A stretch of DNA of 64,000 nucleotides from Octopus vulgaris (taxonomy: Eukaryota): contig OX597840.1 in the NCBI GenBank assembly GCA_951406725.2, positions 23,126,001-23,190,000 on the forward strand, read 5' to 3'. The notes under the pieces were generated by a model. That model saw only the letters and a program-made list of their open reading frames with translations, did no database searches and was not told the origin of the DNA. Positions 1 to 64,000 of the stretch are shown piece by piece. Made by a program: the position numbers and the translations under genes. Position 1 is the first letter of the stretch. Each line of letters opens with the position of its first letter.

Positions 1-242
1 CGTGGTTCTGTTGTTCTTTGGTTACTTTCACAAACAGTAGAAGGTATCTTCAGGTATTTGTCGATTTGGTTAGAATAATCCAAATGCGACAACTTGAAAT
101 AAATTCTAAAATACGAAACGTTGTGAAAAATGTTGACAGTGTTCAGCGTGAGAAATTACACCAGTATATGAAGTTTCAAACGGTTCAGTTAAAAAATATA
201 ATGAAAAAAATCTGTGAACCAAATTGAAGAGATTTAAATTAC

Positions 243-445
243 CTCTTGCACATTTCATTCAGTGAAATAAAGCAATGTTTTTTTCTTTCTATCAGAGGAA
301 ATATTTTACTGTAACTCAGCAATGTTTTACGTTTGTAGAATATCTTTGCAGAGTCTTTCAAACATGATACATATTGATGATTCTTTACAAGTAAAAAATA
401 CTTTTTAGCCAATTTCATGTGATTTTCTGAAAGAATACGAAAATA
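243..445 (-). other. Splice acceptor and 5' leader of a further ZNF unit (coding part not in window or lost)
   Basis: Matches the leader upstream of G1/G3/G7/G8 (aggaaatattttactgtaactcagcaatg...gccaatttcatgtgattttctgaaagaa). Minus-strand AG at 428-427. Confidence 0.7.
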
Positions 446-699
446 ATATTAAAAAAAAAAAAGTTTAAAAGGTAGATACTAAAAGGTACAAATTTACGGT
501 ACCAATCAATAAGAGTAGTCACGGTGCGCGCAGATGCGCGTACCGGGACCACGCTTCTTAAATAGTACCCAAATTTACAATTGTTTTGATAAATTATAAA
601 TGAATGAGATACAGTAATTATAATAGCAACTCCTGGACATTAAATCCTTAACAAAACTATCACCTTCTCTCAAACAAATATACATATATATATATTTTA

Positions 700-745
700 T
701 CTAGTTTCAGCTCACGAGCTGTGGCCATGCTGGGGCACCGCCATT
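700..745 (-). mobile_element. Very short 5'-truncated LINE/SINE 3' tail
   Basis: tcagctcacgagctgtggccatgctggggcaccgcc, the same stem-loop tail as SINE family 1. Second copy at 52784-52819. Confidence 0.55.
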
Positions 746-929
746 AATGTGAAGCTTTCACGCCGAAGGTAAAGAATACGCACACCTGGTGTTTAGGGAC
801 ACGCCGAAAACGGGTTGTGCGTTTTCTTTACCCTTGCAAATTGAAACACGATGGGGAGGGGTCAACGGAATCCAGAGATTTATTTAAGGAATGGATAACA
901 GCTCTGATACGAAACAAAGATAATAATTA

Positions 930-1074
930 GGCGTAACTTCGGTATAGGTACCGGATATATTTCAAGAAAGGTTTTTTTTTTATATATGGGGGGTTTAGGG
1001 TTAGGAGAAAAGGGTTTCTGTTATCTTCAGAAATGTACACAAAGTCACGTGTGTACCTATACCGAAGGTTCGCC
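930..1074. mobile_element. 145-bp MITE, GG termini, 8-bp TSD (Merlin-like)
   Basis: TIRs GGCGTAACTTCGGTATAGGTAC / GTACCTATACCGAAGGTTCGCC. TSD AATAATTA at 922-929 and 1075-1082. Confidence 0.85.
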
Positions 1075-1607
1075 AATAATTACATTATTGTGTACCAAAA
1101 TGCATGCAAAAAAAGGGTTTAATACTTACTAATAATCAGACGCCCTTACTCGCCAAAAAGGGTTATGGTGCGTTTTCTTTACCCCTGCAAACTGTAACAC
1201 GACGGGGAATTAATGCCTTGTGCAAATGATGATTTGCCACGGTTAAATATTAGCCTCTTGCTACATGTGGCTAACGAACACTGCGACGGAGTAAAAATGA
1301 CATGTTAACTCGTCAAAGTCAAAGCAGCAACTAAAGTTGACCTCTTCGGTTTTGACGCCAGTCACGGCTGGGTGGAAGTTGCTATGTGTATCCTTCCGCC
1401 GCATGCTACAAGTGAGCGGAGTAACCTACCCTTGCGTGTTACTACGCTAGCACGAAATAGTTCGAACCAAAACTGCAAGGGAATATCTAAAAGAAAGAAG
1501 GCTGTGGTTATGTATTTTTGTCTTTGTTTAGTGAGATAATTTCTCTTGCACACTTCATTCAGTAAAATAAAAGTTTATTTTCTCTCAGAGGAAATATTTT
1601 ACTGGGC

Positions 1608-2021
1608 ATTAACATACAAAATAATTCTATAATTTTATACACACGCTTTCCGTACGTATACGGAAAGCGTGTGTATAAAATAATAGAATTATTTTGTATG
1701 TTAATTGTTTAAATTATTTTCCATTGCTTTAGTTTTTTTTTACACGCGGAACAATTAAGAAAAAAAAATTTAGGGTTAGGGTTAGTTACAGGATGTTGTC
1801 TCAGTTTTAGACGCAGCAAATGATTTTAGCTCAAAAGAGAGCATAGGATTGGTTAAAATTCGAAAAATTAAACTACGTTAAACAAACAAATTACAATTTT
1901 TTCAAGAAAGCCAAGTGAAAATAATGTTTTCTTAAGACACATTCTACCAGTATACGAAGTTATAAAGTGTTTAGTTAACAAGAAATTGTGTTGAAATCTG
2001 GCCTTCAACAGGAAAAGATCC
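1608..2021 (-). mobile_element. Partial GGATCTTTTC-family MITE arm ending in a 98-bp palindrome
   Basis: 1705-2021 is the reverse complement of the left arm of the 62774 element and ends ggaaaagatcc. 1608-1705 is a near-perfect palindrome. Another TIR start (cttttcggtttgaccggcag) abuts at about 2022-2100. Confidence 0.7.
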
Positions 2022-2299
2022 CTTTTCGGTTTGACCGGCAGTTTTTAAAAATAATTTCCACGTAACTAAAAAATTCTAAACTTCGTATACAGGTAGAATG
2101 TGGGTACTACTAGTGAATACTGGTCCCAGTCCACGCTAGCTAGCCATAAGTAGTTGATTGGCGCATGCGCGAACAAAATAAAATAATTTTTTACAGAATA
2201 AAATAAAAGAATTTTTTAAAGAAAGTAAATTAATTATTTTTTTACACAAATAAAATAAAAAGCAAAATAAATAAATTTTTTTAACTAAAAAAATTAATT

Positions 2300-2700
2300 G
2301 TGGCTGTGTGGTAAATGGCTTGTTTACCAACCACATGGTTCTGGGTTCAGTCCCACTGCGTGGCACCTTGGGTAAGTGTCTTCTACTATAGCCTTGGGCC
2401 GACCAAAGCCTTGTGAGTGGATTTGGTAGACGGAAACTGAAAGAAGCCCGTCGTATATATGTATATATATATATATATGCGTGTGTGTGTTTGTGTGTCT
2501 GTGTTTGTCCCCCAAGCATTGCTTGACAACCGATGCTGGTGTGTTTATGTCCCCGTCACTTAGCGGTTCGGCAAAAGAGACCGATAGAATAAGTACTGGG
2601 CTTACAAAAGAATAAGGCCCGGGCTCGAGTTGCTCGATTAAAGGTGGTGCTCCAGCATGGCCACAGTCAAATGACTGAAACAAGTAAATCGTAAAGAGTA
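2300..2700 (+). mobile_element. tRNA-derived SINE family 1
   Basis: tRNA-like head (TGGCTGTGTGG, GGTTCAGTCCC), internal (TA)n/(TG)n, tail ggtgctccagcatggccacagtcaaatgactgaaacaagtaa. Five copies in window. Confidence 0.85.
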
Positions 2701-3022
2701 TATTATAAAACAATGTATATGATTTTTTACACAAATCAAATAAAAAGCAAAGTAAATAATTTTTTAAACTTAGTTAATTAATTTTTTTTTTTTGAAAACT
2801 GTATATAATTTTTTTACACAAATCAAACAAAGTAAATAAAAAGCAAATAGCAAAAAAAAAAAAAATTGAATATATCACAGTTCTTGCAATTCGTTCGAAA
2901 ATGCCACCAAACAATAAAATAAAATGTTGAAGTTCATTTGAGTTCCTCGAATGTGAACCATTCTGAACACACACAGACATATACATACATTCACCTGCAT
3001 GCATTTATACATATACACATGC

Positions 3023-3187
3023 ATACAAATTAAATTAGAGATAAAACCACTATTAGGCAAATCAAACAGTGAAAAACATAAAAATAAAATTGATTAATTA
3101 TAATATACAAAATATATAAAATATAAAATTCAAAATATAATTATAATTTAAAGTAAAGAATTTAAAATTATTAATTTATATTTATAA

Positions 3188-3221
<34 letters not shown>

Positions 3222-3396
3222 TTTTTATTTATAAATATAAATTAATAATTTTTAATTTTTAACTTTAAATTTAAATAATTTAAATTTTGAATTTTATATT
3301 TTATATATTTTGTATATTATAATTAATCAATTTTATTTTTATGTTTTTCACTGTTTGATTTGCCTAATAGTGGTTTTATCTCTAATTTAATTTGTA
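3023..3396. repeat. AT-rich fold-back, arms about 150 bp around (TA)n
   Basis: atacaaattaaattagagataaaaccactattaggcaaatcaaacagtg... is mirrored by ...cactgtttgatttgcctaatagtggttttatctctaatttaatttgtat. Confidence 0.85.
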
Positions 3397-3699
3397 TTTA
3401 TACAGTAAAATTAGATTTAATCCTAAATCTAATTTTTCCCTGTAAGTTTGGATTTACTCCCTAATATTATTTTATATATATATATGTATATATATATAAA
3501 GTTAATCCAAACAAGAAAGCACAAAAAACACAACAACGCGAGGACGTAGAACAAATATAGTATTATTGGACACTCAGGAAAGAAGGAAAGACAGAGGGAA
3601 AAAATCGCCAACGGTACAGACACGGTCACATTTTATATATATATATATATGCATATATATATATATATATAATATATATACACACACACACACACACAC

Positions 3700-4378
3700 A
3701 CGTGCATGTCTATACATAGATGTGTGTTTTTGTGTTCTCTTGTCCCTTGTTTAAACATTACATGATGGATGTGATTGTGCATCGACATCAAATGAGCAGT
3801 TATTAGTTTCCAGTCTGCGTAAAATATGTCCTTGCTTGGAAACAGGTGAGGATTGGTGACAGGGAAGGCATCCAGCTGCAGAAAATCTCCATCAATGAAT
3901 TCCATCTGATCCATGGAAGCATGGAAAATGAATTTTAAATGATGATGATTACCATCATCATACTGATATGGAAAACAGTTTGATATTATTTATTCAGCAT
4001 TACATGTGTTTCATTACCTAATAGGAATTACAAACTTTTAGACAAAGAGAAAACATGTAAAATATCTCCTATAAGAAATTCTTCATATATACATATATAC
4101 AAGTGTGTGAGTGTGTGTGTGTATGCATAAGTGAGTGTACCCTTGTCCAGATATTATGTGATGTCTGTAAATGGCCATCATGAGTGCCATACTAAGGCAG
4201 TTGCTCATTTCCAGTCCTCTGCATAAAATATGTCTCACCAGGGAAAATATTTCCTTGCTTGGAAATAGGTGAGGATTGGTCACAAGAAAGGGTACCCAGC
4301 TCAGGAAAATCTCCATCAATGAATTTCATCTGATAGACAAATGCATGGAAAAGCGAATTTTAAATGATGATGATTATC
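3700..4378 (+). mobile_element. Two tandem copies of an old (ATG)n-tailed SINE found in every ZNF 3' region
   Basis: ggaaacaggtgaggattgg...aaaatctccatcaatgaattccatctgatcc...taaatgatgatg. Recurs near 18.6k, 20.5k, 25.8k, 31.9k, 39.4k, 48.8k, 53.5k and 60.1k. Confidence 0.7.
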
Positions 4379-4558
4379 ATCATTGTAGTGATATGGTTCC
4401 TCTTCTGCATGAATGCATTTATGTTTTAATAATTGATCATTTTCATAGATTGATTTAGCACAAATAGCTTAGGGTATGGTTTTATCTTTCATAATAATAA
4501 GACTGTGTATAATTAATACACCATTTTGAAGGAATGATTAAGCTCTGATATCAGACCG

Positions 4559-5705
4559 TTATGGTTTCTCCTCTGTATGAATATGTTTGTATTCAGTCAA
4601 GATGCTCTGAAGAGAGAATGATTTACCACAGATATCACAAAGAAATGGTCTCTCCTCTGTATGAACATGGTTGTGTACAGTTAATTGTTGGTTTGTAGAG
4701 AATGCCTTGCCACAGATATCACTCTGGTATGGTTTCTCTCCTATTTGAACATACCTGTGCATAACTAATTGTTTGTTTTGAGAGAATGAATTACCACAGA
4801 TATCACAATGATATGGTGTTTCTCTTGTGTGTATAAGTTTGTGTGCAGTTAAATGGTGATTTTTAGAGATATGGTTTCTCACCTGTATGAACCCGTTTAT
4901 GAGCAATTAAGAATAGAATAGAATGATTTACCACAGATATCTAGAATAGAATGATTTACCACAGATATCTAGAATAGAATGATTTACCACAGATATCACA
5001 GTGATAAGGTTTTTCCCCTGTATGAAAACGCTTGTGTTTAGTTAAGCTACTGTTCTCAGAGAATGATTTACCACAGATATCACAGTGATATGGTTTCTCT
5101 CCTGTATGAACCCGTTTGTGTTCAGTTAAGCAACTGCTAGTAGAGAATGAATTACCACAGATATCACAGTGATATGGTTTCTCTCCTGTATGAATGCGGT
5201 TGTGTTTAGTTAAGCTGCTGCTTTTAGAGAAAGATTTACCACAGATATCACAGTGATAAGATTTTTTTCCTGTATGAATACGTTTGTGTCGAGTGAAGCT
5301 ACTGCCATCAGAGAATGATTTACCACAGATATCACAATGATAAGGTTTCTCTCCTGTATGCACTTGTTTGTGAGTAGTTACCTCACTTCTTTCATAGAAT
5401 GATTTATCACAAATGTCACACTGATATGGTTTGTCTCCTGTATGACTATGCTTATGTACAGTTAAATAGATATTTTGAGAGAATGATTTATTGCAGATAT
5501 CACAGTGATATATTTTCTCTCTTGTATCAATTTGTTTATGACTGACTAATTCTGAATCTTGACTGACTGATTTATCACAGGTATCATGGTGATTTTGCTT
5601 CTCATCTGTATGAATGCATTTGTGTCTAGTGAGTTCACCTTTTTCTGAGAATGACTCTTTGCAGATGTCACAGTCATATGATGATTTTCTTAATTTTACC
5701 AACAT
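4559..5705 (-). pseudogene. G1: C2H2 zinc-finger gene, disrupted (ORF 5705-4956 has about 8 fingers, about 4 more out of frame)
   Basis: [16 protein letters not shown] repeats. A 28-bp triplication at 4915-4997 breaks the frame, and fingers resume in ORF 4906-4559. Confidence 0.85.
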
Positions 5706-6399
5706 CTCTTCAAGAAAAATATAATCAATCCTTCAAGTTGTACAGATCAACAACTTTTCAAAAATATTTCTCCTCTCACCAAAATATATTTTTCTTCTTT
5801 TTGCTTTTAAAGTTTATTCCAAACAAATATCACTTCTCTTATATTTCTTCTAAACGTGATCAATGCCAATATTTAAAAATGCTACAAATACTCTTTGTAA
5901 ATCCATCAAAGTATATTTAAAAGAGAAAATTATCTCTTGCACATTTCAGACACAGAAGTGAAGAAATGCTTTCTCTCTCAGAGGAAATATTTTACTGTAA
6001 CTCAGCAATGTTTTATAGAAGCAGGATTATACGTTTGTAGAATATCTTTGCAGAGTCTTTCAAACATGATACATATTGATGATTCTTTAAAAGCAAAAAA
6101 TACTTTTTAGCCAATTTCATGTGATTTTCTGAAAGAATAGAAAAAAAATATAAGACACAGAATATATTTTAAATAATCTGAATATTGTTTCTGAAAATTA
6201 TCTCCATTCACTTTGTGCATAGAAAAGATAAATTTAGCTGGGGCAAAATGATTTAAGCAAGATAAGATAAATTTGCTGCTTCAATTCTCCAGAATTACAT
6301 TTGTTAAAGGACTTATACACATAAACATCAATCCTTAACCATCAGAAAGATTAGAAATACAGCCAAAATTTAAAATATCTAGGTGAAATGAAATAGGAT

Positions 6400-6736
6400 C
6401 ATGGAAAACCATCTGAACGTGGCCATTGCCAGTGCCGCTCCGACTAGCGTCCGCGCCAGTGGCACGTAAAAGGCACCATCTGATTGTGGCCGTTGCCAGC
6501 CTTGTTTGGACCTCGTGCCGGTGGCCGTTTGCGAGCCTCGAATGGCACCTGTGCAGGTGGCATGTAAAAAGCACCCACTACACTCACGGAGTGGTTGGCA
6601 TTAGGAAGGGCATCCAGCTGTAGAAACACTGCCAGATCAGACTGGGCCTGGTGCAGCCTTCTGGCTTCCCAGACCCCAGTTGAACCGTCCAACCCATGCT
6701 AGCATGGAAAACGGATGTTAAACGATGATGATGATG
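6400..6736 (+). mobile_element. Repeat family 3 (SINE-like, internal GGCACGTAAAAAGCACC repeats, (ATG)n tail)
   Basis: gagtggttggcattaggaagggcatccagctgtagaaac...catgctagcatggaaaacggatgttaaacgatgatgatg. Copies at 25977-26460 and 55950-56256. Confidence 0.8.
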
Positions 6737-7096
6737 AAAAATGACACATGATATGAAATTAACGAAACGTAACTAATTCTTAAAACTCAACATAGAATAT
6801 TCTTTATAGCTCCTTCATTAATTTGCTGGGGTGGCTGTCTTCGAGATATATTTATTCACCATGCAGTTAAAGGATAGAAATCATTGATATTAGTCTTTAC
6901 TCATTTTGTACCAGTTTAGACATATTTTCAAAACTGATAATTATCAAATTAGACTTTATCGTAGGAAGAAATTGACTTGAAATCCAACAGAGAAAACAAT
7001 TTCAATTGTTAATCACCAAAAATTAATTAGCAATCTCAATTACAATCGGGTGAAAGTTGAGGAAAAGCTTTTTGAAAAAAGGAAAGGACATTTATA

Positions 7097-7262
7097 GGCG
7101 TAGGAGTGGCTGTTTGGTAAGTAGCTTGCTTACGAACCACATGGTTCCGGGTTCAGTCCCACTGCATGGCACCTTGGGCAAGTGTCTTCTGCTATAGCTC
7201 AGGGCCGACCAATGCCTTGTGAGTGGATTTAGTAGACGGAAACTGAAAAAAGCCCGTCGTAC

Positions 7263-7294
<32 letters not shown>

Positions 7295-7489
7295 ATATGT
7301 TTGTCCCCCCAACATCGCTTGACAACCGATGCTGGTGTGTTTATGTCCCTGTAACTTAGCGGTTCGGCAAAAGAGACCGAGAGAATAAGTACTAGGCTTA
7401 CACAGAATAAGTCCTGGGGTCGATTTGTTCGACTAAAGGCGGTGCTCCAGCATGGCCACAGTCACATGACTGAAACAAGTAAAAGAGTG
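7097..7489 (+). mobile_element. SINE family 1, full length
   Basis: Starts ggcgtaggagtggctg and ends aacaagtaaaagagt. Confidence 0.9.
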
Positions 7490-7658
7490 ACCTGCCAAAC
7501 TGACTATGTTTTGGACTCTCTCAACTTCAACAACAATCATGTTGGCTTAAGAAAATATTTGCCGAATCTTTCCGAGTTTTCGACCAACAATTATTCTGAA
7601 CTTTAGTTATTGGACGCTTCTAGAAATGTCCAAAAGTAGATTCTCTCTCTCTCTTGAG

Positions 7659-8025
7659 ACTTATTTCAGTCATTTGACTGTGGCCATGCTGGAGCACCGC
7701 CTTTAGTCGAGCAAATCGACCCCGGGACTTATTCTTTTGTAAGCCCAGTACTTATTCTATTGGTCTCTTTTGCCGAACCGCTAAGTTACAGGAACGTAAA
7801 CACACCAGCATTGGTTGTCAAGCAATGCTAGGGGGACAAACACAGACACACACACATACATATATATACATATATACGACAGGCTTCTTTCAGTTTCCGT
7901 CTACCAAATCCACTCACAAGGCATTAGTCGGCCCAAGGCTATAGCAGAAGACACTTGCCCAAGGTGCCACGCAGTGGGACTGAACCCGGAACCATGTGGT
8001 TGGTAAGCAAGCTACTTACCACATA
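7659..8025 (-). mobile_element. SINE family 1, inverted relative to 7097 copy
   Basis: Reverse complement of the 7097 copy over about 365 bp. Confidence 0.9.
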
Positions 8026-8117
8026 GACCAAGGGAGAGCACTCCTGTTACATTTCTACTTCAACTATTGAAATTGAATTTGGTTTGCAAGATTTTTAAGG
8101 AAATCGTGTGTTGAAGC

Positions 8118-8391
8118 ATATTCTGTTGTGTCTGGGGAGAGTCATTCTCTTTTAGTGCCTTATTATTTAACACACTCACTGGTAAAATTTCCACTTATTT
8201 CTTATTTTTATTTTCTAAAATTTTCGTTGCGTCTTGCAAACTTTTCAAGAGTCAAGACTTTTGAAAAGGTTGCAAGACGCAATGAAAATTTTAGAAAATA
8301 AAAATAAGAAATAAGTGGAAATTTTACCGGTGAGTGTGTTAAATAATAAGGCACTAAAAGAGAATGACTCTCCCCAGACACAACAGAATAT
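8118..8391. repeat. Near-perfect 274-bp palindrome, possibly inverted Penelope-like terminal repeats
   Basis: atattctgttgtgtctggggagagtcattctc...cttttcaagagtc-aa-gacttttgaaaag...gagaatgactctccccagacacaacagaatat. The palindrome is directly visible. The Penelope assignment is inference. Confidence 0.75.
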
Positions 8392-8774
8392 TGAAATTGA
8401 ATTAAATAAAAATAACATTGAGCAAAATCTTACGAGTCATATTTCTATAATTTCTCGAGTATTGGTTTGAAAACAACCTGTGAGTTACAAATAATCTTAA
8501 CCTTAAAAAGAATTGAATTAAAGAGAAAGGGTCAGATATGTATGCATGAAGAGGTCTATGTGTAAGGCTGAACAAGGAATTAAAAGAATAAAAAAACGTT
8601 TTAAGGAACTTGCCGACCAAATAGTTTTATTTTTCCAGGACCGAAAACGAAGGATTGCCATATTTATTTGTTGTATTGTCAAAAATCAATCCTCCTGTTA
8701 ATTAATATTAATTAACAAAGTAACAACAGATACTTTCTGAATTAATATTGCTACGTATTTATTTAGTAATCCAA

Positions 8775-9006
8775 GGTGGCGAGCTGGCAGAAACGTTAGC
8801 ACGCCGGGTGAAATGCGTAGCCGTATTTCGTCTGCCCTTTACGTTCTGAGTTCAAATTCCGCCGAGGTTGACTTTGCCTTTCATCCTTTTGGGGTCAATA
8901 AATTAAGTACCAGTTACGCACTGGCGTCGATAGAATCTACTTAATCCGTTCATCTGTCCTTGTTTGTCCCCTCTATGTTTAGCTCCTTGTGGGCAATAAA
9001 GAAATA
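8775..9006 (+). mobile_element. tRNA-derived SINE family 2
   Basis: ggtggcgagctggcagaaacgttagc...gagttcaaattcc (B-box)...gactttgcctttcatcc...aataaagaaata. Relatives at 17283, 55681 and 57899. Confidence 0.85.
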
Positions 9007-9129
9007 TATTTATAAATCCATAATATCAATTGCACCACATATAATAGATATTATATATATATGTGTGATATATTCTTTTACTAGTTTTTAGTTTTTGGAC
9101 AGCATCCATAGTAGGTACATCATTCAGGT

Positions 9130-9255
9130 ATGTGTGTGTATATATATGTGTGTGTTTGTACATGTGTGTGTATGTGAGTATATATGTGTGTGTGTATGTG
9201 AGTATATATGTGTATGTATGTGAGTATATATATATATGTGTGTATGTATGTGTGC
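9130..9255. repeat. Compound (TG)/(TA) microsatellite
   Basis: Directly visible. Confidence 0.9.
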
Positions 9256-9999
9256 GGTTTACATTGGTTAAGTGTGTATGTAAACCGATTCATAATTGAA
9301 AAGAATTTATTTACAGGGATTGATTCGTTATAGGTACACTACATACAAAATACATTTGTGGGTGTCATATCAGGAATTAACATGTTGGTGTGTGTGCGTT
9401 GTTCATTTGAAACAGTAGTCGATCGGTCTCTGCCAAAACCTTCTGTAGGTGGACTGTCTCGTCTGTCTGCCTGCCTCTGCTGTTTGTACCTAAATAGGTC
9501 AGCGCTTGTCCAGCTGAACTTCGCATGAGCCATTCATACTGGTCATCCTTTTTGCTAGAAGAAGATCCGGTATGGTCTTATATGCTACACCACTGGTTTT
9601 CAATTCATATTAATCAAATTAATATTCAATTTTTCACCCTTATTATGTGTGTGTGTATTAGCAATTCGTATAAGATTGCATCAATGACTTGAACTTGAAT
9701 AAGTGGTTTAACATAAATGGGGATAAATTAAAAAGGTTTCTTGTTATTATTATTACTGTTTCACTATTGTAATCACGTGGCATGTAAATTTTATAGCTGC
9801 AACACATTATATATACAGTACTTAACACACACCATGACACACCACAAATGTACCTTGAACGAGAAGGACTATTCATTATAATACATCAGTTCCACACATT
9901 TACCCTGGTTCCATTTCGGACAACTGCACAAACATTTGCCATTTGACACATGTATGTAAACAAATTCCTTTCTTAAAAATTTCAATTCATTTTCTTTTT

Positions 10000-12900
10000 C
10001 AATTTACGTTTCTATACACTTTACACAAATATTTGATTAAACAACTAAAACACTTCACATTTCGAACATGTACGTAAACTACTTCCATTCATACAAATCT
10101 AACTTTATTTTAACTCAAATTTCTATACATTTTACACACTCTGTCGCTATACTTGCATAAAAAATTTCTTTCAGCTGCTAATATTTCTTTCTTTTCCTTC
10201 CACGGTTAACATTTTTCCACATTTCATTCACATTACAATTTCTATCTTTAAGTAACTTTCACCCTTTCTTTTTCACATAAAATGCCACCGAAAAAGAGAA
10301 GTCGCCTCGGCCACCATACTGCAGCAGCAGCGGCGCAAAAGGCGATTATCGCAAACGAGTCTTCCGACAAAAAGGCTTTCAGACTTTCACAGAGCGCCTT
10401 ACGTTCAGCGCAATCACGAGCTGCTGAAAATTTACAACAGCGCAACGCACGCCTAGCAAAAATGGCTTTATATGATGCTGCTTCCAGGGCTTCAGATGGT
10501 CCGGAAACAAGGTCGAAGCGCATGGCCATAAAGGCTGCTGCTGCTGTTGCTGCACAAAGGGCCACTCGACTGGCTACAAACGCTGCGGCTACTGCTGCTT
10601 CAACATTTTCGGCTGCTGAAAATTTACAACAGCGCAACGCACGCCTAGCAAAAATGGCTTCATACGATGCTGCTTCCAGGGCTTCAGAGGGTCCGGAAAC
10701 AAGGTCGAAGCGCATAGCCATAAAGGCTTTTGCTGTTGCTGCACAAAGGGCTTCAGAGGACCCACAACAAAGGGCCACTCGACTGGCTACAATCACTGTG
10801 GCTACTGCTGCTTCAACATTTTCGACACATTCCCATGACTCAGACCAGCAACGTTCTACATTCCAGCGGAACAGTCAACGCCGCGAGGCTACCTGCGGTC
10901 TGACGAGTCCAAACAGCCCTTACTGGCATCTACAGGCTTTCAAGTATGAGCCCAACTTCAATTACTCGATGCACGCTGACATAAATATTCGGGAAATGTG
11001 CTTCAATTGCCATTTCTGCAATGCTAAAAAGTGGGCTGGGGAACCACCTGCAATGTGCTGCTTAAACGGTAAGGTCAGCTTGCCCCCTCTTCGGGAGCTG
11101 CCAGACCCTTTGAAGGAATTACTTACTGGTTCCACCTCAAGGTCATCAAAATTCCTTCAACTCATCAGGAAGTACAATTGTGCATTTCAGATGACTTCTT
11201 TCGGGGCTAACGTTGTCAGAGAAACTGGTTGGATGCCTACTTTCAAGGTCCAGGGCCAGGTGTACCACCTTATTGGGTCACTCCAGCCACTACAAAATTG
11301 CAAACCTTCGTTCCTTCAAATTTATTTCATTACAAATTACAATAGGCAACTTGATTTGCGTTTCGGCGTAATTCCACAACCTGCAAACACTGACGCTGAC
11401 AATTTCGACAGAGACGTGCTGCTCAGTCTGCAAAACATGCTTCATGACCACAACAGCTATATTCGCAGTTTCAAATACGCCTTGGAAACAGCCCCTTCAC
11501 CAACATTCACCATAGTCATCGATGCTGACAAAAGGCCTTCTGGGGAGCACGCGCGCCAATATAACGCTCCTTCATGCAATGAAGTGGCCATAGTTCTCCA
11601 TGGTGAACAGCACAATCAGCGGGACATAGTTCTTCAAAGTCACGACAGTGGTCTTCAGCGTATTAATGAGACGCATCGGTCATATGACGCCCTGCAGTAT
11701 CCCCTTCTTTTTCCGTATGGAGAAGACGGGTACCATTTCGGCATTCCTCACCACAAACCAAACGAGCCCTCGGCTGCGACATCTAAAACTGTTTCATGTA
11801 TGGCTTTTTACTCATACCGCTTCATGACAAGGCATAATGATTTCAACCCCCTGCACAGATCACGGGAACTGTTTCACCAGTTTGCAGTTGACATGGCTGC
11901 AAAGATGGAGTCCGAGAGACTGTGCTTATCAAATTGAATCAGAAGCAGCTGCGCTCAGACTCCTACATCCATTTGCGTGATGGCATCAGGAATGACACTG
12001 ACGTCCGCAATATCGGCAAAATGTGCATTCTCCCCTCAACCTATACAGGGGGCCCACGGTACATGCACGAGCGAACATAAGATGCTATGACTTACGTTCG
12101 GCATTATGGGCGACCCGATTTATTCATTACCTTTACATGTAATCCAAAGTGGGTTGAGGTAACGCGAGAACTTCTCCCAGGGCAGCAGTACTGTCATCGC
12201 CATGATATCATTGCAAGGGTTTTCAGGCAGAAACTGGCTAAGCTCATTCATTTAATAAAAAAAAGGGCAGGTTTTTGGACCTGTTAACTGCCACATGTAT
12301 ACTGTTGAGTGGCAGAAAAGAGGGTTGCCACACGCGCACATTTTGCTTTGGTTGGTCAACAAAATAGACCCAACAGTTCTTGATGATCTCATTGCAGCAG
12401 AAATTCCGGACCCAACTGTTGACCGGCAGCTGTACGACATTGTGAAGGCACACATGGTACACGGTCCGTGCGGTCCTGGTTTTCAAAAGTTCTCCTCATG
12501 CCACAAAGACCACGTGTGCACTAAACGGTACCCAAAGAGGTTCGTGGACGAGACCCAGACCGGCCGCGACGGATACCCACTGTAGAGAAGAAGGCACCCT
12601 GACAATGGTGGATTCACTATAACGTTACGGGGTCATCAAGTGGATAATAGGTGGGTAGTAACGTACTGTCCATTTCTGATGAAAACTTTTAACGCTCACA
12701 TAAATGTGAAGTTCTGTCATTCAGTCAAGTCTATAAAGTATATATGTAAATATGTTAACAAGGGTTCTGACGCTGCCATGTTTGGCCTTCAAAAGGACAA
12801 TAGCATGGACGAGGTGTCACAGTACTAGGCAGGTCGGTACATAAGCAGTGGTGAAGCTTTTTGGCGGATATTCGGGTTTCCACTTCACCAAAGGCACCCC

Positions 12901-15885
12901 GCCATCATACAACTAGCGATTCATTTGGAAAATGGCCAGTGAACTTACTTTACTGAACAGACTGCAGCTGAATTGGGGGCAAATCCAAAACAAACAACTT
13001 TGACCGGTTTCTTTAGGCTTTGCCAACTTGACACATTTGCTAAAACACTTTTATACCCTCAGGTCCCGTCCTACTATGTGTGGTCAAACAACAATTGGGT
13101 GCGTAGGAAGTTGGGTCAGGATGTTGAAGGACATCCTGGTGTCAAGTTTAACAGTTGTCTAGGAAGAGTCTACACTGTACCTCCAAACCAACATGAGTGT
13201 TTTCACCTGCGCCTTCTCCTCCATGAGGTTTTAGGCACACAAAGTTTTCAAGACATCAGAACTGTTAATGGTGTATTATGTGATACTTTCCGCGAAGCCT
13301 GTTTTCGGCGTCGACTTTCGGAGGATGATTCACAATGGGGCGCCACTATGGCGGAGGGTGTTTCATTAAAATCTCCTAAAAAAATCAGATCGCTTTTCGC
13401 TATTCTATTACTATGGTGTGACTTGGCTAATCCCGCCTCTTTATGGCTTACCTACAAAGATTATATGTCTGAAGATTTCCTGCGTCACGCTCAATCGCTA
13501 CATCCATCAATGGAGGTCGGGTACACTGACCTCATTTACAACAGGGCACTGCTTGAAATCGAAGATACTGTACTTGATATGGGTGGTAGTGCCTTGCCGG
13601 TCTATGGCCTACCTTCAACAAACCGGGAAGGCACAAACACTCTGTCTTCACATTTGCTGCGTGAGACATGTTTTAATGTTGACGAGCTTGCCGAGTACAT
13701 AGCCGACAATGAGCCAAAGCTCCTTCCAGAACAGAAGTTCGGGCCAAAGCTGGGGGGATTTTTTTCCTGGACGCTCCTGGGGGCAATGGGAAAACTTTTG
13801 TCAACAAATTAATATTGGCTGAGATTAGGCGAACACAAGGCATTGCCCTAGCTGTGGCATCATCTGGAATTGCGGCTACTTTGTTGCCAGGCGGCAGGAC
13901 AGCTCACTCTACTTTCAAGCTCCCGCTTGACTTAGTGAAGACTGAGACACCAACTTGCAACATCAGTAACAGCTCCGATCAGGCAGAAGTCTTCAGACGA
14001 TGCAAGCTTATCGTTTGGGATGAATGCACGATGGCCCACAGAGGTGCTCTTGAGGCACTAGATAGATCACTCAGAGACATCAAACACTCTTCACCTCCCA
14101 TGGGAGGCATAACACTTCTTCTTTCAGGGGACTTCCGACAAACACTTCCCGTTATTCCCAAAGGGACTAGAGCTGATGTAGTAAGTGCGTGTCATAAGTC
14201 ATCCACATTGTGGCCACTGGTGAAGACTCTCAAACTTCACACCAATATGCGTGCTCATATGCGACGTGATATATCTTCAGCAGCATTTTCTCACACCCTC
14301 CTTGCACTTGGCGAAGGCAAAATACCAGGGGATGAAAATGGTAATATTGCCATCGATTCCATTTGTACCATTGTTAAAACGCCTTCTGATCTCAGAGATG
14401 CAGTGTTCCCAGATCTACAAGCTAATTATCAGAATATGGATTGGATTGGCCAAAGGGCTATTCTGGCCCCGAGGAATAAAACTGTTCACCATATTAATGA
14501 TGAAATGCTAAAACTCATTCCTGGGGATGTCTATGTATATAAGTCTATTGATACAACTCCTGACCCAGAGGACGTCACCAATTATCCAATAGAGGTACAC
14601 AATTCCTTTGAGCCCCCGGACTACCACCACACATTCTCAAACTTAAAGTTGGTGCCCCTATAATGCTCATTAGAAATTTGGTTCCCCCAAAACAATGTAA
14701 TGGCACACGTTTGATCGTTAAGTCCTTATCTCCCAATCTGATTGAGGCCACCATTATCACAGGGTGCGGTCGAGGCAACGTTGTGCTCATACCTAGGATG
14801 CATCTTTTCCCATCAGGAGCAGACCTACCTTTCATATTTCGGAGGTCCCAGTTCCCAGTAAGGCCATGTTTCGCAATGTCAATTAAAAAAGCGCAGGGTC
14901 AAACACTGTCTGTGGTGGGAATACATTTGGGAGAGCCATGTTTCTCTCATGGTCAGCTTTATGTCGGCTGCTTGCGTGTCGGCAGCAACAGTGATGCTTT
15001 CGCATTCGTTCCACAGCGAAAAACAAAAGACATTGTGTACAAGGAGGTTTTATAGGATTACTACGTTTCATCATTTTCGAACACGTTAGTATTTCACTTA
15101 CATACGACTCTCTTTTATGATGGCATTTACATTTTTAGGCGTTTCATGATATTAATTCACACTTAACCAACACCTGTCCTTCGCTCACCTCTATTTCTAT
15201 CCATTCATCATCAAACCACCAGCCTCATCTTCTATATCCAACGTACATGACACATCTACCACCTACATCTACACTCTCACTGTTAAAGTTTACATAAGCG
15301 ACAACACGATCGCAACATACACTTTGGAAACTAAGCAACAGATCATTTTATACAACAACAAATTTAATCAAAACGCCCATCAATGAAAACATCTCCACCA
15401 CTGTGTTGTGATTCATCTAATCAGCACCACAACAGTCTTGCTGGTCTGACATATGTTGAGTAGATGCTATTGTTCTATATTTTATAAATTATCCATATTT
15501 ACTTACCCATGCTTCATTCCCCTCTTGTCTACATAGGAAATCCACTCTCTTTTAACACAGCATGAAGTTTTGTAACAGCACATCCGCTGCTGTTCATGCA
15601 AAACGAAGAGACCTTATTCACCTGCGAACGTTTTACATCGCCTTCCGTGACTATCAAATTCTTACAATTATGAGAACAATAACATGGCTCTTTTCAAGGC
15701 AACCTCGCATTCAATTCTTACACCATTCTACGAGGGGGTAGGAACCCTTTACACGGCTTTCTATACACTTACAAATACATTCATTCGCCGTAAACTTACA
15801 TCAATATTTGTCTGAATAATCATCATAATTCAGTGCAATCATTAACAGTACTTTCAAGCAATTCAGCCCCGAGCAATTCTGCTAG
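10000..15885 (+). mobile_element. Helitron (autonomous type, inactive); 3' end CTAG|T at 15885; 5' end not resolved, start approximate
   Basis: RepHel ORF followed by cccgagcaattctgCTAGt, homologous to the Helitron ends at 37532-37559 and 29946-29972. Confidence 0.8.
10282..15055 (+). pseudogene. Helitron Rep/PIF1 helicase (RepHel) polyprotein, multiply disabled
   Basis: Zn motif CHFC..CC. Rep motifs FITFTCNPKW, EWQKRGLPHAH (HUH) and KYICKYVNKG. Helicase motifs FLDAPGGNGKT (about 13765), WDEC, GDFRQTLP, KAQGQTL and HGQLYV. Stops or frameshifts near 11925, 12078, 12263, 12583, 12826, 12939, 13735 and 14620. Confidence 0.95.
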
Positions 15886-17034
15886 TTATTAATATTTTTT
15901 ATTGTATTTTGTATTTATATTTGTGTAACATCGTCTGTTTTTCCGTCCTTATTTTCGTATACATTCCATGCTTTCTTCCAAGAAATCTGATGCTCTGAGC
16001 TTAGTTTTTCCTTCGGGCTGGCCAGATTGGAGCAATTTCAAGATTAATCAGCCGAAATTGCGAGGATGATCTGGTTCTTTACTGGGGATAGAAAGCTTCG
16101 AATGACCCGTCCTTTCTTTTTCATAAAGGACCCGTTTGTACTTTGGTGTGAAATAATTTTTTCCACACGTTTTTTTGAGTGCATTCAAAGATGCTCAGTC
16201 CAAACCCACAACCCGCCACATTCTTCCGGAAAAGAAAGGGGGAGGGTGGTGGGGGACCTTGGAGTTTCCCACCAACAGAGTTTTGTTTTCTGGGTTATGT
16301 TACATGCTTTCAATGTATGTGACATTGAAATTACACGTAAACGGCTCCTTTCCTTAGAAAAAGAAAGATTCGGCCACTATTTCTTGCATGCCCTGCTACC
16401 ACCTAACTGCTATTTTGAGTCCTTTATCGTAAATAGCTGTTGTATGGTAACAGGGCATGCTAGAAATAGCAACCGAATCTTTGGAGATGAGATACATTGA
16501 ATGCACTTGAAAAAAAACTATGGAAAGAATTTATTTCAGTGAGGTTATGAAGAGGTCTTTTACGAAATATTTACAGTATTTCTGAAGCCATCTTCACTTT
16601 AAAATATTTTTTAAATATGCCAAAACAATTTTCGTAATGGTATTCAATTGAAAATAATAAAAAAATAAATAAAATTGCCTGTTTAAAGAAAGCTAAAATA
16701 TAAATAAAAAAAAGCAAAAATAGAAACATTTCCTGTAAAAACAACTTGTTTTGTTGGCAAGTTAGTCATAATGTGTCTAACCGAAAGGCTAGAAATTCTT
16801 CCTTTTCAGGGTTAAGTTATTTTTGGTGTATTTTCTCAATATGCACTGTTTTGGGTATTTATACCCCGCAAAACTCCTAATATCTCAAGAACCAGTTGTC
16901 CAATTCACGCGAAACTTGTTTTATTCCGTTTGTATTCACATTTTAGGAAAGTCTTAATTCTTAGTATTTTCCCCATTATGTGCCATTTTGGCTATGTAAC
17001 ATTGGAAGCAAGATTGAAGTTCATTTTTAATGTA

Positions 17035-17066
<32 letters not shown>

Positions 17067-17069
17067 ATA

Positions 17070-17170
17070 GGTCTGCCTACTTACAACTGCAATACAAGTA
17101 TTTAGTTGTGAATAAACCATTATACTTGGCACTTGTTGGCCAGGAGAAAGTCTTTGATAGAATTCCTCAG
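17070..17170 (+). pseudogene. Non-LTR reverse transcriptase fragment
   Basis: QLQYKYLVVNKPLYLALVGQEKVFDRIP resembles the RT motif QEKY...LYLAFVDLEKAFDRVP. Confidence 0.6.
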
Positions 17171-17282
17171 TTGGCCACACACCAAGGTTCAATAGAACCT
17201 ACTGAAGCAAGCCAACGTGCTTCTGGCATTATCACAGGCAAGAGCAAGAAGTCGACATTAAAGTTCGTACTGTTTTCAAATT

Positions 17283-17481
17283 TTGGCACAAGGCCAGCAA
17301 TTCCACTGGTGCGTGTGTGTGTTAAGTTAAATATGTCGATTCCGTTGCTTATTTCCATCAACCCCCAAAAGGAGGAAAGACAAAGTCCACCTTGGCAGAA
17401 TTTCAATGCAAATGTCATGTCAGAAGAACCACAGCTAAGCATTTTCCCCAATGTGCTAACGACCCTGCCAGTTCGCCACTT
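17283..17481 (-). mobile_element. Degenerate SINE family 2 relative
   Basis: aaagtccaccttggcagaatttcaa...gctaacgaccctgccagttcgccac is a diverged reverse complement of the 8775 head. Confidence 0.55.
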
Positions 17482-19176
17482 TAGTTTATTATTAATTACT
17501 AGTGGGACCCATGTAAATTCTACAGAATGAAAAAAATTAAGAGGACCTATTTAAGAAAGAGAGGATGATTTGCATTTTTATAGCATTCATAGTTTTAGCT
17601 TTCTTTGAATATACTTGGCATCTGTCTACATCCAATTCCTCACAACACCATCGGTGCCATCTTTTTCCTCTTTTTTATTATATCTTCTTAGTGTTCCATG
17701 CTCAAGATCTGTGCATCTTTTCTCAGGCAGCTTGCAACTGTGTCTCTTGTGAATCCATAGTTTAGGCTAAATTAATCCTTAGAAACAAATATCAATCTCT
17801 TAAGTGAGAAGACGATAAATAATTGCACAGAAGTGCAAGTGTTGAGTGATGGTCTCTATAAAAAAAAGAAATTCTTTTTCACTATCAACACACCACCACC
17901 ACCATCATCATCTATCTCTGTTTCTGTGCCTTTCTTTAATATCAACATCAGAACATCACCCTTCTGCTAAGATTATATTTCTAACTCTTCTCTATATCAC
18001 GAACTTCAGCTAGCTCTTTTAAACATAAAATAACTATTACATTCCCCCTCATCACATGTCATGCTTGCTTCTTTCTTAGTCTTTTTGTCTCTCCCTTTTC
18101 TTTCTTTCTCTATTTGTCTGATCATCTTATCTCTCTCTACCCCCCTTTTCTCTAATAACATGAAAGTGTTACTGATGAGTAACAGAACGAGAAGCAGAAT
18201 TATTATAAGATCACCTTACACTATTTCACCCTCCCTTCTCTCCACTACTGTCCCCACCCCTCATTTATTCCACTAATCTAATGAAAGCATAACAGCTGTA
18301 CAAACAAGCTGGTTATTATATATATACATAAATATTATTTTTGTCTGAGGTTTGGATAATATTTTTTGCAGAGTAGTTACATATCACATAAGGAGACTGG
18401 AAAACAGTTTGATAGTATTTATTCAGCATTACATGTGTTTCATTACCTAATAGGAATTACAAACTTTTAGACAAAGAGAAAACATGTAAAATATCTCTTA
18501 TAAGAAATTCTTCATACATACATATATACATGTGTGTGAGTATGCACAAGTGAGTGTATCCTTGTCGAGATATTATGTGATGTCCGTAAATGGCTATCAT
18601 GACCGTCATACTTGTGCAGTTCTTCATTTCCAGTCCTCTGCGTAAAATAAGTCTCACCAGGGAATATATTTCCTTGCTTGGGAACAGATGAAGATTGGTC
18701 ATAAGAAAGGTACCCAGATGTAGAAAATCTCCATCAATGAATTCTATTTGATCCACAGAAGCAAGAATAGGAGAATTTTAAATGATGAGGATCATCATCA
18801 TCGTGGTTTCTCTTCTGTATCAATGCATTTACATTTCAATAATTGATCCATTTTCATAGATTGATTTAGCACGAATAGCTTAGGTTAGTTATATCTTCAT
18901 ATTAATAGGACTGTGTACAAACAACTCACCATTTTGAAAGAATGATTCAGGTTTAACATCACAGTGATAGGTTTTCCTTCCTCTGTCAATGCTCTTTTGA
19001 TTCAAAAATGGATGATTTCATGTCAAAGATTTACTATAGATGTCACATTCATATAGTTTCTATATTCTGTGGATGTCTTTATGAGATACGTCCTTTGTCC
19101 TTCTGAGGAAATGTTGTACAACAAATATCACTGTGTTATGGACCCATTTCATAAGGAAAGACTTCTGTTTAAATCA

Positions 19177-19863
<687 letters not shown>

Positions 19864-20956
19864 TCAAGTTGTACAGATCAACAACTTTTCAATAATATTT
19901 CATGTGATTTTCTGAAAGAATAGAAAAAATAATATAAGACATAAAGTATGTTTAAAAGGCAGATATTCAAAAGTGCAAATTTACGACATTTGTGTTTTCA
20001 TAAATTGTAGAAGTAATTCTTTATCTGAACTGATGAGTAAAAAATTTAGCATAACATGGTATACACTGAAAACCACATCATTGGTAACTTATAAGCCAAG
20101 GTGATGGGTCAGAGCCAATACAAATTTCAATTTGTAGGTGATACAAAAATTTATTTCAATGAAAAGACAAAACCGTTTTCACTATGCACTCACCACCACA
20201 TCTGTCTGTGTGTATTATTTTTGTGGGAGGTTTGGATAATATTTTTTGCAAGGTAATTACATATCACATGATGAGACTGGAGAAAAGTTTGATATTATTT
20301 ATTCAGCATTACATATGTTTCATTTCCTAATAGGTATTACAAACATTTATAAGTAGATTAAAAATGTAAAAGATTTCCTATAAAAAAATCTTCGAACATA
20401 CATATGTGTGTGTATGTACCCTTGTCCAGATAGCACGTGATGCTCGTAAATGGTCATAATGAGTGTCATACAGATACAGTCCAATTCCAGTCTTCTGAGT
20501 CAAATATATCTCAGCATGGAAAATATGTCCTTGCCTAGAAACAGGTGAGGATTGGTGAAAGGAAAGGCATCCAGCTGATGAAAATCTCCATCAATGAATT
20601 CCATCTGATCCATTGAAGCATGGAAAAGTGAATGTTAAATGATGAGGATCATCATCATGATCATAGTTCGTCTTCTGTATGAATGCATTTACATTTCAAT
20701 AATTGATCCATTTTCATTGATTGATTTAGCACAAATATCTTGAGGTATAGATATATCTTTCATATTAATAGGACTGTGTACAAACAATTCACCCTTTTGA
20801 AAGAATGATTAAGCATTAATATCAGTCAATGCTCTATTGATTAGTTCATGAATGAGATGAAAGGAAAGATTTACTATAGATATCATATTCATAATATACT
20901 TTCCTTCATGGGTAGAGATTTTCCTCGGGGAATGTTATACAAGAAATATCACTGTG

Positions 20957-22162
20957 CTACGGATCCTTTGCATAACGAATGCACTTGTGTTTAATTAAGT
21001 GATGTTTTTGTGAGAATGATTTACTGCAGATATCACAATGATATGGCTTTACACCAGTATGAATAAGTTTGTGTGTCGTTAAAATACCCATTTCAGAGAA
21101 TGATTTGCCACAGACATCGCAATCATATGGTTGCTCACCTGTATGAATACGTTTGTGTGTAGCTAAGTTACCTGCCTGACTGAATGATTTACCACAGGTA
21201 TCACAGCGATATGGTTGTTCACCTGTATGAATGCGTTTGTGTCTAGTTAAATTACCTGTCTGACTGAATGATTTGCCACAGATATCACAGTGATATGGCT
21301 TCTCCCCTAAATGAATTAGTTTGTGTGTAGTTAATCTACTGCCAGCAGAAAATGATTTACCACAGGTATCACAGCGGTATTTTTTGTCACCTGTATGGAT
21401 TTGTTTGTGAATATCTAAGCTATAACTACGAGAGAATGATTCACCACAGATATCACAGGGATATGGTTTCTCCCCTGTATGAATACGTTTGTGTTTAGTT
21501 AAGCCACTCTTTTCAGTGAAAGATTTACCACATATATCACAAGGAAATGGTTTCTCTCCAGTATGGATACGTTTATGACGAGTTAAGCTACTGCTAACAG
21601 AGAATGATTCACCACAGATATCACAGGTATAAGGTTTCTCTCCTGTATGGATACGTATATGTCGTATTAAGTGACTGTCATTAGTGAATGATTTACCACA
21701 GATACTACAGTGATATGGCTTCTCCCCTGTATGAATACGTTTGTGTTGAGTTAAGCTACAGTTTTCAGGGAAAGATTTACCACATACATCACAAGGAAAT
21801 GGTTTCTCTCCTGTATGAATACGTTTGTGCCGAGTTAAGCTACTGCCAGCAGAGAATGATTCACCACAGATATCACAAGGATAAGGTCTCTCTCCTGTAT
21901 GAGTATATTTGTGTTGAGCTAGGTGACCATCATTCGAGAATGATTTACCACAGATACTACAGTGATATGGTTTCTCCCCCGTATGAATACGTTTGTGACG
22001 AGCAAAGCTACTCCTGTCAGACAATGATTTACCACAAACAGTACAGTGATATGGTTTCTCCCCTGTATGAATTTGTTTGTGTTGATTGAATTTACTTTCT
22101 TCTAAGAATGACTCTTTGCAGATGTCAAAGTCATATGATGAATTTCTTAATTCTTCCGACAT
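20957..22162 (-). CDS. G3: C2H2 zinc-finger protein, 14 finger positions
   Basis: 401-aa ORF with TGEKP linkers. First finger has C>F. Ends [10 protein letters not shown]. Acceptor at 22592-22591. Confidence 0.93.
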   Translation of the reverse strand: MSEELRNSSYDFDICKESFLEESKFNQHKQIHTGEKPYHCTVCGKSLSDRSSFARHKRIHTGEKPYHCSICGKSFSNDGHLAQHKYTHTGERPYPCDICGESFSAGSSLTRHKRIHTGEKPFPCDVCGKSFPENCSLTQHKRIHTGEKPYHCSICGKSFTNDSHLIRHIRIHTGEKPYTCDICGESFSVSSSLTRHKRIHTGEKPFPCDICGKSFTEKSGLTKHKRIHTGEKPYPCDICGESFSRSYSLDIHKQIHTGDKKYRCDTCGKSFSAGSRLTTHKLIHLGEKPYHCDICGKSFSQTGNLTRHKRIHTGEQPYRCDTCGKSFSQAGNLATHKRIHTGEQPYDCDVCGKSFSEMGILTTHKLIHTGVKPYHCDICSKSFSQKHHLIKHKCIRYAKDP

Positions 22163-23816
22163 CTCTTCAAGAAAAATATAATCAATCCTTCAAGTTGTAC
22201 AGATCAACAACTTTTCAATAATATTTCTCCTCTCACCAAAGTATACAGATGTTTTTCTTTTTGTTTTTATAGTTTATTCCAAACAAATATCACTTCTCTT
22301 ATATTTCTTCTAAACGTGATCTTTGTCAATATTTAGAAGTGCTGCAAATACTCTTTGGAAATCTATCAAAGTATATTTGAAAGAGAAAATTATCTCTTGC
22401 ACATTTCAGACATAGAAGTAAAGAAATGCTTTCTCTCTCAGAGGAAATATTTTACTGTAATTCAGCAATGTTTTATAGAAGCAGGATTATATGTTTGTAG
22501 AATATCTTTGCAGAGTCTTTCAAACATGATACATATTGATGATTCTATAAAAGTAAAAAAATACTTTTTAGCCAATTTCATGTGATTTTTCTGAAAGAAT
22601 AGAAAAAATAATATAAGACATCAAGTATGTTTAAAAGGCAGATATTCAAAGTGCAAATTTACAACATTTCTGTTTTCATTAATTATAGAAGCAATCCTTT
22701 ATCTGAACTATTATATTTATCCCATCTATTTTCAAGAAGTTTATATCAGGGTGTAGACACATGTATTATAATAACATCTCCTGGACATTAATTCTGTCAT
22801 AGACACACACACATACCAATATATATGTCAATGACACTAGACATCGGATGGTTTCATCTGAAGGGTGTTTTGTCCAGTGTCTGAGTATGCTTGGGTCTAG
22901 TTAGGCAACTACTAACAGAGAATGATTTACCCCTGATGTCACAGTGATATGTTTTTGCCCTACCCCCAAATATACACGGCCTCGCTTGGTTGGGGTGCGA
23001 GTAAAAATTTTAATCAGCATCTTTTTTCCCTTTGCTTATATCCCAGCAATGGACTAGGCGTGTGTTACTTTGCCATTATCATGACATAAAATGACGGCAT
23101 AACTACAGATCAGTACCCCATTCACTTTGTTGCCTCGTAACTTCCACGTAAATGGATGGTTTTTAATGAAATTTTCAAGAAATCTCGTTTAGGTTAAGAA
23201 TATATGGGATTTATGTGTAAGAATTTTTCCGAGGGAGTGGGAAGTATAAAAATGTGAAACCACACTTAAAACCATTCTCAGTGACATTTTGATTATTATT
23301 ATAATGTCTATATATTTTAATGGACATAAAAATGTTTATAATGCTTCAAGTATGGAAAATTAAATTATTGGTGACTGATTTGAGTAAACTAAATTTCACA
23401 AGGCGATAGTTTTTAAACAACAGCGATCAGCCTTCATTTTATATGTCGTGTCGATATATTTTTACCATTTTTTTTATATCTTCACTACTAATTTTTGGAG
23501 TAAAAGATTATATAAACGGATTTTTATATTTATTTTTGGTCAAATTAGGTACTTTCTAGTGTTTCAATTCAAAGCCCTTTCATTTCGTCTGTAAAAGATA
23601 TTGCCTTTTCGTTTCAGTAACTCAAGTACACAATCGTACTTTTATACTTTCCCCACCTTTTGTTACAAATTACATCGTAATTATTAAAATAACAGCCTTA
23701 CTTTCATATAATTTCTTCTTTGTTTGGTGAGATTCTCTCTTTTAACTTATTTAACACATGGAAACAAACAGATGTACGTAATATGATACTAAATACAATA
23801 GAAATGTCTTTATAAT

Positions 23817-24070
23817 ACTTACATAGTAATTGATATAAAGAGAGAGTCAACGAGTCAGAGCGGACACTGACAGCTTCAAGAGAATTTCTTCCTTTTTCCA
23901 ACGAACGTTACTTCATATTTTTCACGTCCACATAATCGTAAATGCTGTATCTGTTTCTTTAGACAGTTAATTACCAATCATTTGTATATATTTGATTGGA
24001 TTTTCTCTTAAATATCAGTCGTAAAGTGGAACTGATCAAACAATCAAGGTGCGTTAGAAACAGGTGCAAG
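23817..24070 (-). promoter_or_regulatory. Candidate promoter and non-coding first exon (paired CCAAT, donor GTAAGTAT)
   Basis: ccaat at 23974 and attgg at 23995. Minus-strand GTAAGTAT starts at 23822. The donor motif is conserved at 29614, 38123, 52431, 54476 and 58156. Confidence 0.45.
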
Positions 24071-24210
24071 AATTAAAGAAAATTAGGAAGAGTTAACAAG
24101 GGGAACTAACTCTATTCTTTAAATATTTTCGGCTTTACTTTATAGATTTGATATTTTTTGAAAGCGTTTCTTTGAAAATTCTTCCTCATAAATCACTATT
24201 ATTGTGGGTA

Positions 24211-24650
24211 CTACTTACATAAAGATGGCACCGACATGTGAAAAGAGCCCTTTCTTTCCTGTACCAGAGCAGCCACCTGAGGAGGCCACTCTGGTCTGTC
24301 AATAAAAGTCGGGTCTATTAGTCCCCGACTGTCAAGGACATTTTCCGCATAATTATCAATGGCCCCTCCCCTTCGATAGAACACAAATTTTTCCACTCAT
24401 TCATCGGGAGGGGCCTTAACTCCCTCGCTCGTTGGCACACATCCCACCGACGAGGTTTCCTTCTTCTCCCCCTCTAGTGGCACACATCCTAAGAAAGGGG
24501 TCTCGGGGCACACCACCGCTGGCGATGCCAGGTTTTTCTTTTTTTTCACGTTCTTCACAGCAACAGGGTGGGGTTCCTCCGGCTTGTCCGTAGATCCCTC
24601 CTGCCACCTCGGTATCCATACTGCCACTCCTATCCCTGGATATTTCATGA
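24211..24650 (-). mobile_element. Fragment of a divergent relative of the ORF1-only retroelement
   Basis: GC-rich island. FYRRGG...PEWPPQVAA aligns with LFHKGG...PEWPSQVAA of ORF 33156-32845. Confidence 0.65.
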
Positions 24651-25976
24651 AATTAATAGCAAACCTATTCGGTTATTTCTGAAAACTTAATCTAAAACCT
24701 CGAAAGTGTAGCCTGTGTTGCATCCGTATCAAAAGATAGTCACCCATCTATTATTCATTGAAAAGAGAAGGAAATTGGAATGTAATAATGACTCAATGTA
24801 CTTCATATAGCTTATATATTTTATGCACAATTTTATAGACTTAATATAAATAAATATTCACTCTTATTTTTCTATTTTCACCATAAACAAATAAAATTAC
24901 ATTTTGAAATTGAAATGGTCAAATTTTTCTTCTAGAAAACAAAAATTGTATAGTAAAATATAGGAGTCACAATTTCATGTGAGTAAAAAATTAAAGGAAC
25001 ATGGCATACACTGAAAACCACATCATTGGTAACTTATAAGCCAAGGTGATGGGTCAGAGCCAATCCACATTTCAATTTGTAGATGATACTACCACCACCA
25101 CCACCATCTCTCTCTCTCCATCTTTCTTTAATCTTACCATCACAACATCACCAATCTGCTAAAATTATATTTTCAATTCTCCTCTATACCATGAGCTTCA
25201 ACTGACTTTTATAAGCATAACCTAATTACTACATTCCCCTCATCACACATCCTACACGCTTAATTCTCAGTCATTTCTCTCCTTCTTTTTCTCTAGTCAC
25301 ATCAAGTGTTACTGACAGGCTAAGTAACATAATGACCAGCAGAATTAGTATAAGATCACCTTTTCTAAATCTTCTTCACATTTCTTCAATCCTCCCTCTC
25401 TCCCACGCTTATTCCACTATTCTGGTCAGCAGGGAAAACAGATGATGATAAGTGTGTAACAACTGAGCAAACAAGCTCTTTATTATATATACATCTGTGT
25501 GAGTGTGTGTATTATTTTTGTGGGAGGGTTGGATATTACTTGCAGAGTAATTACATATTAAATGAGGAGACCAGAGAAAAGTTTGATATTATTTATTCAC
25601 CATTACATGTGTTTCATTTCCTAATAGGAATGACAAACATTTAGATGTAGATTAAAACTGTAAAAGATTTCCTATAAGAAATTCTTCAGACATACATCTG
25701 TGTGTGTGTGTACTCTTGTCCAGATATTATGTGATGTTTGTAAAAGGCCATCATGACCGTCATACTTGTGCAGTTGTACACTTCCAGTCCACTGCGTAAA
25801 ATATGTCTCACCAGGGAAAATATTTCCTTGCTTGGAAACAGGTGAAGATTGGTCACAAGAAAGGTACCCAGATGTAGAAAATCTCCATCAATGAATTCCA
25901 TCTCATCCACAGAAGCATGAATAGGAGAATGTTAAATGACGAGGACCATCATCATCGTGGTTCCTCTTATGTATGA

Positions 25977-26460
25977 ATCATCATCATCATCATCGTTTAA
26001 CGTCCGTTCTCCATGCTAGCATGGGTTGGACGGTTTGACCGGGTATCTGGGAAGCCAGAAGGCTGCACCAGGCTCCGGTCTTATCTGGCAATGTTTCTAC
26101 AGCTAGATGCCCTTCCTAACGCAAACCACTCCGTGAGTGTAGTGGGTACTTTTTACGTGCCACCTGCACTGGTGCCAGACGAGGCTGGCATCGGCCATGG
26201 TCGGATTGGTGCATTTTTAGTGCCACCTGCACGGAAGCCAGTCGAGGCGGCACTGGCTTCGACCACAATTCGGATGGTGCTTTTTACGTGCCACCGACAT
26301 GGAAGCCAGTCGGGGCGGCGCTGGCACCGGCCACAATTCGGCTAGTGCTTTTTATGTATCTCCAGTCCAGGGGTCCTGGCATCTGCCGGGTGCCAGTCAA
26401 AGGATTGGTTCAATTTCGATTGCGATTTCACTTGCCCCAACAGGTCTTAGCAAGCAAAGG
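25977..26460 (-). mobile_element. Repeat family 3 inserted in the 3' region of G4
   Basis: (CAT)n followed by the reverse complement of the 6400 element. Paralogous units show the empty site tgtatgaatgcatttacatttc. Confidence 0.85.
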
Positions 26461-26785
26461 GGAATTTACATTTCAATAATTGATTCATTTTCGTAGATTG
26501 ATTTAGCACGAATAGCTTAGGTTACAGTTATATCTTTCATTTTTATAGGACTGTGTACAAACAATTCACCATTTTGAAAGAATGATTCAGGTTTAACATC
26601 ACAGTAATATGTTTTCCTTCCTCTGTCAATGCTCTTTTCATTCAATAATGGATGATTTCATGTCAAAGATTTACCATAGATGTCACATTCATATAGTTTC
26701 TGTACTCTGTGGATGTCTTTATAATATAGTTTCAATCATGTGTAGAGATTTTTCTGAGGTACAAGCTTGTCCTTCTGAAGGAATG

Positions 26786-27994
26786 TTATACAACAATGGG
26801 GTCCTTTGCATAACAAATACACTTGTGTCTAATTAAGTGATGTTTTTGTGTGAATGATTTACTGCAGATATCACAATGATATGGTTTTAGCCCAGTATGA
26901 GTAAGTATGTGTGTACTTAAGATACCCTTTTTAGAAAACGACTTGCCACAGATATCGCAGTGATATGGTTGCTCACCTGTATGAACACGTTTGTGTGTCG
27001 TTAAGTTAGCTGTCTGACTGAATGATTTGCCACAGATATCACAGCGATATGGTTGCTCACCTGTATGAATACGCTTGTGTCTGGTTAAGTAAACTGCCTG
27101 ACTGAATGATTTGGCACAGATATCACAGTGGTATTCTTTGTCTCCTGTATGGATTTGTTTGTGAATATCTAAGCTATGAGAGAATGATTCACCAGAGATA
27201 TCAGAGTGAAATCGTTTCTCACCTGTATGAATACGCTTGTGTTTAGTTAAGCCACTCTTTTCAGTGAAAGATTTACCACATAAATCACATCGATATGGTT
27301 TCTCCCCTGTATGGATACGTTTGTGCTTAATTAAGCTACTGTCATCAGAAAATGATTTACTACAGATATCACAGGGATAAGGCTTCTCTCCTGTGTGAAT
27401 ACGTATGTGTCGAATTAAGTGACTGTCGTGAGAGAAAGATTTACTACAGATACTACAGTGATATGGCTTCTCCCCTGTATGAATATGTTTGTGTTTGGTT
27501 AAGCCACTGTTTTCAGTGAAAGATTTACCACAGATATCACAAGGAAATGGTTTCTCTCCTGTATGAATACGCTTATGTTTAGTTAAGCTGCTGTCATCAG
27601 AAAATGATTTACCACAGATATTACAGGGATAAGGTCTTTCTCCTGTATGAGTACGTATGTGTCGAGTTAAGTGACTGTCATTGGAGAATGATTTACAACA
27701 GATATCACAAAAATATGGCTTCTCCCCTGTATGAATACGCCTGTGTTTAGTCAAGCCACTGTTTTCAGGGAAAGATTTACCACATATATCACAAGGAAAT
27801 GGTTTCTCCCCTGTATGAATACGTTTGTGCCGAGTTAAGTGACTGCCATTTAAGAATGATTTACCACAGATATCACAAGTATATGGTTGTTCCCCTGCAT
27901 GAATTTGTTTGTGTTGATTGAATTTACTTTCTTCTAAGAATGATTCTTTGAAGATGTCACAGTTATATGATGATATTCCTAATTCTTCCGACAT
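26786..27994 (-). CDS. G4: C2H2 zinc-finger protein, 14 finger positions (at least 2 degenerate)
   Basis: 402-aa ORF ending HKCICYAKDPIVV. Acceptor at 28071-28070. Confidence 0.93.
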   Translation of the reverse strand: MSEELGISSYNCDIFKESFLEESKFNQHKQIHAGEQPYTCDICGKSFLNGSHLTRHKRIHTGEKPFPCDICGKSFPENSGLTKHRRIHTGEKPYFCDICCKSFSNDSHLTRHIRTHTGERPYPCNICGKSFSDDSSLTKHKRIHTGEKPFPCDICGKSFTENSGLTKHKHIHTGEKPYHCSICSKSFSHDSHLIRHIRIHTGEKPYPCDICSKSFSDDSSLIKHKRIHTGEKPYRCDLCGKSFTEKSGLTKHKRIHTGEKRFHSDISGESFSHSLDIHKQIHTGDKEYHCDICAKSFSQAVYLTRHKRIHTGEQPYRCDICGKSFSQTANLTTHKRVHTGEQPYHCDICGKSFSKKGILSTHILTHTGLKPYHCDICSKSFTQKHHLIRHKCICYAKDPIVV

Positions 27995-28499
27995 CTCTTC
28001 AAGTAAAATTAAATCAATTCTTCAAGGTGTACAGATCAACAACTTTTCAATAATATTTCATGTGATTTTCTGAAAGAATAGAAAAAATAATATAAGACAT
28101 CAAGTATGTTTAAAAGGCAGATATTCAAAAGTGCAAATTTACGACATTACTGTTTTCATAAATTGTAGAAGTAATTTTTATGTGAAGTATTAAATTTATC
28201 CCATCTCTCTATTTTCAAGAGGTTTATATCACAGACATATCTATCGTAATAACACCTCCTGGACATTAATTCTGTCAAAAGTGCAAATTTACGACAATTC
28301 TGTTTTCATAAATTGTAGAAGTAATCCTTCATCTGAACTTTTAAACTTATCCCATCTCTCTATTTTCAAGAAGTTTATATCAGGGAGTAGACACATCTCT
28401 TATAATATCTCCTGGACATTAATTCTGTCCTAGACACACACACATACCAATATACATGTCAATGACACTAGATATCGGATGTTTTCATCTGAAGGAGGT

Positions 28500-28708
28500 T
28501 TTCTCCAGTGTCTGAGTATGCTTGGGTCTAGTTAGGCAACTATTAACAGGGAATGATTCACCACTGATGTCACAGTGATATGGCTTCTCCCCTCCATGAA
28601 TTCTTGTGTGAGTAGTGAAGTTACGTCTTTGATAGAATGACTTACTACAGATATTACACTGATCTGGTTTCTCCTCTAAATTAATACGTTTGTGTTGCGT
28701 TAAGCTGG
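28500..28708 (-). pseudogene. Orphan degenerate zinc fingers upstream of G4
   Basis: About 2.5 decayed fingers resembling G5 34710-34918. Also at 22870-22950 and 51317-51497. Confidence 0.75.
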
Positions 28709-29945
28709 TGCCACTGTAGCAGATTCCAAACTACCTTTCATTTGCACTCTTTCAGTTGGTGAAGCTAAATCGCCCTTATATCAAACACTTTCTCCTCTGA
28801 AAAGGTAAAATTGTTTTTCTTAACCGAAAGGGTTTCTCCCCTGTTTTTCGAGTGCCAGAATCAGTCTGGAGAAAAGAAGGGCCAAAATGGGTCAAGAGTG
28901 TGTTTGTGGAGGGGAGTTTGTTGAAAAGAGTGAACAAACTCAAAGGTAACCCATGCTGTATGCAGTTACTTTGCATGCTAGAAATAGCAGGGATTTATGT
29001 TCTTTTTTAAAACGACATAATGACTCAATTAAGATGTTTCCTCTTAATTAGGTTTTGTATTTCCTAATTATAAAAATGTGAAACCACACTTAAAACCATT
29101 CTCAGTGACATTTGATTATTATTATTATTATGTCTATATATTTTAATGGACATAAAAATGTTTAAAAATACTTCAAATATGGAAAATTAAATTATTGGTG
29201 ACTGATTTGAGTAAAATAAATTTCACAAGGCGATAGTTTTTAAACAATAGTGATCATTTTATATGTCGAGTCGATATATCTTTTATATCTTCACTACTAA
29301 TTTTCGAGTAACAGACTATATAAACGGGTTTTTATATTAATTTTTGGTCAAATTAGGTACTTTCTAGTGTTTCATTTCGTCTGTATACGATATTGCCTTT
29401 TCGTTTCAGTAATTCAAGTGCACATTCGTACTTTTATACATTCCCCATCTTTTCTTACAAATTACATCGTAATTATTAAAATAACAGCCTTACTTTCGTA
29501 TAATTTCTTCTTTGTTTGGTGAGATTCTTTCTTTTAACTTATTCAACACATGGAAACAAACAGATGTACATAATATGATACTAAATACAATAGAAATGTT
29601 TGTATAATACTTACATAGTAATTGATATAAAGAGAGAGTCAACGAGTCAGAGCGAACTCTGACAGCTTCAAGAGAATTTCTTCCTTTTTCCAACGAACGT
29701 TACTTCATATTTTTCGGCTCCACATAATCATAAATGCCGTATCTGTTTCTTTAAACTCTTAATTACCAATCATTTGAATATATTTGATTGGATTTTCTCT
29801 TAAATATCAGTTGTCAAGTGGGACTGATCAAACAATCAAGGTGCGTGAGAAATAGGAGCAAGAAATAAAGAAAATTAGGAAGAGTTAACAAGGGGAACTA
29901 ACTCCATTCTTTAAATATTAACGGCTGTACTGATATGTATTTGAG

Positions 29946-31137
29946 TAGCAGTATAACCCGGCGTTGCTCGGTATTAAATTCGGATCATTAAGTGATGAAG
30001 CGCTTTACTTTAAACCAAAATAAGTGATAATAACATCACATTCGAGCGAAATCTGCTGAAATTGGCAAAAGTTTGGCTGCAAGTGGGATCGCAGGCAATT
30101 TGAATGGGAAATACCATAAGGAATGTTTATCGATTATTTCCACTCATCGTTATTTGGGGTTTTTTTTTTTGAGAACTTAAAGCATTCAAAGATCCCATAA
30201 GTCCTAAGTAATGTTGGCATCGAGTTTGAGCAAAATATGTCGAAATCCTTAAAAGTTATGGTTGAAAATGGGGTGTAGCCAATGTTAGCAGAAATCCTAT
30301 AAGGAATTAGTTTATCAATTCTTTATCCTCATTGAATGGAAATCCCAAATCGATGCCTGCTACCGATGGCGTTTGTCCTTGGGATTTGTTGATGGAGATG
30401 GTGAAGCATGGTCTGACCAGAAACTGCAATCTGTAGAACTTCACCGGCATGTCTGACCGTGGGGGATAAAGCTGCATCCTTGAAATGAAAACATCTTCAC
30501 CCCTCCTGCACCCTGTAACAATGGTGGCCTAAATCAAGTGGGGCGTCAGGGACTTGATTACTAAGCGGGTCCTGTTGCACTGTTTAGGCGGAAGTAAGTT
30601 TCTGATTAGCATAATTGGGCATCCAACCCTTAGCCTGAGGACGTGAGGTGGAAGCCCTGCTGGCTCCAATGAGTTGAGAAACTCGATAGGGTAAATGACA
30701 ATGCCTTCGGGGTCAGACGTCCGGTCAATTGATTTGTAGATGTACTCCTCACCCCGAATTCGTCATATGAGCTGGTCATTGATAGCACTGACACCTACGT
30801 TTTTAGGGGCCAGGATGGTTCTTTCACCGAGCCAATTGATGTCTGCATAATTACTTTCCAGATTGGGGAACACTGTTACCAAAAGACCGAAAGGGTTGTT
30901 CACGGAGTTGCACAGTTCATAGACTGATATGTTGCCCCTATCATTCCTAGGGACCTTGCCTTCTCCAAGGGCTAAAATTTCTTCACCAAATGCCGCAGAC
31001 ATTCTATCACCAAGCAAGTGCGCATACATGTTTGTGATTAGGCTTAAGGTCTTAACCTGGGGCCACAACATGGATGACTTAAGGCATGCGTGCACTTCAT
31101 CAGCCCTGCTCCCTTTAGGAATGACAGGAAGGATTTG
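29946..31137 (-). mobile_element. 3' part of a second Helitron (PIF1 helicase C-terminus and terminus)
   Basis: QILPVIPKGSRADEVHACLKSS...ILAPKN...MLIRNLLPPKQCN is a clear paralogue of 13815-15055. Minus-strand end ccgagcaacgccgggttatactgCTAC (CTAG mutated). Confidence 0.85.
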
Positions 31138-31420
31138 CACACTTCTTTCTGAGTCTTTTCTTCCTCTTCCCATCTCATTCCTAACCTTATCCTCTTTTCT
31201 TTCTCCCAGTTTTTCTCTAATGGCTGAAAGTGTTATTGACAGGCTAAGTAACGTAATGACATGCAGAATTATTATAAGATCACCTTTCTCTACTTCTTCT
31301 TCACTCCTCCATCCCTCTCATGCCTACTCCACTACATAACAAAAGTATACCAGTTGGAGAGAGAGAAGCTGGTTATATATTTATATATATCTATATCTAT
31401 CTATTTATATATATATATAC

Positions 31421-31570
31421 ATAGGGAGAGTTTATGAAAAAAACAAAAGACGAAGACAGGTGGTGTACAAAACAAACAGATGTATTAGTATAACGCTCAG
31501 GAATAGAAAAAGTCTTTTACATTTCGAGCCTACACTCTTCCACAGAGAGGAACACAGAAAAAAATGAGGA
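31421..31570 (-). mobile_element. Penelope-like terminal repeat fragment with hammerhead-like motif
   Basis: Sits between (TA)n tracts. Minus strand reads CTGTGGAA-GAG-TGTAGG-CTC-GAAA (31545-31522). Confidence 0.45.
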
Positions 31571-31994
31571 TATATACACATATTATATTTGCATTAGGTT
31601 TGGTTATTTTTTGCAGAGTAATTAAATATCACATAAGGAGACTGGATAAAAGCTTGATATTATTTATTCAGCATTACATGTGTTTCATTTCCTAATAGGA
31701 ATCACAAACTTTTAGATGAAGAGTAAACATGTAAAATATTTCCAATAAGAAATTCTCCAGACATACATATGTGTGTGTGTACCCTTGTCCAGATGTAATG
31801 TTTGTAAATGACTGTCATACAAATGCAGTTGGTCATTTCCAGTCTTCTGTGTCAAATATGTCTCACCATGGAAAACGTATACTTGCCTGGAAACATGGGG
31901 ATTGGCAACAGGAAAGGTACCCGGGTGAAAAAATTCTCCATCAATGAAGTCCATGTGATAGACAGAAGCATGAATAACATAATTTTAAATGATG

Positions 31995-32284
31995 ATGATT
32001 CACCACAGATACGACAGTGATATGGTTTCTCCAGTGTATGAATACGTTTTTGTTTAGTTAGGCAACTACTAAGAGAATGATTTACCATACATGGCACAGT
32101 GGTATTCCTTGTCTCCTGTATGGATATATTTCTGAATATCTAAGCAGTAAGTACAAGAGAATGATGTACCACAGATATGGTTTCCTCACGGTATGAATAT
32201 GTTTGTGTTGAGTTAAGCCACTGTTTTCGGAGAATCATTTGTCACAGATATCACAATGATTTGGTTTCTCCTCTGTATGAACCC
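31995..32284 (-). pseudogene. Fossil zinc fingers, the 3' continuation of G5
   Basis: Decayed HTLEKPYHCRICGES repeats. The finger is split by the SINE and rejoins 34648-34697. Confidence 0.8.
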
Positions 32285-34647
32285 TTACTCTTTTACTTGT
32301 TTCAGTCATTTGACTGTGGCCATGCTGGAGCACCAGCTTTAATTGAGCAACTCGACCCCGGGACTTATTCTTTGTAAGCCCAATACTTATTCTATCGGTC
32401 ACTTTTGACGAACTGCTAAGTGACGGGATATAAACACACCAGCATCAGTTGTCAAGCAATGCTAGGGGGGGACAAACACAGACACACAAACATACATATA
32501 TACGACAGGCTTCTTCCAGTTTCCATCTACCAAATCCACTCACAAGGTTTTGGTCGGCCCGAGGTGCCACGCAGTGGGACTGAACCCGGAACCATGTGGT
32601 TGGTTAGCAAGCTACTTTTATTCATTAAATTTGCCATGAAGGCAGTACATAGATGTAACTCTGCGGGCTGGACGTAGACATTGATGGTATGAATGATGGT
32701 GATGGGAGAAGACGAAAGCGCCTGCCGACTTCCGCTTCTCTAAGACAACGTTCTTTTTTCAAAAAAATCAAAAAGTCACATAGAGGCAATGAACCTCTTT
32801 CTCAATATGATACAAATTTTCTTTTTTAAAAACATTCAAAAAGTTCAAGTCACCCGGCCGACCAGCGCTTTTGCTTTATCGAGGCAATCATTCTTTGTCG
32901 GGCGGCAGTATTCAGGTATAAACTGAAAGGAGCCCTCCGGGAAGGAATTCATGATCCTGCACAGATCGCTATGCCATAGGACCTCTGCAGCCACCTGCGA
33001 AGGCCACTCAGGGTCCTCCATGCAGGACCGAAGTCCCTCCCATTGGCCTCTCCCTTCCAATTTACCTATCTCGTTTTCAAGCGTTCCTCCTTTGTGGAAG
33101 AGGACCACATATTGATTCTCCGGCAGCACATCCACCTGAGGAGGCTTGGGAGACACCGTCTACGTGTCCTGCCGCCGGCATCCAGTTTGTCTTTCTTTTT
33201 TTTTTCCTTTTTTTCCCTGGGCTGCGGGAGGGTGAGGTTCCTGTGTTGCACACAACGGGTCCTCTTTTTCTCCTGCAGCTCCCGGGTCTTTCGGTGGGTC
33301 ACCATTGTTGCCCATCTTTCTTTTCTTTTTTGAGGATGTAGCAATTTCCTCGTTCTGTTTCTCTCCCTCCATTGGGGGAGCAGGGAGAGATTCCACCATT
33401 AACTGCTCCAGATTCCTACTTTGGTCCCTGGGGCAGTTCTTCTTAATGTGGCCGGTCTCCAGGCACAGGTGACACTTGGGGGGGGGTGTCCCTCAAGCAT
33501 CACCGGATACTTGGACCCGGCCATCCTCAAGAAATCTGGTAAAACCAGACTTTTGGCTGATTGGGTCCATAGGGTCAAAACAGCTTTCGACCCCTCCCAA
33601 TCAGGCGCAGGCAACACTTTTACATCCGGCAGCTCGGCGCTGCTACCACCCAGACCCTGGCGGAGAGAGTCCTCTATCCACTCGGGCTCAACCCCGGGTG
33701 ATAAGCCGCAGATCCAAGCCCTCAATAGTTTTTCTCCCATATAGTTTGGGAGAAACAATATTTCTTTGCCCTAAAGGGGCTGGCTTGCAAAGTCGCAAGC
33801 TTCTTGTGGGGAGTCAAATAGCAACCACTCCCCGTGAGATAAATTTAACGGCTGGCATGTAGTCTGCCAGCTTGTTTAAAATTGTGGCCTTCGGGAAGAC
33901 AGCTATGGTGTCGAGCGACTTCGAGTAAGTCCTCAACACCACGGTCTTCCTTTCCAGCTCTTTTAAATGTTTTTTGGGAGGTGTTAGGTCCCACACAATA
34001 AATTCCTTTGCCATTTCGAAATGGAATCCAATTAAAGTTCAAAAGTGTAAGAAAATAAATAAGATAGAAAGAGGGAGAAGAGAAAACAACAGAAAAGAAG
34101 AATTACACTAAAAATAACAGTTCAAAAGAGTTCTTTTTAAAAATAAACGATAGCTGGAAGAAGAGAGTTCAAATTCAGCAAAGGAATTAATTTTTTTGGC
34201 CAAAAAGGTACTCCTGGCCAAACGTCCAAAACAGTCCTTGGTTATCCTTGGTGCTTCTTCGTAAATCCAACAAAACAGTCCTTGGTTATCCTTGGTGCTT
34301 CTTGGTAAATCCAACACGAAATCAATTAATTTTTGAGGAAGGGTTAAGCCTCCTCAAAAACCACAATTCTCACTGCAAAGTGAGTCTTTACGCTTGACCA
34401 CAGGCAGGAAAATGTCTGGAGCAAAGTGGAGTCTATTACTCTCCAAAAAAAATAATAAATACAGAGCAATAAACTTCACTAAGCCCCTAAAAAAATACAA
34501 CAAACGCCTACCTGTAGTCGAGTCTCAAAATTCAATAATTCACGCCGAAAGACGTGACATCAAACAGCAAGAACTCTCCGCCAAAAAATACACGTCCGAA
34601 CACGTCGAAGGTTAGCAAGCTACTTACCACACAGCCACTCCTGCGCC
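32285..34647 (-). mobile_element. SINE family 1 split by a nested insertion (32285-32617 and 34610-34647)
   Basis: Body ends ...tggttagcaagctactt and the head resumes ggttagcaagctacttaccacacagccactcctgcgcc. Confidence 0.9.
32618..34609 (-). mobile_element. Non-autonomous ORF1/gag-only non-LTR retroelement, 1992 bp, 16-bp TSD
   Basis: TSD GGTTAGCAAGCTACTT at 32602-32617 and 34610-34625. Minus 3' end ...tttaatgAATAA(aa). A single frameshifted ORF at 34014-32845 carries the CCHC knuckle CHLCLETGHIKKNC. No EN or RT. Confidence 0.85.
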
Positions 34648-34697
34648 TTGTGTAAGTAGTTACGTTACTTCTTTGATAGATTAATTTGCCATTGATA

Positions 34698-35489
34698 TCA
34701 CGGGGAGGTTTTCTCCACTGTATGAATACGCTTGTGTCTAGTTAGGCAACTACTAACAGAGAATGATTTATCACAGATGTCACAGTGATATGGCTTCTCC
34801 CCTGTATGAACCCTTGAGTGAGTAGTAAAGTTACCTCTGTGATAGAATGATTCACCACAGACACCACATTGATAGGGTTTCTCCCCTGTATGAATACGTT
34901 TGTGTTGAGTTAAGCTACCGTTTTCAGAGAAAGATTTACCACATAAATCACAGTGATATGGTTTCTCTCCCGTATGGATACGTTTATGACGAGTTAAGCT
35001 ACTGCCAACAGAGAACGATTCACCACAGATATCGCAGGGATAAGGTTTCTCTCCTGTATGGATACGTATATGTCGAGTTAAGTGACTGTCATTAGAGAAT
35101 GATTTACCACAGATAGTACAGTGATATGGTTTCTCCCCCGTATGAATACGTTTGTGTCGAATGAAGTTACTGCCATCGGCGAATGATTTACCACAGATAT
35201 CACACTGATAGGGTTTCTTCCCTGTATGAATATGTTTGTGTTGAGTTAAGTGACTGTCAACAGAGAATGATTTACCACAAATATCACACTGATAGGGTTT
35301 CTTCCCTGTATGAAGCTGTTTGTGAGTAGCTAAGCTACCTCTCCGACTGAATGATTTACCACAGATATCACAGTGGTATGGTTGTTCCCTTATATGAATT
35401 TGTTTGTGTTGATTGAATTTACTTTCTTCTAAGAATGACTCTTTGCAGATGTCACAGTCATATGATGATTTTCCTAATTCTTCCGACAT
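34698..35489 (-). CDS. G5: C2H2 zinc-finger protein, 9 fingers
   Basis: 263-aa ORF. Acceptor at 35567-35566. Confidence 0.92.
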   Translation of the reverse strand: MSEELGKSSYDCDICKESFLEESKFNQHKQIHIREQPYHCDICGKSFSRRGSLATHKQLHTGKKPYQCDICGKSFSVDSHLTQHKHIHTGKKPYQCDICGKSFADGSNFIRHKRIHTGEKPYHCTICGKSFSNDSHLTRHIRIHTGEKPYPCDICGESFSVGSSLTRHKRIHTGEKPYHCDLCGKSFSENGSLTQHKRIHTGEKPYQCGVCGESFYHRGNFTTHSRVHTGEKPYHCDICDKSFSVSSCLTRHKRIHTVEKTSP

Positions 35490-36755
35490 CTCTTCAAGAG
35501 AAATAAAATCAATTCTTCAAGTTGTACAGATCAACAACTTTTCAATAATATTTCATGTGATTTTTCTGAAAGAATAGAAAAAAATAATATAAGATATCAA
35601 TTATGTTTAAAAGGCAGATATTCAAAAGTGCAAATTTACGACATTTCTGTTTTCATAAATTGTAGAAGTAATTCTTTATCTGAACTATTAAACTAATCCC
35701 ATCTCTCTGTCTATATCAGGGTGTAGACACATGTAGTATAATAACATCTCCTGGACATTAAGTCTGTCATAGACACATACCAATATACATGTCAATAATA
35801 CTAGATATCTGATGTTTTCATCTTAGTCATGTGTCGTAAAAGAGATATCACACCTCCCCTGCCTATTTCCGTACATTTATAAATATATAAATACACACAT
35901 ACAGGCAGCTTAATGTCAATATTCTGTTGAATATGAAACATGAATAACAGTCAGTAAATAATCAGTATGGATGACTAACAGCATCAAAATCTTTTGTGGG
36001 GAATTTTTGATGTAGGAAAAATTATTGGTTGAGGTGGAGAAGGAAATTGGTGACAATCCTTCTCAATGGGGGCAAATGATGTAGTTTTAACATTAAATTA
36101 TTCTCGTTTTTTTCTTTAATTTTAAATTCTTACATGTTACAATTAATGTTTCTCTTCCTTTTTACTTTGCAACGAAATATTGTTTATCGTGGTGAGTGAA
36201 AAATACAGCGACGCGTAATCAAGGAGGTGTGAGTTCGAATCTCATAGCCGGCCGCCAACACTTTTCTGCAAAATAGGGGTAGCTTATCCTGTTCAGGCTA
36301 TATTATTAGCAATATCCTGTCTTTGAGAATTTAAAATCACTTCTTTAACTTCCTAAGACATCTCAAAGATTCTAAAGCAAAGTTCGTTTGTTTGTTTACG
36401 TTCATAGTAATTTGAATTTAAATATATATGTATTACGAAGAGAGAAAAGGATAACTTAGGTAATTAATTGAAAATAACATAAAAACACAGAGTGCAATTC
36501 ATATATAATGCCTTAAATCCCAACAACGGACCATTGAATGTGTTTATGTGAAAAAAGATATCGAAAAACATTAGCACGTAAGAGTGAGAAAGAAACTCGG
36601 AAGGTATCAGGTGGTCGTGGGGTGCGCGATAAATAACAGCTAAATTGCTCTTCAATCGGTTTTTTCCATTCTTTGTTGGTTTCATAACCGTTTGAATCCT
36701 TGCATGTACAGCAGAAATACGCAGAAATTTTCTGAAAATTCCCCCAAAATAAAAA

Positions 36756-37559
36756 TCTCTCTATATATAAACGGCAGTTTGTCTGTCTGACTGTGTGTCT
36801 GTCAGGTTGTACCCTCACCCTGACCACGGCTTTCAACCGATTCTGATGAAACTTGACACACACATAGCCCAATGTCATAATTCAAAACTAACGCAGCGAA
36901 AATTTTGAAAAGTTCCCCCAGTTCTGAAAAAAAATCGATAAATTCGACATGGGTCGAGAATCTAAGCTTTTTATATGCAACACATTTTCTACAGACTGTC
37001 TAGGGGACGCAACTCGACCTTTTTAACTCTCGGAATACGTGGGGTAAGTATCCCAAAATGTATAAAAATGTACAAAAACGGCAAAAAAGCGGGCAGCAAT
37101 GTGAGTGACAACAACGAAAAAGTCAAAAGTGACCAAACTGAACAAACGAATGGAAAAGGTTTTTTGGTGCAAACGACAAAAGCGGTTTATAATAAACCAA
37201 GAGTTTGCAAGTAGCGTCCGAGGACCCTTAGGGTACGTCAAAAATTTAAGGTAAAACGTTTGGGGTGGTAGTTATAAAGAAAGTGTAAACAAAAAGATGT
37301 ATTTGAATAACTTGCGGCTGCAACAGCTATTAGCAGAAGTGGCGGTGTTGGGGGTAAAGTCTCGAATGTAATTTCTTCCTGGTAGAAATTGGTTGGATTG
37401 AATTATCGATAGCTGTTTGATAGTTATTTGGGAGTGAAGAGAAGACATTGCAACCTACACATGCGCCTTCGTTCCCTAGAGGGAAATGACTAGATTGGTA
37501 TTAGTCGTTGCCTACTAGGGGCTCTTGCATACCCGGGCAACGCCGCGCTATGCTGCTAG
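36756..37559 (+). mobile_element. Non-autonomous Helitron, 804 bp, complete
   Basis: A|TCtctctatatataaacggc...(gtct)n ... cccgggcaacgccgcg ctatgctgCTAG|T. The empty A|T site is seen in the paralogue at 53970/53971. Confidence 0.92.
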
Positions 37560-38419
37560 TATGTGATAAGCAGTTACATTGGGTGCTTAAAGAAAGATTC
37601 CTTTGAAAAATAGATATTAATCGTAAGTTGTAATGATGGAGAAGAACCTCCGGAAATAAAGACTTCCTAGGTTTTAAATAAAATCCGTTCTATTTCTTCT
37701 GTATACAATATTTACTTTTCGTTTCAGTATTTCAAGTGCACACTCGTATTTTTATACATTCCGCATGTCTTACAAATTACATCGTAATTTTCCCGCGGAA
37801 TTTACATGTGAGGAAGAAAGAGAAAAGTTATCTACACAAGGTATCCATCGGACGTTAACAAATAATATAGGAAATAACGAAAGATGCAATGAAATATCTG
37901 AATGTAAAGGAGAACACAACGAAAGTATTGAAAGAACAGCCTCACCGAAGTTGAAAAAGTGGGTTTCCATCGCCAAAAAATTAGGGAAAGGTAGGTGCGG
38001 TCCATGCCCTTTACCTCCGCTATTTCGTCTTTGTTTAGTGAGATTCTTTCTTGTAACTTACTCAACACATCGAAACAAACAGACGTACGTAATATGATAC
38101 ATATACAATAGAAATATACTTACATAGTAATATATATTCAGAGAGAGTCAACGATGAAAATATGAGAATATGTTGAATGAGTGAAAAGTTAGAGTGGACA
38201 GTGACAGCTTCAAGAGAATTTTTACGACGAATATTAATATTTAACAGGTCAACATAATAAAAAAAATGCTGCATCTGTTTCTTTAGACACTTAATTACCA
38301 ATCATGTGTCTATTTAATTAGATTTTCTCTTAAATATCAGTTGTAAAGTTGAACGGAGCAACAAAATTAGGAAGAATTGACTCTGAACAAGGGGAACTAA
38401 GTCTTGTCTTTCTACTCTA

Positions 38420-38797
38420 GCGGTGTCATATGAAATTGTCACCCATAATTATGACCCTAGTATCGATCTATTGCATTTCAATCTGTTTTAGGGTTAGGGT
38501 TGGGAGGAAGGGTATCTTTTTTTCTTCACAAATGTAAATAAACCCAATTTGTTTGTTAAACGAGGGACATATTCATACTGCACAGAATGTTTTTTTTACC
38601 TCAATGGACGTCATTGATTGGTTGAAATTGCAGAAATTGAAGAAAAAACAACAAATATTTTACAAACTATAGAATTTTCTCAATTAAGCCAAGAGAAATA
38701 GATGTTTTATAAACAGATTCTACCCGTATATGAAGTTTAAAATTTTTTAGTTACCTAGAAACTATGTTAAAAACTGCCGTTCAAACCGAAAAGATCC
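38420..38797 (-). mobile_element. GGATCTTTTC-family MITE with one end missing
   Basis: Reverse complement of 58459-58835. Ends gccgttcaaaccgaaaagatcc. Confidence 0.85.
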
Positions 38798-39920
38798 TAT
38801 ATGTGTTAAAAAATCTCATCACGCAATCGAATCAATGAGAGAGCCTCTGCCCGGTCGCTCGACATGTTAAAAATAGCAGCCAAAGTATCCCCCTATCTAA
38901 ATCACATGCCCATTGTACGTAATGTCCTAGATTATCCCTCAAAAGACAGTTTGCTGAAGGCTGGAATGTCTTTGATGATACGTTTGCTGTATCAGGTTTG
39001 ATTTGAGGCTAAATAACATTATGGTAAATTTCTATATTAACTCCCGCATGATTTTCACGAAGGAAAAAATCAAAATGTTAGATTTTTTGCGTGGAATCAA
39101 CTACCCTGACCTCATAATATGCTACAAAACCCTTTTACGGGTTCAAAAGATGGGGTGGGGTGAGATGGAAGCCATTTTTTTCTTTTGCCTTAGAAAAAAA
39201 CACATTAGGACAATGGAGAAGAGTTTGATATTATTTATTCAGCATTACATGTGTTTCATTTCCTAATAGGAATTACAAACATTTACACGTAGAGAAAAAA
39301 ATGTAAAAGATTTCCTTGAAGAGAATCTTTGAACATACATGTGTGTGTGTGTGTGTGGACCCTTGTCCAGATGTTATGTGATGTTCGTAAATGGCCATCA
39401 TGACCGTCATACTTGTGCAGTTGTTCACTTCCAGTCCTCTGCGTAAAATATGTCTCACCAGGAAAAATATTTCCTTGCTTGGAAACATGTGAGGATTGGT
39501 CAAGAGAAAGGTACCCAGATGTAGAAAATCTCCATCAATGAATTCCATCTGATCCACAGAAGCATGAACAGGAGAATGTTAAATGATGAGGATCATCATC
39601 ATCGTGGTTCCTCTTCTGTATGAATGCATTTACATTTCAATAATTGATCACTTTCATAGATTGATTTAGCACGAATAGCTTAGGTTACAGTTATATCTTT
39701 CATATTAATAGGACTGTGTACAAACAATTCACCATTTTGAAAGAATGATTCAGGTTTAACGTCACAGTGGTATGTTTTCCTTCCTCTGTCAATGTTCTTT
39801 TCATTCAATAATGGATGATTTCATGTCAAAGATTTACTATAGATGTCACATTCATATAGTTTTTATCATGTGTAGAGTTACTTATAAGGTCCAAGTTTGA
39901 CATTCTGGCGGAATATCACT

Positions 39921-40807
<887 letters not shown>

Positions 40808-41001
40808 TCAAGTTTTATACATCAACAACTTTTCAAAAATATTTCTCCTCTCCTCAAAATATACGGATATTTTTCTTCTTTTCGTTTTTATAGTTTATTC
40901 CAAACAAATATCACTACTCTTGTATTTCTTCTAAATGTTATCAATGCCAATATTTAAAAATGTTGCAAATACTCTTTGTAAATTCATCAAAGTATATTTA
41001 A

Positions 41002-42858
41002 AAACTATTGTATGTCTGAAGAATTTCTCATGGGAAATATATGTTACATGTTTTCTACACATCAAAAAGTTTGTGATTCCTATTAGGAAATGAAACACAT
41101 GTAATGCTGAATAAATAATATCAAACTTTTCTCCAGTCTCCTTATGTGATTTTCTAATTACCTTGCAAAGAATATTATCCAAACCTCCCACAAAAATAAT
41201 GTACGTGTATATATGTAATCACAAGCTTCTTTGTTCAACTGGTGTATTTATGTTAGTTAGAGTAGTGGGGTGAGAGGGAGGGAAAAGTAAAGGAAGGTGG
41301 TCTTATAATAATTCTGCTTGTCATTATGTTACTTAGGTCGTCAGTAACACTTTCATGTGGTTGGAGAGAAAGGATAAGGCCATGAGTGAGACGGGAAGAG
41401 AGAGAAGCGTGCATGACGTGATAGGGGGACATATTTAGTTGAAGGTTGTGATATAGAGGAGAGTTAGGAATATAATTTTAGAAGGTGGGTGATGTTCTGA
41501 TGGAGAGATTAAAGAAAGGTAGAGAGAGAGACAGATGATGGTGGTGGTTGTGATGGTCAATACAAAGTGAAAAGTAATTTTTTTTTTTACTTGAACTAAG
41601 TTTTTTTATAACACCTACAAATTGAAATGTGTATTGGCTCTCTGACCCATCACCTTGGCTTACAAGTTACCACTGATGTGGTTTTCAGAGTAAGCAAAGT
41701 TACATTAAATTCTGACCCCTATATTTTACATATAAGGTATTTATTTTAGTATACACTTCTCGTGTTTTAGATAAGAAATTGTGCCCATGTAAATTTTAAA
41801 ATGTAATTTTTTTACTGTTAATGAGAAAACTGGAAAAATATGAGCGAATATTTATTTTATGAGTGCTGTGTCTATAAAATTGTGCATAAAGTGTATTAAG
41901 TAATTACCGTATTCCAATTTCCTTCAGTTTTCAGTGAATAGCAGATGAGCGACTATCTTTTGATGCAGACACAATACAGGCTCCACTTTAGAGTGTTTTG
42001 GTTTCAGGAATAACCCAATCCATTGCCTCACTAGACACCGAGGCCATGACTAGTGACCGGGACCTTTTGTTTTTGGATAATGGATAAACAGCTAAAAGAT
42101 TATATAAATATATATTTATAAAATTAAAGACTTAAATCTGTACAAGATGCCAAGCAAAAAGAAAAGAATTCAATTAAGAATGCATCGGGTGAAAGAATAT
42201 TGGTTTAAAAAACAAATGACATAAAAATGATAACAATGAAGACTATAAGGAATATGAGGGAGATAGGATGAATCCTTTCTATTTGACAATGGCTGGGCAT
42301 TGTCTTGTTGGAAGACTAATGCTTTTCTGTTGGTAATCTCCAGCCGCAGTTCTTTGATTTTTTGGTTCAAATTAGCCATTTGATGACAGAACACATCAGA
42401 ATTAATGGTCTGGTTTTATGGGAGAAGGTCATAATAAACAATGCCTTTATGATCCCACCAAACACAAAGCACAGGTTTGTTGCCATGGATATTCATCTTT
42501 GGTTGCTTGGGGGATATTTCTGCAAACTCCAGGATCAGTTTTGCACAACATTAAGCATGCAATCCATTTTTCATCTCCAGTCACAAGTCGTTTCCAAAAA
42601 AGGGCATGCTTTCTTTCCATTTCAAAAGCATATCCCAAACGGAATACTGGTCCCAGCAATTCTTTTCCAAGAGTTTCAAGCACCCATATATTAAAGCAAA
42701 GAGTAAGATAGAAAGAGGGACAGAGAGAAGCGTACATGATATGTGATAGGGGGAACATAATATTTACTACATGGTAAAAAAAGTTAGTTGAAGTTGATGA
42801 TATAGAGAAGTTAGCAATATAATTTTAGCAGAGTGGTGATGTTCTGATGGTGAGATTT
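41002..42858 (+). repeat. Left arm of a large inverted duplication
   Basis: 41002-42033 is the reverse complement of 47689-48724. 42599-42858 is the reverse complement of 47429-47688. Confidence 0.92.
42285..42690 (-). pseudogene. Mariner transposase fragment
   Basis: IWVLETL...KRLVTGDEKWI and ...WWDHKGIVYYDLL...VFQQDNAQP match the mariner WVPHEL, TGDEKW and HDNARP motifs. Confidence 0.8.
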
Positions 42859-45800
42859 AAGAAATTCAAGCAGAAAACTCAACTAGCTTTGAAAAGTTTC
42901 CTGAAAGGCACATCTGAAGATGAAAAGGTAAGCCTTTTATGGATGGTCGAAAAAGGTCTAGACCTATTCGATAGCTGGGACATGTCAGAATCGGATTGCA
43001 ATAACCCAGACACACTTTTAGAGAAATTTGAAAGGCACATAGAGCCCAAATCGAACCATAGAATTCACAGATACGAATTCCAGGGCCTGAAACAAGACCC
43101 ACAAGAAACGATTGACAATTTCTTGTCCAGACTAAAGAATGTTGCCGAAAAATGCAAATTCAAAGATAAGAACGAAAGAATTGTTGATCAGTTACTATGG
43201 GGGTGTGCTCATAAAGAAGTTCAGAAATCCCTCATAGGTAAGTACGCTCTCCAGTTGATAGAAGCAGTAGACACTGCAAGAGCATTCGAAGCCACTACCA
43301 AACAAATGGCCTCACTTACCTTAAAAACAAGCTCACTAGGCAGCAGTATAGATATTGCATCTAGGCACAAGACGAAACGTACCCGCAAACAAAGAACATG
43401 CCAGTACTGTGGTACAGAGCATGAGTTCGACAACCGGAAGAAATGTCCTGCATTCGGTACACACTGCAAAGCATATGGAAAACCTAACCACTGGGAAAAA
43501 ATGCGTAGGTTGGCAAAATCCCAGAAATACATGCCCCAATTTTCAAAGAGAAGACAAAGAGATATACATGCACAACTACAGGAACAAAACACCTCAGAGG
43601 AGGAATTCTTGGCAGTCGGCACAATAAATGTGCATGAGATGGGGAATGACGACCAGAGAAAAAATGAGGCATACACAACAATAAGAAAACAAAAGAAGTC
43701 TGGCAAGAAACGAATAAACATTGACTTAAGGCTAAAGATCGACACTGGAGCCCAGAGTGATATCTTGCCTGTCAACCTCTACAAAAAGATGTTCCCAGAA
43801 CACATGACACAAGGGAATAAAATCAAAGAAGGAATCCTCACACCAAGTGATGTAATCCTCACTGCGTACGGAGGTACCAGGATGCCACAACTGGGTAAAA
43901 CAACAATCACAGGGACACACAAAGGAAAAACAATCAAGTGTTCTTTTTATGTCACAACAACAGAAGGTCCAGCAATTCTTGGACTCAATACCTGCAAAAA
44001 GCTAAATATTGTGTCAATCAATGGTGAAGTGAAGGCAACTCCGAGCAGGATTGACAGAGATATGCCTATCAAAGACCGACCACCAATCACAAACAAAGAG
44101 GAACTGATAAGCATGTACCCTGAATGCTTTGACGATACAGTCGGGTGCTTTGTGAAATGTCGATACCATATAGCAGTCGACCCCAATATCAAACCAATTG
44201 TTCACCCACCTCGCCGCGTCCCTCTAGAACTAAAAGAGAAGCTGAAGACAGAGTTGGACAGAATGGAAAAAAAGAAATAATCACCAAAGTGACACGACCA
44301 ACAGACTGGGTGAATTCAATTGTAATCAAGGAAAAACCCAATGGTACCCTACGGATATGCCTCGACCCAAGGGACCTGAACAAGGCATTAAAAAGAGAGT
44401 ACCATCCAATTCCAACCCTTGAAGAAATCACACCATCATTGGCTGGGTCCAGATTATTCCGCAAACTGGATGCCAGTAATGGGTACTGGAATGTAAAGAT
44501 AGACAAAGAGTCATCCATACTCACGACCTTCAACACTCCATTTGGCAGATATCGATTCAACCGACTCCCATTTGGATTGAAGGTGAGCCAAGATGTTTTC
44601 CAGCGCCGAATAGATGAGACCTACCAAGGCTGCAAGGGAGCAATTGGAATAGCAGATGACATCCAAGTGCATGGCAAGGATGAGACCACACATGACTTCA
44701 ATTTACATGAAGCTATGGAGAAAACCCGACAAGCAGGCATCAAACTCAATGCGGACAAGTGTGTGATAAAAGAAAAGGAGTGCAAATTCTTTGGAATTAT
44801 ATACTCTGCAGAGGGAGTGAAACCAGACCCTGCTAAAGTGGAAGCCATCAGAGACATCAAAGAACCCAAGGATAAGAAGGAACTCAGGAGCTTCCTGAGA
44901 CTCATCCACTACATGGGAGCCTTCATACCCAAGCTGGCCGATCACACTGCAAATCTCCGAGAACTAAACAAAGATGACGTAGAGTTTGATTGGTGTGCTT
45001 CACACACACAGGATTTCAAAGCAATCAAAAAGCTCATCAGTAAGGAGACAACTCTGCAATACTATGACAGACGCAAACCAGTAACACTCCAAGTCGATGC
45101 TTCTATGAGAGGAGTTGGTGCAGCACTGATACAGGAAGGTAAACCCATTGCATATGCCTCGAAAGCTCTCTCACCCACAGAGACAAGGTATGCAAATATT
45201 GAAAGGGAACTCCTGGCAGTAGTATATGGATGTGAAAAGTTCCATACATACCTGTATGGCAGACATTTCAATATTGAAACAGACCATCACCCGCTAGAAC
45301 AAATACATAGAAAAAAACCTCATGAAAGCACCAGCCAGACTGCAAAGATTACTGTTAAGGCTTCAAACATACGACTATGATATCAGGTACAAGCCAGGAA
45401 AAGACCTGATATTGGCGGATGTTCTTTCCAGACTATCCTCACATGATAAACAGGAGATGGAAGGACAAAGCATAAAGGTCCACCACATTGTAAATGTAAC
45501 GACTACAAAGCTAGCAGAAATCAAAGATGAAGAACACCAGCTCCTTACTCAGATGGTGATTCAGGGGTGGCCAGAAAAGAGACATCAGGTGCAGCCCCTC
45601 GTTTGTGAATATTAGGCCATCCATGATGATATATCAGTGGAGAATGGAATCCTGATGGCTTGATCCCGAATAATCATACCCAAGTCAATGCAAAAAGAGA
45701 TTCTTGACAAGATCCACCAAGGGCATCTAGGAATGGAGAAATGCAAGCTCCAAGCCAAGTCAGCAGTATATTGGGTAGGCATGTACAAAGACATAGAAAA

Positions 45801-46780
45801 GACAGTTTCTAGATGCCACATCTGTCAAAAGTACAGAAATTCACAACAAAAGAAGGAAATGATATCTAGTGACATCCCATGAAAGCCATGGCAAACTATT
45901 GGAGTAGATCTGTTCACAGAGGGCCAAGAATGGTATTTGATAATGGCCTGCTACTACTCCAAATTTCCATTTGTGAGAAGAGTGAAAGACCTGAGAGCCA
46001 AAACAATCACTACAGTGGCTCGAGGACTTCTAGCAGAGCAAGGAATACCAGAGCAGATCATATGTGACAATGGAACCCAGTTAACATCGCAAGAATTCAA
46101 AAAGCTAGCCGATGAGGATGGGTTCAATATTACAACCTCATCTCCACTCTACCCCAAAGGTCATGGGTTTATAGAAAAAAAGGTGCAGACAGTGAAGAGA
46201 ACACTAGTGAAATGCCGAGAGACTAAGGAAGACCCACACCTGGCACTTCTGTCCCTACGAGCGACACCACTGAGAGCTGACATGAAATCCCCAGCAGAAT
46301 TGCTGAATGGCAGGAAGTACAAAACTACCCTGCCAACTAAGATCCAACCTCCTATTGACCAGGAAGAGACAAGGGCAAAGTTAGCAGCCACTCGAGAACA
46401 ATCACAGAAATATTACAACAGACATGCACAATACTTACCTGAGATACTTGGAGGACAACATGTGCATACTGAAGATCCCATAACTAAAACATGGATTCCA
46501 GCACAGGTTGTCAGTAGAGCTGAAACCCCAAGATCGTATATAATAGTAACGGAATCTGGTGGGGAGCTGAGAGGCAACAGGGCCCACATCCGCCCAACAC
46601 CAAAGCTGTTGAGGACAACGTGTACAACACCTGCTGCATCAGTGACAACACCCACAGAATCATCATCCCAATGGGCACCAACCGCCCATCATCAGCAGCC
46701 CAACACCACACCTCAGACACCGGTGCGAAGCACAAGATCCACCAGAGGGAGAAAGAACATCCTGCCACCGGTTTGATACC
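42859..46780 (+). mobile_element. Ty3/gypsy LTR-retrotransposon internal region (gag-PR-RT-RNaseH-IN), disabled, no LTRs found
   Basis: Gag with degenerate knuckle, protease DTGAQ, RT ICLDPRDLN and IADDI, RNase H DAS..ERELLA, integrase HHCC plus CDNGTQ. Frameshifts at A-runs near 44270 and 45315, and stops at 45613, 45661 and 45880. Confidence 0.95.
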
Positions 46781-47428
46781 GTTAAAGAAAAAAATATACA
46801 TGAACTTTCAAAAAACTGCTATGATTAATTTAATTATTCTCAATTTGGTTTTCATTGAGTGAATGCATTTGTGGACGACACAAGAGATATATAGGTGTCG
46901 CGGCGCTGTAAGTAGCGCAGTTCGTGTAACATGGAAAAGTAAATAAACACGTAAAAGAATAACTACGCTTCGTATTGAGTTGTCTATCCCATTAGAACGA
47001 AATAACACATAACAATCACTATTATTGTTATCAGCATCAACCCTACCAGATCTTTTCTGTTTTGCGGCCACGTGTGGAAATGTTCGAGTGTAGTGAAAAT
47101 TTCAGTAATTGAGGTATCCCTATAATTTTCCATGCGAATTCCATCAGTTAATTTGCTTCTTCCACAAAAAAGTTTTTTAAAGTTTAATCATTCTTACCCA
47201 TTTAGAAAACAATATTTGGAAGCTGTCATTTTGTTCATGTAAAAAAAGGGGTGTGAAATATCAAATTATTGTGATTTTGTACTTTTTACACAGAATTTCA
47301 TACGATTCTGCAAATACGTGATATAAAAAACTTTGTTCAATTAAAAGGCCAATTACTTTTAACTATGCACTGTCCATCACCATTTCCTCCACCACAACCA
47401 TCATCATCTCTCTCTCTGTGTGTGCCTC

Positions 47429-48724
47429 AAATCTCACCATCAGAACATCACCACTCTGCTAAAATTATATTGCTAACTTCTCTATATCATCAACTTCAAC
47501 TAACTTTTTTTACCATGTAGTAAATATTATGTTCCCCTCTATCACATATCATGTACGCTTCTCTCTGTCCCTCTTTCTATCTTACTCTTTGCTTTAATAT
47601 ATGGGTGCTTGAAACTCTTGGAAAAGAATTGCTGGGACCAGTATTCCGTTTGGGATATGCTTTTGAAATGGAAAGAAAGCATGCCCTTTAGTGAGGCAAT
47701 GGATTGGTTTATTTCCGAAACCAAAACACTCTAAAGTGGAGCCTGTATTGTGTCTGCATCAAAAGATAGTCGCTCATCTGCTATTCACTGAAAACTGAAG
47801 GAAACTGGAATACGGTAATTACTTAATACACTTTGTGCACAATTTTATAGACACAGCACTCATAAAATAAATATTCGCTCATATTTTTCCAGTTTTCTCA
47901 TTAACAGTAAAAAAATTACATTTTAAAATTTACATGGGCACAATTTCTTATCTAAAACACGAGAAGTGTATACTAAAAAAATTACCTTATATGTAAAATA
48001 TAGGGGTCAGAATTTAATGTAACATGGCTTACTCTGAAAACCACATCAGTGGTAACTTGTAAGCCAAGGTGATGGGTCAGAGAGCCAATACACATTTCAA
48101 TTTGTAGGTGTTGTAAAAAAAACTTTGTTCAAGTAAAAAAAAAACATTACTTTTCACTTTGTATTCACCACCATCATCTTTCTCTCTCTCTACCTATCTT
48201 TAATCTCTCCATCAGAACATCACCCACCTTCTAAAATTATATTTCTAACTCTCCTCTATATCACAACCTGCAAACTAAATATGTCCCCCTATCATGTCAT
48301 GCACGCTTCTCTCTCTTCCCGTCCCACTCATGGCCTTATCCTTTCCCTCTCCCGCTTTCTCTCCAATCACATGAAAGTGTTACTGATGACCTAAGTAACG
48401 TAATGACAAGCAGAATTATTATAAGATCAACTTCCTTTACTTTTCCCTCCCACTCACCCCACTACTCTAACTAACATAAATACACCAGTTGAACAAACAA
48501 GCTTGTGATTACATATATACACGTACATTATTTTTGTGGGAGGTTTGGATAATATTTTTTGCAAGGTAATTACAAATCACATAAGGAGACCGGAGAAAAG
48601 TTTGATATTATTTATTCAGCATTACATGTGTTTCATTTCCTAATAGGAATCAAAAACTTTTAGATGTGTAGAAAACATGTAACATATATTTCCCATGAAA
48701 AATTCTTCAGACATACAATAGTTT
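47429..48724 (-). repeat. Right arm of the inverted duplication (native orientation, 3' flank of G7)
   Basis: See 41002-42858. Lacks the segment of about 565 bp at 42034-42598. Confidence 0.92.
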
Positions 48725-49369
48725 ATGTGAGTGTGTGTGTGTGTATGTACCCGTGTCCAGATATTATGTGATGTTCGTAAAGGGCCATCATGACCGTCAT
48801 ACTTGTGCAGTTGTTCATTTCCAGTCCTCTGCGTCAAATATGTTTCACCAGGGAAAATATTTCCTTGCTTGGAAACAGGTGAGGATTGGTCACAAGAAAG
48901 GGACCCAGATGTAGAAAATCTGCATCAATGAATTCCATCTGATCCACAGAAGCATGAATAGGAGAATGTTAAATGATGAGGATCATCATCATCGTGGTTC
49001 CCCTTCTGTATGAATGCATTTACATTTCAATAATTGATCACTTTCATAGATTGATTTAGCACGAATAACTTAGGTTACAGTTGTATCTTTCATATTAATA
49101 GAACTGTGTACAAACAATTCACCATTTTGAAAGAATGATTCAGGTTTAACATCACAGTGATATGTTTTCCTTCCTCTGTCAATGCTCTTTTGATTCAATA
49201 ATGGATGATTTCATGTCAAAGATTTACTATAGATGTCACATTCATATTGTTTCTATATTCTGTGGATGTCTTTATAAGATACGTCCTTTGTCCTTCTGAG
49301 GAAATGTTGTACAACAAATATCACTGTGTTATGGACCCATTTCATAAGGAAAGACTTCTGTTTAAATCA

Positions 49370-50644
<1,275 letters not shown>

Positions 50645-53329
50645 TCAAGTTGTACAGATCAACAACTTTTCAAAAATATTTCTCCTCTCACCAAAATATA
50701 TGGATATTTTGCTTCTTCTTGCTTTTATAGTTTTTTCCAAACAAATATCACTTCTCTTATATTTCTTCTAAATGTGATCAATGCCAATATTGAAAAATGC
50801 TGCAAATACTCTTTGGAAATCTATCAACGTATATTTAAAAGAGAAAATTATATCTGGCACATTTCAGACACAGAAGTAAAGAAATGCTTTCTCTCTCAGA
50901 GGAAATATTTTACTGTAACTCAGCAATGTTTTATAGAAGCAGGATTATATGTTTGTAGAATATCTTTGCAGAGTCTTTCAAACATGATACATATTGATGA
51001 TCCTTTAAAAGTAAAAAATACTTTTTAGCCAATTTCATGTGATTTTCTGAAAGAATAGAAAAAATAATGCAAGACATCAAGTATGTTTAAAAGTGCAAAT
51101 TTACAACATTTCTGTTTTCATAACTTATAGAAGCAATCCTTTATCTGAACTACTAAACTTATCCCATCTCTCTATTTTCAAGAAGTTTATATCAGGGAGT
51201 AGACACATGTATTATAATAACATCTCCTGGACATTAAGTCTGTCCTAGACACACACACACAGACCAATATACATGTCAATGGAACTAGATATCGGATGTT
51301 TTCATCTGAAGGGGGTTCTAGTTAGGCAACTATTAACAGGGAATGATTCACCAATGATGTCACAGTGATATGGCTTCTCCCCTCCATGAACTCTTGTGTG
51401 AGTAGTTAAGTTACCTCTTTGATAGAATGACTTACCACAGATATTACACTGATCTGGTTTCTCCTCTAAATTAATACGTTTGTGTTGCGTTAAGCTGATG
51501 CAACTGTAGCAGATTCCAAACTACCTTTCATTTGCACTCTTTCAGTTGGTGAAGCTAAATCGCCCTTATATCAAACACTTTCTCCTATGAAAAGGTAAAA
51601 TTGTTTTTCTTAACCGAAAGGTTTTCTCCCCTGTTTTTTGAGTGCCAGAATCAGTCTGGACAAAAGAAGGGCCAAAATCGGTCTAGAGTGTGTTTGTGGA
51701 GGGGAGTTTGTTGAAAAGAGGGAACAAACTCAAAGGTAATCCATGCTGTATGCAGTCACTTTGCATGCTAGAAATAGCAGGGATTTATTATGTTCTTTCT
51801 TTAAACGACATATGACTCAATTAAGATAATGTTTCCTCTTAATTCGGTTTTGTATTTCCTAATTATAAAAATGTGAAACCACACTTAAAACCATTCTCAG
51901 TGACTTTTTGATTATTATTATTATAATGTCTATATATTTTAATGGACATAAATATGTTTATAATGCTTCAAGCATGGAAAATTAAATTATTGGTGACTGA
52001 TTTGAGTAATCTAAATTTCACAAGGCGACAGTTTTTAAACAATGGAGATCAGCCTTCATTTTATACGTCGTGTCGATATTTTTTTAATATCTTCACTACT
52101 AATTTTCGAGTAAAAGATTATATAAACGGATTTTTATATTTATTTTTGGTCAAATTAGGTACTTTCTATGGTTTCAATTCAAAGCCCTTTCATTTCGTCT
52201 GTAACGATATTGCCTTTTCGTTTCAGTAATTCAAGTGCACAATCGTACTTTTATACATTCCCCATCTTTTCTTACAAATTACATCGTAATTATTAAAAGA
52301 ACAGCCTTACTTTCATATAATTTCTTCTTTGTTTGGTTAGATTCTTTCTTTTGACTTATTCAACATATGGAAACAAACAGATGTACGTAATATGATACTT
52401 AATACAATAGAAATGTCTTTATAATACTTACATATTAATTGATATAAAGAGAGAGTCAACGAGTCAGAGCGGACACTGACAGCTTCAAGAGAATTTCTTC
52501 CTTTTTCCAACGAACGTTACTTTATATTTTTCAGCTCCACATAATCATAAATGTAGTATTTGTTTCTTTAGACAGTTAATTACCAATTATTTGTATATAT
52601 TTGATTGGGTTTTCTCTTAAATATCAGTCGTAAAGTGGAATTTATCAAACAATCAAGGTGCGTGAGAAACAGGGAAGAAGAAATAAAGAAAATTAGGAAG
52701 AATTGTCAAGGGGAACTAACTCTATTCTTTAAATACTTTCGGCTCTACTTTATATTTTATTTATTTTTTTATTTTATTTAGATTCAGCTCACAAGCTGTG
52801 GCCATGCTGGGGCACCGCCATTTATATATATTTCATATTTTTTGAAAGCGTTTCTTTGAAAATTCTTCCTCATAAATCACAATTATTGTCGGTACCACTT
52901 ACACAAAGATGGCACCGACATTTTATACACGCAGCTCTCATAAAATAAATATTCACTCTTATTTTTCCATTTTGACCATAAACAGATGAAATTACATTTT
53001 GAAATTGAAATGCTCGAATTTTTCTTCTAGAAAACAAAAATTGTATAGTAAAATATAGGAGTCACAATTTCATGTGAGTAAAAAATTAAAGGAACATGGC
53101 ATACACTGAAAACCGTATCATTGGTAACTTATAAGCCAAGGTGATGGGTCAGAGCCAATACACATTTCAATTTGTAGGTGATACAAAAATTTATTTCAAT
53201 GAAAAGACAAAGCCGTTTTCACTATGCACTCACCACCATATCTGTCTGTGTGTATTATTTTTGTGGGAGGTTTGGATATTTTTTGCAGAGTAATAACATA
53301 ACACATAAGGACAATAGAGAAAAGTTTGA

Positions 53330-53920
53330 TATTATTTATTCAGCATTACATGTGTTTCATTTCCTAATAGGAATCACAAACTTTTACATGTAGAGAAAAC
53401 ATGTAAGATATTTCCTATAAGAAATTCTTCAGACATACATATGTGTGTGTGTGTGTATGTACCCTTGTCCAGATATTATGTGATGTTCGTAAAGGGCCAT
53501 CATGGCCATCATACTTGTGCAGTTGTTCACTTCTAGCCTTCTGCATAAAATATGTCTCACCAGAGAAAATATTTCCTTGCTTGGAAACACATGAGGATTG
53601 GTCACAAGAAAGGGACCCAGATGTAGAAAATCTCCATCAATAAATTCTATTTGATCCACAGAAGCATGAATAGGAGAATGTTAAATGATGAGGATAATCA
53701 TCATCGTGGTTCCTCTTCTGTATGAATGCATTTACATTTCAATAATTGATCATTTTCATAGATTGATTCAGCACAAATATCTTCAGGTATGATTTATATC
53801 TTTCATATTAATACAACTGTGTACAAACAATTCACCATTTTGAAAGAATGATTCATGTTTAACATCACAGTGATATGTTTTCCTTCCTCTGTCAATGCTC
53901 TTTTCATTCAATAATGGATA
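53330..53920 (-). pseudogene. Orphan ZNF 3' tail with no coding exon
   Basis: Colinear with 48600-49207, then jumps to the upstream-type segment (36720-like). Confidence 0.7.
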
Positions 53921-54908
53921 ATCTCAAATTCTCGTACGCAAAAATTTCTGAAAATTCCCCCAAATAAAAATATGTGACGAGGGATTATATTAGGTGCTTA
54001 AAGCAACACTCCACAAACACAAAAATTAAATAAATTAGAAAAATATATTAATTCTAACTTTTAATGATGTAGAAGAACCACCAGAAATAAAGACTTCCTA
54101 CGTTTCAAATAAAATCCGTTCCATTTCCTCTCGATACGATATTTTCTTTTCGTTTCAGTATTTCAAGTGCACACTCGTATTTTTATACATTCCCCATTTA
54201 ACGAAATTGTCGAATTTACACGTTAGAAAGAAGGATAAATGTTATCTAAACAAGGGATTGATCCGACGTTTTTACAAATAATTTAGAAAGTAACCAAAAC
54301 TGCAATGAAATGTCTAAAAGAAAACGATATCACAACGAAAGTATTAAAATTACAGCCTTTCGTATAATTTCGTCTTAGTGAGATTTTTTTTCCTTTTAAC
54401 TTTCTCAACACATCGAAACAAATAAATGTACATAATACGACACATATATAATAGAAATGTTTAAATAAATACTTACATAGTAATAGATATGGAGAGAAAG
54501 AGTGAAGGAGGAAGATGTGAGAACTGGAGTCAGAGTGGACAACGACAGCTTCAAGAGAATTTCTAGGTTTCTACAACAAACGTTAATTAATATTTTTCAG
54601 GTCCACATAATCATAAATGCTGTATCTGTTTGTTTAGACAGTTAATTACCAATTATTTGTATATATTTGATTGGGTTCTCCTCTTAAATATCAGTCGTAA
54701 AGTGGAACTGATCAAACAATCAAGGTGCGGGAGGAACAAGAACAAGAAATACACTTAATGAGGAAGAGTTTTGACAATTATTTCTTTATTATGATTATAC
54801 AATCGTTACATAGAAGGACAAATACAAAAAACAGTTAAGAGGTTCGATAAAAAATTTTCCATAACATTTGGATTATTCATTATAAAAATTCGTCTATAAA
54901 TTGTCCTT

Positions 54909-54912
<4 letters not shown>

Positions 54913-54966
<54 letters not shown>
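54913..54966. repeat. (TA)n microsatellite
   Basis: Directly visible. Confidence 0.95.
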
Positions 54967-54975
<9 letters not shown>

Positions 54976-54980
54976 ATATA

Positions 54981-55308
54981 TTCTTTTACTTCTTTCAGTC
55001 ATTTGACTGCGGCCATGCTGGAGTACCGCCATTAGTCGAGCAAATCGACCCCGGGACTTATTCTTTGTAAGCCCAGTACTTATTCTATCGGTCTATTTTG
55101 CCGAACCGCTAATTGACGGGGACGTAAACACACCAGTATCGGTTGTCAAGCAATGCTAAGGGGACAAACACACACACACATACATATATACGACAGGCTT
55201 CTTTCAGTATCTGTCTACCAAATCCACTCACAAGACATTGGTCGGCCCAGGGCTATAGCAGAAGACACTTGCCGAAGATGCCACGCAGTGGGACTGAACC
55301 CGGAACCA
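54981..55308 (-). mobile_element. SINE family 1, 5'-truncated
   Basis: Reverse complement of the 7097 copy. Confidence 0.9.
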
Positions 55309-55680
55309 TATATATATATATATATATTCAAAAGTTTTCATAAATTGTATAAGTAATTCTTTATCTGAACCATTAAATTTATCCCACCTCTCTATTTTGA
55401 AGAGGTTTATATCACAGACATATCTATCGTAATAACACCTCCTGGACATTGCGTCTGTCCTAGACACACACCAATATACATGTCAATGACCCTAGATATC
55501 TGATGGTTTCACCTCAGTCACGTGTCGTATTAACACAGCTTTGTTTGGTAACATAGACATCACTCCTCCTCTGCCTCATTCTGTACATTCGTAAATACAC
55601 AAATACATAGATACGGGCAGCTTAATGTCAATATTTTGTGAAGCATGAAACATGGAGAAAAGTCAGTAAAGTATCAACAT

Positions 55681-55857
55681 TCTTTTCTACTCTAAGGCAC
55701 AAAGCTCGAAGTTTTTGAGGAAGGGCCAGTCAATTAGATTGACCCCAGTACACAACTCGTACTTAACTTATCGACCCCGAAAAGATGAAGGGCAAAATCG
55801 ACCTTGGCGGAATTTGAACTCAGAACGTAAAGACAGACAAAATACTGCTAAGCATTT
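55681..55857 (-). mobile_element. SINE family 2 relative
   Basis: gtacttaacttatcgaccccgaaaagatgaagggcaaaatcgaccttggcggaatttgaactcagaacgt. Confidence 0.75.
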
Positions 55858-55881
55858 CATATATATATATATATATATATA

Positions 55882-57455
55882 CTAGGTGAAGGTGACCCGC
55901 TCTACGCGCGGGTAAGAGTGTGGTTGTTACTTTCTGTTGCTTCCTTTCAGCACGTAAAAAGCACCATCCGAACGTGGCCGATTGCAGCGTCGCCTCGACT
56001 GGCTTCTGTGCCGGTGGCACGTAAAAAGCACCAACCGATCGTTGCCGCTACGAGACCCCCTGGCACCTGTGCCGGCGGCACGAAAAAAGCACCTACTACA
56101 CTCACAGAGTGGTTGGCGTTAGGAAGGTCATCCACCTGTAGAAACACTGCCAGATCAAATTGGATCCTGGTGCAGCCTCCTGGCTTCCCAGACCCCGGTC
56201 ACACTGTCTAACCCGTGCTAGCACGGAAAACGGACGTTTAATGATGATGATGATGATAATTCTCCCTCTTTGATTCTCTCTCACTTTCCCAGTCTCTTAC
56301 TTTTCTTTTCTCTCGCTTTCTCTTACTCTCTATCTTTATCTATCTCTCTCCCATTTATAAACAACAAAAGATCTTGAGTAAGTTGAGAAATAAAATATTT
56401 AGAAATAAATAAATATCAGGCAGTGGCAACGGAAAGGTCTGCTTCAAGGCAGACAGCAAAACACTAACATTTAAAAGGGACAGACAAACTTGCGAGCTGA
56501 ATAAAAATAATAAAATATTGGAAACCAAAGTTTGAAGGGATAGAATCTGAGGATAGTAGAGTCACCATGGCTGGCATTTCTTAACGACGGACAGCAACGT
56601 ATTGACAGTTTAACGGCTGGCGTAAAATTTTTAATTTGATGTAAAAGAAAATTCGTAAACACCAAGTATTGAAGTGATTCTTTCTCACGACAGTAGACTC
56701 ACCATGGCAAGCATTCAAAACTTCTTCAGCATGGACGGCAACACATTGACGATTAAAAGGCTGGCGCAAATTTTTTACCTTGATGTAACAGAGAATTCCT
56801 TAACACTCGCTCATTTAAATTTTAATCCCCTTCCAGCTCCATTTAGACCCCTTTTCACATTTTGGTTAATTATAACCCGATTTCATTCGGGTCTACTGGG
56901 GCCACGTTTTATAAGATGAGGAATTTTGTCCTAGAGGTCACGCCTTTCATTTGAGGAAAAAAATAGTTGTCATGCAAACTTGCCAGCACTTTAAACATAG
57001 GTGTGCATATTTTAAACCGTTTCTAGCACGCATAAAAATTTCGGCCCATATTTAGGCAATTTGGATTTTGAAGTATTTAAAACAAGGTAAAAGAAGAAAC
57101 GAATTCACCTCCTTTGTTTGCAAATTTTGGGGCGCTGTGGAACCCCACCAAAAACTATTGAGGCACGGCAGCAAGCTTACAGCGTTATAACGGGTGGTGC
57201 GCTGGAAGAAACCAAGCACCCTCATGAGGTTCACCAGTTAAAACTACGAATTAAAAGGGAAAAACAGTGGAAAGTTTTGGAATTAGGATGGAGGGAGTTG
57301 GTTAAAAAATTTTCTTTTATTCTTTCTTTTGCATAATCGTTTTAATTCCATTAGGCAGAAGACAAACGAAAAAATTTGTAAAAATTAGAAAAAAAAGTTA
57401 GAAGGGGGGTTTGCACGTACTTACGTCATAACTCCGCCACGTTTTAATGTATTGA
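55882..57455 (-). mobile_element. Non-autonomous Helitron of a different family, interrupted by repeat family 3
   Basis: Minus 3' end ACCCGCgcgtagaGCGGGT-caccttcac-CTAG|T. Candidate 5' end TCaatacattaaaacg at 57455, where unit sequence resumes. Confidence 0.65.
55950..56256 (+). mobile_element. Repeat family 3
   Basis: Matches 6400-6736, with (ATG)n tail. Confidence 0.85.
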
Positions 57456-57898
57456 CGACTAGTTTTTAATTAAAAGATTATATAAACGGATTTTTATAGT
57501 TGGTCAAATTGGGTACTTTGTAGTGTTTCAATAGAGCCGTTTAATTTCTTTTGTAGACGATAGTGCCTTTTCGTTTCAGTATTTCTAGTGCACACTCGTA
57601 CTTTTACACGTTCCCCATTTTTTTGTTACAAATTACATCGGAATTTTCTCGCAATTAACTTCATTATTGTCAAATTTACATGTCAGAAACACAGAGAAAA
57701 TGCTATTTAAACACGATAATGATCTGACGTTAACAAATATAGAAATAATAACCAAAAATGCAGTGAGATGTCTAAAAGAAAGCGACAACACAATGAAAGT
57801 ATTAAAATAATAGCCTTACTTTCATATAATTTCGTGTTTGTTTGGAGAGATTCTTTCTTTTAACTTACTCACCACATCCAAGCAAACAGATGTATATT

Positions 57899-58107
57899 GA
57901 GCTGGCAGAACCGTTAGCTCAGCGGTATTTCGTCTGCGTTACGTTGTGAGTTCAAATTCCGCTGAGGTCGACTTTGCCTTTCATCCTTTCGGGGTCGATA
58001 AATTAAGTACCAGTTACGCACTGCGGTCGATGTAATCGACTTAATACCTATGTCTGTCCTTGTTTGTCCCCTCTGTGTTTAGCCCCTCGTGGGTAGTAAT
58101 GAAATTT
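57899..58107 (+). mobile_element. SINE family 2
   Basis: Matches 8775-9006. Confidence 0.85.
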
Positions 58108-58458
58108 ATACATGACACATATATAATAGAAATGTTTATATAAATATAATACTTACATAGTAATGCATATGCGAAGAGAGAGAGAGAGTCAACGAAGATG
58201 TGAGAATATGTTGAAGTGGTTAGAACTAAAGTCAGAGTGGACAATGATAGCTTCAAGAGGATTTCTTACTCTTTACAATAAACGTTAATTCATATTTTTC
58301 GGGTCAACATAAAAAATGTGTAATCATTCGTTTTGAGTAGACAATAAAACCAACTTTCCGTTAGTTTCCGTGAGCACGTGTTGTCTTGTCAACTGCGTGC
58401 TTCTTCTTGTGTGTGTGTTTTGCATTTTAAACTTGGTGAAAAAACCCTTAAATATTTG

Positions 58459-58870
58459 GGATCTTTTCGGTTTGAACGGCAGTTTTTTAAAATAATTTCC
58501 ACGCAACTAAACACTTTTAAACTTCATATACTGGTAGAATCTGTTTATAAAACATCTTTTTCTCTTGGCTTTATTGAGAAAATTCTATAGTTTGTAAGAT
58601 ATTTGTTCAGTTTTTTTCTTCAATTTCTGCAATTTCAACCAATCAATGACATCTATTGAGGTAAAAAACATTCTGTGCCGTATGAATATGTCCCTCGTTT
58701 AAGAAACAGATTGGGTTTATTTACATTTCTGAAGAAAAAAGATACCCTTCCCACCACTCCTAACTCTAAAACACATTGAAATGCAATAGATCGATACTAG
58801 GGTCATAATTATGGGTGACAATTTCATATGACACCACTAGAAAAAACAGCCGTTCAAACCGAAAAGATCC
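58459..58870 (+). mobile_element. 412-bp MITE, GG termini, 8-bp TSD (Merlin-like)
   Basis: Perfect 22-bp TIR GGATCTTTTCGGTTTGAACGGC. TSD AATATTTG at 58451-58458 and 58871-58878. Confidence 0.93.
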
Positions 58871-59029
58871 AATATTTGTTCTTACAAGCTTCATGTGTGC
58901 ATGTGAAATCTCGTTTTCTTCTTTTACATATTTTACCTACACATATGAACAGTGGCCCAGCAACAAAATTTGCTAAGGGAGTGCAAACTCAGGTCCTAAT
59001 TTTTTTCATGAAAACTGTGGATTTCTCCA

Positions 59030-59345
59030 ATGTTATGACATGTCATACACAACACTGCTTTTGCCATTACCCTCCTCCCACAGACACCACATGGATCCAC
59101 CTTACTCACCAACACTTCTCCTTCCACCCCACTCACTATCACCTTCGTTTTCCCAAGGTTTATCTTCAAACCCTTGCTTTCAAATGCCTCCTTCCATTTC
59201 CAAAACTTCTCTCTCATCAGAACAAGGTCATCTGCATACAGTATCTCCATTTACGGTCCCTTTCTTGCACTCTCCTTCTCCACATCAACCACTATTGCAA
59301 ACAACAATGGTAACAACACAGATCCCTGATGCACACCAACTTTAA
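59030..59345 (-). pseudogene. LINE reverse-transcriptase fragment (RTE-like)
   Basis: EILYADDLVLM...KGLKINLGKTKV...PCGVCGRRV. Upstream codons read VKVGVHQGS-like. Confidence 0.8.
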
Positions 59346-59378
59346 CCACAAACAAGCTGGTTACTATATATATATATA

Positions 59379-59871
59379 CTGTAAATCCTCGAGTATAGTC
59401 CGCCCTTGAGTATAACACCTAAACCTAAACCTTGAGTATAATACACACCCCTTCTCTAACTTGAGTCATGCGTCATTAAGCCAGCAGCACCTAGTCAAAC
59501 AAACACTTCCACGCATGCGTAATACAAGAATGGTGATGTTTTTAACTGTTATATGGGAATGTAAATATGTTTGCAAATTGTTTTTGTTACATGTTATTCT
59601 GTGTTCTGAATACTTTTATTTTAATATATGTTGCTTATTGCAAGTTATGGATGATTCTTTTATGACTTCATTGCTTTCAGGCTTAGCTTAAGGTATTTTC
59701 GCGCCTGACAGGACAAAATGCGTCTGAATAAACATTGCCTGACAGCAAAATAGAGACTCGGACATTGCTTAGAAAATATTTTTCATTTTTAACCTCATAT
59801 ATAGTACGCACTAGGGATTTTGACCGATAAATTTTAGGAAAAAAATGCGGATTATACTCAAGGATTTACGG
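59379..59871. mobile_element. MITE with TA TSD (Tc1/mariner-pogo type)
   Basis: TA|CTGTAAATCCTCGAGTATAGTCCGC ... GCGGATTATACTCAAGGATTTACGG|TA. Confidence 0.85.
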
Positions 59872-60786
59872 TATGCATATATATTATTTTTGTGGGCGGT
59901 CTGGATGATATTTTTTGCAGAGTAATTACATAACACATAAAGGACAGTGGAGAAAAGTTTGATATTATTTATTCAGCATTACATGTGTTTCATTTCCTAA
60001 TAGGAATTATAAACTATTAGATGTGTAGAGAACATGTAAGTTATTTCCTATAAGAAAATTTTCAGACATACATAAGTGTGTGTGTGCACCCTTGTCCAGA
60101 TATTATGTGGTGTTCATAAATGGCCATCATGACTGTCATACTTCTGTAGTTGTTCATTTCCAGTCTTCTGTGTAAAATATGTCTCACCAGGGAAAATATT
60201 TCCTTGCTTGGAAACAGGGAAGGTATCAATGAATTCAATCTGATCCATAGAAGAATGTAAAAGTGAATGTTAAATGATGAGGATCATCATCATCGTAGTG
60301 TTATGGTTCCTCTTCTGTTTGAATTCATTTATGTTATAATTGATCATTATCAGATATCCTAGGGTATGGCATATTCTTCATATTAACAGGACTGTGAACA
60401 AACAATTCACCATTTTGAAAGAATGATTCAGGTTTAACATCACAGTGATATGTTTTCCTTCCTCTGTCAATGCTCTTTTGATTCAATAATGGATGATTTC
60501 ATGTCAAAGATTTACTATAGATGTCACATTCATATAGTTTCTATATTCTGTGGATGTCTTTATAAGATACGTCCTTTGTCCTTCTGAGGAAATGTTATAC
60601 GACAAATATCACTGTGTTATGGACCCACTTCATAAGGAAAGACTTCTGTTTAAATCAGAAATGATTTTGTGTAAATGATTTGCCACAGATACCAGTGAAC
60701 TGATTTTTCTAGAGTGTGAATGCATTTGTGTTTAGTTAAGTGACTGTTTCCAGAGAACGTCCACAATTATCACAGGGGTATGGTTT

Positions 60787-61731
60787 CTACCCTGTATGAA
60801 TACATTTGTGTTGAGTTAAGCCACCATTCTGAGAGAATGATTTACTACAAATATCACAGCGATATGGTTTCTCCCCTGTATGAATACGTTTGTGTTGAGT
60901 TAAGCCACTGTTCTGAGAGAATGATTTACTACAAATATCACAGCGATATGGTTTCTCCCCTGTATGAATTCGCTTGTGTTTAGATAAGCTGCTGTTTTCG
61001 GCGAATGATTTACCATAGATATCACAGGGGTATGGTTTCTCACCTGTATGAATACGTTTATGTATAGTCAAGCTACTGGTTTCTGAGAATGATTTACCAC
61101 AAATATCACAGGAATATGGTTTCTTCCCTGTATGGATACGTGTGTGTTTAGTTAAGCTGCCGCTTTGAGAGAATGATTTACCACAGACATGACAGTGATA
61201 AGGTTTCTCTCCAGTATGAATACGTTTGTGTTTAGTTAAGGTATAGCAAGCAGAGAATGATGTACCACAGATATCGCAGGGATAAGATTTTTCTCCTGTA
61301 TGGATACGTATATGTCGAGTTAAGTGACTGTGATTAGAGAATGATTTACCACAGATATCACAGGAATATGGCTTCTCTCCTGTATGAACCCTTTTGTGAG
61401 TAGTTAAGTTACAGCTTTGATAGAATGTTTTACCACAGATATCACAATGATATGGTTTGTCCCCTCCATGAATCCGTCTGTGAGTAGTTAAGATTCTGCA
61501 ATCAGAGAATGATTTACCACAGATATCACAGTGATAGGGTTTCTCTCCTGTATGAATATGTTTGTGGTTAGTTAAGCTACTCTGAACAGAGAATGATTTA
61601 CCACAGATATCACAGTGGAATGGTGCTTCCTCTGTATGAATTTGTTTGTGTTGATTGAATTTACTTTCTTCTAAGAATGACTTTTTGCAGACTTCACAGT
61701 CATATGATGATTTTCCTAATTCTTCAGACAT
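60787..61731 (-). CDS. G8: C2H2 zinc-finger protein, 11 fingers
   Basis: 314-aa ORF ending HTG*. Acceptor at 62158-62157. Confidence 0.93.
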   Translation of the reverse strand: MSEELGKSSYDCEVCKKSFLEESKFNQHKQIHTEEAPFHCDICGKSFSVQSSLTNHKHIHTGEKPYHCDICGKSFSDCRILTTHRRIHGGDKPYHCDICGKTFYQSCNLTTHKRVHTGEKPYSCDICGKSFSNHSHLTRHIRIHTGEKSYPCDICGTSFSACYTLTKHKRIHTGEKPYHCHVCGKSFSQSGSLTKHTRIHTGKKPYSCDICGKSFSETSSLTIHKRIHTGEKPYPCDIYGKSFAENSSLSKHKRIHTGEKPYRCDICSKSFSQNSGLTQHKRIHTGEKPYRCDICSKSFSQNGGLTQHKCIHTG

Positions 61732-62384
61732 CTCTTCAAGAAAAATAAAATCGATCCTTCAAGTTGTACAGATCAACAACTTTTCAATAATATTTCTCCT
61801 CTCACCAACATTTATGGATATTTTCTTTTTGCTTTTATAGTTTATTCCAAACAAATATCACTTTTCTTATATTTCTTCTAAATGTGATCAATGCCAATAT
61901 TTAAAAATGTCACAAATACTCTTTGGAAATCTATCAAAGTATATTTAAAAGAGAAAATTATCTCTTGCACATTTCGGACACAGAAGTAAAGAAATGCTTT
62001 CTCTCTCAGAGGAAATATTTTACTGTAATTCAGCAATGTTTTATAGAAGCAGGATTATACGTTTGTATAATATCTTTGCAGAGTCTTTCAAACATGATAC
62101 ATATTGATGATTCTTTAAAAGTAAAAAATACTTTTTAGCCAATTTCATGTGATTTTCTGAAAGAATAGAAAAAATAATATAAGACATAGAATATGTTTAA
62201 AAGGTAGATATTCAAAAGTGCAAATTTATAACATTTCTATTTTGCTAAATTGTAGAAGTATTAAACTTATCCAATCTCATCATTTTTAAGAAGTTTCTAT
62301 CATAGAGTGGACACATGTATTATAATAACAACTCCTAGACACACCAATGAAGCAGGAAAATCTGTGACAATGTATTAATGTAAA

Positions 62385-63530
62385 CACAAAGAGTGGTAGA
62401 ACCAACTGCAGTACAGAAAAGGACATTACATGAATTTCATTGTGAACCCCCGGGGATCTCATGACTGAAAGCTTTGATGGGGAGTCATGTGTATTGGCCA
62501 GCAATGGACCGGGACATTAAAAATTTGGTAAAATTCATCTAGAGATTTTTCATTAGCAGCCAAGGCACCACCAGAGAAATACCAATTGTGGTCTGAGACT
62601 ATGAGTTTGTGGTCCTGGGTACATATAGACTATGCTTGACAAGTGAATGGTGCATGCTACTTGATCATGATTGATAGCCTTACAAAGTGGTTGGAAGGAT
62701 GTAGGTGCAGTCAACCTACCTTGAAGGCAACTATAACGTTCCTGCACAAATTCTTTTGCTCAGTACGGTGTTTGGATCTTTTCCTTTTCAACGGTAGACA
62801 ATTTCTAGTTAACTAAGCACTTTCAAACTTCATATACTGGTAGAATGTGTCAAAATAAAACATTTTTTTCTCTTGGCTTTCTTGAGAAAATTGTAATTTG
62901 TTTGTTCAACGTAGTTTAATTTTCCGAATTGTAACCAATCCTGTGCTCTCTTTTGAGCTAAAATCATTTGCTGCGTCTAAAACTGAGACAACATCCTGTA
63001 GCTAACCCTAAATTTTTTTTTCTTAATTGTTAAATTAATTTAATTGTTACACGTGTAAAAAAAACTAAAGCAGTGGAATTGAATTAATTTAACAATTAAG
63101 AAAAAAAAATTTAGGGTTAGTTACAGGATGTTGCTTCAGTTTTAGACGCAGCAAATGATTTCAGTTGAATTGAGGTAATCGATTGGTTAAAATTGCCGAA
63201 ATGCTCGGCTTTTCAGACGAAATATCTTACAAAGTATAGGATTTTCTCAATAAAACCAAGAGAAAATGATGTTTTATAAACACATTCTACCAGTATACGA
63301 AGTTTAAAAGTGTTTAGTTAACTAGAAATTGTGTTGACATTTGCCGTTCAAAAGGAAAAGATCCCGGTGTTTCAGGCACCATCGAAGAAGGGAATACAAT
63401 TTACAGGATACCAGTTAAAGAAATCCTGCAAAATACATGTAGGCAAGTACGTCTACCCCACCCTACCACTCAAGGTCAAATGGGTAAGCAGAACGATTTA
63501 TAGATACTTTCAAGCGAGCGCCAAATACAG
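62385..63530 (+). pseudogene. Decayed Ty3/gypsy integrase, split by a MITE
   Basis: Manual translation gives QKRTLHEFH..MGSHVYWPAMDRDIKNLVK..AAKAPP..WVHIDYA..YLIMIDSLTKW..FAQYGV | GIQFTG..YHSRSNG*AERFIDTFKRA. Confidence 0.75.
62774..63364. mobile_element. 591-bp fold-back MITE of the GGATCTTTTC family, 8-bp TSD
   Basis: TIR GGATCTTTTCCTTT. TSD CGGTGTTT at 62766-62773 and 63365-63372. Long imperfect internal inverted arms. Confidence 0.92.
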
Positions 63531-63979
63531 GAAGGAACCAGTTAAGCAAGGATTAAGGGCTAACTAAATTCTTTTCAACAATAGCGATCAGCCATCATTT
63601 CTATATGTCGTCTCCAATTTTTAAAAATATATTTACTACTAATTTTCGAGTAAAAGATTATATAAACTGATTTTTATTTTCACTTTTGGTCAAATTAGTT
63701 ACTTTCTAGTGTTTCGTTTCTTCAGTATACGATATTTACTTTTCGTTTCAGTATTTCAGGTGCACACTCGTATTTTTATATATTCCCCATTTTCTTATAC
63801 AAATTATATTGTACTTTCCTGCCTTTAACTTAAATAATCAAACTTACACGCCACAAAGAAAGAGAAATTTTACCTAAACAAGATACAGATCTGACGTTAA
63901 CGAATATAGGAAATAACCAAAAGTGCAATGAAATGTCTAAAAGAAAACAAACAGAATGAAAGTATTAAAATAACAGCCT

Positions 63980-64000
63980 GGATCTTTTCGGTTTGAACGG
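63980..64000 (+). mobile_element. Start of another GGATCTTTTC MITE (runs off window)
   Basis: ggatcttttcggtttgaacgg is identical to the 58459 TIR. Confidence 0.85.

Follow-up and report, generated by a model that had tools for sequence, protein, structure and literature searches.

An ORF1-only retroposon and its lesions

How can a retroposon that codes for nothing but an ORF1-type protein have spread, and does it belong to a family at all? The question is raised by a 1992-bp ORF1-only retroposon on the minus strand (32618..34609) of a 64,000-nucleotide stretch of Octopus vulgaris DNA, hereafter the window. We propose that it is a decayed copy of an ORF1-only family inserted at one site of a SINE-like repeat, and that this family likely uses in trans the endonuclease and reverse transcriptase (EN-RT) of a 5.44-kb L1/Tx1-type LINE; we put the probability of this reading at about 85%.

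The 1992 bp lie between identical 16-mers (AAGTAGCTTGCTAACC, minus strand) at 32602-32617 and 34610-34625, a match that can be extended on neither side. All parts of the element are read on the minus strand. A 5' UTR of 595 nt (34015..34609), with a 44-nt tandem duplication at 34227-34314, precedes a broken ORF1 (32845..34014; ATG at 34014, stop ending at 32845), and a 3' UTR of 227 nt follows (32618..32844), with a TGCC-N5-GGCA inverted repeat at 32632-32644 inside its last 34 nt. These measurements agree with the first-pass annotation, which had given about 600 and 230 nt for the UTRs and had noted a frameshifted ORF over the same interval; as it also stated, the 1992 bp have no space for an endonuclease or a reverse transcriptase.

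Measured against an intact copy, the window ORF lacks 17 nt near 33827 and has two additional bases in a poly-C tract near 33489 (the slip suspected beside the zinc knuckle), small indels from 33330 to 33168 and a stop at 33160. FLPNYMG, CHLCLETGHIKKNC and PEWPSQVAA are all found in it, in shifted frames. The predicted CX2CX4HX4C knuckle (33433..33474; Pfam zf-CCHC E 0.0024, below the curated cutoff), the Lys-rich linker and the C-terminal domain with its WPxQxAAE motif (32845..33132) are in place, as originally read.

A multicopy family without ORF2

A search of the octopus genome with the element, flanks excluded, scored 40 of 2627 candidates and yielded 74 matches; at least 20 cover at least 1931 of the 1992 nt, at 72-100% identity. 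The protein search gave 111 matches, many of them without stops (105 scored of 13,941 candidates), and intact ORF1s in the family measure 393-418 aa, among them one of 395 aa (P0001, locus L022). Copies are dispersed over many contigs with differing flanks, and they bear the signs of target-primed insertion: a duplicated target, an A-rich 3' end and 5' truncations. The named ORF1 homologues come from Octopus species and Argonauta, which supports the assignment to cephalopods that had been suggested from the window alone.

The 30 best ORF-bearing loci contained no ORF2, and a further 20, more divergent, had none within the unit. A census covered every locus retrieved, with some frameshifted copies counted twice: 119 of 138 ORF1 matches meet the 3' end and the target before any ORF2. 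Thirteen of the other 19 run off the locus and five have no 3' end that could be found, leaving 18 undecided; the last, scored as 'ORF2 first', is the ORF1 of the LINE described below. The first-pass annotation had named copies with EN-RT after the ORF as what would overturn it, and the census holds none inside the unit.

Nei-Gojobori comparison of 15 ORFs, picked for being intact, gives an overall dN/dS of 0.31 (92 of 105 pairs, dS>0.15), with 0.22 in the N-terminal region, 0.17 in the knuckle, 0.29 in the linker and 0.52 in the C-terminal region. Between subfamilies dS reaches 1.6 at dN/dS of 0.2-0.5, and among some near-identical copies dN is about equal to dS. These ratios point to purifying selection on ORF1 between subfamilies. 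In the simplest reading, selection would act on the ORF1 of transposing master copies, so that each RNA would gain from its own ORF1.

We considered whether the copies might instead have arisen from a LINE by ordinary internal deletion or by duplication at the DNA level, with no ORF-dependent transposing family behind them. The window copy does provide one such duplicate: it and L002 have common flanks over 4.3 kb at 93%, and hence represent one insertion, duplicated later as part of a segment. Unequal crossing-over could also explain the very homogeneous tandem arrays described below. Neither process accounts for the spread of copies over many contigs between differing flanks, or for dN/dS of 0.2-0.5 across subfamilies at such high dS, and an ORF2-bearing parent is absent from the census. 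This explanation is largely refuted and in our view exceedingly improbable; a one-off internal deletion, in particular, was rejected on the multiplicity of the family, the selection across subfamilies and the same absence of a parent.

Some ORF1-only copies (L121, L114, L146, L147, L020 and L023) are mosaics that join N- and C-terminal halves, or 5' ends, of different subfamilies; this suggests template switching or recombination.

Predicted structure of the ORF1 protein

In an AlphaFold2 model built on a 16-row alignment (mean pLDDT 67.7), two beta-alpha-beta-beta-alpha-beta domains and the knuckle are followed by a linker predicted to be disordered (214-304) and by a small alpha/beta domain. 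The best Foldseek matches are tandem-RRM proteins (SFPQ/NONO, E 5e-5; hnRNP A1), and Pfam returned zf-CCHC, a weak longin match and nothing else. We therefore describe ORF1 as a putative RNA binder with two predicted RRMs, a CCHC knuckle, a Lys/Pro-rich linker and a C-terminal domain. ORF1 of mammalian L1 consists of a coiled coil, an RRM and a CTD. HAL1 proper, a mammalian L1 derivative, was ruled out as an identity for the element on these grounds, the predicted architecture not being of the mammalian L1 type.

The C-terminal domain, which the first reading did not recognise, still has no named family; its predicted fold is ferredoxin-like. Modelled alone (pLDDT 72.5), it gives weak matches to ferredoxin-like folds, the best VIA score (Z 6.0) being to a designed ferredoxin fold, followed by Prp3 C-terminal domains (Z 5.2-5.7). 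Such scores are in the range of a common arrangement, and the model offers no evidence of a new fold. The domain had no significant Pfam family, no Foldseek match at E<=0.001 and no match among the stored homologues, and hhalign gave 0.5% against partner-type C-termini and less than 0.3% against the protein's own RRMs. Several divergent subfamilies of ORF1-only elements have this domain; in the ORF1s of autonomous elements it was not detected.

One target site in a SINE-like repeat

The window element interrupts a repeat of about 400 bp that ends in a short-repeat tail. Upstream of the insertion lies the 5' part of this host repeat (34626..34647, minus strand) with an A-box-like motif; the rest (32285..32601, minus strand) comprises a B-box-like motif (32576-32593), the body, a microsatellite and the tail. 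Both motifs were recognised by eye from their likeness to the tRNA-promoter consensus, and ARAGORN and Rfam reported no tRNA in three copies of the host repeat. Excerpts of PMC4758252 do not identify the host SINE. A copy of the host repeat free of insertion is present elsewhere in the window (7103, plus strand).

The ORF1-only family targets a single site of this abundant repeat, between the A-box-like and B-box-like motifs, a feature absent from the earlier reading. By our count, of 27 copies in which a 3' end is present 24 have it at the same site, two lie in the same repeat in opposite orientation and one is elsewhere. We also counted genome-wide with two patterns, which slightly under-count off-site ends since neither allowed A at its last position: the exact window-type 3' end is followed by the site in 13 of 14 cases, and related ends within two differences in 99 of the 100 listed (of 212). 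Without insertion, the site is present 27,671 times in exact form and at least 69,407 times under a loose definition. The target is a near-palindrome, GGTAAG-N7-CTTACC, and older-looking ORF1-only subfamilies are inserted in the variant AAGAAGCTTGCTTCC. Opposite-orientation insertions within the same repeat were seen at three loci (L014, L016 and L195).

A site-specific LINE as the probable enzyme donor

On contig C19, an element with ORF1, endonuclease and reverse transcriptase lies between two ORF1-only units, with the target site at each boundary. It represents a LINE of about 5.44 kb whose ORF1 (467 aa) and ORF2 (1133 aa) are both intact in L086 and L098. Identity within this family is 96-98%, and we regard it as young. 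ORF2 matches Exo_endo_phos (EN), RVT_1 (RT) and zf-RVT, and its best PDB match is human L1 ORF2p (E 8e-67). The LINE is accordingly predicted to have the features of the L1 group: an N-terminal APE endonuclease, a reverse transcriptase and a C-terminal zinc-binding motif in ORF2. No named Tx1 reference is among its listed homologues, and we infer the Tx1 label from architecture and target specificity. The site follows 97 of 100 listed exact 3' ends by our count, and with 76 exact 5' junctions to 103 exact 3' ends most copies are apparently full length.

A partner of L1/Tx1 type with a common 3' end had been anticipated from the window element, and this LINE fits: the last 34 nt of the window element are 79% identical to its 3' end (pairwise BLAST E 0.11), around the TGCC-N5-GGCA inverted repeat. 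Minimum-energy folding forms this hairpin in the partner but leaves it unformed in the window copy. To the eye there is also some likeness close to the 5' ends. The ORF1 of the window family is homologous to that of the partner (27% over 195 aa, E 1e-20). In the ORF1 tree, L174, L178 and L182 had caught neighbouring ORFs and were relabelled by hand, and the group statistics of the tree were left aside for that reason; its deep forks are not resolved. The long ORF1-only lineage, which includes an O. sinensis protein, is one branch of it (100/100), and its stem measures 1.9 changes per site. Given this identity and this stem, the partner is not the direct parent, and another donor is possible.

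Two further lineages were recovered. A second ORF1-only family of 1.47 kb (L039:7475-8931, minus strand, and L173-L184) occupies the same site and forms a separate branch of the ORF1 tree. The other (L185-L196) is a young autonomous family, again of L1/Tx1 type, with intact 1132-aa ORF2 frames, 57-62% identical to the partner ORF2 over long stretches, and a different 3' end. Ten of its 12 copies are off the site; it thereby serves as an internal control, indicating that targeting of this site is not general for these LINEs, and we do not favour it as the enzyme donor.

The common target, the common 3' end and the junction forms described below suggest that the ORF2 of the partner mobilises the ORF1-only elements in trans. 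The donor might rather have been another LINE, unsampled or extinct and with a closer ORF1, the 5.44-kb LINE merely residing at the same site. Such a history would suit the low ORF1 identity and the long stem, as well as the older subfamilies in AAGAAGCTTGCTTCC, a variant in which the young partner was not seen among 100 listed 3' ends; moreover, few candidates were scored in the searches (105 of 13,941, for example), which leaves room for such a LINE. We nevertheless consider it unlikely, since ORF1-only arrays (99.2-99.9% identity) and partner (96-98%) are both young and lie in the same stacks, units of both kinds have the same one-base-longer junction form, and the other autonomous family sampled is not site-specific.

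A composite duplication at the 5' junction

The first-pass annotation took the 16-mers for a perfect 16-bp target-site duplication. That identical 16-mers surround the 1992 bp holds; a plain duplication very probably does not, as across the family only the first 8-10 or so bases behave as duplicated and the element usually supplies the rest of the 5' copy. In the window, the 3' target-site copy (32602..32617, minus strand) is original SINE sequence. The 5' copy (34610..34625, minus strand) begins with about 8-10 bases of true duplication and ends with 6-7 bases that are likely the element's own 5' end, and the true start of the element is probably near 34616. Because the target of the window copy has the consensus sequence, a composite junction is not demonstrable from that copy alone.

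The evidence comes from insertions into variant targets, in a sample of non-independent copies and stacks (L001 and L002, for instance, have common flanks). Over 51 single insertions, the two site copies differ three times at positions 1-8 and 80 times at positions 9-16, the latter figure inflated by one-base shifts. Of 39 ORF1-only single insertions, 37 agree over the first eight bases and 12 over all 16. One or other of five variant motifs is present in 47 of the 140 site copies that precede non-SINE sequence, mostly the 5' end of an element, and in none of 98 that precede the SINE tail, although these copies again are not independent. In the partner, 18 test loci were chosen for a variant target, 16 of them fetched for that variant, and in all 18 insertions with T at position 13 of the target the 5' copy ends in TAACC. 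The 5' copy is one base longer than the target in 12 of these 18, versus 5 of 16 with A at that position. Genome-wide, by our count, 73 of 76 partner 5' junctions end in TAACC and 26 are 17 nt long; the other three end in TTACC (not paired with their 3' copies). The first 100 empty sites listed are all 16 nt long, with the standard GCTAACC form in 37 (our count). The far half of the 5' site copy thus follows the element, not the target.

Could the 16-mer still be a plain target-site duplication, with later mutation or gene conversion behind the differences between 5' and 3' copies? Identity over all 16 bases in 22 of the 51 pairs would be expected of it, and four insertions are genuine exceptions, with 14-16 bp duplications and target variants in both copies (truncated L014 and L021, plus L121 and L124). 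Yet later change would have had largely to spare positions 1-8, to place the variant motifs before element sequence and never before the SINE tail, and to alter 18 of 18 partner junctions in a family only 2-4% diverged. We hold this to be very unlikely. For composite junctions, a perfect 16-bp 'TSD' misleads the annotation of element ends; natural target variants, in turn, allow the formation of the 5' junction, a step of LINE integration that is poorly understood, to be read directly from the genome.

Stacks and a possible mechanism

Since the element supplies the last bases of the 5' copy, an insertion leaves the site rebuilt and units can pile up. At C7:13450000-13484000 (L053, L038, L039 and L054) more than 30 kb are taken up by a head-to-tail stack of at least 14 units, which belong to several lineages, ORF1-only and autonomous; the stack may be longer still. 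Arrays of 2-kb units 99.2-99.9% identical are present on C5 and C1; these could be a product of unequal crossing-over instead.

Under the proposed trans-mobilisation, transcription from the 5' UTR would yield an RNA that is then bound by the ORF1 protein it encodes, as a coat, which would explain selection on the ORF. The partner ORF2 would recognise the common 3' hairpin, nick the bottom strand at GGT/AAG and prime reverse transcription. The RNA would start with 6-8 target-matching nucleotides, so that the cDNA end could anneal to the target overhang and prime the second strand. A usable site would be rebuilt in the process, and later insertions would stack on it head to tail.

Relation to known systems

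The comparisons below draw on excerpts of the cited papers. ORF1-only LINEs are known in the Jockey (HeT-A), L1 (HAL1) and CR1 (Ag-Sponge) clades, and HAL1-type elements are non-autonomous derivatives that code for ORF1p alone and arose several times independently (PMC5786205; PMC5753468). The octopus family resembles HAL1 and Ag-Sponge as an ORF1-only LINE derivative, and the genome likewise has its second, separate 1.47-kb lineage. It differs from HAL1 in being sequence-specific, in a short A-rich tail with the common hairpin and in the predicted RRM-RRM-CCHC architecture of its ORF1; the same excerpts mention no target specificity of HAL1 (PMC5753468; PMC5786205).

Families of the Tx1 clade target other transposons, small-RNA genes or microsatellites: Tx1L inserts in Tx1D, Tx1-Mar in Mariner-N4 together with SINEU, Mutsu in 5S rDNA and Keno in U2, and a shared target has been taken as evidence of trans-mobilisation (PMC4494074; PMC5340908). 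Like those described there, the partner is a LINE with an APE endonuclease and two ORFs, measures about 5.5 kb and has a multicopy target, which in that clade is sometimes another transposon. The octopus target, a SINE-like repeat, is not among the targets named in the excerpts of either paper, and the dependents are protein-coding ORF1-only elements instead of SINEs.

In Drosophila, HeT-A, TART and TAHRE combine a Gag-only element under selection with an RT-bearing partner in one-directional head-to-tail arrays (PMC5537684). The octopus system also pairs an ORF1-only element under selection with an RT-bearing partner in arrays, whereas the fly elements belong to the Jockey clade, occupy chromosome ends and have a host function, and the octopus arrays are internal, at dispersed SINE copies. 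We may further speculate that a HeT-A/TART-like cooperative system has moved from telomeres to a SINE: an old ORF1-only lineage, with a C-terminal domain not detected in autonomous ORF1s, would help a shared particle to reach the site, which each member would rebuild with its own 5' end. We regard this extension as doubtful. If true, it would turn tens of thousands of SINE copies into renewable safe harbours and seeds of long arrays.

R2 elements have one ORF and a restriction-like endonuclease. Annealing of a target-matching RNA end has been postulated at the R2 5' junction, R2 RNA keeping upstream 28S sequence (PMC3774820). Similarly, the first 6-8 bases of the octopus RNA would match the target and anneal to it at the 5' junction. 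R2 has an HDV-like ribozyme, whereas in octopus the matching bases rebuild a reusable site; Rfam reported no ribozyme family in the window element, with two sub-threshold matches only.

An octopus repeat annotation lists L1-Tx1 families, 13 of them recently active and 80 in its supplement, where a search found neither HAL1 nor ORF1 named (PMC13282606). ORF1-only LINEs (HAL1, HeT-A) and transposon-targeting Tx1 families were thus already known separately. Their combination, ORF1-only dependents with a SINE-targeting LINE and a site-rebuilding 5' end, is described in no paper searched and is apparently new; Repbase, Dfam and subscription journals were outside the scope of that search. One genome here holds an intact, young and highly site-specific LINE with at least two ORF1-only lineages that appear to depend on it, a system in which it becomes testable why such elements keep their protein, as parasites or as helpers.

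Neighbouring features of the window

A cluster of C2H2 zinc-finger frames, at least seven of them long, spans 4956-61758 on the minus strand; the retroposon copy lies 72 bases below the 3' end of one such frame (34698-35516). Translations judged by eye also indicate Helitron-like Rep/helicase frames at 10252-14663 and 30763-31317, and Ty3/Gypsy-like gag-pol frames in three pieces at 42829-46776 (plus strand).
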